A stretch of 63,162 bases of DNA, filler included, from Ionaspis alba (Eukaryota): the NCBI GenBank assembly GCA_964255285.1. It is 20 parts of 20 records of this genome, joined end to end, with 100 filler letters (N's around TTAATTAATTAA, not from the genome) between each part and the next. Parts side by side here need not be neighbours in the genome. Positions count along the whole stretch, not along the records: positions 3,259 to 6,406 come from CAXUUL010001226.1; 19 more parts are not named here. The stretch is one strand, 5' to 3'. Of the stretch, positions 1 to 63,162 are shown one piece after another (within the stretch, counting starts at the first letter, position 1; every line of letters starts with the position of its first letter). Below the pieces are notes generated by a model, which saw only the letters and a list, made by a program, of their open reading frames with translations, did not search any database and had not been told where the DNA came from. Made by a program: the position numbers and the translations under genes.

Positions 1-684
1 CAAACTTCGAAGTCAGCCGCTCAATCGGTTTGTGCGAACGTGGACATGAAGGAAATGGTTGATAAGATCACTGGCTCCGAATCGAACGATTCGGAGCGCT
101 TGTTCGTAGATGATTCGCCAATTCGTGCCCCGCCAACACCACCCAGCCATTCATTCGAGGAGCTCTCCGTCCGAGACGTAGGAAACGATACAAGCTACGG
201 GCTTTTCGGCACAGCGACTGCCCGGGAACTAGTCCACAGGCTAGACTCGAACATGGGAGCCACTCCACCAAAGCAATCTTCGCTGGCAGGGACACCGCGG
301 CCAATACTACCCAGCATCTTCAATTCTCCCTTTGCTCCGCAACCGGATGAAGTATATTCGCGTCCTGGAACGGCTAAAGGTCTGCCTTCACCAAAGCTCA
401 TGGTGAGTCGGCAGCAACCGGAATCGAGCATAAGTAGTATGCAAGATCCGAGCAGCATGTTTCAGTCGAATACGCCCCAATATGATTATTCCAATGGATT
501 CTTCCAACCTCAGCCATTCGGCAACGCCAACCACGACGCTCAAGGGAGCCCTTCTCTGGTGAATCCATATGGCAACGCGTTCGGCGATAGTCCGTTTGGT
601 CGTGGTACAACTTCTTCGGGATTTGCAAGTCAGTATAACAGACTTTTCTATGATCCTCTACCCAAACGTGTCTTGTCGGAATGA
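1..684 (+). CDS. 3' end of a protein with a low-complexity S/P/Q-rich tail (5' truncated); weak resemblance to fungal Est1/Ebs1(SMG7)-like tails
   Basis: Frame open from base 1 to TGA at 682-684. Short islands DTSYGLFGTATARELV and LPSIFNSPFAP. Family guess is recollection only. Confidence 0.4.
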   Translation, partial: QTSKSAAQSVCANVDMKEMVDKITGSESNDSERLFVDDSPIRAPPTPPSHSFEELSVRDVGNDTSYGLFGTATARELVHRLDSNMGATPPKQSSLAGTPRPILPSIFNSPFAPQPDEVYSRPGTAKGLPSPKLMVSRQQPESSISSMQDPSSMFQSNTPQYDYSNGFFQPQPFGNANHDAQGSPSLVNPYGNAFGDSPFGRGTTSSGFASQYNRLFYDPLPKRVLSE

Positions 685-1127
685 AGCAGCGAATAGAAGT
701 TACGCAAAATTGCGGATCCTCCACAACATAATACTTTGCGTCCCCACTTTCTCTTTGTGCAACGATGAGTTTGATATTTCTCTTCGAGTTGCGGAGACTG
801 ACGAATATCAACTAGAACGCCATCCTTTTCCAGTGCAGACACCTCCGAATGGTCAGGGTGGTGGATGAGACGACGAATGCTCAAATCACGTATTGAGCTC
901 GAATCAACTCTTCCATTGCCACAAGCAACAATGCTTGGCCTTCGTCTATAAATCAGAGTGCAGCAAATGGCCAAATCTAATCTAGTCTAAGCTACATCGT
1001 GGATCGTGGAGGATCATCACTTCATGCTGTTCATGCCATCCCATACCAGCGCGGCCCCGTCTATTTTCCGACGCGCTTTTCAGTTGTTGAAACCCAAGAA
1101 CGCCTCGCTATATCTCCCGATCTGCGT

Positions 1128-2669
1128 CTATGAGGAGGATTTGGTGGATGACTGATAGGTCTGTTTTGGGAAGGGGTAGCTGTTGGAAGAGGAAGTTAAA
1201 GAGTCAGCCGTAAGAAGTAGAATGTTTCAAATTGTTTGCGCCTCGTGGTATGCATGCTCGAAATTTGTTTACAAAAATGGAAATTTTGTTGTTGAAACAG
1301 ATATGTATTCTGTATTTTCCAGGGAATGGTAGGAAGAGGGAACGGAACAGAAACACATACGATGGACCTAGTTCTTTGATACTCAGACTTGCAAGCCAGT
1401 GACCCATATCCACACACTCCTCCAGTGGCTTACCCTCCACAAGGCCAGCCAAAAAACCTCCTGCAAACGCGTCCCTAAATAGTCTCAAATTAGTCAAAGT
1501 TCCTCTAACATCCCTTAAACCCTAACTAAGACTTGATATCACTCACCCAGCACCATTAGTATCACAAATCTCCTCCTTCCCAATCTCCTTAACCCCATAA
1601 GCCCTCAAATTCTCCTCCCCTTGCACCGCTACAACCGTCTCCTCAGTCCCCTGCGTCACGATCACAACCCTCTTCCTCTGCTTATTCACCTTCGGCAACT
1701 CCGCCATATGCCTTGCCACCTCCCTGACACTCTTCCCCTGTAGGCCATGTCCCTCCGCATACGCCGCAACCTCCGTCTCGTTCCCAACCACATAATCCCA
1801 GTACCCCGCCGTCTCATCCAACGCATCCTTAAAAAACTGTGGAATAAACGGCGCGCTCAAACTCAACATAAAAACCTTGTTCTCCCTCGCCGCCTCCTCC
1901 GCCAATGCCATGACGGCTGGCGGGCAGACGGTCAGATGGTATCCGCCCACGAAATAGAATTTTGCCTGTTGGACGAGTTTCCAGATCTCGGGACTCTTGA
2001 GGTGGTCGATTTTGTACTCGTTCGCGGCGGCCAAATGCGTCACCATGCTGCGGTCGTGACCGGTGATTATTACGCCGCATCGTCCTGTGGGGACTTTGGC
2101 GTCGACGAGGTATTCGGTGCGCAGACCGGCGGCGGTACAGGCGGAACGCAGGATGTCGGCGTATTTGTCGGCGCCGACACAGCCGATGTAGAGGACTGAG
2201 GAAGGGGGAAGGATGTACTGGTGGGAGGAGGTTTAGCAGGATCATTCTGAAACGGCGTCGGATGTGAGAAAACCAGGTTCTGGGGGAGGAGGAGGAGTGG
2301 AGAAGCGACTGGGGGGAAGAAGGGTACCTGGGCACCGCGAGCTGTGTTTTGTGCTGCTCCGCCGGCGATCAGTTTGGCGTTGTGATTCTGGAGTAGATCC
2401 TCGTAAAGGCCCATGTGTTTTTCCTCGGCGAGGATGGCGTCGTTGGCTTTGACGCCGTACTTTTCGAGGAGGGCGGCATCTCTGTGTTGAGACTTAACAA
2501 TCTCACTGGTTTGCAGGTCGAAACTTCATGGAAGGATTGGGCTTACCCTTGGCCCTGGATGTCTGGTTGTGGAGTGTCGTTAGCAGTGGAAAAGGCATGC
2601 TCTGTGGGCCGGTCTACCTAGAAGCGGGTTCTCAAGACAGAGAAGTGTGTATTCTTGCTTCGCTGCCAT
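1128..2669 (-). CDS. ADO1: Adenosine kinase (PfkB family), 6 exons
   Basis: Exons 2618-2669, 2547-2562, 2328-2481, 1547-2217, 1361-1474, 1128-1179 join in frame via GT-AG introns. Motifs LCLENPLLDI, GGAAQNTARG, DTNGAGDAFAGGF. Confidence 0.96.
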
Positions 2670-3158
2670 CTTTAAGGTTCTTCTTACTGCTCAATGGATC
2701 GAAGTAGAGGTTGATGACCGGGGAGGCATTAGCGGCGGGATGGATCTAGAAAATTTTGGATTCGTTTGCCGGTCACAGCCAATGACGCACTCGCGTTCCC
2801 TTCCACGAACTCCTTCTCGTCTGTGCAGGCATTGACGATCTAAGACGCTATAGACGATTTTCTGCATTATTTGGACATACAATCGTTGATTCGGTTTTTA
2901 TACAGCTATTGTTATTTGGAGGCCACCTGTGAGGCCAACTGCTCGTCTTGAACGGCTTTTCTCATCATCTGCATTGTACTTGTGCTGAGACTATCATGTT
3001 GCTGGGCCATTTCAAAGGAATCTAGTAATCGAGTCATGTACCCGATCGTAGTGATGTCGATCTTGCCTGGCTGATGCCCAATTCTCCCCTCATCCTAGGA
3101 AGTCATGTGGCATTCAATCTCTCAAATTCCTGTGTCAAGTAGATGACTGACAAAGAAA

Positions 3159-3258
3159 NNNNNNNNNNNNNNNNNNNNNNNNNNNNNNNNNNNNNNNNNN
3201 NNTTAATTAATTAANNNNNNNNNNNNNNNNNNNNNNNNNNNNNNNNNNNNNNNNNNNN
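3159..3258. other. Artificial contig spacer (44 N + TTAATTAATTAA + 44 N), first of 19
   Basis: Identical spacers start at 3159, 6407, 9652, 12895, 16122, 19340, 22546, 25743, 28922, 32086, 35234, 38363, 41491, 44617, 47736, 50845, 53953, 57029, 60099. The core has stops in all six frames. Confidence 0.99.
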
Positions 3259-3743
3259 CTTGGAGCTGAGTTATACGTGGCTAGGGAAGAGTGTTTTTCG
3301 TTCTGGGATTTCATGGCGTATCCGTGCAGATGCTACGCTGTGATTAGACTGACCGGGAGGATGAAGTGGATCCGGATTGTACATAATTTTTCCACCTGTT
3401 GTTATATTTCTTTGTGAGGAGAGTGATTAGCATGATTTAATTTCAGCTTAGAGCATGAGACCAGTGGAAGATAGAGATGTAACGATCCAATGACCAGATA
3501 TCATAAACAGGAGAAGTGAGGTTTCTTATTGATTGTTAAACATGGGTCACTTCGAGCTCTTCGTTCAATACCCAGTGCCCTAAACCGGAATCTGCCGATC
3601 CCGTTCCTAGGAAGTACGGTCACGGTCCCCAGCCAAGTTGTCCGTCCTTTGGTGGGCTACATCGACTGCCGGTATCTGGCAGCGATGTAGTGTTTTAACT
3701 AGCGGTTTAGATGCTAAGCATAAAGGTAGACTTTGTCTCTCCT

Positions 3744-6014
3744 TCAAGGATTGGACATAATGAGCCAGCTAGTTCCAAATAATTGATTTGCCTGTACCGC
3801 GCAGTCGTAGATACTAGCGTTTCCTTGAACGATACAGTAAAGGGCGCTCGCATCTGTGGTTCCAAAACGCATGAAATCCGCCATAGGATCACCACTATAG
3901 CTTGCAATCGCTCTGGCATCTGACGGAGCATAATCGAGATCTTGTTGGTTCAGCCGCAATTCGCTTGATCCCGGTTTCTTGAATTGTAACTGCCGAAGGT
4001 TACAGGATATGCAGTCCTGCAGCTGATCTTCCAATGGCCGATTCGATGGTTTAGCTCGCGCCGCCAAAGCAAATGCCACAAGGGCTATAGAAACTGCTGT
4101 AGAAATATCACCTGTACTCGGCTGAGTGCAGTGCAGGTAGATTCCAGCGCGGTCACTCCTTAGCGATATCTGAAAGGGGTGATGGTTGTTGATCATTAGA
4201 GAAGGACATTGGGATGTGAGAGAATTCTCTTCGTATAAACTGAACGTCTCGATCTTCCTGCTCCTCGCTGGCAAATATGAGAAAGGAGCCTCCCGAAGAT
4301 GCGTTCGTCTACTGTCTTTCCATTTCAGACTTCCAGGTAGAACAACAATCTCAAATGCTTCTGCGGGTGTTTTCGGTATTTCAAAAAGACCTCTGTAGAA
4401 CGCCACCTGACCACTGAAAGAGAACGCAAGGAGTGAAGGAGGAGGCATATTCCGGTTCATTGTGTATTCATCCAGAGTCTCGAGACTATGCAGCGTGTAA
4501 TTAAAGTATTCTGTCGCACTCACTGTCGATAGATAAGAAGAAAGCAGGGCGCTCAAAGGCCAAGGATTGATGATTTGCAGATTGTTTTGATCGTCTAGAA
4601 CATCTAGGAGAAGTGGGCTTTGACGATATCCTGTGAAACTATGCTGGGTAGCTTGTCTCAAGAGAAGTCGAGCGACATGAAGGGCAAGATTCACAATTCG
4701 ACCATTTTTTCTCTTTTCCCGATTTTCCATATCAAGTGCCCCATTAAGCTCGACGCTGTCAAGGTGTCGAGTCACATCAAGCCAAGTCAATCTCTCCATA
4801 GGTTTAATGAGTGAAGTGAACCTCTTGTTTCCCAGATATGATGAGATTTCTGCAACGTGACTCCGGTCATTCGTGGAAGGTGGCCAACCAAAAGCTGTAA
4901 ATAATGGATCTAGCTCTAATTCAAATGATGGTCGACAGATGGCACGCAGGCAAAGATCCCCAGTTCGTTCTTCTTGGTTCTTCCTCCGTGTCGCATATCC
5001 CGTTAGCCACAGATGGTCCAATCCTGCGAGAAGAAATCCGGATGCCAGTATGCGAGCAATTTGCAGATCAGCTTTGGTTAAAGAAGCTTGAACAGATAGT
5101 CTTGACATCGAATATACCATCTCATCCGAAACCATATCTGGCAAAGAATCACGCATATATTCGTCCGAAAAGTTGACCTGGATAGGACTGTAAAGTTGAT
5201 CGGCTGCATACCAGTGCTCCAGAGTCCAGGGATCAACTCCTTCACCTTGCCGCAGTATCAAGCAAATCTTAGCAGCAGAATTTCCTACTATGACCTCGCC
5301 ACAAGCGTTCAGAACGGCAACGTCTTTGGGGCACAGCCAGCACAATATGCTAATGAACCAGATGGCGGACCGTTGACCTGTGACTTTAAGCTGTCGGACT
5401 GCACTGTCTCTCAGAGCAGTGAAAATGGCAAGCAATATCTGAGAGGCTTCGTCGGGGAGAACCGGCATATAATATTCTGGGCAGTTCAGATTTTGCAAAG
5501 CAAGGTTCTCCACAATTGGGCTAATGATTTTGCTCGCAGCGAATTCATTGGATAGCAGATTCACGCTGTGACCTTCGATTGATTGTATGAGAGTACACAG
5601 CTGCGTACTCGAAACAGGGGTTGTATCCAGACCTCTTGATTGTGCCAGCATCTCGTAAAGCACATCGGCAATATCAGTTGCGGGCAAATGTAGTTTCAAG
5701 ACAGATATCAAAAGAAAGGTCTTCGTTGCAGCTGTTGATTGTCGGAGTTGACTGGATATTCCTCCTGATGAGATACCGAACTGTAGTTTTATGCTGTGGA
5801 GTCGATAGCTTTTGGAGCCTCCCAGGGCATCCACGGCCTTGCCAATAAGATACGGATCCACGATCATATGAGATCCCAAAGCCTCGACCGCGTAAACCGC
5901 TGCAGGCTGAACATCGTCTACAGTAGCTGCACGTATGAGTTCCAACGCCTTCCCGGAAGCACTAAAAATTGAAGACCCAATATCCCATTGAGTTTGAATT
6001 GGCGTCAAGGCCAT
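3744..6014 (-). CDS. Uncharacterised 756-aa intronless protein; homolog of 45417-47591
   Basis: Long ATG-to-stop ORF. N-terminal W-x-I...AAT-x-D-x-VQP-x-A-x-x-A-x-E-x-x-G motif shared with the 45417 ORF. Confidence 0.85.
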   Translation of the reverse strand: MALTPIQTQWDIGSSIFSASGKALELIRAATVDDVQPAAVYAVEALGSHMIVDPYLIGKAVDALGGSKSYRLHSIKLQFGISSGGISSQLRQSTAATKTFLLISVLKLHLPATDIADVLYEMLAQSRGLDTTPVSSTQLCTLIQSIEGHSVNLLSNEFAASKIISPIVENLALQNLNCPEYYMPVLPDEASQILLAIFTALRDSAVRQLKVTGQRSAIWFISILCWLCPKDVAVLNACGEVIVGNSAAKICLILRQGEGVDPWTLEHWYAADQLYSPIQVNFSDEYMRDSLPDMVSDEMVYSMSRLSVQASLTKADLQIARILASGFLLAGLDHLWLTGYATRRKNQEERTGDLCLRAICRPSFELELDPLFTAFGWPPSTNDRSHVAEISSYLGNKRFTSLIKPMERLTWLDVTRHLDSVELNGALDMENREKRKNGRIVNLALHVARLLLRQATQHSFTGYRQSPLLLDVLDDQNNLQIINPWPLSALLSSYLSTVSATEYFNYTLHSLETLDEYTMNRNMPPPSLLAFSFSGQVAFYRGLFEIPKTPAEAFEIVVLPGSLKWKDSRRTHLREAPFSYLPARSRKIETFSLYEENSLTSQCPSLMINNHHPFQISLRSDRAGIYLHCTQPSTGDISTAVSIALVAFALAARAKPSNRPLEDQLQDCISCNLRQLQFKKPGSSELRLNQQDLDYAPSDARAIASYSGDPMADFMRFGTTDASALYCIVQGNASIYDCAVQANQLFGTSWLIMSNP

Positions 6015-6506
6015 TCTGTAGCATGTAGGACCTTCAGTGGTGGTTGGCAGTCAGGAACAGGACTAGCGGGAGAATATAAGTTTTGGTCGTAAGAGGTTCT
6101 CCATATGCACAGGTCAGATCTTCAACAGGATGACATTTACTTACAGCAGAAAGGGAAGGAATCTTGACCATCCTAAAGCAACTTGCACTGATAGCGGGGC
6201 AAGCACGGAATGGAGGGTGTGACATACGTTGGATTGGCTATCCGGCATGCAACTCAGCGGCAAAGCAATTTCTAGTTGCACAATACACACCAGCAAAATC
6301 AAGTTTCTGTTCTCCGGAATATACCCATCGGGAAAGGAAACGTCAAACGGCACCTTCTAATTGTCGTCTCCTTGTTTGATAAAATTTCTCCAGGCAATTC
6401 CTTCGTNNNNNNNNNNNNNNNNNNNNNNNNNNNNNNNNNNNNNNNNNNNNTTAATTAATTAANNNNNNNNNNNNNNNNNNNNNNNNNNNNNNNNNNNNNN
6501 NNNNNN

Positions 6507-6818
6507 CTCCACAACCCCTTCCCAACCCCCTAATCCCTCTCCGACACTCCTCTCCCCACATATCCCATCGAACTCCGCCATACACCGCTGCTCGATCTGT
6601 CCCACCACCTGGCTCCATAATCCCTTCAGTAGCTCGGGTCGCTGCGATGCAGGAGTCGGGAAACAGGATGCGAAATTGGCGTAGGAACAGCTGCGTAGGG
6701 TGTGTGATATCGCGTTTTTGTAGAGGTTTGTCAGTGTTGTGAATAGTGGTCCTGGGGATGTGGTGGACGGTGCTGGGGGAAGTGGGGAGGGTGAACGGGG
6801 GCTGTCGGCTGATGGCAT
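6507..6818 (-). CDS. NNF1: Kinetochore MIND complex subunit Nnf1 (3' truncated)
   Basis: MPSADSP...PGP...LY..AISHTLRSCSYANFASCFPTPA...EFDGICGERSV matches the fungal Nnf1 pattern. Confidence 0.8.
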
Positions 6819-7753
6819 TGAGACGTGTCGCTGATACAAACAATTGCTCGACAGTAGGCTCAAGAGCTTCAATGTCCGCTGCGCCGTTGCGAGGAAGTAA
6901 GCTGGCGATGAAATGGTGATTGCGACGGTAGATCAAAGGTTGTGTTTACTTTGAGCGCGATGCGGTCTGCCAAGATGGAGTGTCGCGCTAGTCAGCCACA
7001 TCGATTTGAGGCTCGTGACGATCTTGCCCTCGGTCAAGTCTCCTAGCCCTATCTAGGTCATAACAGAGTTGTCACTACAGGCTAACTGTCTTTGGAATTA
7101 ATGGCTTCGTTTTCTATTCACGTTGCTCGGTCGTTGGACATCAAAGGGTTACGGGAACCCCAAAGAACGAAGCACTTTAAGGCGACACGGCCTAGTTCCT
7201 CATCGTGTTCTTAGACCAAGATATTACATTGCATAATTGGACTCTTGCAGGCTTCCCTATACTGAATTCAGGCCTTGCAATCACCCAAGATTGAACCTGT
7301 GACAATGATCTAGACTAAATACTCCTCGGCTCAATGGTGTTGGAAGCGAGGGTAGGACAGTTTTAAAGAAGGCAGTAGTGTCTACAAGCAAGTGGCGCGC
7401 TGGAAGAGACGTAGCCGCCACATCATTGAAGACATTGACTTTGCACAGAAGTAGTCCAGTGACAAAGCAGCTGCCGAACTCAGAAAGTTTATGGCATAGG
7501 ACAGTTCATGGGAAACGAAAGACAACACTGAATATCTTCGATATCAACAGGTCGGATCTGTTAGATCAAGCACAATCAATGAAGAGAACAAGCCTAAGCT
7601 CTCAGAAGATTCGTCGAATCCCTCATGACGAGACGCCCTGCAAGCAGCCAGCGAGGCGACATCCTCGTGACCCTATAAAACGCCCTAGCAATGATGATGC
7701 ATTCCGGTGCCATCCAAAGTTCCTGCATGCATATTCCTTCGGTACACTGCCTC

Positions 7754-9651
7754 TCACTTCGCAGTCTTACTCTTTTTCTTTGGCCGATCCTCTTCTGGCG
7801 GATCCGAGTCTCCCCCTGCATCACCATTGGCATCTGCCATTTCCTCGTCCGAGCCACTGCTCTCATGTGCTGAATCATACTCTTCTGCTACATCTGATTC
7901 CGAGTCGGTCTGGAAGTCTTCATCCACACTCTCATCGTCCTCGTCGGCGCTTCCGCGATCTGCTCGTGGGGCAACAACTTCTTCGTCTGAGGAAGCCATG
8001 TCTTCGTCTTTGAGTGCTTGGGCAATGAGGGTGCTTGACTGTAAATTGTGTTAGTGGAAGAGGAAAGAGTCCAAGGCGAGGAAAACGTACATCGTCAAGC
8101 ATCTCGTTTCTCATTTTGAGTTTCTTGGCCTCAAAGAATTCTTCTAGGGGCTTCTGTTCTTCTCTGCGATGCTTGTGAGAATGAACGACACAATCCGGCG
8201 GGTTCTGGCTTACCTGTTGATGTTGCTGAACTGGTGCTCGCCTTGACCTCCTTTGAGAGTGATAGTGATGTCAAAAGTTCGACTGGCAGAAATGGCGCCA
8301 CCGACTCTTGACATAACAATGACGGAAATATTGTCGAATGAGATGTACTGAGCAGGCTTAGGTACAAACATAAAGCTCTTGTCCAGACAGAAAAGGTGCC
8401 CTTCGTTGGCTTTGACACTACATTTGACGCCGGATTGTTGATGATGGCTAGAATGATGTTAGCATGGTCTATGCAGTAGGTTGGGAGAACGAAAATGCGG
8501 GTCATACCTAACAAAGTCCTTCGATGGTGTTACCACCTTCTTACCAGCCAGACCACGGAAGACCTGTGCCACGATCGAGTGCAACGGTTGCTCATAATGT
8601 GACTGTAGCTTGCCCTTGTACTTCTCCTCAATCATCTCCCTATGAATTATCAGCAAGACATAACAGTCGAGACATTAGATCTCGTACTCAGTCATATTGA
8701 TATCGAGCTCCACCTCCTCTTCACGCTTGAACTGCATCACGAGGAAGGGATACCGTGTCTGTCCTTGACGAAGTGGTGGGTCAAGACCAATGCATATCAA
8801 AGTGTGAAGGTCATCCGGTTTTGGGAGTAGCATAAATTTCTTGATCGATTCGTATAGCACTTTGTAGTCGTAGGTCTTTCCGCGCATTCGGAACGATTTC
8901 TCGTACATATCGACATCGAAACGTCCTCTATAGAGATCATCAGCTTCCAATCCTAGTGAATTTGGAGATGGCTTGTACCTAGGCGTGAGATGTAGCACAT
9001 CCAAGAACGTAGCATATGTATCGCCAGCGACCTCGCCAATCTCCGCCTTGTCCATCAGGGTATCATAGAAGAGATTTGCAGCATTTTGTTCCTCGACAGC
9101 ATCTCCATCAACACTCTTGTCCTCACCGTCCTCTTCTTTCTTGGTTGTGGTAGCCGTTCCCGGTATGTAGAACCTCATCTCAGTCAGCTGGTCCCGAGCA
9201 CCTCCTGTCTTGCGTCCCTTCGCTCGTGCGCCTCCTAAGCTACCGTTGGTGCCAGTCTCGTTCCCATCCGCGGGTAATGAGAATTCTACCGAGACTTCAT
9301 TCTTGCCTGCCAGATTCGTATTTGAGATTTCGGAGTAAGGTATCTCGAATGCAGGTCTGTTCTGAACGTTGAAAGCAAGCTCCGCCTTGCCAAACTCCGC
9401 CTTCCCCCAGTTCCAGCCCCTCAGCGCATGCTCCTTGTTCTCGAGATTGATACCGTAAAAGAGTTTGAAGGCTTTGCTGATGCGATCGAACTCCTGGTAT
9501 ATTCAGGAAAGACGACCAGCGACTGTTCGTAGAGCCGAAGACTCACCTCTTGCTCAAAACCATCTAACTGTATGACACCTGAAGTCCTTGACAATATCTT
9601 TACTTCATATCCCCGAGCTGCGCGACTCCATTGTGCCCCTCCAATGTTGCT
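7754..9651 (-). CDS. POB3: FACT complex subunit Pob3/SSRP1 (5' truncated, multi-exon)
   Basis: Exons 9547-9651, 8979-9493, 8688-8927, 8508-8639, 8214-8447, 8091-8163, 7754-8038. Motifs LRGWNWGK, LTPRGRFDVDMY, LDPPLRQGQTRYPFLV. Acidic tail and no HMG box, as usual in fungi. Confidence 0.96.
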
Positions 9652-9751
9652 NNNNNNNNNNNNNNNNNNNNNNNNNNNNNNNNNNNNNNNNNNNNTTAAT
9701 TAATTAANNNNNNNNNNNNNNNNNNNNNNNNNNNNNNNNNNNNNNNNNNNN

Positions 9752-9912
9752 CTGGCGCGTTCGGTCTCGTCGCTGCATTGTGCGCATGGTGGGTCTTCCT
9801 CGCTCAGATGTTGGCGAGCGTCGACTTTCCTATTGCGTTACCGGTGGGGGATATGAGTGGACTCATCAAGGGAGCCAGTGAGAAGAAGGCGAAGGAGGAA
9901 TACTCGGCATAA
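9752..9912 (+). CDS. C-terminus of a GPR1/FUN34/YaaH (AlcS-like) membrane protein (5' truncated)
   Basis: Reads GAFGLVAALCAWWVFLAQMLASVDFPIALPVGDMSGLIKG...*. The WW..F...L.S.DFP..LPVGD pattern is typical of the family. Not in the ORF track. Confidence 0.75.
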
Positions 9913-11683
9913 AGTTATTACGCAGCGGTCTCTTGTGAGTCGAGTTCTTGAAGGAAGTCTGTTTTATCAATAGCCGGGGAGTATGGCACCGTTCTCTGTT
10001 TTACAGATATGACAGCCGGTGAGCTAAAGGGATGCTGCTTCTGTTTGCGTTAATGTACAATAATTGTGTACCATTCGTCATGAAGTGTCAGTGCTCGGCT
10101 AGGTACATTACATATCAAGTCTTTCTAAAACAGCTCGTGTAGCGCAGCTAAGGTAGCCATGGTCTTCCATAGTCGACTGCCACCAGTCATGAATATTGGA
10201 ACAGGATTGTGTGCTTGACAGATTTGTTCATCCTTTCAGGCCTCGTTCTATGTTATCCCATGGTATGAATCTCAAGACATGTGAGGATATGCCGTGGTGC
10301 CAGGAAGCGGCTGGCGTTTTGAGTTAGGGCTACTTGGTGTCTATACGAACCGAGAGATTGAGATCCGTTTTCAGCTTTGCTCTGCTATGGAAGTCAAATA
10401 GCCGCCAGTACTCGAGCATCCCAAAAGATAATAGCCAAACGGCAACGAAAATCCATGCCATTACCCTCAATTCATGCGCGTTCCTTAACCTTAGATCCCT
10501 CAGTCCCATCTTCCCTTCATTTGTTCTGACCCCAACGTCACCTCTATTAGTTCCTCGTTCTCAATCTCTTTTGTCAACATCGACAGAGGCAATATTTGCT
10601 TAGGGAATTAATGAATTTACATCTGACTCCGGAAAGTGTGTGGCCACCTGATTGCAAGCTCAATGGACTGTTCAGTCTTTCTAACGTGGCCAGGAGGTTA
10701 GGAAATCCAGGAATGCAGCACATTCAGCGACTGTCCATGCAAGAATTATCAAACATGCATACGAAAGAAAAGCAACTATTCTCCAATTGGTTATGATGCT
10801 TATTTTATTCTGGTGGCAACCGATATCGCTGTCAAGGGGCTCATCAATTCAACTCTCTACCGTGCAGTTCGTCCCGAGCGTCCTCGTGCCGAAGACCAGA
10901 CAGTTCCAGAGACTAGTTTGGTCACGGCGGGAAAAGCAGCAGAGCCTGATATGGACCGCATGAAGTGGCATTCATTGATGTACGACAGATTAGGAAAGGG
11001 AAATGCGGTGTGATGTGAAAATTGTCCCAAGATCGAGCGCTGCGCCACCTACATTGTTGTTTCCCCAGGAGAGTAGATGAGTTCGATCTGGATGCGAGCC
11101 GAACATACCGAGAATTCCTCTCTTCTCGACCGACCACGAGGCGAGCTTTAGATAGAAGTCAACGCTGCATCTCTACACCCATCTGATCCCGAACATGTAG
11201 CAGCATCGTTATGTACGTGCTGCAGTTCACAAGAAAATCAAGGCACTAACTACATAGAGCTTCGGGGGCTGGAACTCGGCCCAACTCACCTAGCGTCCCG
11301 CATAATCTTCCCCACCAAAAGCGCCCAAAGATGTCCACCATCTAAAGCTGCATCCTCCTCGACTTCATCTCAACTCACCGCCTCTTTTTTTCCCTTTCAC
11401 AGACCAATTGCTCCACTTCATTTGCAGAGCCTCTTTCCAGTCTCATCTCGAGGTGCAGATATATTGAATAGAGGCTACTGCAGCCACAGGAGCTGTAGCA
11501 CACCAATAGACGGCCGGTTCCTGACCCTTCCACGTCACAGAGCACCAATCATCGGCTCATTTTTTCCACGTTCCGCACAGACAATAGATCTGTTACTTTT
11601 CCCATCAATTTCTCTCTTTTCCTCTTCATAGCCTTGCTACACTTCCTACAAATCAACAAAGCTCATAGAACGGTCAATTCAAG

Positions 11684-12483
11684 ATGCCTAAGGTAAAGCT
11701 TACCCCTCTCAACAATATTCATCAAAACACCAAACTAATTTTCCTCTGCCCTCACAGATCACCGAACTCCTCTTCGACTGCGACAACACCCTTGTCCTCT
11801 CGGAAGAACTCGCCTTCGAAGCCTGCGCCGAACTCGGCAACGAAATCCTCGCCAAATACAATGTCTCGAAGCGCTACACCGGCCCCGAGCTCATGGTCGA
11901 CTTCGTCGGGCAAAACTTCCGCGGCGTAGTGAAAGGCATGGAGGACAAATGGAATTTCACTATCCCCGACGACGAGCGTGAGAGCTACGTGAAGATGGAG
12001 GAAGACCGCGTAATCAAGAATCTCGAGGCTAAGGCCCAGCCATGTGAAGGCGCGAACGAGGAGTTGGAGAAGCTGTATAAGTCGAAGAAATACGGCATGG
12101 CTGTTGTGTCCTCTTCCGCGCTCAGACGAGTTGTGGCCTCGGTCAAGAAGGTTGACCAGGCGAAGTACTTCCCCGAGAACCACATCTTCAGCGCTGCTTC
12201 TTCGCTGCCGAAGCCGACTACGAAGCCTGATCCGGCGATCTACCTACACGCTTGTAAGGAGATTGGTGTCAAGCCGAGCGAGTGTATTGCTGTTGAGGAC
12301 AGCAAGAGTGGAACACTCAGTGCTGTTCGTGCCGGTATCTACACCATTGCCTATGTTGGTAGCTACCACGACCCGAGCAAGGCATCTGAGGTTGCCAAGA
12401 TGCTGGTGGACAATGGTGCTGTTGTTGTCATGAACCACTGGAAGGAGTTTGACGAGTGCTTGAAGAAGATTGAGGCTATGTGA
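11684..12483 (+). CDS. HAD-superfamily hydrolase (beta-PGM/CbbY-like)
   Basis: 9-nt exon 11684-11692 plus exon 11758-12483. Motif I LLFDCDNT, motif II VVSSS, KPDPAIY, motif IV AVEDSKSG. Confidence 0.92.
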
Positions 12484-13062
12484 ATGTTGCACGGGATATG
12501 TGTGCTCTTGTTTAGACTCATACATGAGACTGTGCACAGGGGAAAGACCTTGCTGGGATAGAAAAGTTGATTTCTAGGGTTATTGCTAGAGATTAGATCA
12601 TTCGCCAGTCTCATATAGATCATACGTCTCCACATATTCTCTCTTCGCAGTCATGAGTTAGGATTTAAACTCCAAGAAATACACGGCCTGATTTTGACAA
12701 AAAAAAACACAAAGGTTAAGTCCTACCCTCTCCATACAATATCTACAAATCCCCAAGCCTCACTTACATCCCACAGAACGCGAAAATGAACCACCAAACT
12801 TTGCCAAACAGCTGGGTATCTCAATCTCCAAAAATCCAACTCCATGCCCACCGCCCTTCCTACCTCAAAGCCACAAAGCCCCGACCACCAATCCNNNNNN
12901 NNNNNNNNNNNNNNNNNNNNNNNNNNNNNNNNNNNNNNTTAATTAATTAANNNNNNNNNNNNNNNNNNNNNNNNNNNNNNNNNNNNNNNNNNNNTATTCC
13001 AACCACTTCATTTCTAAACGACTTTTGTAGAGCCAGCCCAAACCAACCCCCTTCTCCAAAGC

Positions 13063-13772
13063 TTACTCCTTATCCTCAGCCTCCACTTCCGACAGATTAT
13101 CCTCCTTAGGCACCGTCCCCTTCTTCGCAGCCTTGGCCGCAGCGGCAGGTCCTGATGACTTGGCAGTGTCTTCTTCAGCTACCTCTGCATCATCATCGGC
13201 CTCCGCATCTCCATCTTCTTCATCCTCACCCTCGTCGTCTTCGAGAGGTACGGCTTCTTCGTCCGAGGCTTCTTCGGGCTCTTCCTCGTCGTCTACTTCT
13301 TCGGGTGCAGCAGCGGCGGGCTTGGAACCGGTCGCGGTCTTTCGCTTCTTTGCGGCTGGTGGAGCTGGATTGGAGGACTGATTAGCGGAACACGGTACAA
13401 AGGAGATAATAGCTAATGGTAATATACCTTCTCTGGCGACTTCTTCCTCGTCACCTTCTTCCTCACTATCTTCAGCTTCCTCTTCTTCGGCGTCGGAAGC
13501 ATCCGAGGCTTCGTATCTATGGCGGAATAGAGTTAGCGCGCGATTGCGATAGAAATTGCGACAGAATGCGCCGGAAGCTTGTCAATTGCGCAACAGGTAC
13601 TACAATCGGCTTTAGGGGAATGGCTGCATAGTGAAGGATGACAGGTACGGGCGCAATTGTAGCGACATGACGTCAAGAAGGGAGCTGAAGCTTACTCTTC
13701 TTCTTCTTCGCTTTCGTCACTTGGCAGAGCCTGGAGCTCTTCCTCTTCCTGCTTTCTCTTGCGGGTAGACAT
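13063..13772 (-). CDS. Small highly acidic protein (~155 aa) with basic NLS-like clusters, 3 exons
   Basis: Exons 13696-13772, 13428-13516, 13063-13364 join in frame: MSTRKRKQEEEELQALPSDESEEEEEYEASD...APPAAKKRKT... Confidence 0.8.
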
Positions 13773-14330
13773 GGCTGGAGAGAGAGATGGATATAGGATC
13801 CAATTGACTTGCTTGAGGTTGTGTGAGTTGTGGGTGGATGAGGGTGGAAGGAAGTGGATGGTAGCTTGGGGGGGAAGGACCTGAGGTTGGAGCAAGCTCG
13901 GGGAACAGCTTGGGGGAAAGGGTAGAGCTCGGACCAGGGCGGACGAGGGATAAGAGCTGTGTGAGACAGGCATGGCAGGGGGGTGGAGGGAGTGGGAGGG
14001 CGACGTCATCCGAAAGCATCCAAGGGGGCATTTCGAATAATTGCGGCTGATTCCTTCTACCGTACTATCTGATCTTCATGTGTTATTTGGTACTGTGGGA
14101 TTCATTTATTACCCGCTCCTATCATTATTGATCATTAGATGCAATGGGTAAAGATGGGCTTGTAGTGTATTGCGTCCAGCTTCCAACGGGTAGAAATATC
14201 CATGGAAGCAGTCCCTCTCGATTGGGCTGGGACTCAGGGCTCACCATTGTTCAATTAAGCCACCAAATGCAAGGAGACACGGCAGACAACAAGGCAAGGA
14301 ATACTTTGCTTAGTAATGATCGTTGTTCTG

Positions 14331-14430
14331 NNNNNNNNNNNNNNNNNNNNNNNNNNNNNNNNNNNNNNNNNNNNNNNNNNNNNNNNNNNNNNNNNNNNNN
14401 NNNNNNNNNNNNNNNNNNNNNNNNNNNNNN
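14331..14430. other. Intra-scaffold gap (100 N, no linker core); others at 24270-24369 and 27246-27345
   Basis: Pure N runs. The gaps at 24270 and 27246 fall inside genes that continue on both sides. Confidence 0.95.
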
Positions 14431-14489
14431 AATATTATGCACAAGATTCAGCTGGTGCGCTTCATCAAATTGAATTCCTCATCAAAGTC

Positions 14490-16121
14490 ATGCCTTCGGA
14501 GTGCGCAAATCCTCTGCTACTTCAATGGACGAAAGAGTGGTTCGACTTGGCCAAAGAGAGGAACTCCAAGGGTGCTGCAAAGTGAGCTCCCACAGCCCTT
14601 TTCTCCACGACGAATCTTCGACTGATACCGAGTAGCTACAAAAAAGCCTACGATTCCTTGAAAGCATGTCCATTAGTCTTCAATCACCCTTCCGAGGCTC
14701 AGCAACTCCATGGGCTTGGGCCAAAGCTCTGCAGTCGCTTGACAGAGAAATTAAAGGAATACTGCGCCGAGAATGGACTTCCGATGCCAGATCCGCCATA
14801 CAAAGGTTTTCCATTCATCCTCCGGACAGGTCTCGAGATAAGGCTAATTTTCTCAAGTGAACAAGCGTAAAGGTGGAGAAGATCTCCCAGGAGAGGCACC
14901 CGCGAAGAAAACTCGAAAGAGAAAGCCCTATGTCCCGGCCTTGCGCTCCGGTGCTTATGCCATCCTGCTCGCTCTTGCCACCCTCCCAGAGAATTCTTCG
15001 AACGGTCTCACCAAGATACAGACGATCGACTTAGCACAAGAGCACTGTGACTCTTCGTTCACCGCGCCCAGTGATCCCACAAAGTTTTATACGGCTTGGG
15101 ATTCTATGAAGATTTTGCTGTCGAAGGATCTAGTCTATGATTGGGGACGTCCAACGAAAAGATATGCATTGACGGAGGACGGATGGGAGGTTGCCAGAAG
15201 GATGAAGAAGGCTGTGGAAAAGCTGGAGGAATCTGAGAGTCTCGCTGGACGGAACAGATGCCCGCCAAAGCAACGGTCAGGCGCTAGTCAAGTTATCGAT
15301 CTCGAGGATGACTCTGAGATCGAGAGTCGTCGTTATACTCAGATTAATCGTTGCGGAGGTGAAGATGGTCGCAACGACTCTCAGGGTGCCACTAGGGTCA
15401 GGTATCAAACAGGCCCACTACAACCTCGACAAATCAATACATTGCTAGAGCCAGCTACCGATCCTGAATTTTTAGAGCTCTTGTCGAGTCCGATGTCACA
15501 AAGAAACTGGAAGGCTGCAGATGAGAGACCGACAGAGCCTACGACAAAACCAAATACCTCAATTGCTCCTCTCGCACCTGCCGCAGGTCTTTCCATAACA
15601 AAGCCGAACTCTTCTCATCCACAAAGTCTTTCAGCATCGATCAAACCCTTCACCATCGCCCCCGGAACATTCACCGTCGAACTCGTCCTCGACAACCGCG
15701 AAGTCCGCTCCAAAACCGACCGCGACTACATCCAAGACTCCCTGCGCACTCGTGGCGTCATCCCCCTCGTCCGGCCCCTCGAAATCGGTGATGCCGTCTG
15801 GGTCGCCAAATGCAAAGACCAGCAACTACTGTCTCGTCTCGGTGAAGAAGGGGACGAAATAGTTCTCGATTGGATCGTCGAACGCAAGCGTCTCGATGAT
15901 CTGATCTGCAGCATTAAAGACGGACGCTTCCACGAGCAGAAATTCCGGCTGAAGAAATCAGGCATTAGGAATGTGGTCTACGTGATTGAGGAGATCTCGA
16001 TAAGCCTCGAGACCTCGCAGAAATACCATGAGCATGTAATGTCGGCGATTGCGTCAACGCAAGTTGTCGATGGATTTTTCGTCAAAAGAACAAAGAAGCT
16101 GGATGATACGATCCGCTACCT
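14490..16121 (+). CDS. MUS81: Crossover junction endonuclease Mus81 (3' truncated)
   Basis: Exons 14490-14581, 14636-14805, 14858-16121. CANPLLLQW, HhH L.GLGPKLC, winged helix YVPALRSGAYA, ERCC4 motifs VLDNRE, GD and VERKRLDDL..SIKDGRFHEQK. Confidence 0.96.
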
Positions 16122-17244
16122 NNNNNNNNNNNNNNNNNNNNNNNNNNNNNNNNNNNNNNNNNNNNTTAATTAATTAANNNNNNNNNNNNNNNNNNNNNNN
16201 NNNNNNNNNNNNNNNNNNNNNGCGGTATCATCGCGGCACGGGAGTCAAGCTCATCCGCATTTTCCCTTCACGACTCCAGTCGTGGGCAATCCCTCGAGAG
16301 AGATTATCGATTGTTGGAGGTGTGGATCTCCCAGGGCAAGAATACCCACGTGTGATTGCCCTCTCCGGCTGCACGTCAGGCCAATGGCGAGGGATTGACC
16401 GCGCCTCGCATGCAGATGCCCTTGCTCGGGGTTAGGGAACGAGGGGTTTGGGACCGAGGGCTGTACTACGCACCGAGACGTTGAGGGCTAAGGCATGAAC
16501 AAAGCTTGGATGGAGGATTCGATCGTCGAGAGCTTTGGATTTCGAGGATTCGGGATGCTGAGTCATGGACGGCGAAGTTATGCAGTCAGACTCCTTCCAA
16601 GACCCGGTAGGCCTTCCTTCTATCTATCCAGGCAAAGCAATCGTTGAACAGGCCGCCGTACAGCACCGCTGAGTGGCGGTCGAGCCCAACTCCGAGAGCA
16701 GATATGGGGAAATTGATTTTGGGCCCACGAAGTCCCATGCCTGGCCCCTATGTTTTGCATTGCAGAAACTTCCGACCAATGTTTGTCTGACAATATTAAT
16801 GGTTGTGTGCAAGTAATGTGTGGGAGGCTGTGCATTATTGATCGCCGGGGACGGTGTGCACACCAACGGCGGAGGGGGGCATGAACGGGTGAAGGAACGA
16901 TTAGCTTCCGGGACGCTGCACGGGCCGAATGGAGGGAACTTTAGTGGAAAGCTTTGAGCGTGGGATAGTGTTTTAGGGACGGGGAATGGTTTCCTTGACT
17001 CGTAGGTTGATGCTTACAATTTACCTTCTGAGTCATGAAACGGGTTGGATAGCAATATTCATGAGGTCAAGATCTTGGTCTACTTTATTGGAGGAAGGCG
17101 TAGTCGATGTAGGAGCAAATAACTTTGATGGCTATGCTGCTAATTTCGACATTAGTGTGCGAATAGCTGCGCCTTCCGTGTGGGGAATGAGGCTACGAAG
17201 CTTGACTTTAATCTATTTTTGTTGGCTACTTTCCTGTCAGGATA

Positions 17245-17352
17245 TGGTGCAGAAGTTGTAAGAGAGTATATCGAGTTTCATGACTAGGATATCATCATTG
17301 GTGCAGAGTTGTACGAGAGTGTATCGAGTTTCATAACCGGGGATATCGTCAT
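17245..17352. repeat. Two-copy ~54-bp imperfect tandem duplication
   Basis: tggtgcagaagttgtaagagagtatatcgagtttcatgactaggatatcatcat followed by tggtgcagagttgtacgagagtgtatcgagtttcataaccggggatatcgtcat. Confidence 0.85.
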
Positions 17353-17468
17353 CGAGAATCACTGAGGCATACTTGGAACCCTGCAGACATGGTTGAGTTT
17401 GAAGCATAATGCCCTGGCATTAATATAGTGAGATTGGCCGTAACGCTCAAATCTATAGCAAACATGTA

Positions 17469-18833
17469 TCACAACAAACTCGCCGCCCTCGTCTCCAACT
17501 GCTGTCCCACGAAGAACTTCTTCGACTCCATACACCTCTGACTCGTGCACCCCTGACACCTCAACGCCATCTGCCTGCTACAGCTCTCCCCGCTTCGCAA
17601 ATGCGCCACCGCGATATCAGCCAGGGCCTGGATAAAAACTGGACTTCCATTCAAACTCTCTGCACGCTTGACACCCGGATGTCCTGCTTCGTGGATGACT
17701 TCCTGATCAAGCTCATAGAGCGTTTCGATGTGATCTGAGGTGAATGCAATAGGGATGAGTACCAGGTCCGTCTGTCCCTGCTTCACATATGCAGCGACTG
17801 TATCCGATGTCTGCGCGCCAAGCCATGCCGAGGGTCCCACTTGCGATTGCCAGCACAGTCGATAGGGATTGCTGAAGCCGAGACGCTGCATCACCGCATA
17901 CACGGTCGCGGCCACTTCGGCTGGATAGGTATCGCCTCTGTTGACGACACTCATGGGTAAGGAGTGCGCGGAGAAGAGCAACACGACGTTCTTCCTTCTC
18001 TCCTCGGGGTACGTGGCCAACTGCGCTTCAATGTTTCGGGCAAATGCTTCGACGAGTCCTGAATGTACTGGCCATCGATCAATGACGCTCCAGGTGATTG
18101 CGCCCTCCCCTTCGCCACTGCCACTCCCTCTCTTCCCTTCCAGCCTGTTCCTCCACTTCCATAATTCGTTCAGTGAGCTTCCGGTCGTGGAACACGAGTA
18201 TTGCGGATATTGTGTGAAAGCAACCGCTCGTCCGCCTTTGCCGTTCCCGAAACCGTCGTCTAGTAATTTGGTGTACATCTCTTCCGTCAAAGGGTCGGCG
18301 TAGCGGAAAGCAACGTAGGGTTTGTGAGGAGCTGTCTCGGGCGATATCTGGTCGAGGATTTTGCACATCTCGCTCGATTGATATTCTGACCATTTTCGGA
18401 TGGGGGAGCCGCCACCTATTGCGGCGTATTGTTTTTGGATCTTTGGGGTTCGACGGCGGGAGATGAGGGGTCCGAGATAGGATTGTAGACGCCCTAGGGG
18501 TATAAGATCTCCATCTGCCTATAGAAATGATCATTAGCTTCGGAAATGGTTGGAGATGATATGGGTCCGTACAAATAATCTGCTCAGGAAGTTCCCAACT
18601 TCGTCGGTTGTTGATGGCCCACCCATATTCATGAATACCATAGCTGTTGGTCCTTTCGAAGACGTGGCATCTTGGGTGACTGGTGGCACTACCGTCGCCA
18701 TGGATCGTTTCGACTTCGCGTCATGCTGCACTTGAATATCTCGGAGGCAAGATGTGGGAGCTGCCGCGAATTTAGATATAGATCGCGGAGAAGTATGGCG
18801 GGACAGCTGAGTCAGAGGATTACGCAAGGCCAT
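17469..18833 (-). CDS. HEM15: Mitochondrial ferrochelatase, 2 exons
   Basis: Exons 18573-18833 and 17469-18518. MNMGGP, FTQYPQYSCSTTGSS, LFSAHSLP, WQSQVGP, FTSDHIETLYELD, C-terminal Cys cluster. Confidence 0.97.
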
Positions 18834-19164
18834 TATATAGCAGGACGAGAGGATAGCTATGGGAATAGAGAGACTGCAACGGCGAGAGGTGGAGTAGAGG
18901 CAATGAATGTTGACAATCCATGGATTACCATTTCGATGACGCTCATTGGTCTCGAATCTCAATTTCTGATTACCTAAGCACTTTCAACACCAGATCCCGT
19001 GTTTTCGTGTTCCACTTTATCGCGCTTCACGTCCATTTGCATGATGGCTGCCTAGTATACTAGAAATCATGAATTACGGTCGCCTGCATCGTCGATCCTG
19101 TTCACTCCTTCTAAATATATTGTCAGAGTTCCGGATTTAGAGGGGGAGAAGCCTGATTTTCACA

Positions 19165-19339
19165 ATGGCCGAGAACAAGACCTGGAAACCAGACGAAGCA
19201 GAAGAGGAGGAAGAAGAAGAGCTTGACGAAACTGTACGCTCGTCCTGATAGTAACCAATATCAAATTCTGGTGACGTTGACCACGCCTAGGCCTACAAAA
19301 GCGCCAAAGATGCCGTTATCTTTGCCATTGAAGTCAGCC
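19165..19339 (+). CDS. KU70: Ku70 N-terminus (3' truncated)
   Basis: Exons 19165-19233 and 19291-19339 read MAENKTWKPDEAEEEEEEELDET/AYKSAKDAVIFAIEVS, the fungal Ku70 vWA start. Not in the ORF track. Confidence 0.85.
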
Positions 19340-20089
19340 NNNNNNNNNNNNNNNNNNNNNNNNNNNNNNNNNNNNNNNNNNNNTTAATTAATTAANNNNN
19401 NNNNNNNNNNNNNNNNNNNNNNNNNNNNNNNNNNNNNNNACTTTGTTCTGAGAAAGGTCGGAATCATAGTATCGAACGAAAGCTCGTCCGAGCGTTCCTT
19501 AGGTTCGCTGGAAGTAAGAGAGTTCAGCCGCCGAGATTTGGAAAATCTGCCCCGGGGCCACTCCCCGCTTCACCCGGCGCTAGGGAGCAAGCGATGTGGC
19601 TATAGGTTCCTGGCGCACCCCCCCAAGTTGGAGGCTCGGCGCTTAGGAAATGACGGACTACTGACGCGGCTCAATCGCCTGGTAGCTATTGTTGTCTCTG
19701 GCCACTCGCATGAACTCCCATCGTCCACTACTTTCCGGATCTACGCTGAGTGTCACAGAGTAGGCAACCACAAATGGATGATTTTTTTGCTGTTTTTAAT
19801 TGCCTACTCTGCCCACCGTGGCTGAGAGGCTTAGCAGGCGATCGAAACCTGAAATGGACTGATCAATGCATCCAAAGTTCGTTGCAGCTTCGTTTCATGG
19901 GGTGAACTTGCCTCAGCCACGCGCGGCACGAGCCTCGTTCATCCTTTGAGAGAGAACTTCGTGGGGGGCCCATGTACATATACTTCTCACCCTTTTACTT
20001 TCAAGCTTGCTTTTTGGCCCTCGTTGACCGAATCTCCCATGTGCCAGAGTTATCTCCTTGACATTCTTCTTCGTTGAGCTTCCCTCTTG

Positions 20090-22545
20090 ATGATGCCGAA
20101 TCTCTCGCAGGAAGAGGCCCGCAAATTTATTGCAGGCGTGAGTGAGTACAATGGCGGCATCGCCGATGAGGACCGAAAGCGTCTGGCGGATCAGTTTCCT
20201 TCCGCGTATCGAGCATTGCAAATGACGCGGAGACAGCTCGCGAGTTCCATCAAGATGTATTTTAATTTATCCTTTAGAGGATTTGGCTGACCTTTGCAGT
20301 GTTGTCGATAATCTTTACTCGAAGGAAACTCGTTTTTTGTATGAGCTGATACAGAACGCTGAAGATAACTCTTACTCTACAGCCACGACGAAAGGTGAAA
20401 AGCCATTTCTAGCCTTCAGAGTCTATCCAGACAAGATTATCATTGATTCGAATGAGGACGGCTTCTCGGAAAGCAACATTAGAGCTATTTGCTCGATTGG
20501 TAACTCTACGAAGAAACACAGTGCGGGATACATCGGCGAGAAGGGCATCGGCTTCAAGTCCGTTTTCAAGATTGCAAAGAAGGTGCACATCCAATCCGGG
20601 CCGTTCTCCTTCGCATTTTCGCATACTCGAGAGAACGACGACGATGGTCTGGGCATGATCACACCGTATCATGAGGATGCTCAAGAGCTTGCAGCGGGTG
20701 TGCGCACGCGCATGACACTGACACTCCTAGATTCTACCAAATTCGAGGAGCGGGCTTCTGAATTTGGGGGGGTCCCCGACACTTTCCTAATGTTCTTGAG
20801 TCAATTACAGCAATTATCCATAGAGTTGTACCCGCCGAACGAGGCTCCTACGGTCACGCAATACTCAAAACAGGAAACCAAAGAAAATGGGCTCTACACG
20901 ACGTTCCTTACGAAGACTACGCGCAAGGGTGAGGAAGAGTCATCTTTAGAACAAAAATACTACACCATGAAGAGCGATCTTCGCGATCTCCCTTTCGACG
21001 AGGCAAGAAAAGACAAGCAAGGAAACAGTATTGACCAGGCTACAGTCGTTCTCGCTTTTCCAGTGAACGAGCACGGTGAACCAGTCCTCAAGCAGCAGTA
21101 TACCTATGCTTTCTTGCCCCTGCGTCGAGTAGGATTCAAGTTCCTGATCCAATCTGACTTCGTCACCCAAGCCAATCGAGAAGACGTAGTACACTCCAAG
21201 AGGAACCAAGCTGTTTTAGAAGGGATCGCCAAAGCATTTGCGGACGCCATGGTTGTGTTCTGCCAAACTCCATCGCTCAGGTACCAATGGATGAGATGCC
21301 TTCCTGGAGCTTTTATTTCAGATGAATATTGGGGGACATTGTGGACGCTGGTACGTGAGAAGCTCAAGCAAACTCCACTTTTAGAATCATGGAGTGGCAA
21401 CGGTCTCTACATGCCTTCGGAGCTTGAGAAGCTATCCGAAAAGGATATCGACCACGATGGAAATCCTTTGTTACCAGATCTAGAGGGCGCAGAAGTTTAC
21501 CTCTCACCGAAGTACAAAGAAGAAGACTACCAGATACTCAGACGCCTGAGGACAACACCACTTCAATGGAGCAAGCGTATCGATCGTCTGGAAGCTGATC
21601 TCCGCAACTCTGGCGGCTCGAAATGGAGATGTGTGAGAAATAATACCGATTGGCGTACTAGGATCTGCAAATTGCTTTCGGAAGCCTTCACCGTGAAATC
21701 TCAGGACTTGCTCAAGCAACAGGAGCGCACGAAAGAGCTTGCCTTGATTCCATTGTATGACGGTAGGTGGGTATCCGGCACCTCTGGCACCGTGGCATAC
21801 TTCCCCGAGACTGTTGGTGTTTCCATTCCTGCAGATCTCGGCCTCAACCTTGTCGACCCTAGGGCTGTCGAGAATGTTGTTTGGAAAGAGCTTCTTTCAA
21901 AATTAGGTGTGATGGACTGCTTGCCGGATGCTGTGGTCAACTTGATCAACAAACGTTACGATGTTAGACACTTTGATAATTTTGACATGTTCAATGCTGT
22001 TGCTCACATCCGATATTTGTACTGGTTCCTTCCGAAAGACCTTACGAGTTTGGCTCCTCAGATTCGACTTGTCAATCAGCACTGCGCCCTGCTCAGGAAA
22101 GACCAGTACATGTACTTCCCGGATGGAGAAGATGACTACAGTCCATCAAAACTTTTTGAGCAAGATTCCCAGCATCCTGGTCACCCGGTGTCTTATCTAC
22201 ATGAAGACTATATTAAGGCGGTTGACCCTGAAGTCATTCACAATGGCTGGTCGTGGACGCGATGGCTTGAAGTTGTAGCCAGGGTCCACCGAACACCCGT
22301 GCTCTGTGCCAAAGGCTCTCGTGAATTGTCGAAAGAATTCAAGTACATCATGGATCATCGATCGGATAGACTGTTGGGAACTCTGAAGCGCGGATGGGCT
22401 TACTATCGCCTTATGATCACCGATGACGTGAAGGGAAAGCTGTGGAACAGCGATGTACTTCTCGAAAATGGACTCAGGACATCGCTATGGTCCACATTCC
22501 TGCCCCTTCCCAAGCTTAAGCAAATTGCTGCGGAGCTCCGTATTG
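20090..22545 (+). CDS. Sacsin/NO VEIN-like GHKL (HATPase_c) protein (3' truncated)
   Basis: Exon 20090-20256, 43-nt intron, exon 20300-22545. Motifs LYELIQNAEDN, NEDGF, IGEKGIGFKSVF, YAFLPLR..GF.FLIQSDF...ANREDV. Confidence 0.88.
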
Positions 22546-24039
22546 NNNNNNNNNNNNNNNNNNNNNNNNNNNNNNNNNNNNNNNNNNNNTTAATTAATTA
22601 ANNNNNNNNNNNNNNNNNNNNNNNNNNNNNNNNNNNNNNNNNNNNCCGCATCTCGCCCCCGCCCCCGCCTCAAGCACGCAGACAAACTATTCCCGCTCTC
22701 CCGGCCGATCATCCTGCCACTGCGCCCAATGAGCACATAACCGTGCTTTTTCGCGAAGGAGCCGCTCGTGACGGGATGCGCATCCTGCGATTGCGCTGGC
22801 GGTGCAGCGTGAGCTGCGGGGATGTGGCGCGGACTGACTCTTGGCTTTTGGAGCCGGGTCTAGGAAGAGTAGGCGAGAGTGAAGAAGAAGGAAGGGAAGG
22901 TGGATTGGGGGACGGATGACGTGCATTTGGGGGATAGGTTGGTGGTAGTGGGAGGGCTGGTGAGACGTGGTATTTTTGGGGAGGAAGAGGAGGAATATGG
23001 GGGCCGGATGAGCTTCCTTGTTGATCGAACATTTTCTGGAGTGAGCCGACTAAGAAACTTCCTTCTGCGGCCCCCAAATGCTTCGACGGGCACGGACTTG
23101 TTGCATCCTGGCAATCCTTATGGGGATGATGCTTAAGGCAGTGGCATCAGATCGGGCAACCTTATTGTTCTTTGGCTATTGCGGATCCTCCCGATGGTCA
23201 GGTTGCACAAAGGGTCGCTAGGCGGCGTGGTAGGCGTTGCCTTGTGGGGGCCGTTTTTGAGGGGTCAGAGGTTGATATGTGGGAGGTTTGTTTGTGGGCT
23301 CGTGTTTACCCTGACTTCTCTTCTGCTGACTTTGAAGGATTCGAGGCGACGTTGAAAGGATGAGCCGAGCGGTTTGTGAGTGGTTAGGTTGGGAGGTTGG
23401 GTTGAGGCATGCAGTTGCCTTTTCACCAGCAGGATTGCATGCTGCAGGTAGGTACTGACCGCGTACATTTGCATTCAGGGAAGACGTTTCCGCTTTGTCG
23501 CCATCAACTGTCGGCTGAATCCTACCCCGTTCATGACACGAGGATTAGGATTATCCTCAGACGTGGTGCGGCTATTTGAGGTGACAGCGCTTCAGATCTT
23601 GCTTACCTGCCTGATATTGCCTTCATCGTCAGTCCAAGCTCCGTGCAAGGAGGTCGTACATGTTACGAGTTTGGGATCACTTCCAGCGTGAATGTGCTGG
23701 TGCATCAGACCAGTTCATTACGTTGTCAACGAGATTTTGTACTCGTTCAATGCCTATGCCTGATTTTGCTTTTCGGATTCTAAGCCACAGCATCACATAG
23801 CATTGTGATTGCCATGTCAGCCTTGTCACTTTAGCAACCACATTTTCCTCTGTCGGAGCTATTCGTGTCGTTCTAGATAGAGCGTATGTTCGCTGTATCT
23901 TGTCGAGTATCAACTTTCACCCACTGACACAGAACATGTGCACACATGTTCCTTGCTGAAGCAAGGTCATTTCATATGTCCAGAGCCCATGTTTCTTACG
24001 TATGGAGAGGAAGTGATTGATATGAAAATTTCTCTCTAT

Positions 24040-24515
24040 TCACCACTCGTCAGGATTGACCGTCCGGTCGTGCACTGGAGTCGTTGGAACTACTCGGATA
24101 GGCGACTTGTACTCGAGATATTCTAGACCCATCAGGTCTCTTCCCAGATGCCAATTCGTCTCATGACTTGATAATCTCGAAACATCGACATTGACATCCT
24201 TCAATGGATTCTCCAACGTCAAATCCCAAAGTTCGTGGAACTCGTTCACACCGTCGTCTGCGGTCCTAANNNNNNNNNNNNNNNNNNNNNNNNNNNNNNN
24301 NNNNNNNNNNNNNNNNNNNNNNNNNNNNNNNNNNNNNNNNNNNNNNNNNNNNNNNNNNNNNNNNNNNNNAAGATTCAAACCCTTGTGCGGAGCCCAGCCT
24401 ACCACATAGGATCCATCATCCATTCCTCCGAACCTGGATGTATCCAGTCGAAGTCCAGAATTTCAGCCCATATTCCTCGTCTCAATTCAAATGGGAGATC
24501 CATCAATCTCAGCAT
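24040..24515 (-). CDS. F-box-like protein, paralog of 24908-25701 (middle lost in gap)
   Basis: Exon 24403-24515 reads MLRLMDLPFELRRGIWAEILDF. The C-terminal part NEFHELWDL...LM..EY..YK.P aligns with the neighbour. Confidence 0.7.
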
Positions 24516-24907
24516 AATGAAAGCCTCGTGGTTCTTGAAGCTTGGAGAGAGTCGAAGATCTTTGAAGCGGGTAAGAATCCTGGGATATTAATGCTTGTGA
24601 CTAGGTTTTTTTGAGTGGTGAAAAGAACAGACAAAGATGAAGAAGAACGAAAGAAGAAAGGCCGTTATATAGTCGGCTGTCCGAGCTAATACATGCTAGC
24701 CAAAGAGTGTTGACTACACTTGGCAATTGGCTTCTATGTTACACAAAATCTCTTTATCTAGCCGTGTGGCCAGACCAGAATGGCACTTTCTGATCCAAGC
24801 TCAAAAGCAATTTCTAGTCATTCACAGGCAAGTTTATTTTTGCACCTATCATGATGTTTGATCGGGACTTATAATCGTGACGAGCGAGTCTTGGTGTATA
24901 GGTAGCA

Positions 24908-25701
24908 CTAGGTCCATGGCAACTCCTCCGGCGGTGGTGTTTTATATACCTCGACATACTCCATCTCACCCTTCCGCATCAGGCGATTCTCCAGATTTCG
25001 CTCGTTGACCTTCTCCCCCAGCCAGCTTACTGTGGCCTTTTCCACCCTCACCTTCTCCCACAAAATGTCCCATAGTTCGTGGAAGTGCTCGTTATAGTCT
25101 TGCTGGTCCGCGAATTTTGGGTTACCTGGGGACCTGAAGAGAGTCTGCGAGTCCATGAACGGCAGATCCAGATGCTTCAATTTCGGAAACATTTTATTGA
25201 GCCCGAAATCTGGATGCGTGAGCAGGTGCTTCCAGCCGATCCCCTTCCTCGTGCCAATGTCCCAGTTTTCCCAATCATCGTGAAAGAGGTCAATCTCCAA
25301 CCGGAGCTTAGTGATTCGATTCAAAGCCTCTTCACCATTGGCTTTGGCTTGAGCGGCAAACATGACGACCGGGTCCGCCGCTGAAAACCACCATACGTTG
25401 ACGCTGTAGTAGAGAGGCACTGCCTCCGCACGGATCGCCCTCGAGACGCTCAAGATGGCGAGCCATCTGTTCTTTTCTGACTCAATCTGTGCGCCACCCC
25501 ACATTGGGGGACTTGTGTTCTGTGAGCTCAATCGTTCGTTACTTCAAAGTACTGTTTAGCTTACCCGACAGGATCCTGCCATGTCTCATCCCATCCAGTC
25601 CACGGAAAACTTCCAATGTTTTCTCTCATGAACCGGAAGTCCAGAAGATAGAGCCAAATTTCGCGTCTCACATCATAGGGAAGCTCCATCAAGCTAGGCA
25701 T
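24908..25701 (-). CDS. F-box-like protein (~246 aa), 2 exons
   Basis: Exon 25565-25701 (MPSLMELPYDVRREIWLYLLDF) plus exon 24908-25511 (AILSVSRAIRAEAVPLYYS, FPKLKHLDL), joined in frame. Confidence 0.8.
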
Positions 25702-25842
25702 GGTGGAAGGATTTATCTAGGTCAATTACTTGAAAAATTGGTNNNNNNNNNNNNNNNNNNNNNNNNNNNNNNNNNNNNNNNNNNNNTTAATTAATTAANN
25801 NNNNNNNNNNNNNNNNNNNNNNNNNNNNNNNNNNNNNNNNNN

Positions 25843-26256
25843 CCCTTAACACACCCCCACCTCCACCATCCCTCCACCCCGGCCGATTATCCAGCGCCAC
25901 CTTCAACAGCACTCCTTGCACCGCAATCATCACCACGGCCTGCACCAAAAGCGAGGTATCGTAGCGTGCCCCGGGCCAGTAGAAGATTTTCAGTATCGAG
26001 GCGGTGAGCATGATGAGGGGAATGTCGAGGGAGAAGCCGGCGGATGTGCGAGTGCGGGCGATGGAGAGGATTTGGTCGGTGTAGGATGTCAGCGGCGAGA
26101 TTATGAGGCTGTTTGAAGGAAGGGGAATACAGTCAGCGAGTTCTTTGGGCGACGGAAGATGGGGGCGTTGGGAGGAGTGGTGGTGATATGGTGGTAAGGG
26201 GAAAGAGCATACAAGATGGGCGCGAAGGCGGAAATGAGGGTTTTGAGGAGGCCCAT
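25843..26256 (-). CDS. PQ-loop repeat membrane protein (PQLC1/Any1-like; 3' truncated)
   Basis: Exons 26213-26256 and 25843-26108. SPLTSYTDQI.SI.R...SAGFSLDIPLIML.ASILKIFYW. Confidence 0.8.
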
Positions 26257-26912
26257 GTTGATTTCCTGGCAACGAGTAGGAGGGAGGGATAGATGGGTGG
26301 AGGGACGAGAGAAGGATGCTGGGTCAATTGAGTTTGTAGACCCAAATCATCGTGGCGTCATAATGGAGGAAGTAGCATTCGATGGACGGTTTTCGAATGA
26401 AGTGTCTGAGAACAGTGACTTTGAGTATTGGGAGATCTGGAATGTTGGAATTTCTCGAAAACTCGCCGCAGCCCTAAAGGGCAAACGCGGCCGTGATCCT
26501 TTTCAGAGCAGGGATCACTTCCCCTGCCTCCCTTCGCTGCCGCTGTCGAATAGGGCGTTTCCAGTTTTTCCTCAGAGATATGATTGATGTTGATTTTGTA
26601 TGATCAGAGTTTCATATGTCAAGATTCTAGTGCTCTAACATCTACACTACATCCTCCCCATTCCAAAATCCTCACCGAAATCCTCCGGCCGCCTTAAAAT
26701 ACACTAGCGAGCCCTGTATATTCCAGTCCAGCATAACAGTCATAAGGGTATCGTGCATGAATCATCCAAACCCAGAAAGCTCTTCCCCGAACCCAAAAAT
26801 GAAGTCTCTTGCCCCAAAACGCCACTCCCTATTCACAAGTTCCCCAAAACACCCCCGTGGCTAATACGCAGAATCGAAGAAGCGAACACGGCAACAGAAC
26901 CCTACCTCCCAC

Positions 26913-28204
26913 TCACCGCACTCCTCTACTCCCCCCCTCCTCAACCGACGACCCTTCCCCCTCCTTCTCCTGATAACTAACCCTCACATTCATCGTCTTC
27001 TTAATCCCCGCACTCTCCAACATAATCTCCTCATCACTCGCGCTCACCAATTTCGGTTTCCCGCCCGCAATAACCTGCGAGCGGGTGCGATCCGAGCGAT
27101 CGGACTGGTTGAAGTTGAAGTTGAAGTCGCTGCGCCGGTTGGATTCGCCGCTGCGGCCGTACCCGCTGCGGTTGGTGCGCAGCTGAGTGAGGCGCGGAAA
27201 GAGCTTCACGATGGGGGTTTTGAGCGTGGGGATACAGGCGCAGATNNNNNNNNNNNNNNNNNNNNNNNNNNNNNNNNNNNNNNNNNNNNNNNNNNNNNNN
27301 NNNNNNNNNNNNNNNNNNNNNNNNNNNNNNNNNNNNNNNNNNNNNCTGAACATACAAGATCCCCAAACTGAACATGATAGCCAAACCGAATTTCTGCGCC
27401 TTTGGCAACTTGAGGGAAGGTATCTGATTCAGTGGTAGAGCGATGATAGCCAAGTCGGTAGCAATGGCCAAAGCTGATGTCGAATACCAGACTGCGCCTA
27501 TACTGACGGGACACTGGAGCAATAATCAGGACTGTAATTGAATTGGCGATAGAGGGCTGAGCAACTTACCGTGCCAGGTAGTTTCTTGTTCCACGACTTT
27601 GCGATGGGATTGCATTGAAAAACAGTGAGCTTGAGGATCGTCAGCATTCTGTACGAGCTCAAACCTGATGAAGCGAAAAAGATACTTACGAGTATGGAAA
27701 TGATGTTATAGACCACCACCACGCCCATAGTAATCCAGGAGCAAACCCGGAACGTCCGATGGGTGAAAATCCTGAGATAGAGCAACAGAAGCGAGACTTT
27801 CGTGGTACAGGTCGCAACTTTGTAGAGGATCTGCGCGGCGAAGAAGAATTTGAATGCTAGTATCTTGTGCTGATCGCTGACTTGATCCTGATGTAGTCCG
27901 AATCCATTCATGGCCTCTCCGTTGTAAGTGACGGTCATGCCAATTGCCATTGCCAAAGCGACAACGATAAGGTAGTCATCCGAGCCGAAGCGTTTGTGAA
28001 ACCGTATTCTTGTGAAGCATCGGATGGCAACCAGGAGAGTGGAGATTGAGGCGAAGATGATGGATGTGTTGGCCAGTGACTGAAAAAGAGATCAGCATTC
28101 CATTCCCCCAGATCTTGAGTCTTGTTGCAGGAACTTCTTACTCGACCTCGGGGATTGGGTTCGCCATCATCGATAGCATCTCTCGCAATGAGATCGATGA
28201 ACAT
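26913..28204 (-). CDS. PTH11-like (fungal rhodopsin-domain) integral membrane protein without CFEM
   Basis: First exon 28142-28204, next from 28079. R.FG.DDY, TK.SLLLLYLRIF, FQCNPI.K.W, TDL.I..LPL..I..L.LP..QK, ICACIPTLK. Spans gap 27246-27345. Confidence 0.88.
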
Positions 28205-29021
28205 TTTTAGAATTATAGAATTATGAGAGAAATTATAAGACAACAAAATGTTTCAAGTATCCACCAATGTGACGTGTGTTGTCTGGGGAAACTCGAGGGG
28301 AGTAGGTAGTGTAGTATTAGTATGTAGGAGATAACCCCAGTTCAAGGTTCACTTTAGATAGGGAGGGACTCTCGCAGGGAGTGGTCGAGGGAGGAAGCCA
28401 CAAGACGTTGGAAGGGACGAGAGAGTGGAGAATTTGTGAATATTAATTGGACGAGAAGACGGGAAGACAGCCACCAGTGCTACCGGTAGGAAGCTAATGG
28501 CTTGAAGGAAGGTTTCTGGTGAAGTAGCTAGCAAGAAAGACTGCGTATGCTGATGATAGACCGCGGGCCGCTTTCACAGGTCAAAAAACCAAAAAGCATC
28601 CAGGAAATCGTCATTTAAGTATCGGGCAGATGCAACGACGGAACGGTGCGAAGGGTACATGCTGCATCATGTATCGGCGCCGAGACATTCTTGCTTCGAG
28701 AAGGATGCTGCAATGTCCTTTTGCATGTCGATTCTCTGCTGCACGAGCCGAGTCCTGGACACAGCTTCGGCGTTTGGACATTTCGTTTCTTCTCAATAAA
28801 ACGCAAAACCGATGTGGATGTTGTTTCTGGGGGGTGGGGGCAGTAGACAGGGAGAGGCACGCTTCTTTTGCGTTCCGGATATCGGGATAACTCTTCCAGC
28901 CCGCGGTGGCTTGCATTGGTGNNNNNNNNNNNNNNNNNNNNNNNNNNNNNNNNNNNNNNNNNNNNTTAATTAATTAANNNNNNNNNNNNNNNNNNNNNNN
29001 NNNNNNNNNNNNNNNNNNNNN

Positions 29022-31731
29022 GGGCGAAGAGTCCCGCATCCTGCATCGACCAAATTCGACGAAGACTTCGAGTCACCAGCCGCCAAACGGCTGAAGCGTC
29101 ATGACAGCACTGACAGTTCTTTGTCCCGTCATAACTCAGACCATGACGATGATGTTCAGGATTGCACACCAACAAAACATACAAGAAGAGAGATACCGGA
29201 TTCAGAGGCAGAGAGCGATGAAGAGAGCGGACCAGCCCCAGAGACAGTTCGGAAGACTGACTTAGAGAGTGCATTGCCGCCTATCAAGACAGACAAAGAG
29301 GCGATAGCAGAATATGAAGCCACGAGAGCTGCTGAAGAGGATGACAAGAAAGATTTACATGGACGATTGGGGCAGAGGAAGTGGGTTCAGGGCAAGAGTT
29401 CTATCTACGTTGATGCTTTCAACTTGGCGCTGGAGACGGTACTGGAAGATGAATGCCACTTGTTTGATGAGGCTGAGAGTGCGGTCTTTGAGAAGTGGAG
29501 AGGCTTGAGCTATGAGGCACAATATCTGTAGGTCTTGAGGCTTTTGCGAAATTATACATTTTCGAGGTCATTGGAGTGGCTCATAATTGAGGCAGATATG
29601 TGAGATTATTTCTACGCAAAACTGCTGCATGGCATCGGATAAATCGACTTGGGTACTATGGTGATATAGCGGATATACCAGCGGCAGCAGCCGACTTGTT
29701 TGAGCAGCACAAGCTTCCCACCTCTACAGCCATCGTCCAAGTCAATCCTGGAGAACTCGAGCCGCCGAAGGATACAGTTCTTGATGGGACATTTACTTTT
29801 GCCGATGCTTCGAAAGATCACATTACTACCTTAGAGGAGGCGTCGACTCTGCTGAGACTCGACGAGTTGAAGACGATTGCAAAAGATGCCAAAGTGCAAG
29901 GAAAGAATAAGAAAGAACTGCTCCAATCGTTGAGACGGACGAGTCAGCAGCAAGGTGGGCTGAGCTGGACAGGACTAAAAAGATCTGATACAGAAGAGTC
30001 AGTAAAGTCAGAACTCTCAGTCCGCAGTGAGGAGGATGATGGGGATATGCTTGATCTTCCTGAAGGTCTTGCAGTCAGTCGGGATGGCCATTTCGTCCGC
30101 AAAATTCTCAGGAGCACTGGTCCATGCATACGTCTTTCTGCTGCGCCGCTCAAGCTTTTCGAACGAGTCCATCTTGTATTCTATCGGTCTACCGAATGGA
30201 CCGAGAAGTCTCTTACAACTATCATCCTCGCTAGAATATCTAGACGCAACTTTCCCGAATACATCGTTTCTCGATCCACCAATATTTTTTCATCCAGGAA
30301 TTCTTTGCTTGAATTCGAGGCTTCGTTACGCTTGCAGTTTCGTGTTGATAATATCCTTGAAATGAATGGAACGGTCAATAAAGAAGGGCTGCAGAAAGTC
30401 AAGGACATCTTCGACGAGGTCTATCCTCGCTGGAAAGTGTTGCTGGCAGAGGAGCAGCGTAAAGAAGATCGAGTGTATGAGAGCGGTGAGGGTGCCTACC
30501 TCCGACGCTTCTCGCCCGCTTGGGTGTACACGCGAATCATCCACAAAGGCCTGTATCCACTGGCTCGTTTCAAGGAGCACAAGAAGGAACACGAGCTCCT
30601 CATCGAGCTCCTGGACCAGCGACTTTTTCATGCTGCGAGACGCGGTGCATGGTACCAACGGAAGGCTCTCCTCGAAGAACACTACATGTGGGCGCTCGAA
30701 CCAGACGAAGGACGTAACGAGGAGAATCAGAAGAAGTATTGGAAAAGAATCGCGCTTCAGACTTGCGAGGAGGGATTGCAAGATCGAGAATGTCATGTCA
30801 TTTACCATTATGATTTGCAGAAACGCATCATGAAGCTGGAGAAGTCTTTGAAGGTTGCGAAGAGGCAACAACATGATTTTGGACATGTCCTGCTAGCAAA
30901 GCCTTTCGAGAGGACTGTCGAGGGTATTCGGGTAGAGAAAGAAAGACCACCGAGTGCAAATGGCACTCGACGAGGAAGTGATCAGAACTTATCAAGGAGA
31001 GGAGCGAAAACAACCTGGATCGACGAACGAGAAGGCGGCGGAGAATGCGGTGTAGAAGCCATGTGTCTAAGCTGGTATCGCGACAACGGCTGGAAAGGGT
31101 ACCACTCCGAGGGTCGAATTGTCCGAACACTGGTGCGTTTGTTGCATCCCAAACCCCCGACTCAAAGAAAGAATGTACCCATAATTGACTCTTCTTCTTA
31201 TCCTTCTTCTCAAAGTTCGGCTACCTCTTCTACGACATCCTTTTCACCTACATCCCCAACGTCTTCCAAACCCCCTACCAAACCTGCCCCCTCGACCTCC
31301 ACACCGATGCCTTCTTCCCGTCTCGGCTCTCGGAGATCAATCACCGCCTCGTCGCGATCGCCAACGGCGCTGCACCGCGTCTGTTGCGCGAAGTCCATGC
31401 CCGCGAACACGAGAAAGAGACTTGCGTCGTCGGCATCGACTGGAGCTATGAGCTCAGCGATCTGCTGGAAATCGTGTCATGTTTCCGCGGCGAGGCGCTG
31501 GCGACGGTGTGTAAAGTGATGGCGCAGGAATACCAGCAGAGGGGGGGTGGGATACCGGATTTGTTTCTGTGGAAGTGCGAGACGGGGGAGGTGATGTTTT
31601 CGGAGGTGAAGTCGGTGAATGATCATTTGAGTGATACGCAGAGGCTCTGGTTGCATGTGCTGGGTGGCGCGGGGATCAGGGTTGAGTTGTGTAATGCTGT
31701 TGCTAGGGAGGTTCGTGTGGAGCGAGGATGA
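29022..31731 (+). CDS. FAN1: Fanconi-associated nuclease 1 (VRR-NUC; 5' truncated)
   Basis: Exons to 29527, 29596-31132, 31216-31731. YLYVRLFLRK, RRGAWYQRKAL, G.HSEG, GIPDLFLW...SEVKS.ND.LS..Q. Confidence 0.94.
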
Positions 31732-32185
31732 TGAGGGATTGGGTGGTGTGGTCTCATTTCAGGAACGAGACGGAGATAACTCTAAGTCGTATTGTTTAAT
31801 CTTGGATACAATCCATCGAGATTAGCGAGATGAGACTATACAAAACGATCATCCATCACATACGGTTAACATGGTTATGTGGTAGCTATCATTGTAGACA
31901 TTCATCAATGCGGTCCGATTTCGAATTCTTTTCTTCTTTCCACAAAATCACAGTATTACCTAGGTATGTGATGAAATTCCTCCATGGCTCCAACCTTGCA
32001 CCTCTGCAGCATGACGACAGCGCTCCTCAGCCTCTTTCTCCTTAGCGTGTGCTTAGTCTTTCCACCGGTGGGACATCCCGCCCCTNNNNNNNNNNNNNNN
32101 NNNNNNNNNNNNNNNNNNNNNNNNNNNNNTTAATTAATTAANNNNNNNNNNNNNNNNNNNNNNNNNNNNNNNNNNNNNNNNNNNN

Positions 32186-35064
32186 GTTTGGGGGACTGGT
32201 GGAGGTGGGAAGCGGGGGCTTTCGATTATGGAGGAGGTGGAGACCGTGAGAGGAGGGGAGCGGCTGCGGTTTCGGCGGAGGTCGCGGGGCGCGTGGCTGG
32301 TGGTTGCGGCAGCGGAGCGGATTTTTCGGAGGACAGGTTTTTTGACGGGTGGACGGCTGTGGTCTTTTCTTTGTTGGCCGCTGAAGAAGCTTGTTGTTTG
32401 GGGGGTGGGACTTTGGGCGCCTTCGCTGATGCTGATGGGTAGCTTTCTTGAGCTTGCACGTGTAGGGACGGGGAATGGAGGAGCTGGAGCTTGAGCCGGT
32501 TTGGAGGCTTCAGCGGTGGGAATGGTAGGTGCACTTGGACTTCTGGGTCGCTGGAAATGTGCTGCTGTACCACTCGAGATGAGAGCTGCTCTTCGAATAT
32601 CGGGCTGCTTGCCTGTTGCAACAGGTGTAGGACGTTTGACATGCTTGTGCTCCTGCACGACCTTCGAAAGGGCTTGTTCCTTGCCCAATTGACGGGGAGT
32701 TGGACGATGACTAGACTTTGTCGGTAAAGGTGGACTAGGATTATCCTCTTTTCCAGACTCGAGACGGTCTGCCACGGAATCTTCTGTCTGCGGTACAAGC
32801 TTCCACGAGTTCTTGACTTTTGACAGAGTCTTCCTGATCGGCTCCTTGTCCCCAAAGCTGTCATCGCTGAGGTCAGCAACGTCAATGGCGGGAATCTCTC
32901 CATCATTGGCACTATCGAATCCAGCAAAGAGACTGCCTGAACGAATTGGTCGTCGTATTGGAGATTCCTTGATATTCTTAAGAGGACCATTATCGTTATT
33001 CCCAGGATATGCGTCGTAAGTTTCTTCAGCTATAACCTCTGGACTAGGAGTCTTCCTTTCCTTGGATGGAGTTTCCGGAATCCCAGGCACCACAGGGGCT
33101 TTCCGGGTCGGTTTCGGAGGGATAGCCAACGGTTCTTTGTCCACCTTCTCAGGAGCTGGCGAAGGAGGATTCGAAGAGATAGCCGAAGGTAACAAATGTG
33201 CTGGTAGCTTCACTGGACGCTGATCAACTCGAATCTCTTCTGTCTGTACGGATATAGACCGTAACGAAATCGGAATATCAATTGAGGCCTGGCAACCAGC
33301 ACTTTTCGTCCGTGGTGGAAGTACAACGCTAGTTCGAGGCGTGTTTGGGGCCGTCACTGGCGGATGTATCTCGATCGTCGGAACATCCATAAACGTGGCA
33401 GACTCCTCGCGGGTAGGTGCAGGAGGTGTCATGGGTAGCATTTCATCCTCGCTAGTTTGCGTGCTTGCTATCTTCATCTCCACGGGCTCCGAGATGTGTT
33501 CTGGCGGAAAGGTAGCCTTGTCTATGGTCTTTGGGGTATCCGGTGGACTGAGAGGTTGTTCGACTGTTTGGCAGGATGAGGAGACCATTGCTATTTTCTC
33601 AGGCATTGTTGGAGCTGGTAAGGAAGTTTGCTTTGATGTCGTTTGTTCAACTACTGCAGGTTCCCTTGACTGTTCAGCATTCGAGACGGCTGGAGGAAGA
33701 TCATCGGCGTTTGGCTCTTTAGCTTCATCCAAAGGTTCCTGTGGTTGTAAGATGGGCGATGGCGGTGGAGAGAATTGAGTCGAGGTGTCAATGTACAAGA
33801 TCTTAGGCAATAATGTATCCTTTCCGACAACCTTGTCATCATGTTTGTCTCCCGCATGTGGGCTACGACTTCGGTTGGATTCTTCTGACGGTCGATCATC
33901 CTCCTCAACTGAGAGTCCCAGAAGCCTTCTTGCCTTGGAAGATTCACGATGTGATTGGGCAGAGAAAGGTCGTGGTCGATGGACGGCTTCCTCAGGTAGC
34001 GCTTCGGGTGATGTATATCCTGCTTCACCATCACTTTCCTCTGCGTTTTCATCTTCATCTTCGTCGAAGTTGAGCTCATCCGCCAGACTCGCACCGTGGA
34101 AGGCGCCACCCTTGAGCATACTCACGTTGGAGAATCTCACGCTGCGACCTTCTCCGTCATGGGTACTATTGCTGTGCTCACGGTGATGACCACGTCCGCT
34201 CATGCGGGAATCAGAACCCCTACCACTCATGCGAGAGTCACTGCCTCTTCCACTCATCCTGGAGTCAGTATTTCTCCCGCTCATTCTCGAGTCAGTACCC
34301 CTTCCATACGAGAGCTCATCGACCTTATCCTCCATCTCGGCTTCATGACCAAGGATCACGGAACCGTGGGCTTGTTGTGCAGCTTCGATCTCCGTCAGAA
34401 GGGTTTTCAATCGACCTTCCACCACATGAATCTTTCGATCCAGAGCTCTCTTCTCAGTATCCCAGTTCTGTCTATCGCTCTCCCATAGATTGTGTGTCCT
34501 TTCTGCATCCTCCTCTTGACTTCGAAGCTTCTTCTGAGATATCTCCAGTTTCTTCCTGGTCTCTGCAAGACTTTCAGTAATTTGATCCCTCTCCTTTGCG
34601 ACATCTTCTATGGCTGACAGTGTTCCACCTTCGAGCATTTCCATTTGACGTTTCATGGTTCGGTTCTCTTGCAGGCTGCTCGCGATGACGTTATTGAGAT
34701 TGGCATTGTCACTTTGGGCGGTGTGTAGATTCTCCTCCAGACTGACCACCAAGCTATTCTTGCTCTCCACCTCCCGTCTCAATGACAAGATTTCCGAGAC
34801 AAGATTCGCATGGAGGGTGGGCGTGAATCGACGAGGATCGAGAGGAGAGATCTTGTCATCTATACTCGGGTCTCCTTCCGGAATACCGTTGAAGTATGAA
34901 TCACCTCCTGGCGGGAACGGCGGAGGAGAGGAAGACATTGCTGGAGAAGCTGAGCCATGACGCGAAGAACGACGTGACAGCCCACGAGATGGTGTTCTGT
35001 AGGGAGTGTCGGTGGGAGTGGGTAAGGCATAAGCCGAATAGGTATGATCCATCTCGACGGCCAT
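32186..35064 (-). CDS. Large coiled-coil/disordered protein, probably Num1/ApsA/Mcp5-like cortical anchor family (3' truncated)
   Basis: ISPLDPRRFTPTLHANLVSEILSLRRE followed by a long heptad region, then a P/S-rich region. The diagnostic C-terminal PH domain would lie beyond the contig. Confidence 0.55.
34189..34305 (-). repeat. In-frame 27-bp x4 repeat encoding GR(G/N)(T/S)DSRMS
   Basis: GRGTDSRMSGRNTDSRMSGRGSDSRMSGRGSDSRMSGRG in the translation. Confidence 0.9.
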
Positions 35065-35618
35065 CTTGCCGAGTGTTCCTCCCTCAGTCAGGGTTAATCC
35101 TCCAACAGTCCCCAATTATATGTGGAATACTCCGAGCTTAGATTCGATAAAGATACTCAGCGACGACAATGCTCTGTTTGGTCGCGCACAGACAGCAGCA
35201 TCTCTGGTCGTCGACACGCTGTTGATATGGATGNNNNNNNNNNNNNNNNNNNNNNNNNNNNNNNNNNNNNNNNNNNNTTAATTAATTAANNNNNNNNNNN
35301 NNNNNNNNNNNNNNNNNNNNNNNNNNNNNNNNNCCACTCTTTGCTGCTCAAGGCCAAGCACGCCAGGTCCACTGGGCTGCGGTATTTTAAGACTTGTCGA
35401 CTGGTCTGTAGCTTGCTGATCTGCTGATGCACAATAGGTTCACCGGAATCCGTTGGTTTTGTCACTGACCAGAGTGGTATGATCGCTCCTGTGCCAGCGA
35501 GAGCGGATTTCCTAAGACCGGGCATTGAGGAGTTCCTCGTCAACCCTATGCATGTCACGTCTGATTTTTAAGAGGATTGCGGCGCCTCTCTCGTGGTTTT
35601 CGAAGAAATATCCCTGAG

Positions 35619-35900
35619 TTAGTTCTCTAGTACGACAATCTCTTTGATGCATATCAACACAAGAAGGCAAAGCAGGAAACACAGGATGCTCAGAAACGCG
35701 TCCATGTCTTTGGACTGTTTCCAGACGACGGAGCGTTCTTTTCGAGTGATGAGAATGAGGTGCCGAGTGATGAAGAGCACGATAATCACGAAGATCAGGA
35801 GGTAAGAGCGATCTGACAATGAGCCCGGTATCGCCAAGTAATAAGGATTCATCAACCGTATCCCTTCCTTGGTTAGTACGACTTGGCTGAAGTCGGCCAT
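35619..35900 (-). CDS. Possible small two-TM membrane protein (93 aa)
   Basis: ATG-initiated ORF with two hydrophobic stretches. No recognised family, and it starts only 75 bp past the ATP12 stop. Confidence 0.25.
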   Translation of the reverse strand: MADFSQVVLTKEGIRLMNPYYLAIPGSLSDRSYLLIFVIIVLFITRHLILITRKERSVVWKQSKDMDAFLSILCFLLCLLVLICIKEIVVLEN

Positions 35901-35974
35901 AGTGCATTATAGCATCCCTCACCACGTTCAGAAGTCAGCTTTGGTGCAGAACAATGAGCTAATTGCTTTTCTCA

Positions 35975-37181
35975 TCAACCTGTCCCGCCAACCAGTAGTA
36001 TCACACTCCCCAATTGCCTCTTCAAATCCTCCTTGTCCACATCATGCGTATCTTCTACCTCACCCCACATCCCTGTCTGCCATCTGACCTCGAGACTGCA
36101 AGCTTCAGCCGCAGCCTCAACATCGAATCTCTTCTCCACCACTGCACCATCCTTCTCCTCTCTGAGTCCCTGGAAGTTCTCGCTCCACTCAACGACAAGT
36201 CGAGCTGCCACACACAAACTCTTGCTCGCAAGTACGGCTCGCTCCAGACCAGCAAGCTCCCACGGCCCAAGTCCACTTATCCAGCCTCTGATAACGTCTC
36301 GCGTTTCTTGTGGCTGACTAGCGGGCACGATCGAGCCGTCGTCGAGGACGGGTTTGATCTCCACGCCTGGCCACACTTTTGTGGTCAAGTGTGAAATGAT
36401 CGGTCTTGCAGTCTTGATCTGTATTTCTCGCAGACTCTCGTGTCCTCGCTCCTCGCTTTGCTCGAGCTGGGCGGCGTCATGTTGACTCCGAGCAGGCGCC
36501 CAACACAACAGTGTGTCAGTATCTAGATACCGAATGAGCGTTTGCACTATCTCGGCTCTTGCATTTCCCTCAGCTCGTCTTTGGTCTTGTAGTGAGATAT
36601 CGTAGGCTCGACTTGCACTCGACGTGAGGGGAATAAGATGCTGCTTCAACGCTTGCTGGGCAGATACTAGAAGATCCCACTCTATGGCAATGGCTGTAGC
36701 AAGGTGAGGTTTGGAAATAGGAATTGGGAGCGGCGTTCTGGATTGTGGGGCGCGAACGGATCGATCATCGAGATAGACGACGTGATGACCTTCTAACGAC
36801 TCCAGATACACGTGAATCATGGTCCGACGAATGAATTTATGGGGAGCGTTATATCATACCTGGAGACTGCCTCACACTGACATCCTTCCAGAATCGTTTC
36901 TTCATTGCCCCACCCGGTTTCATCTGACTCGCTCGAAGATCTTGACCCTTCTTGAGCAATGCAGCCTGCCGCCGCCGGCGGTCAACACGCTCACCATACT
37001 GTGATGCTGCAGGAACGGGTGCTGATGGAGGAGGACCAGCGCCAACGAAGGGTACGGCTGTGGCGAATACCGTTGTGGTTCCATGGAGCGACCTAGTATG
37101 AGTCGGAGCCAAAGTTGATCGCAATACGCATTGTGAGGTATGCGGGTGGACCGTAGACGCCGAGGGGAAGAAAAGCTTCAT
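35975..37181 (-). CDS. ATP12: Mitochondrial F1-ATPase assembly chaperone Atp12, 2 exons
   Basis: Exons 36860-37181 and 35975-36792. KRFWKDVSV, LD.R.VR.P, AIAIEWD, YLDTDTLLC, LE..WQ...WGEVEDTHDVD. Confidence 0.95.
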
Positions 37182-38462
37182 AGCGATCTTTCCTTCTCTC
37201 ACGATTCGAAGGCAACAATTTTTAGGCCTAGATGAATGCCCTCACCGATGCAATATCTTGGGTATGGACTAGTGGCCCATTGCAGTCTCTAATACTCCTG
37301 GATACCAAACGATCCAATGGCTAATCAGTTATAAGCATCTTTGATACGTGCTCAAAATTGATGATGAAGTCTTGGCATTAACCTGATTTCGGCTGAGTTT
37401 CGGAGAAAATTCGAGGCGGCGGTACTACCACAATAGTTGGCGAAACGGATGCCCCAGGGGCTGTTCGTTGATTTCACGTCCTTTAAAACAATGACGGTAG
37501 CCCGGTGAAGCAACTATTGTGGCAATTATGCCTCGGCAACCAATTAACTCCCCGGCCTCGATTGACATTAAGTTAGAAGACAAACACACGGACACGAGGA
37601 CTAGGAATCCTCCGCCTAACACCATAGTCGGCCGTTAAGATCTGTGCACGATTCCTCACCTTTAATTGTGCAACAGACACTACAAGGACTGGTCAGGATG
37701 AAGTTTCCTGGTCTTCATGCCTAGGCCTTCGCATATCGTTCAACAAGTCATGGGAAATACCGTAGGAAGGATCAGTCGCTCAGCTGGGTACAGGCTGGAT
37801 GATATTATGTTATCCAGCATCTCCAGATAGCACAATGGTCTCGGCATGAGTGATGGCCTTCGCAACCCGATCATCCATTTTACCAAAGCATAATGTGCGA
37901 CGGGATAGGCTCCCTTTGCCAAACGCTGGTTTTCGACACGCCGAATGTAAGTTGAGCTTATTTGGGGAATTATTATATAAACAATCATGGAGATAACTCC
38001 TAGATGTTCCCGGGCTCCGACAAGAAATCTTCGGAACAACGCAAGTAATCTGGACATTTCTGCGAGGACAAAGGACGAAAGACAGTCGTCTGCCTTAATG
38101 ACAACGGTGATATCAAGGCCACCCCCACCCAACACAAGCCAAGAACAACACGCTTCTCCCTCGAATTCCCAAACCTCCGGCCTGGAGATGAACCGTGCTT
38201 ATCTCCTGATTCGAAGTGAAGCCGACGGCTTTATCATGAGTCGGCAATAGAGAATTTCACGTCTTCGCATCTGCAGATGATCCTCTTGAATCACACTCGG
38301 GAGTGGGCTTGGTGACACGGTCCTGCAACCAACGAAGGAGCCTCACCAACCCCAACCCATACNNNNNNNNNNNNNNNNNNNNNNNNNNNNNNNNNNNNNN
38401 NNNNNNTTAATTAATTAANNNNNNNNNNNNNNNNNNNNNNNNNNNNNNNNNNNNNNNNNNNN

Positions 38463-38696
38463 GGAGAGGGGATGGAGGGAGGGAAGGGGCGGGCATCGTG
38501 CTTTTCGAGGATGGCGACGGAGGTGTCGTCGCTGTAGAGACAGTTAGAAGAGATATTGAGTAGATGGGTGTGCGGTATCGCACCAGGATGTTTCAATGGC
38601 TAGTGTGAGTAAGGTTCGTAGTTGCAAGGGACGCAACAGTCTCTGGGTGGAGACATGCCACAAGCCTGCATGTTGACCGCATCTCGATATCAGCAT
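38463..38696 (-). CDS. QRI7: Mitochondrial tRNA threonylcarbamoyltransferase Qri7 (Kae1/TsaD family; 3' truncated)
   Basis: Exons 38584-38696 and 38463-38531 splice to LTLAIETSC/DDTSVAIL after an Arg-rich presequence. Confidence 0.85.
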
Positions 38697-39231
38697 CCAA
38701 CTGTACCGTGGTGTCAAAACGATTGTTCTCAACAACCATTCAACTGAAAGGATTAAGAATGGAAATGCGGCTCTTGAAGCTTGAACTCTTTTCCGTTCCG
38801 CCAAGCCCAGATCGGACTGCGGGACAGGGGTAAGCAGGGGAGCAGGGTTAGCTGCGCTGATCCAAGTCTAAAAAAAAATGCTGGCTCGCGTTTTGGGCTT
38901 TCGTGAGATTGCAGGCGGTCTGGTAATTCATCCATTGAACGCTCGACTTCTTGAGTCTTGCATCTTCTTTTTGAAGCTCTTTATAGACCATATAGAATTT
39001 TTGCGCGACTTGGGTTCTCTTGTCAGCCCGTTACAAAGTCCCTTCTAGTGATTTCTTATTTCCGCGAAAGGCAATACAAATTGGGACTTCTTCAATACCC
39101 TCATTCCTGCAGACAGCAATCTTGCCTCTTTCTACCTTCAAACTCTTCTTTCCCGCCAAGAAGTATTCAATTATCGGAGCCTGTTGACAGATATCGAAAA
39201 ACGCTGAATCGTTCGCTCTTCTCTACCCACA

Positions 39232-41462
39232 ATGGCGACCGTGAAGGAGGCGGTGAAGGAGAGTCTCATAGGGACAACCATTGAACCACAACTCTCGTTA
39301 CAAGCTCGAGCGACGTTCAACAAGCATTCAAGAAGAGACGAGGATGGAGAGCCATATATGACAGAGGAAGACTTTGTCGATGCTATTGCCCCAGAATACG
39401 AAGACTACGTGCGTGTGACAAGTCAATGCCTGTCCCCTACCAATAAATGCTAATTTAAATGTCACATTAGCACAAAATAAAGCGAGAACAGTATGCCATA
39501 CTATACCGCGTTGCTGATCGCCGAAGAACCGGACGAGTAACCTTGCACGACTGGGGCACGTTCGAGAATCTCCTCGGCAAGCCAGACGCTGAGTACGAGA
39601 TCGCTTTTCGTCTCTTCGATGAAGACGGTACTGGGACAATCAAATATGATAACTTCCAGAAGCTCTACAATCTTAACAAAGGCAATGACAGCATACCATT
39701 CGATTGGAACTGTGAATGGGCATCTCTCTATATCGGAGGCAAGAAGCGGCGACACGACATGACATATCCTCAATTCTCACAAATGCTACGAGGGCTTCAG
39801 GGCGAACGGATACGGCAAGCCTTCCATCATTTCGATAAAGATGGCGACGGGTATATAGAGCCGGAGGACTTCCAACGCATCATCCTTGAGACTGCAAAGC
39901 ACAAGCTGTCGGATCACTTGCTAGAAAATTTGCATACCCTGTGTAATATTTCTACAGGGAGCAAGATATCATATGCGAATGTCCGAGCATTTCAGAACGT
40001 CATCCGAGAGATGGATTTGGTGGATCTCATCATTCGCAACGCAACACAAAAAAGCGAGGATGGAAAGATCACTCGAACGGATTTCCTGAACGAAGCGGCT
40101 CGGATTACCAGATTCTCACTCTTCACACCTATGGAGGCGGACATCCTCTTCCACTTCGCCGGTCTCGATGCACCATCCGGGAGACTAGCACTTGGCGACT
40201 TCTCCAAGGTCCTCGACGCTTCATGGCAGAGTGCCTACGCACTTGGAGTCGGCGTCACAGAGACAATGGACAAAGCCGTATCCACCACCCGGCGCTATCT
40301 CCACAACGTCCTCGAATCCGTGCACCACTTCGCTCTTGGCAGCATAGCAGGAGCCTTCGGCGCATTCATGGTTTACCCCATCGATCTCGTCAAGACTCGA
40401 ATGCAGAACCAGCGCAGCGCTCGAGTTGGCCAGGTTCTCTACACAAATTCTATTGACTGCGCCAGGAAGGTCATCAAGAACGAAGGCTTCAGAGGCCTCT
40501 ACTCGGGCGTATTGCCACAGTTGATAGGAGTCGCGCCGGAAAAAGCCATCAAGCTTACAGTCAACGACCTCATCCGCGGCCACTTCTCCGAAAAGGACAC
40601 CGGCAAGATCTGGTGGCCACACGAGATCCTTGCCGGTGGAGCAGCAGGAGGTTGTCAAGTGGTACGTCTCCTTCACCAGGAGACTCTCTTTCTCATTGCT
40701 GATTGATATCTCTAGGTCTTCACCAACCCCCTCGAAATCGTCAAAATCCGCCTCCAAGTCCAAGGCGAAGTCGCCAAAACCGTCGAAGGCGTCCCGCGAC
40801 GCTCCGCAATGTGGATCGTGCGGAACCTCGGTCTCATGGGTCTGTACAAAGGCGCCTCGGCCTGCCTCCTCCGCGACGTCCCATTCTCAGCAATCTACTT
40901 CCCCACCTACAACCACCTAAAGCGAGACCTATTCGGCGAAAGCCCGACCAAGAAACTCGGCGTCCTACACTTGCTGACCGCAGGCGCTATCGCCGGTATG
41001 CCGGCCGCGTATCTGACGACGCCGTGCGATGTCATCAAGACGCGGTTGCAGGTTGAGGCGAGGAAGGGCGAGACGAAGTACACCTCGCTGAGGCACTGTG
41101 CGAGGACGATCTATGCGGAGGAAGGTTTCAAGGCGTTTTTCAAGGGCGGGCCGGCGAGGATCCTGAGGTCAAGCCCACAGTTTGGCTTTACGCTCGCGGC
41201 GTATGAGGTTTTGCAGAAAGCGCTACCGATGCCGGGGAGTGCGGCCGCGGCGGGAGATGCGGTGGGTCCGAGTGCGATGGGCCATACGGAGCCGGGAATT
41301 GGATTGAGAGAGGCGAAGGCGCCGTTGCCGTATTTGAGGAGTCGGAATGCGTTGAAGATTATTTTGGATCTGGATGAGAGTTTTGGGATTAGGAAGAAAG
41401 GGTTGGGTGGAGTGGGGTGGATACCGTTGCCGGGCTTGAGGGGGTCAGCTGGGGATCGGTAG
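39232..41462 (+). CDS. AGC1: Mitochondrial aspartate/glutamate carrier with EF-hands (aralar/citrin-like), 3 exons
   Basis: Exons 39232-39408, 39471-40661, 40716-41462. EF-hands FDEDGTG and FDKDGDGYI. Carrier signatures [33 protein letters not shown]. Confidence 0.96.
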
Positions 41463-41628
41463 AAGACTAACTGGAGATGGGAGGTAAGGTNNNNNNNNNN
41501 NNNNNNNNNNNNNNNNNNNNNNNNNNNNNNNNNNTTAATTAATTAANNNNNNNNNNNNNNNNNNNNNNNNNNNNNNNNNNNNNNNNNNNNCACCAACTCG
41601 AACCCACTAATATTGAACCAACCCACAG

Positions 41629-42396
41629 CACCATCTACATTTTCCTCCCAGGTAACGCCCCCGTAGCCGCGTCACCTGCTCCAACACCAGGAGGCGAAGT
41701 ACAGCGCGGCAAGCATCACCGCGACCTACGAGACCTCCACCGTGGGCGAAACCTTACGGTGTGGCCGCGATCTCGAGTGCTTGCTCCTGTCTCTCAATCC
41801 CAGTATCAACAGTAACGGCCATAGCAACAGCGACAGCTGCGGATATCACGGTGACAAACACGCCGGCAGTGGTGACCAAGACCGTTTATCGTAAGAGTGC
41901 CAGCACTCGCCTCCGTTCATCATCTCGCTGACTCCGTTTTCCATCCAGCCCGCGCAACCGACGCCACCGGTGCACTCCCCTCTCCCGGTCCAGCGTAAGT
42001 CCTATATCCATCATCATCCCAAAAATCCACAATCCCTATCCCCACCTCACAAGAACTAACGCCCCACCCAGCTACGGCGACTACACCACTACCAACGACC
42101 TCGGCCTTCAAAATTCCATCTTCTACCTCAATACGCCCCGAGGCACATCCGCAGTCTCGTGCTGCAACGCTTGTTTCTTCGAGCTCGCCAGCTGCGTGCA
42201 GGCGTATTTCTATTCTTACCAGGGATGCGTGGTCTCGCAAGCGACTGCGGGAAAAGGCGATGGGGTTGGGGCCGGCAGTTCGAGCTGTCCGGCTGGGAGG
42301 CTGTTGGGGTTGTCGTATGGACCGGATGTGAGTCCGGCGTTTAGGAGTACGGGGAATATTGCCGGGCCGTGTGGGCAGGTGTATTCGCAGTTGTAG
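41629..42396 (+). CDS. 3' exons of a Cys-rich, Thr-rich, probably secreted or cell-wall protein (5' truncated)
   Basis: Exons 41629-41890, 41949-41994, 42072-42396 join in frame. ISSACSCL, a T-rich linker, then SCCNACF...C...C...C...GPC. Confidence 0.72.
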
Positions 42397-42540
42397 GTGA
42401 GAGGGATGCGGAGGGGATGTGCGCAGAAGAAGTCATAGAGAGTGGTCATGATCGTTGGAATACCACAAGATAATGTCAGAGTTATTGACCACGTGCTTCC
42501 AACCTACTGTAGGTTTGTTATTCAGGTTTGAACCATATAA

Positions 42541-44616
42541 TTATGCTTTACCTTTCCTCCTCGGCCTCGCAGTCTTCTCCCTCCTCTTCTCCTTCACCTT
42601 CCTCTCCCTCCTCACATCCTCCGCCCCCTTAATCTCACTCTTCGCCTTCCCATCCCTAAACCTACCTACCCTTTTTTCCTTCGCCGCCTCCACCATCTTC
42701 CGCTTCTTATAGAAATCATCCCGATACCTATCCGCCTCCTTCGGCGCCTTCTCAAGCTTATGCTTCCACCTCTTCCCCTCCATCCCAGCCCCACACTTAC
42801 CCTTGACCTCATTCTCCCCCACCCGAGGCAACCTGTCAATGCGATTCTCCCGCCTCCACCTATCGAACCTCCCGCTCCGGAAACTCGCTGCTATTTTGCC
42901 CCCGCTTTCGCCACGAACCATCTTCGCGCCTTTACTCCCATCTTCGTCGTTGGCACGCGCAACATACTTCTTCGCTTTCTTGTCCCAGCGGAGTCCCCGC
43001 GCTTTGCTGGGTTCGGCAAATGCCTTGACACCGTCGTCGGTGGTGAGATCCATGGTTGCGTACCGGGCTGCGGAGACGAAATTGGAGGCTTGGGAGGCGG
43101 TGGCGTAGGAGCCGGTGTGCACGCCGTAGCCGCGGTCTTCGGCGAGGTTGAGGGCGGTGGGGGTGTAGGACATGAAGTTTGAGGGATCTTGGAGTGTTGC
43201 GCGGTGGCGTTTGGAGGGCCCGGTAGGTTGAGAGAAGGTGACCTCGAGGTCATCTTCGCTGGCGGAACCCATGTCTGCGTCGATTGTGATGTTGGGTTTG
43301 GAGTCTGATTCGGCGTCTGAGATGAGCTCGGGTTGAGACTGCGGTGGCCTCTTCGGACCATCTCCACTTTTGTTGTCTATTCTCGTCTGATCTAGTTTTC
43401 GTCGCTTGGCTCCAATAGCACTTCTTCTCTTCTTCATGATCTCCGCTGCTTCTCCTTGAGCACCTCGTTTGCCTACCTCGAACACAGTCTCTTGTGGTCT
43501 GAAACCACTCACACGTGCTAACATCTTTTCTCTTTCGGCTTCAGCATGATCTGCATCATCGTTGAATAGCGGATGTAATTCCATCCAGCTTGGCGATGTT
43601 ACGACATCCTTGGCTCGCTTTGCGCTCTCACTCGATGCCGAGTTTCGAGTTCTCAAGTAAAGCTTTTCACCTTTTCCTGCAACAGCTCTAAGCATTGCAA
43701 GGTCACCTTCTCCATCAAGGAGCTTTGTAACCCATTCGCAGCTCCGCTCTTGACGATCCCTTACCAAGCTACCAACCACGACGTCCTCCACGTAGTTGGC
43801 TCCCTCACTATTTGCGCGTCCAAGTACGAGTCGTTTACCTAGGAACAGTTGCAAGTCCAGAAGATATGGGGCATCAGATTCGCGGACAAGGCTGTAGCTC
43901 CAACCCCTTTGACCAGCTCGTGCGGTTCTGCCTACGCGATGAACGAAGATTTTGGGTTGGGCGGGAAAGTCGTAGTTGATCACATTTGCCAATATAGGAA
44001 TATCTATTCCCCTCGCTGCGACATCCGTCACGACTAGGATGTTGGTCATGCCGGTCCGGAAGTCTTGCACCTGCGTCTTCCTAGCTGTTTGATCCAAGGA
44101 GCCATAGACGTGGGAGACCGCAAAGCCAGAGAGGCGCAATAGAGTAGCAAGATAGTCAACATGATGCTTAGTGGCCGCGAAAATGATTGTCGAATGTTCT
44201 GTCGGCGATTCGTGAGGCTTGGTACCATCTACCTCGCCGTGTTTCCTCTTTTTGCTCTTCTTAGAAGCTTCTTCCTTGGCTCGGATTGCCGCTTCCGTCT
44301 GTCCAGCGGGTATATTGATGACGTCCTGCAAGATGTGCAACAGAGCCCCCTCTTTTTCTGCACTTTTGACGGAGAAAAAAGCACTCTGGAGATCTGGGGA
44401 GATCTTGCTCTCGGCATCCAGTCTTACCAAGCTCGGTTCTTGTAGCCCAGCTCTGGCAAACTCGACAAGGGATTTTGGCAGTGTTGCGGAGAATAGTAAT
44501 GTCTGTCTTGATTGAGGAAGAGCGTGAAGAATCTCCGTCAATTGTGCTGCAAATCCCATCTCAAACAGTCGGTCGGCCTCGTCGAAGACAACGTAGCGTA
44601 TAGATGAGAGATCCAG
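42541..44616 (-). CDS. DBP10: DEAD-box RNA helicase Dbp10 (5' truncated)
   Basis: [38 protein letters not shown], and C-terminal RWDKK.KKYV...ESG.KI.ASF.SGRFD.W. Confidence 0.96.
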
Positions 44617-44716
44617 NNNNNNNNNNNNNNNNNNNNNNNNNNNNNNNNNNNNNNNNNNNNTTAATTAATTAANNNNNNNNNNNNNNNNNNNNNNNNNNNN
44701 NNNNNNNNNNNNNNNN

Positions 44717-45041
44717 CTGCTTTGATGACTTGGAGGGCTTCTTGGAAGCATTGGTATGGGAGGTGCTCGAAGGGGATGTTTGAGGTGCTTTGGAGGGCGG
44801 CTCGTCGTCTTCGGGATCCGATGGGTTGGACACCGGTTCGAATGAGCTTGCGCTCTTCACGGCGGGTGCTTACGAGGTTTGGGTCGAGAAGGGGGGGAAC
44901 GAAGCTGGTTGGCTGAGTGGTGCTTGTCAATTCTTCGAGGCGGATTGTGGATGTTGCGAATGTCCGAATTGCGGGTGTGCAACGAAAGCTTTGGCGTAAG
45001 CAGCGTATAGTAGGCTTGATATTGTACGTAGGACTAGACAT
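44717..45041 (-). CDS. MRPL35: Mitochondrial ribosomal protein mL38/YmL35 N-terminus (3' truncated)
   Basis: Presequence followed by PIGSRRRRAAL...IPFEHLPYQCFQEA. Confidence 0.85.
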
Positions 45042-45416
45042 TACTGGTGGGCTTTGTGGTTGCGATGGCCGTACTGCTACTTACATCGATTGAAGTTTGG
45101 GAATTTTGCCAAGACAAAGCCTTGAAGCAGGAAGCTGTCTTCGAGGGAGCTTGTGTACATGTGGTTAGGAGAAGGCAATCCTTAGGGCAACAACATCCAA
45201 TGTCTAAGCGTCGAATTGTATAGATGGTTCAGGCAACAACCTTTCATCTCAGGTACAAGGCTCACGACTCTATATGATTATCTCTACATATATTCTGAGA
45301 CGAAGCTCTTATATATATTAGCATGAATTGATCATCTACACTCTATCAAGCGCTACAGAGCTTCGGGTCGCAAGGCTAGGGACACATTTGACATTTTAGT
45401 CGCACCATTTTCGAGA

Positions 45417-47591
45417 ATGAGCAAGATGCAGATCGCAGCGTCATGGACGATCACTCAGACAGCGACCGACCTGGTGGGAGTATCAAAGGGGATCCTGGAA
45501 GCAGCGACAAGTGACAACGTGCAACCCATTGCCCTGCTTGCCGCTGAGAAGTTCGGAGCAACTCTCGCCATGTCATTGGAGACTTGCCGGAAGGTGGAGA
45601 TGCTGTGCTCTCAATCCCATCAGTCGACCGTCATCAATACGTTGAAGGCCTACGTGGGCTACAAGAAAGGAGATAGTGGTTGGCAGCTGGCCCAAAGCGA
45701 CTCCGGGGTGCGTTTCCTCGGGCTAGTGGCGTGTCTCCTTACCATGGATCATTGGATTGCGGCTGGAGCTCTCAGTGAGTTGATCACGGAGACAGCGACG
45801 GATCGAACTATTCTGCCGACTGTTCATCAGCTGAAACAGCTCATGCATGCCCTGGACTATAGGTTAGCAAGATCGGGCTTTGCCGATACTGTTCTGGGGT
45901 ATGGGATCTGGCTGGATCACCATGTCCAAAAGGTTACTATCTCGACGCCATCGCCGTCGAAGAAAGTTGTTGTAGAGCTTGTCAAGGCTATGTCAAGCCT
46001 TGGCCGGCTAGGAGAAAACCGGAGAATGCGTGTGCGAGTTCCCGAGAAACAAGCTCCGTGGATAATTGCCTTTGTCAAATACTCCTTTGGATTACCACCC
46101 TCAGTTTTCCTGGGAGACGAACATCTTTTAGTCCAGGCCGACTCCCCAATATCAATCAATGTTGTCGCTGAAGCAAAGAACAATGACATTGAAATTGTTT
46201 TCCTTGACGAGCTTGGAGACATTTCGGAACTGCTGGCTGACCTTCCGGATGGCATGAAAGAAATGAAAGGCATGATAAGCGTAAGAACCTATGCGCAGAA
46301 GATCCTCCAATACGTAGGTGTCGAATCCAGTATACAGTACCGGGCCTGTCTGGAGATCTTTCCCTACGGATGTTATATCGTTCTCAGGGACCCGCAAATC
46401 AAGAGTGATAACATTTTCAAGGTTATGGCCCCGCAGCCCAGCTTTAAAATCCGTATATTCGAGGTTGATGCTGTTCTTGGTTCGATTTTCCCTGCTGCAG
46501 ATGAGGTCTCGCAGACACTCGCGGAATTTCTTGGTTCAGAGCGTCCAGTGCCTTTAAAGCCACTTCCTGAAGGATCTAAGATCGAAAGTCTCCCCACGGT
46601 GGTTGCGGCGCGTAGGCTAATCTGCTCAACGTGCCCTTGCGAAAAGTGTCTTCCAACGAGCAACAATCAGTACAACAAGTGCAAATTCGATGAATTTCTG
46701 CTATATGTGAGTTACTGTATCGTACGAATTCTCACCATTAGTCTGCTCGTCCCAGGAGATCCTGAGGGTGTTTTGGTACGCTGGAGATATTCTTCACACC
46801 CTGATATTAATGACCCATCCACAGTTGGAGTGCTCAGATGCCTCATGGAGAAGCAAGCGCCGAATTTTTCAATATACAAGTTTATCGGATTGACAAAGGA
46901 CCTGCTGGATCACAAATTCTCTCTTGACGTAGCAGATACATGGATTATGAGCTCCTACCACGGACAAACGATCTTTCCCCAGCTCCTTGAAAGTCGCGTT
47001 CCACGGAAGACAGGAATTCTCCGGATGGTATGTGCTTCTGGATCTCTTTACTACAAAGGCGAGCCACACAAGCTCGTCGTGGGGGCGGGCGACGACATCA
47101 ATATGAGCAAGGAAGACAGTATGAACTCACACGAAGAAGAAATACAGCAATCCAGCTCTGAAGCACCTTGGCTGCCTCTCATCCCCACAGATGCCTATCA
47201 AGGATGTAAACTAATATGGCAAATTCATATCATGAAAAATCGTTTGCACTTGTCCGTAAGCGCGACATCCTGGCAGCACAGCTTAAGTCGGAATCCAATA
47301 AGAGCTCTTTCAGCAGCATCGCAGTCGATTTTCGTGGACTGCAATCACGATCGCATGGCTGAAGCAAGTATAAATGGTACCAGTCCAAAGCTATACAGAA
47401 CTTCGCCTAGAAGGCCTACTCCTAAAGTTATTGCTAAATGGGGCATTGGGCTTGTTCAGAGCAACGAGAATGAGCTGATGAGGTTCTTCTCGTTGACATA
47501 TGGTACGCCTGGCGTGATCAGAGGAGACGCATGTTTGGATTGTTGTTACCAAGTATGTCGGATCTTAGATCGGCGGTTCATCATTTGCTAG
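45417..47591 (+). CDS. Uncharacterised 724-aa intronless protein; homolog of 3744-6014
   Basis: Long ATG-to-stop ORF. AATSDNVQPIALLAAEKFG motif. Cys clusters CSTCPCEKC and CLDCC. Confidence 0.87.
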   Translation: MSKMQIAASWTITQTATDLVGVSKGILEAATSDNVQPIALLAAEKFGATLAMSLETCRKVEMLCSQSHQSTVINTLKAYVGYKKGDSGWQLAQSDSGVRFLGLVACLLTMDHWIAAGALSELITETATDRTILPTVHQLKQLMHALDYRLARSGFADTVLGYGIWLDHHVQKVTISTPSPSKKVVVELVKAMSSLGRLGENRRMRVRVPEKQAPWIIAFVKYSFGLPPSVFLGDEHLLVQADSPISINVVAEAKNNDIEIVFLDELGDISELLADLPDGMKEMKGMISVRTYAQKILQYVGVESSIQYRACLEIFPYGCYIVLRDPQIKSDNIFKVMAPQPSFKIRIFEVDAVLGSIFPAADEVSQTLAEFLGSERPVPLKPLPEGSKIESLPTVVAARRLICSTCPCEKCLPTSNNQYNKCKFDEFLLYVSYCIVRILTISLLVPGDPEGVLVRWRYSSHPDINDPSTVGVLRCLMEKQAPNFSIYKFIGLTKDLLDHKFSLDVADTWIMSSYHGQTIFPQLLESRVPRKTGILRMVCASGSLYYKGEPHKLVVGAGDDINMSKEDSMNSHEEEIQQSSSEAPWLPLIPTDAYQGCKLIWQIHIMKNRLHLSVSATSWQHSLSRNPIRALSAASQSIFVDCNHDRMAEASINGTSPKLYRTSPRRPTPKVIAKWGIGLVQSNENELMRFFSLTYGTPGVIRGDACLDCCYQVCRILDRRFIIC

Positions 47592-47835
47592 ATAGCAGGT
47601 TCTGAGCGATGTTTGAGATCGTATTCTGGCCATCGCCTACTTCGAACCGCATACCTCAAAAGCTGCCACGCCGAGGTTTCGTTGATAGGCTCCAGAACCA
47701 AAAGTTTGACTAGATGAAGGGATAGACGGCGAGGCNNNNNNNNNNNNNNNNNNNNNNNNNNNNNNNNNNNNNNNNNNNNTTAATTAATTAANNNNNNNNN
47801 NNNNNNNNNNNNNNNNNNNNNNNNNNNNNNNNNNN

Positions 47836-50206
47836 GTGGCGAGGATTACAAGCTGTGCGCCGCACTACATCTCAGAGCCTGGAGTCAGTTATCCAAAGCA
47901 TGGCGGAAACTTCCAAGCGCAAAATCGAGAGTGAGATCCGACTCAGCAACCTTTATGAATCATGGCTCTTTGCGTTGGGAAGCCGCCAGGTTGTCCATGA
48001 CCAAGAACTCGAACGCCAAATTACTCGTAGCAAAGCACTTAGGGACAAGATGTGGTTTGCATCTGAAGTCAGACATTCCTCTACCTACGAAGATGCCCTC
48101 AACGTCATTCGTGCCTTGAAAGCTATGTCGAAAACGACACAATCCAAAGCCACGGGTGTGACAGCTTGGGCTCGACAACGGCTAAGGAATTCGCTTGGCT
48201 CCGACCGAGCCCAAGCCCAGACTCTTGAAGCACTAGCGGCGCACAAAGACCACGGCGGACCCGGAAAGTTGAGCGATAAACAAGTTGAGCTAACGTCGAG
48301 ATGGCTCACTCGCCAGAGTATTGAGAATTTCTGCACTGGCGAAGAACGAATCCATCGCTTTGCTTTGGAGGTACAGAAATGCACAAATCGATTGGTTGGT
48401 GAGACTCTGCTTGATAGTCCGGTCCTATGGTCTAGCAAGTTGTACCAGCAGGAGAAGCAGGGACTGGGTCGTGATAACGGTTCGGCCGGCTTACAAGGCA
48501 TCTACGATCAAGATTTCGGCAGGAGAGACCCAATGAATCGTCCTCCTGGTCTCCATGACTCCGGATTCATGAATGGTTCTGGTTCTGGACCACAGTGGGC
48601 TCACGCTGGATTTCCCCACTCTATGAACGAGCCCAGAGGGCCACCGTATCCACCCCGGAATGGGACGAGCTTACACATTGACTCACCAAGAGATTTACTG
48701 GTTACAACGTGGGCATCGCAAGACATGGACATAGCTACCACTCTTCCTCGAGGTTGGCGCGCACCACCAAGCCCTATCTCGCCTACCAGTCCAATGTCGA
48801 CGCGACGACTAAGCAACTCTACATCGTCCGCAAAAGGTCGATTTCTTGAGCGACTCAAAAGGACTGTGCGGAGTCTTCTCTTGAGTGATCTAGGATTCAC
48901 TTTGTGGAACGACGGTAGCGAGACAGATCGATGGGTTTCGAATGCTTTGTTGGAGGACCAAATGAATATCACAACTAGACCTCGATCGATTTCTGTTGCA
49001 CTTCAAAACACGGTCCAAAATCTAGAATTGAACGAGCACGAGAACAAGTCCAGTCCTACACTTCGACCGATATTTGGACCCGCAGATATACCAGAAGCTG
49101 GCAGAAGCCGGGAGGTCGATAGTGAAAGTCATCCGCCTCTACCATGCAATACTCTGGGTCTTCAAGAAAGCCAACCCTCCTTCCATTACATCGAGGGTTA
49201 CAAGAAACTTCTTAGTAAATTCACTCTGTCGTGCGACCCGCACTCGAAGTTGAAAGCTCTCTATGATCTTACCCGACTTGCTGCTGCCTCTCAAATTTCT
49301 GAACCAGAGGTTAGAGACCATCGGAATGACTCACCTCCTGAGAATCGTCAACAGGCAGCCAGTGCCCAAAACAATTCAGGAATTCGAGGCGTTGGAGTGC
49401 CAAGAACAAGGCTGACACGATTGGAGGAGGTCATGGCCAATTGTGAAGAACGACGGCTGGTTAGCGTCAAATCTCATAGTCTCAGCGGAAACCTATTGTT
49501 CAACGCTTCGTCGAGTATCAATTCACCACCAGAGGCCGATGCTGAGTCCAACATGCCTTCCGTTCTTCAAGAAATTCTGCGTGATCCTGCTCTTTGCCCA
49601 CAAACTTTGTTCCGAGACCTTCAATATATTGCAACCTTCGTCCCTTCCTCAATCTTGGATCACACGCCCGAAGGCACCGCTTTCTGGACATTCAGTCTTG
49701 CTGCAGTCTCTTTGAAGTCCGACATCTGCAAATCGCTGACTCATCGAGCCAACGAAATCGTGGCATATCACTATGAGAAGCCCGCAACCAGGAACCAAAT
49801 TGAGCCTACAGCCGAGCCCTCCAATACGCACACATCAGATACTCTCCAGAATTTGAAAATCGACCATAACTCAGCACTCCAAACCACCACCCTCGACGAC
49901 GCCGCCCGCCTCTACATCATCTCCGCTCTCGAAGGCGATCCCACCGCCGCCCGCGAGCTCGCTCTCTTCTACCTCATGCCTCCTGAGGGCTTGCCCAGAG
50001 TTACGCTACCGCTGTCTAGAGCTGGAGATGTGTTCCGACCACAAATGGTGGGCCGAGGAGGTGTGGCTGAGAGGCAGCAGGGCAATGGGCTTGATCCGCA
50101 TACTTTTGCTTTAGCCTTTCATTGGATGGAATTTGCGGCGAATGCCGGCGATGTGGATGCGAAGACTTTTTTGAAGAATAATGGTGATTTGGGGAGGGGG
50201 TGGTGA
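47836..50206 (+). CDS. C-terminal ~790 aa of a fungal protein with a possible VPS9-like helical region and Sel1-like end (5' truncated)
   Basis: Long open frame. DPHSKLKALY, LFRDLQYIA.FVP, EGDPTAARELALFY, AFHWMEFAANAGD.DAK. Domain labels are tentative. Confidence 0.55.
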
Positions 50207-50944
50207 GGTTGCGGGGAGTGGAGATTCTGCTGTGTTTTACTTGTTATGGGGGTTAGATCTACGGTGTTGGGTCGGTTTACGACGATCTAATAGGGAGGAA
50301 TATTTGTTTGGGAAATTGGTTCCATTTCTTGTTGTCCTTATTAGGGAGAACATATGGGTCAGGGAGGTGCTGATGGACACATTGGATATCTCATAGATTG
50401 GGGCGGCTTATTCTGCTGTTTCCAGATTCAAATTCGAACTAGTCATATGCACTATCCTATAATCCATGAGAAGTAGTATGCTGGTCAGATCATTTTTTGT
50501 CCTCGGGATCAGGAGTTGTATGCGGAATCCTGAGATCAGATCGGCTGATCTATGCAAGCGCTCGATGCGCCTAAGGTAGTACTTGCTGCTGTGCCACATC
50601 AACTCGATAGATATATAGAGCGGGTGAAGGGAGCCATAAGTAAATGGTTGGTTCTAAAAGCGCTTGGAGCGGGTATTTTCCGGACCTATTCATCCTTAGC
50701 ACGAACCATCGTGTGATCCAACCGTTCATGCTGACGGTAGACTGGTGCCCCCGACGTCATTTACAGCGAGCCAGTCCCAACCCTCAATCTATTGACCCAC
50801 CACCCCACAGTTCCACGACATCAACCATTCAACCTCAAAACCATNNNNNNNNNNNNNNNNNNNNNNNNNNNNNNNNNNNNNNNNNNNNTTAATTAATTAA
50901 NNNNNNNNNNNNNNNNNNNNNNNNNNNNNNNNNNNNNNNNNNNN

Positions 50945-51599
50945 CAGAGATTGAAAGAGATACACAGAGAAAGGTCGTTCTCTATGATATTGTCAGTATC
51001 GTTTTTGTCAATTATTGAGTTACACTAACGCAGAATAGAGGTCTTGTTCTTCCTCGAACTCTTCCGGAGTGACAGGAGCATCGACATAGTATTCTTCAAA
51101 GCCTGAAGGCTGACTCTGATCACGAGAATGTCAAATGGTGAACATGTTAAGTAGACCAGAACTGGACTCTTACCATGCCTTTCTTCTTGTTCGACTTGCG
51201 TTTTTTCTTTTTCTTTGGAGCATCTCCAGCTCCTACAGCGACTTCTACACTATCATCACGCTCATCTCCTCCCCAGTTCTCCTCGCCACCTTGGTCTGTA
51301 GCTTTGCCTTGGGGATCGCTTCCCTGGGTCTGAACGTTGGCAGAGCTATTACCACTGACCTCACCCAACACATCCGAAGATGCAGGGGCGAGACCAGGCG
51401 ACGGCTCAGTGTGGTTGTTAGCTTGACGGATGGGAAGTGCTGGAGCATTCCTATCAATCGTGACTTTAGCACTTGGTTTAATAGTTCCTTGAATATTGTG
51501 GGATGAGATTGAGCTGGCCTCAGCAAGAGCAGCTTGTAAGCCTGCTTGAAAGGTATCATCACTACTAGCTTGGCCGAGTGATTGATTGGAACGATCCAT
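50945..51599 (-). CDS. ARB1: Argonaute-binding protein Arb1 (ARC complex) N-terminus (3' truncated)
   Basis: Exons 51174-51599 and 51030-51115, with the next from 50981: KKKKKRKSNKKKGM/SQPSGFEEYYVDAPVTPEEFEEE..LY/.ERPF. Confidence 0.78.
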
Positions 51600-52042
51600 T
51601 TTGTCGACTGGAAGATGTGTTCGGGATTGATTGGTCATAAGGAATGGATAATGAGATGGGACGAGAAAGAATTGATGAGACGAGTCGTTCACCAAATGAG
51701 ACCGTGGTGAACCACAAACGGCGGTAAAGAGTTAAACAGGGACGAAATACCAATCGAGCTTGAACATGATCAAGATAGGGCAAACATGATTCACTTCTTT
51801 GGGAGAGCGGCAGGAAAACAAACACATTCACGGATAAGTGAATATCAAGGCCGTACTTCCAAAGTCAGGTTTGTTCTACCACTTTTGTATCTTGTAGCTG
51901 TTCGATGACTGTTCAGCTACTCAAAGATTTAGCAGCAAAGTGTACTTGACTTCGCAGATCCAAAGCTCCACTGTAACGGCAGTGTTTGTCCATGCAAAGA
52001 AAAACCAGCCTTACAACTCATCCCCCATCAGACCGGGTGTTA

Positions 52043-52088
52043 CAGCTGTCACCCCTGTCACTTAGCTGCCACCTAGCTGTCACCTAGC
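52043..52088. promoter_or_regulatory. About 4 tandem copies of (T/C)AGCTG(T/C)CACC in the divergent ARB1/IPK intergenic region
   Basis: cagctgtcacc-cctgtcact-tagctgccacc-tagctgtcacc-tagc. A regulatory role is inference. Confidence 0.4.
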
Positions 52089-52251
52089 GTGGGGCACCCA
52101 GACCCCTCGGGGCGTACCTGGCAAAGCTGAGACACCAATCAGGACTCTCTCTGCTTTTATTATTTAAATAGCCTTCCCTCCCCATCTACCAGAATTTACT
52201 AGAACTATGTAGATCCTACACCAAGTTGCAAGTTGACTTACGGTCGCCATC

Positions 52252-53424
52252 ATGGCTTACCGACCGCTTCGCAAATCCCAACTCATCGCCTTCGATAATG
52301 CCGCTGCGGGCCAGTAAGTCTAACTTTCCACTCCCTAACCTCGATATTGCCCGAGATAAGGTCGAGCAGTGTTGATGAATACGTTTGGTAACAGTCCCGG
52401 TGTTCTGTCCGACCAGTCCGGTGAAGTCGTAGTCAAACCATGCAAAGCCGCCGAAATCGCCTTCTACGAGTCCTGCACCCAGCATCCCGAGTTCGCGAAT
52501 TACATCCCAACGTTCTGTGGCACGCTTGCTCTCGCTCAGGAAGGCTCTGATGCCGCCAGCGCCATCGCCACCATCAACAAGTCTACACTCACAGACGAAG
52601 TGCAGCAAAACGGTGTCCCGGCCCCTGTTACCAGCTGGACACCCTCCAATGGCGCGAAGATCGCGACCAATGAAGCTATTGTGCTCGAGAATGTAGCAGC
52701 TGGTCTAAGGAAACCGAATATCCTGGATGTCAAGCTTGGAGCGAGACTGTGGGCGGATGACGCACCGGAGCCGAAGAGGATCAAGCTGGATAAAGTCTCT
52801 GACGAAACAACAAGTCGAACGCTGGGGTTCCGGTTCGCGGGCATGAAAACCTGGCAGGGAGAAGGGGTGGAGGGAAAGGAGGACGTGGGATTGGATGGGT
52901 ACAAGAGTTATGACAAGGAATTTGGGAGACAGATGAGGGTGGAGAACGTGAAGCAGGGGTTTGAGGAATTCTTCTTCGTGGAAGGGGCGGGTATGGGGAG
53001 GAGGTATGCGAGGAGGATTATCAAGAGGTTTTTGGAGGACCTGAGAGGGCTGAAGGAGGTTTTGGAAAGGGAGGAGAGCAGGATGTATTCGGCGAGTTTG
53101 TTGTTTGTTTACGAGGGGGACGGGGCGAAGTTGGAAAGGGATTTCGAGATGGAGAAAGAGATTCTTGATGCTGAAGAGCACCCGGAGTCAAAGCAGGTCG
53201 ATGGGGAGAAGCCACAGCTCAAGGGTAGGGTAGTAGACGGTATGGACGGCGACGACGGTGACGAAGACAACGACAGCGAAAAGCTTGCATCTCTTCCAAA
53301 GATTCAAGCGGTCAAAATGATCGACTTCGCTCATGCGAACTGGACACCTGGAGAGGGACCGGACGAGAATGTCTTGCATGGCGTCAGGAACGTCATCAAG
53401 ATCTTAGAGGAGCTTCTTGTATAA
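52252..53424 (+). CDS. IPK2: Inositol polyphosphate multikinase (Ipk2/Arg82-like), 2 exons
   Basis: Exons 52252-52313 and 52395-53424. AAAGH, E.AFYE, PNILDVKLG, SASLLFVYEG, KMIDFAH. Confidence 0.9.
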
Positions 53425-54665
53425 CGACTATATATCAACGATCATGAAGACACGATTCTTGTAACACACTCTAGATACCCTTGGAAAGACCGTGTGCAAA
53501 TTTGAGCATATTCAAACAGAGTTCTCAACCGTCCCCCAATCTCTTTCCTGACTCTCGCCATAATAGCCGAGTCACAGTTGAAGTGTTAGGGCTATGTTAG
53601 TGGGCTGCGGAAGAGTGGCTATGCGCAGCCCGGAGACGGAGCCCTCGGGTGTGCTGTCCAATTCCCACCACTGATAAAGAGCTTCTCCTGTCCAATACGA
53701 TTCCGTTATCTCTATTATGGGGAGAAGATTGTCAACCCAATTGTTGGAGGACAAAAAATACACCGTCATTCATCTGCGGTCATGTTGCATTGTCTGGAGA
53801 ACTTTCGTGGACGTTTATTCAGGCAGAGGACTTTTACCATCTACTTTAGGTACTTTAAGTGAGTGAAATAGCCTCAGCCACTATCTCCTTCCATGCAAGC
53901 CCTGACACGGCTATTGTAGGAGATAATAGCATTGGTAAATTGAATCCTCCTGNNNNNNNNNNNNNNNNNNNNNNNNNNNNNNNNNNNNNNNNNNNNTTAA
54001 TTAATTAANNNNNNNNNNNNNNNNNNNNNNNNNNNNNNNNNNNNNNNNNNNNCTTGTAGCTCGACACGAAACAGTCACAGCTAGGTGCTTCTGCATCTGA
54101 TACGGCGACCCGCTCAGTTCTCGAGCTCCAACCACGAGGAAACTCCAAGGTAACAATGACAAGGAACTTCTCCAAGGATTGCATGTTACATTGCTGGTAT
54201 CAGTGGATCCATCTCTAGCCCCATACTGTCAGAAGGCTCTATCCATGCAATACGTGGTGCTTGAGATAAGCGTGACAGCCCCGATCAAGCATCAAAAGCG
54301 GCTGGGAGCTATGCTTGCTGCGGATGAAACAAGCTATCGCCAACGGCTTGATTCTGAAGCATACGAGCAGGGCAAGCGCCAGCATTTCCTAAGATAGAAA
54401 GAAACGTAGCTGATAGGCGGTCATAGGGTTTCAAGACGATAGAATAGTGCTCTGCGGCACAGCTCGGCGGCACAGCTCAGCGGTTGCGTAAGGAGGCAAG
54501 ACGGGCATATTGTCATTGTACACCTACTTAAAGGCGGTCATATACGCCTGAGCAACGAGCAATCCCATTCAATCAACAATTTAATTACATCAAAACATCA
54601 CAACATCACAAGTCTTATTCATCGTTAAACCAGTCCACCCCAACAACTATCGCTTATCAGTCCCT

Positions 54666-55139
54666 ATGTCTGTAACCTCCCGGACTGTGAAAAAGGTGGT
54701 TATTGGTGCCAACACGATTCCTATCGCCGTGGCCGAGTATGTTCGAGGCAATGGCTGGAAACGCCAGATCGACTCCATCGATAAAACCCTTCTTCAGGGA
54801 ACGGTAGAAAAAGTGGCAGCGGCGGTCACGGGATCCAATTTGGGGCTGACAAAGAACGAAAAGGACCGCACAGACAAAGTTGTTGTACAGTATGTGTGCA
54901 TTAGAGCAACGGTCCAAAATCGGGGGGGGGGGGCCCTAATCCTATACAGTTCCATGCCGCATCCTAGTCCAGAGGATCCTCGAGTCCACACCACAATCAC
55001 TGGAGAAGATAAAGCCGGGAAAGAGGTGTTTAGGAAACACGTTCCTTATGATCCGAGTACGGATGCTGTGAGTGTCTCCACCTGCGCTTGGACCTGATAG
55101 TCCATTAATGCTTAGCAGTCTTCCAGCGGTTCAAAATAG
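54666..55139 (+). CDS. Small uncharacterised protein (~120 aa) with H-x-S-x-x-D-x-x-x-H-x-T...H motif, 3 exons
   Basis: Exons 54666-54889, 54950-55067, 55116/55119-55139. Intron 1 is GTATGT..CTAAT..CAG, intron 2 is GTGAGT..TAG/CAG. A/C-rich leader upstream. Confidence 0.72.
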
Positions 55140-55470
55140 CATAGCTACAGCTATGCGCAACTGAATAGGAGCTTAGTTGTCAGTGTGATCGATAGAAGCA
55201 TATTTTGCAATATGGCGGTTTCTTGAGAGACTGGAGGTGTTGTGCAGAATAAGATTGTATTGGAAACCACCTTTGTTTTGCTAGATTATGTCTCATTTGT
55301 AGTAAAGCAAGTCGATTCAGTTCTTAGTTGAAAATATTGGCTGGGAATAGCATTGTATGTTCCAAAAGATTCACAATATTGATCAGAAGTAACAAAAGGA
55401 CGCATCGAGCAATTCCATTATGGATTCTAGTCGCTAATACTGACCTGTAAAAAGCGCTTCCAGATAGAGA

Positions 55471-56686
55471 TCATTTGAGATAGGGATGCTGTAGCGCCTC
55501 CACTGCCGTTGGTCTCTTCGTATGATCTAAGACAAGCAAGAATTCGATGAAGTCCAGAAGCTCCGGAGACACCTTTGGAGCAGATATTTTCTCGAGCTCT
55601 TGACGCAGGGTGCCAACGGTGATGAATTGCCTTTCCGAAGAATCGTCCCAATGCCTGAAAGAGCCCGTTTCGAGATATTCTGCTAAGGCAAATTCTTCGT
55701 CGTAGTTCGAGTCGACCGGCGATTCCATCGGCCCAATAAGCCGTCGTATCTTGGCGATGCACCAGGCCTCGGTCAGATCCTGAACGATTTTATCGTGCGG
55801 GCCGAAGATGGCTGAGTGCGATAGCCAATGCGCAAGCTTTTCTCTTAGCCAACAACCACGACGAAACAGAGGCATTGTCAAACCGTAACTCCAAGTGACC
55901 ACACGTCAGACGAATGCCAGACACCTAAGCCTTTCCACACCTCGGGAGCACGGCACTCAAGGCTCTGGAGACGCATCACGTCATACCCATCCTCAAACAC
56001 TGGACAAGTCAGCAAGGCTAGCAAATGGGCTGCAGGAACTCACTATTTCCTAGGTCTCCAACTTTGACGGTAGGGGAAGGGCTGTCAATATCAGAAAGGA
56101 AGATGTTATTCGGGTTGATATCTGTTTAGTCAGTAGTTGCTACGAGAGGAAGAGATTATTCGCTGACCTGTATGAACTGCGTTGTACTGTGTCTTGAGAA
56201 GAGCAAGTGCCGACAGTACTGATCTAGAGATGACTTTGGGCAGGACAGAATCTCGTCGAAATGGTTCAGACGGCACTTGCCACAAGTCATATTCCATCCA
56301 CTCGAAGACCATACCAGGCGGAGCTGTAGCTGTCTCATCTGCTTGCGGCGGACCTTCACCAGAATGCGGGTCGCGTTCAAGGATGTCATACTGACTGCGG
56401 ATATATGGGCTCGAGCGGATCCCAGGAATGAGGTAGTTGTTTCGCTCTCGCCTTAAAGCCTTCTTGGTAGGTTCCAATGCTGTTTTGACCACCGCACTAG
56501 ATAGCAGTAAGCTAGCATGTCGCATGTTACAAAAGTCAGCATAACTTACAACTCTGATTTGACCGTGAGGCTATCCAGCACTTGTGCTTTGAATACCGTT
56601 GGCGCATGGAGTGCATTCAGGAGGCGATATGTTGCGTAGCGTCCTCGTACGACCTGTCCCGTGCTCAATATCATCTCTTCAGGCAT
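55471..56686 (-). CDS. Divergent Ser/Thr protein kinase (CMGC/SRPK-related), 5 exons
   Basis: Exons 56550-56686, 56168-56496, 56044-56121, 55884-55999, 55471-55836. AVVK, HT/DINPNN, KVGDLG, RAPEVW, SDVWSLG, KRPTA.EAL.HPYL. Start codon uncertain. Confidence 0.88.
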
Positions 56687-58169
56687 CGTCAGCAGCTATG
56701 CACATGAGGTATTCCAAAGAGAGGCCGCGGTGCAGGAAGGTCTGGGCCTGCTGCACTATATCATGACGCTTTATCATGGTGGTCCTCGGATGAGCACGAG
56801 GTTGTAGGAGTGCAGGTTGCGGAGTGTGAAGTCTTCGATCATATTTCTCTATTCGCGCCTTAGCCGTCGATTGGCTTGGCAAGACTGGAGTAAGGGGGAT
56901 TCCAATTGCAAGAAAACGGTCGATCAACTCACTACAACGTCTCTTGTCTCATCAATGTCCGCCTTTAGATATGGACTACCAGAGAATTGACTTTATTTGA
57001 GGCCTGCGAGCAGCGTCGGCAACTTGAANNNNNNNNNNNNNNNNNNNNNNNNNNNNNNNNNNNNNNNNNNNNTTAATTAATTAANNNNNNNNNNNNNNNN
57101 NNNNNNNNNNNNNNNNNNNNNNNNNNNNTGTTTCGTGAATGACTCGCAGGACGAAGTCGTGGAAATAGTGGAGGCGCCAGCTTCGGTGTCGTGCTGCTAT
57201 ATGACTATCGATGGCTCTGCGGCGCCTTCACTGGATTGAATTGCCATCTTTGGTTGGGCCGGAGCATAATTCCGTTACGCTCACGGTGAGCTGCATACGA
57301 TGGAAGAAAAGTCGTTTCGTCTTGAACACCTACGAGTTCTTCCAGCTTTGAAATCTGGTTGTATAAAAGGTAGGTCGTGTGGGCAAGTTGCTGCGTTGCT
57401 CCAGGTATGAGGTCATGCTACGCTACCGCGGAGTGCCCAGCCTCGACGTTGGAGGGAATAGCTGAATTAATCAACTTTTGAAGATGGTGGAACTTGGATC
57501 GTTGTTGAATACACAAATATTTGTCTCGTTGTTATATGGACATGATGCCCTATATCCGTCCTTTTGCAGAACTTCAGAATCCACCAGCAACTCTGACTCT
57601 TTGTACAGCCCCTATTATTCCTTTGGCCCAGAAAAACCTCCCTGGGTCGACGCCTATTGCTCCCTCAGCTTGTTTCCAACCTTTTCCGTACCAAAAACCA
57701 TCTTGTCTTGATACTGTACCGTAGGCGTGAGTGTTCTGGTTCCGTCGAATGCCCTCAATTCAACCCGCACAGATCTCACATGATTCAACTATAACAAAGC
57801 CCTCCAGTAAGTGGCGCTAGATTCTCGACTTGATCTGGTCTCCTACACGGCGCTCAAAGCCAGAGTCTTCATGCGTTCGAGACTTCTGTCGCTTTGGACT
57901 CGGCTTTGTCATACGTAGAATTCGAGGAAGGAGTCTCAACCAACTTGTACACTGCGTGTATATATATTTTTCAGCACCCCGTGGTAACAACTGCAATGGG
58001 AAACGAAGAGCTGCGCCTAGTGGTGACAGTCTCTTTCAGCTGCATGCTGCGGTAAGGCAAGGATACCTAGATTATCAGTCCTGGCCATACCCCTGAAAAG
58101 GCTCGGAACAAGTACGCACCAGGTCGAGGAGCTGAACAGGATCGAGACCAGTCATAGCGTTATGCTTCA

Positions 58170-59386
58170 TCACCCTGCAACTATACACGTCTGCCCTAAC
58201 GACTGCATGTTGAAGTCCTCATCCAACCATTTCTTAGTCACCCCAGTAACCAGATTAACGTTGCTGTGCCATAACGAAGAGTATTCAATGTCTTCTATTG
58301 ACGAGACTCTCATCAAGTAGACCACTCTTATCTTGCCAATACGACGGAGAAGTACACCGTGAGCGTGCTTCAAAAACCTTTGCCACCGCCCTTGTGGTTT
58401 CCTCGCACAGGAGTAGTCTGCTAACACCATTGTACCTTCCGACACCCGAAAAAGCTTCCAACCGCAATCGAATTCGTCAATATAACATCCTACTTCAGGA
58501 AGTTGACAACTTGCTGGACCAAGCGGGCCCTGGAGACAACCGCGATGATATCCAACGGAGGTCTTGAACAACATGACAGAGAGTCGCTGCGTGGTTTTGA
58601 AAGCCACAATATCATGACATTTAGCTCGTTCGAGTGACCGCCCTGGCTGTCGACAATCTCGGCCCTGCAGTGCATTTAGGTTTAGAGGTCACCGGGCCGT
58701 AACAAATGACGTTTCAAACTTACTGAATGAACAAGAACCCATTCACTGTCGATAAGTTGCCTCATCAAGAGCATCTGTTTATCGCAATCAGATGCAGCCA
58801 GTTTAGCCTTCATGAAGATCAGTTCAAAGACAGCTATACTTCGAAATGTAATATAGTCTTGTAGCCTGAGTGTGGACTGGCCTTGGAGGACAGTTGCGAT
58901 ATATATGAGGGAGAAGAAATTCACAAAAGGAGTATCCGACCAAATAAATCTACCCGCCCTCCTCAGTGCAGTTATGGGAAGCGTGATGTGTTTCTTGCCG
59001 ATCACGAGAGAGGCAACAAAAGTAAGACCAAAAGTTCCTGCCACGATCATATTCAGAGGTAGGCTGTCGAGCGAAAGGTTCATAGCGACACTTGCCACCA
59101 GTGAAGTTGCCAATAGCAAAAATCCCGTATTTGTGAAATAGAGCTCGGCAAGATCACCTTCATAATCGAGTGAGAATATTGAAGTATAGGCGTCTAACAC
59201 AATCGAGGTGTTCACATGTGGACGTTTCTCATCGTGACGATGCGTAGAGATCCGCCACCACCGTAATGTTAGACGCCTAAGAACAGTGAGGACATTGGAG
59301 ATTTCTTTTAGAAGAACGGTGATGCAGCTATGAAGTAGAAGAGCACTGGCAAAATTGATTTGTGTCGCCCAAGGCACGGACGACAT
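58170..59386 (-). CDS. Orphan ~385-aa protein with an N-terminal multi-TM region, 2 exons
   Basis: ORFs 58682-59386 and 58170-58607 join in frame through a GTAAGT...CAG intron at 58665-58723. Confidence 0.6.
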
Positions 59387-60520
59387 ACTGAGAACACAGG
59401 ACGCAACATGTGCACCGATAGCGAAACAAGACTCTCCGGGCCTGATTGCAGACTTCAGTCCCTATAATACCAGAATACCCACCTGCCATGATGAGGTGGA
59501 TGCTGATAGCCGCCGTACTTTCTAATCACATCACCAATAGCAATTTGGCTGTGGGAGCACATAGTTGATCTTAGCTTGACCTGGTATCAGTCTGTGCGGG
59601 CCGTGGCAGCTACGCCGCGGCTTTGCAGAACGAGTTTCATGCACCACAACGATTCGGCTCAGCATTGCATTTCACTGGCCACTCAATGGCGATGCCGTCT
59701 GTTGTTGCCAGCGGCGACAATGCTCGGTTAAGGGGCTCAAGTGCGGCACCGAACCGCAGCGATTGGAGACGAGAACTTTGAGCGTCAGGATGCTGCCAGC
59801 CACAGTTGAGGAAGTTGACCTGTTGCCGCTATTCTAGTACTAATCGGGCATTGGCTCAGACAAGCATCCAAAAAGCATACTAAGGCGCGGCTGAGCCGGA
59901 TCCCGTTCTCCCCGGATCTTCCATGCCGCCATGCCATCCATTGCCAGCACAAGAGAGCGGGAAAACACGAACACTGCATACAGAGGTATTGGACGCTTGG
60001 AAGGGAAGGAGGGCGCGGCCTGGTTGGCCCTCGAGTTGGCTTCTCTATGGACTGCACCCATGCTTCCTGAATGCAAATCCACAGAAGCCTTTGAGCGGNN
60101 NNNNNNNNNNNNNNNNNNNNNNNNNNNNNNNNNNNNNNNNNNTTAATTAATTAANNNNNNNNNNNNNNNNNNNNNNNNNNNNNNNNNNNNNNNNNNNNAG
60201 TCCGGCTTCGACATTGGATGAATACCGTCCTAGCCTCTACTGATGAAAAGAGACACAGACGATCAGCCTTGAATGCCAACCTTTCTTCGCTGGTCGCCTC
60301 ATGTAATCGATCTTGGTTCCATCCACATTTGTGTCTGCTCCGCCAAGTGGAATTTTGACCAATCAGAATTGGGCGCTGGACTTGGTGCGCTAGTGATCTC
60401 TAAAGGAGCATGTTCAAAGTCGCGAATCCAAATGAGCCGCATCATTCCTGAGCCTGTGCTTCTCACTTATTCCACCATATCGTTCAGCCTACAAGTCCCC
60501 ATTCTTTCTCGCACCTGATC

Positions 60521-63162
60521 ATGGCAGATTACGAAAGAAGACAGGGAGGATATAGGGGTGGCAATAGTAATAATAACCGCAAACGACGATACAGAGGTAT
60601 GAGAGCGAAGGAGAAGCTTCGTGAGACCCGAGCTAACAGCTTCGAAAGACGACGATGACTTCGATCGTCGTCCACAGCGTAGGAGATACGAAGAACCGGC
60701 ACACGTAAAATTGCGGAAACAATTGCTCGTCATCGCCGAATCGGTACGCTCCTGAACGACGGTGAAGATGTCCTTGAACCTAGCTGATAATCTCCTCCAG
60801 CCCGTCAAGAAACCCGAGGATGAGATCGCCGAGATCGCCAGAATTTTTACGGAAGGTTACGAGGATGAGGAACTACGCAATACGTTTCTGGACTCCACAT
60901 CTCAGCTGTAAGATCCCCGCGGCCGTGGTGCAGGAAGTGAGGCTGACACAAAAGCCAGCATTGTCGAGCAACCTCTTAAGATTCCTTTTATAGCAGCCAT
61001 AGTCCTTGTCGTCAACTCACAAAGGTCCGAGATGACCGAGGCGATTCTTGCTCGAGCCGGAAAAGCTATTCATGAATATCTACAAACAGGCGCCTGGCGC
61101 GAAGTCAAGCTCGTTCTCAGATTTTTGGCTTGCCTGCAGGGACTGTTAGAAGGAGAGGGCGTATTTCCCGTTCTGGAGGATCTCTTCTTGAGGGCTGTGG
61201 ACTTGCAAACAGCGTCTTCTGAGGATGTGGGATTTCTGCATAACCTCTAATGCAGCTGAACATTGCTAACACCATTGCAAGGGGCTCGGCCTAGAACTGG
61301 TCAAAATCATACTCCTTACCATCGCTTACCTCATGGCTTCATCTGCGACTGGATTGGAAGACCAAGCGTCGGCCTTGCTTGAGAAGACCGACATCATTGC
61401 GTCGACACCTCATACTCTAGAGGCTTTGGTGGATCCATATCCGGGGAACGACGAGATGAACACCCACGAACCACAGAGTGTGATCAGCCTTCTTCAACGA
61501 CAGTTGTCAGTCGAGTCTAGTCAGGGTTGGACACTTGCCTGCATTCCACGTCCCTGGCAATTCTCAGCTATGCCAACCTCGTTGGAAGATGCTCCCAAAC
61601 ACACGCTTCCTGAGATCAACATACCATCCCCAGTCTCTCCTGGTGGACGACCGCGACTTCCCGAGATCTATTTTTCTACCTACTCCGACCAAGATATCGA
61701 GACTGTTCCGTCCACCGAGAACATAGCATCTTCGATACTCCGGGACTCTCTGGTAGACACTATTAACATACTCGACTACAACCGCAACGCTACTGCGAAG
61801 TTCCTCATCGACATCGATTGCTATTTTGCACCCGATACTTTCGTCAAGAGGGCTACCCCATTCGACAAACTACGGGATGTGGACGGAGAGCGATCTACCT
61901 GGAAGCCGGAAGATGTAGCTGTTGACGCTGTCTTCTCCCAACTTTTCCAGCTACCCATGCCAGAACACAAGCTCGTTTACTACCACTCGGTCCTGACGGA
62001 GGCATGTAAGATCGCGCCCGCAGCGATTGCGCCTAGTTTGGGACGTGCTATACGATACCTATACAAGAACGTGGACTCGATGGATCTTGAATTGGAGTAT
62101 AGATTCATGGATTGGTTCTCGCATCATTTAAGTAATTTCGGTTTCACCTGGAAATGGACCGAATGGTAAGTCTCATGCTCTATCATGGAACATATCACTA
62201 ACCAATACTAGGGTTGACGATGTTGAACTCCCTCAGATACATCCAAAGAAGGCCTTTATGATGGGATCACTGGAGAAAGAGATACGCTTGAGCTTTGCTC
62301 AACGTATTCGAGGAACTCTTCCTAAACCGTATCAGCCTTTGATCTCCGAAGCAAAGGAGAAGGATACCCCAGATTTTAAATACAACTCTGATCGTAAGTA
62401 CTAAGTTTTCCTACTAGGGATGGGACTCTAACTAATGTGTACCGCAGAAACCCCATACTCAACCCAAGCTCAGGAGATTCTCCGACTCCTCCGCACCAAA
62501 GCTTCAGACACTGAAATTCAAGTACCCATGCTCGCTCTCCAAGACGCAGCACTCGATCACGGTATTACCGACCCTCTTATCCCCTCCACCGATGCCTTCA
62601 TGACCGCCGTCTGCTTCGTCGGTTCCAAATCACTCTCCCACGTCCTCTCATGCATCGAGCGTTGCAAAGACCGCCTCCTCGCCATCGGCCCCTCCTCCGA
62701 AGCCGCCCGTCGTCAGATCGTCAGCAGCGTCATGGAATACTGGTCCGAAAAGCCAGGCGTGGGTGTCAACATCGTGGACAAGTTACTCAATTACACGATT
62801 CTCACACCACGCTGTGTAGTCGAGTGGGTGGTGGTCGAGAAACTGGATAAGGGTGAGATCCTGACCAATGCGTGGGTTTACGAAATGATTGCCGGGACGG
62901 TGGGTAAAGTGACGAATCGTATACGGCAGATTGTGGCGGCCCGGAATCAGCGGGGTCTGCCGGCTGAGCAGCGGGAGATTCTGGATGAGACGTTGGAGAA
63001 GGAGAGGGGTGCTATGGTGGAGCTGTTTGGCGTGCTTGAGGACGGTTTGAAGGGTGTTGCTGAGGGCAGCGCTGATGGGATGGTGGAAGGTGTGGATGAT
63101 AATGATGGAGATGAAGCTCTGTTGAGGGGATGGGGCAGGAGATGGCTTAGAGTTTTTCGACG
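60521..63162 (+). CDS. CBC1: Nuclear cap-binding complex large subunit Cbp80/Sto1 (3' truncated, multi-exon)
   Basis: NRKRRYR NLS, EQPLKIPF.A, VFSQLFQLP.P...VYYHSVL, RF.DWFSHHLSNFGF.W.W.EW, EKEIRLSFAQRI, GSKSLSH. Confidence 0.94.

Follow-up and report, generated by a model that had tools for sequence, protein, structure and literature searches.

Two distant, mostly intron-free paralogues of an undescribed ascomycete protein family in Ionaspis alba, with a tentative place in fungal recognition or conflict

Two genes in a stretch of DNA from Ionaspis alba belong, as functional and mostly intron-free paralogues, to an undescribed family of proteins of about 720–830 residues. The window, which is the whole stretch of 63,162 nucleotides that was analyzed, is made up of contigs with runs of N between them, and the two genes lie on separate 3-kb contigs. 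ORF1 (3744–6014, minus strand, 756 aa and a stop) is on the contig at 3259–6406, and ORF2 (45417–47591, plus strand, 724 aa and a stop) is on the contig at 44717–47735. An earlier note on this DNA had placed the two reading frames at these coordinates, and both were found there, complete and uninterrupted. The true start of ORF2 is probably the second methionine, at 45426, which is favored by a database gene call and by the relatives and gives a protein of 721 aa. The genes had also been described as intronless, and this holds: each is a single ORF of the length seen in its relatives, whereas other window genes are broken up between frames. Base composition is native, GC3 being 0.44 and 0.52 in the two ORFs compared with 0.47–0.65 in 10 other window ORFs, and a check of base composition revealed no RIP signature in either.

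ORF1 and ORF2 are far-diverged copies within a single old protein family. BLASTP of one against the other is significant in residues 1–108 only (29 of 108 identical, E 8e-6). The Smith-Waterman score is 89, compared with 40.7 ± 4.2 for shuffled sequences, and none of 200 shuffles scored as high; without the first 150 residues the alignment has a z of 1.2, and 20 of the 200 shuffles do as well. Pairwise alignment with shuffling thus supports the relationship at whole length and fails to do so beyond residue 150. Profile-profile alignment of the relatives of each ORF (14 and 13 sequences) runs end to end over 687 columns with a probability of 99.4% and E 1.4e-21. With cut profiles, hhalign gave E 9e-17 for residues 1–150, 1e-5 for 151–300, 2e-7 for 500–620 and 4e-7 for 500–756, and removal of the N-terminus left E 2.4e-9 for 151–756; residues 301–520 (E 0.026) and 620–756 (E 0.05) were not significant alone. 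Eight of the nine sub-blocks that the earlier note had matched by eye fall in the same columns of an independent 86-sequence alignment, the final WLI/FII triplet being offset, and together with the profile alignment they bear out its view that the two proteins are collinear from end to end. Internal repeats were sought in 10 segment pairs with hhalign and none was significant (all E at least 0.079).

The N-terminal module of ORF1 (residues 1–150; 5565–6014, on the minus strand like the other ORF1 features) is conserved at 1.8–2.3 bits per column, compared with about 1.0 in residues 270–510. It contains the motif AAT-x-D-[DN]-V-Q-P...E-x-[LF]-G as well as two invariant glycines, G47 and G80. 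A second conserved stretch, at residues 181–270 (5205–5474), lies within the 151–300 profile match and holds F198, G213, W219, W226, P229 and W263 along with a hydrophobic segment at 217–235. Residues 271–510 (4485–5204) form the fastest-diverging body by conservation, omega and haplotype identity; here two haplotypes found in the sample are 64–88% identical per 50 residues. This is followed by a conserved island, G-Q-V-A-F...P-G-S-L-K-W, at residues 511–570 (4305–4484), which is covered by the 500–620 match and includes G535 and the invariant G561, and by a conserved C-terminal end, RFG...QG-x-ASI-x-[DE]-C...W-x-I, at residues 691–756 (3747–3944), within the C-terminal profile that was not significant alone.

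In ORF2 the homologous N-terminal module (residues 1–150; 45417–45866, plus strand, as for all ORF2 features) was recognized by BLASTP and hhalign, and profile alignment pairs an island at residues 513–548 (46953–47060) with ORF1 residues 532–567. Two cysteine clusters are peculiar to clade B, the division of the family to which ORF2 belongs. One, C-x-C-x2-C-x10-11-C at residues 403–422 (46623–46682), is missing in clade A; in the numbering of the relative P0015, C403, C405 and C408 are invariant and C419 nearly so. The other, A-C-L-x-C-C-x3-C, lies near the C-terminus at residues 705–714 (47529–47558) and was located by alignment. Directly after the first cluster comes the most hydrophobic segment of ORF2 (residues 427–445; 46695–46751), with a Kyte-Doolittle 19-residue mean of 2.16, which could represent a membrane segment or a helix buried inside the protein. 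Two hydrophobic segments are present in each window ORF. Across 86 sequences invariance is limited to G47, G80 and G561, with W226 and G535 coming close, and the well-conserved polar columns are D33, D34, Q36, E44, S93 and Q138 in residues 1–140 and only S296 and C738 elsewhere. That the only invariant residues are glycines argues against an enzyme. Chou-Fasman propensities did not yield a usable secondary structure.

The description of the family as unrecognized is supported by searches for known domains. Pfam returned 0 families at E ≤ 1 for ORF1 and ORF2, and 19 weak families for 60 members, none of them in more than one member; DUF1896, found in one member at 23.1 bits, under the cutoff of 25, was judged a chance match. 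The HET domain (PF06985) was absent from both ORFs at E ≤ 1 and from the 19 weak families. Pfam likewise gave no sequence match to HeLo, HeLo-like, Goodbye, SesA-type or gasdermin domains in the ORFs or the 60 members, none to transposase, reverse transcriptase, nuclease, kinase or YR in the ORFs or members, and no NACHT or NB-ARC in sets of 48 and 60 members; no member checked was fused to a death, NLR or enzymatic domain of known type. HET and NLR seeds found nothing below E 0.18 among the window ORFs, and the sole hit of five members in NCBIfam and PADLOC had E 0.12. Against PDB sequences, profiles A1, A2 and A4 matched at best a designed helical repeat protein (E 0.044) and uS15 (E 1.1). 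The best ESM Atlas values, 0.83 for whole ORF1 and 0.86 for residues 1–270, were all below the lead level of 0.9, and the named hits were unrelated large helical proteins. A scan for bacterial promoters and terminators, with bacterial models on fungal DNA, was at chance level. In a non-exhaustive search of the literature on doc, Spok and HET-domain genes the family was not described.

A search of 1.84 billion sequences recovered 213 representatives at 50% identity, with conserved lengths, the most distant aligning to query residues 5–270 only. The relatives closest to ORF1, after the second haplotype, are 36–43% identical to it, and a protein search with the 86-sequence profile returned the same 14 proteins again. 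Named members come from filamentous ascomycetes only, in five classes of Pezizomycotina within the NCBI clade 'leotiomyceta', and all are annotated "hypothetical". Lichen fungi are among the carriers, as are a wheat pathogen, a Fusarium and the ericoid-mycorrhizal Hyaloscypha. Pattern-seeded scans of limited sensitivity found no relatives in prokaryote genomes (A1, A2) or viruses (A2), and a metagenome scan with profile A1 gave no match. In a tree of 109 rows, the branch that divides 33 of them from the other 76 measures 1.65 and has support of 100, and ORF1 and ORF2 lie on opposite sides of this deepest split, in clades A and B, respectively. Both clades are present in the genome that holds ORF1 and ORF2 and in Hyaloscypha variabilis; the two members in Thelotrema both belong to clade A. 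The earlier hint of a large family was not supported: among 844 six-frame window ORFs the family HMM found ORF1 and ORF2 only (next E 0.59), and the representatives number 213.

Purifying selection acts along the whole gene. Ten close pairs have whole-gene dN/dS of 0.16–0.44 (an 11th was saturated), and omega is below 1 in every 40-codon window. Pooled omega is 0.17–0.22 in the N-terminal module and 0.45–0.53 in the body, which agrees with the conservation per column and with the earlier picture of a conserved N-terminus on a fast-diverging body. This climb in omega from about 0.2 to about 0.5 past the N-terminus can be counted for a role in recognition or conflict. For codons 133–214, comparison of the sample's two haplotypes gives dS of 0.24, dN of 0.044 and omega of 0.18. 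Four residues and one 21-aa indel separate the alleles of two Zymoseptoria tritici strains, and no more than 2 strains of Z. tritici appear in the 90% cluster of this protein; two strains of H. variabilis are 94% identical across 546 aa. In neither species do the alleles resemble the deeply divided allelic classes found at het or doc loci.

Reads of run X1 contain the second haplotype of the ORF1 locus at a depth of 42–53, with the reference at 79–90. No RNA run is listed among those that contain the ORF1 contig. The protein corresponding to the second haplotype, P0002, shares 614 of 756 positions with ORF1 (81% identity), and the 40 differences listed touch 38 codons, all 38 of which give the exact residue of P0002. 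Indels of +2, −62 and −21 convert the 3148-bp ORF1 contig to 3067 bp, exactly the recorded P0002 contig, so that the two haplotype contigs look co-terminal, in the manner of an assembly bubble. The flanks of the ORF1 contig diverge as the gene does, at 18 of 205 positions in the 3′ flank and at 49 of 513, with 2 gaps, in the 5′ flank and start. Such divergence would likewise be accounted for if the sample contained a second, related fungus or if the thallus were a hybrid or a chimera, at about 2:1, and Letharia thalli with sub-genomes at about 2:1 have been described (PMC10512270).

Genomic neighborhoods were compared at 36 loci, 35 with an HMM hit and 32 independent, the latter all of clade B, in about 229 kb of flank; Pfam was run on 125 of 235 and 56 of 81 flank ORFs. 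There is one family gene per locus in the 35 loci with a hit, and flanks of up to 10 kb contain no further copy at any of the 36. The gene is a single uninterrupted ORF in 29 of the 35, and among the 6 split loci strict GTRNGT..YAG intron candidates occur in L029 only. HET genes are found 0.24–3 kb away at four of the 32 independent loci (L005, L008, L023, L035), in varying orientation and at varying distance, and NACHT-ankyrin NLR genes near two (L002, L019), giving HET or NLR genes near 6 of 32 in a count taken without a matched control. Many neighbors at the metagenome loci are housekeeping genes. Synteny is lost even among close copies: L007, L008 and L010, at 84–90% DNA identity, have in common the gene and 186–636 bp on either side, and their neighbors differ. 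In Neurospora crassa, 69 HET loci are reported to be clustered and non-syntenic (PMC4540973).

It is tentatively proposed, as a possibility rather than a probability, that the family provides a dispensable recognition or signaling scaffold in kind or non-self discrimination, or in another intragenomic or interindividual conflict, and resides in rearranging compartments that hold HET and NLR genes. The protein is presumed to be cytosolic and not an enzyme, the two grounds for 'scaffold' and 'cytosolic' being the missing motifs and inspection of the N-terminus. The N-terminal module of ~150 residues and the 181–270 stretch would be the common working part, serving for anchoring or signaling, and the faster-evolving body would give specificity; the gene would sit in genome compartments that rearrange and also house HET and NLR genes. 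The hints of recognition or conflict, namely the second haplotype, the lost synteny and the HET and NLR neighbors, are genuine but slight. For the allorecognition, cell-death or conflict class suggested earlier, the evidence points both ways. The 81% haplotype, the non-syntenic flanks and the HET or NLR genes near 6 of 32 loci favor it, but omega below 1 throughout, nearly identical Z. tritici alleles and the lack of any HeLo, HET, gasdermin or NLR match or fusion speak against it.

The family may instead be an ordinary lineage-specific structural or regulatory protein, weakly constrained past its N-terminus and uninvolved in recognition or conflict, in which case the second haplotype would be the orthologue from a second, related fungal genome in the same thallus sample. 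This too is a real possibility that falls short of being probable. Purifying selection everywhere, the retention of an old family in five classes, the near identity of the Z. tritici alleles and the many housekeeping neighbors all speak for such a protein, as do ORF1 flanks that have diverged as much as the gene and the precedent of the Letharia thalli with sub-genomes at about 2:1 (PMC10512270). It is harder to reconcile with a small and patchy distribution (213 representatives in 1.84 billion), non-syntenic close copies, nearest relatives of ORF1 at just 36–43% identity beyond the second haplotype, the HET or NLR neighbors and the co-terminal haplotype contigs.

A selfish or mobile unit of about 2.7–3.5 kb, with the gene as its cargo or sole gene, is unlikely. 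It could take the form of a retro-copied or transposed gene or of a driver of the toxin-antidote type, and it would account for the absence of introns, the patchiness and the changing neighborhoods. The uninterrupted ORF at 29 of 35 loci, the presence of only two Z. tritici strains in the 90% cluster and the short common part of L007, L008 and L010 are in its favor, as is the match to L008, which stops 207 bp past the stop codon in an A-rich stretch. Terminal inverted repeats, however, are absent from the block ends and the window contig ends, no DNA repeat is common to the 23 window pieces, each locus has one copy and the window no third, base composition is native, no transposase, reverse transcriptase, nuclease or kinase was matched, and the defining motifs of SPOK are missing. 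A transposable-element protein was rejected on the same lack of domains and terminal repeats and on the single copy per locus.

Quite unlikely, in turn, is a balanced and possibly trans-specific kind-recognition locus at ORF1, with the family as the Pezizomycotina-wide source of DOC and with clades A and B cooperating. If true, one thallus would hold a ~3-kb island with silent divergence of 0.24 and protein divergence of 19% between otherwise identical flanks.

It is very unlikely that the family is simply the unrecognized wide superfamily of the 'greenbeard' proteins DOC-1/2/3 of Neurospora and Sordaria, which regulate MAK-2 signaling in pre-fusion kind discrimination (PMC4831770). As described there, the DOC proteins are highly divergent paralogues of 828–920 aa, neither DOC-1 nor DOC-3 has an identifiable domain, and one or two transmembrane segments are predicted for DOC-1 and DOC-2. 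The present family resembles those of N. crassa and Sordaria macrospora in its domain-less proteins of 720–830 aa, its deeply diverged paralogue clades and its two hydrophobic segments per window ORF, a likeness by description and not by sequence. In the published account, however, BLAST homologues of DOC are confined to Sordariales, doc-1 and doc-2 share one genetic interval, and allelic classes are about 35% identical (PMC4831770), whereas the genes considered here occur one per locus (a second copy in the flanks, of up to 10 kb, at 0 of 36), and the sole allele pair, from one sample, is 81% identical. The two window copies, each on its own 3-kb contig, may still be linked.

Membership in the SPOK group (Spok1–4) of Podospora was rejected. 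A long single-ORF gene of similar size, an uneven distribution and, in clade B, a mid-protein cysteine cluster are shared features; the SPOK domains described reach residue ~700 and the genes are spread unevenly over fungal taxa (PMC6660238). That source gives SPOK a PD-(D/E)XK nuclease motif at about residues 219–240 with a QxxxY motif, a C-x3-C-x13-C-x5-H-x7-H cluster and a C-terminal kinase domain with a catalytic Asp (PMC6660238). By contrast, no D, E or K is among the best-conserved columns of residues 150–330 in 86 sequences and Pfam finds no nuclease; the clade-B C-x-C-x2-C-x10-11-C is not followed by conserved histidines and clade A has no cluster; and, by sequence, 60 members show no Pkinase-type match at E ≤ 1 and no conserved Asp in residues 500–756. 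Like the partner genes of HET loci (het-c/pin-c, un-24/het-6, mat/tol), the family has a nearby HET gene at 4 of 32 loci and a divergent second haplotype in the sample, but 28 of 32 loci have no HET neighbor in the flanks covered. A conserved N-terminal module with a variable remainder recalls the N-terminal domains of fungal NLRs (HeLo, HeLo-like, Goodbye, SesA/SesB); here, however, what varies is a globular body with collinear sequence, in place of repeats, and NLR/STAND membership was rejected for lack of NACHT or NB-ARC in 48 and 60 members. Finally, the idea that the two frames are open by chance, or belong to dead genes, is refuted by full-length relatives, with E down to 1e-186 and beyond, and by dN/dS far under 1.

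About 213 clusters of ~750-residue proteins stand without a family, a structure or a paper. If these are ordinary proteins, a Pfam entry would still be warranted, guided by the N-terminal module, the variable body and the clade-B cysteine clusters. If they take part in kind recognition or conflict, they would be a new type of protein in fungal non-self biology, and would give a first candidate locus for individuality in the lichen thallus, where genetics is almost impossible.

Two distant members of the family lie in the window, ORF1 at 3744-6014 (minus strand, 756 aa) and ORF2 at 45417-47591 (plus strand, 724 aa), and they occupy most of the contigs at 3259-6406 and 44717-47735, respectively. 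A start of ORF2 at its second Met (721 aa) agrees with the database gene call and with its relatives. The earlier note had held the two proteins to be similar and collinear from end to end. Pairwise comparison upholds this for the N-terminus, the sole significant part by BLASTP (29/108 identities, E 8e-6): the local score was 89 compared with 40.7 ± 4.2 for shuffled sequences, and none of 200 shuffles reached it. Beyond residue 150 pairwise comparison fails (z = 1.2 in the shuffle test when the first 150 residues were removed). Full collinearity was established with profiles of full-length relatives, 14 for ORF1 (down to 29% identity) and 13 for ORF2 (down to 26%), which matched end to end over 687 columns (probability 99.4%, E 1.4e-21). 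With the N-terminus cut away, the profiles matched over residues 151-756 (E 2.4e-9), 500-756 (E 4e-7) and 151-300 (E 1e-5); taken alone, residues 301-520 (E 0.026) and 620-756 (E 0.05) were non-significant. Eight of nine short blocks originally listed as shared occupy the same columns when 86 sequences are aligned independently, and, judged by profiles, the only means of proving it, blocks 3 to 6 of that list are true homology.

A phmmer search with ORF1 against 1.84 billion cluster representatives matched 213 proteins at E<=1e-3, of which 144 reached E<=1e-10 and 45 reached E<=1e-30. Members are mostly 720-830 aa long; alignments of the distant ones are largely confined to residues 5-270. The nearest named relatives of ORF1 are in Xylographa, Thelotrema and Caeruleum, which makes a lichen-forming lecanoromycete the most likely source of the window; other lichen fungi with members are Circinaria, Letharia, Sarcosagium, Piccolia and Candelina, and further members occur in Hyaloscypha variabilis, Neocucurbitaria, Zymoseptoria tritici, Fusarium torulosum and a xylariaceous fungus. 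The named members represent five classes within the clade 'leotiomyceta' (lineages checked for five taxa), and every one is annotated as hypothetical or uncharacterised. No relative turned up in prokaryote genomes or viral contigs scanned by pattern seeding. That the family was unrecognised, as first supposed, was borne out in Pfam, NCBIfam, PADLOC, PDB sequences and the ESM Atlas. Pfam gave no family for ORF1 and ORF2 at E<=1; among 48 members, 46 had no match and 2 had sub-cutoff matches, and among 60 members at E<=1 there were 19 weak families, each confined to one member. NCBIfam and PADLOC had no family match, the best E in the PDB sequence search with profiles was 0.044, and the best ESM Atlas score was 0.86.

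In a FastTree phylogeny of 109 rows the family divides into clade A (76, including ORF1) and clade B (33, including ORF2), separated by a branch of 1.65 with support 100. Thelotrema has two members in clade A, and Hyaloscypha is present in both clades, from which we infer that the A/B duplication probably predates the Lecanoromycetes-Leotiomycetes split. The suggestion of a large family, drawn from two copies in 20 contigs, did not hold: the window has no third copy (two HMM matches among 844 six-frame ORFs, the next at E 0.59), and each named genome has one to three copies.

The window itself is an artificial join of 23 sequence pieces that make up about 20 contigs or scaffolds, each 2.96-3.16 kb long, ordered by decreasing length (3158 to 2964 bp); each join is a TTAATTAATTAA linker with 44 N on either side, and 100-N runs also occur inside three of the scaffolds. 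Elsewhere in the window lie ordinary fungal genes (ferrochelatase, MUS81, Dbp10, FAN1, mitochondrial carrier, SSRP1, IPK), several of them split over frames as intron-bearing genes would be. Three more long uninterrupted ORFs were seen. Those of 993 aa (32137-35115, minus strand) and 768 aa (47900-50206, plus strand) match neither Pfam at E<=1e-5 nor PDB sequences at E<=0.01, and are unrelated to the family since its HMM does not match them. The third, of 791 aa (20226-22598, plus strand), is a stop-to-stop frame reaching the contig end and matches the sacsin domain PF25794 (E 2.5e-10).

Residues 1-150, at 1.8-2.3 bits per column, and 211-240 are the most conserved; conservation falls to about 1.0 bits per column at 270-510, and returns in islands at 511-570 and 691-756. 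Only G47, G80 and G561 are invariant in 86 sequences, W226 and G535 being nearly so, and the well-conserved polar residues (D33, D34, Q36, E44, S93, Q138) are nearly all in the N-terminal module. This pattern would be easier to reconcile with a scaffold or binding protein than with an enzyme. No internal repeats were found, nor a signal peptide on inspection of the first residues; ORF1 and ORF2 each have two moderately hydrophobic 19-residue segments. Two cysteine clusters are present in clade B and absent from clade A: C-x-C-x2-C-x10-11-C, after which comes the most hydrophobic segment of clade B, and A-C-L-x-C-C-x3-C at the C-terminus. At a guess, these cysteines might form a zinc or disulfide staple.

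Whole-gene dN/dS was 0.16-0.44 in ten close clade-B pairs from metagenome loci, an eleventh pair being saturated. In 40-codon windows pooled over 7 pairs, omega was 0.17-0.22 in residues 1-140 and 0.45-0.53 in 300-420, 440-500 and 540-600, and no window reached 1. The genes are thus functional, and by these measures the body of the protein would be relaxed or partly diversifying. The gene is a single ORF at 29 of 35 loci with an HMM match and is split by a frame change at 6. GC3 of the two family ORFs is 0.44 and 0.52 compared with 0.47-0.65 in 10 other window ORFs, and neither has a RIP signature.

Of the words sampled from the ORF1 contig, 96% recur in contigs of the public run X1, which may therefore be the source sample; two X1 records extend past the stretch ends, and the longest record aligned there is 78 kb. 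In X1 a second haplotype covers all 3.1 kb of the contig at roughly half the reference depth (42-53 vs. 79-90), and run X2 has the reference form only, at depth 2-4. The haplotypes differ at 20/247 bases in 5372-5618, at 18/205 in the 3′ flank (3563-3767), and at 49/513 plus 2 gaps in the 5′ flank and gene start. Of the 133 differences, 40 were checked by translation: in each of the 38 codons affected, the variant encodes the amino acid of P0002, a 749-aa database protein on a 3067-bp contig that matches ORF1 at 614/756 positions (81%). The visible indels (+2, -62, -21) convert 3148 bp to exactly 3067 bp; therefore the two contigs appear co-terminal, bubble-like between shared flanks. Codons 133-214 have a dS of 0.24 and an omega of 0.18, and, in blocks of 50 residues, the two proteins are 86-94% identical as far as residue 300 and 64-82% identical over 300-700. 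A local island of old alleles would give this picture, which is only a hint of one. It could equally come from a second, related genome or from a thallus that is hybrid or chimeric at about 2:1, for which Letharia offers a precedent (PMC10512270). Divergence in the flanks within the contig equals that of the gene itself. Elsewhere, near-identity counts against hyper-polymorphism, two Z. tritici strains having 4 residue differences and one 21-aa indel, and two H. variabilis strains being 94% identical across 546 aa.

Scanning metagenomes with a clade-B seed yielded 36 loci, and removal of near-duplicates (L001, L011, L012, L033) left 32 independent loci with about 229 kb of flank, among which there was no conserved neighbour gene. 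Three copies with 84-90% DNA identity (L007:1319-4687, L008:403-3112, L010:9149-12636) share only the gene and 186-636 bp per side. Their neighbours differ wholly: GH47 and haem dehydratase, HET and Kelch, and an MFS transporter, respectively. The shared blocks lack terminal inverted repeats, and homology to L008 breaks off in A-rich sequence 207 bp past the stop codon. This turnover could reflect retro-copying or rearrangement.

Pfam annotation of the flanks covered 125 of 235 ORFs of >=130 aa (15 loci) and 56 of 81 of >=90 aa (further loci). HET-domain genes lie near four loci (L005, L008, L023, L035) and NACHT-ankyrin NLR genes near two (L002, L019); other annotated neighbours are mostly ordinary metabolic or cellular genes. 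The genome of N. crassa is about 41 Mb. Its 69 HET loci are described as clustered near chromosome ends and non-syntenic (PMC4540973). At that density well under one HET gene is expected in 229 kb. The enrichment around the family genes is only suggestive, because the yardstick is not a matched control and the soil fungi concerned may be HET-richer. In L005 an ORF (7-285, plus strand) with only the first 54 HET-profile positions (E 7.8e-10) ends 240 bp upstream of the clade-B gene start on the same strand, and may be a relic or an exon; the family protein there has 62% identity to ORF2 in the best segment. A 1070-aa uninterrupted ORF without Pfam match (L017:1770-4979, plus strand) lies directly upstream of a frame-split family gene. 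One metagenome (contig prefix Ga0335072) has three different clade-B members on three contigs (L002, L016, L019), two of them adjoining NACHT-ankyrin genes.

Membership in the HET, HeLo-type, gasdermin, NLR and transposase families appears to fail in each case by sequence. The family resembles SPOK proteins in size, in its uneven occurrence across fungal taxa and in having cysteines clustered in mid-protein; the nuclease motif, Cys-His spacing and kinase Asp described for SPOK (PMC6660238) are all non-conserved, and it is not SPOK.

About one third of the weight falls on an ordinary fast-evolving cellular protein. The remaining share is divided between a mobile or selfish origin and a possible relationship with DOC-1/2/3, the closest known system by description. 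DOC proteins are divergent paralogues of 828-920 aa; one or two membrane segments are predicted, no domain is identifiable in DOC-1 and DOC-3, and BLAST found homologues in Sordariales only (PMC4831770). SmDOC1 binds MEK2 and MAK2 (PMC13557503). The linked doc-gene arrangement is absent at the family loci examined. The protein family found here is real, ancient and undescribed; it has two clades, and its architecture is clear. For its function, a non-catalytic part in recognition or signalling within kind/non-self or conflict biology also carries about a third of the weight.
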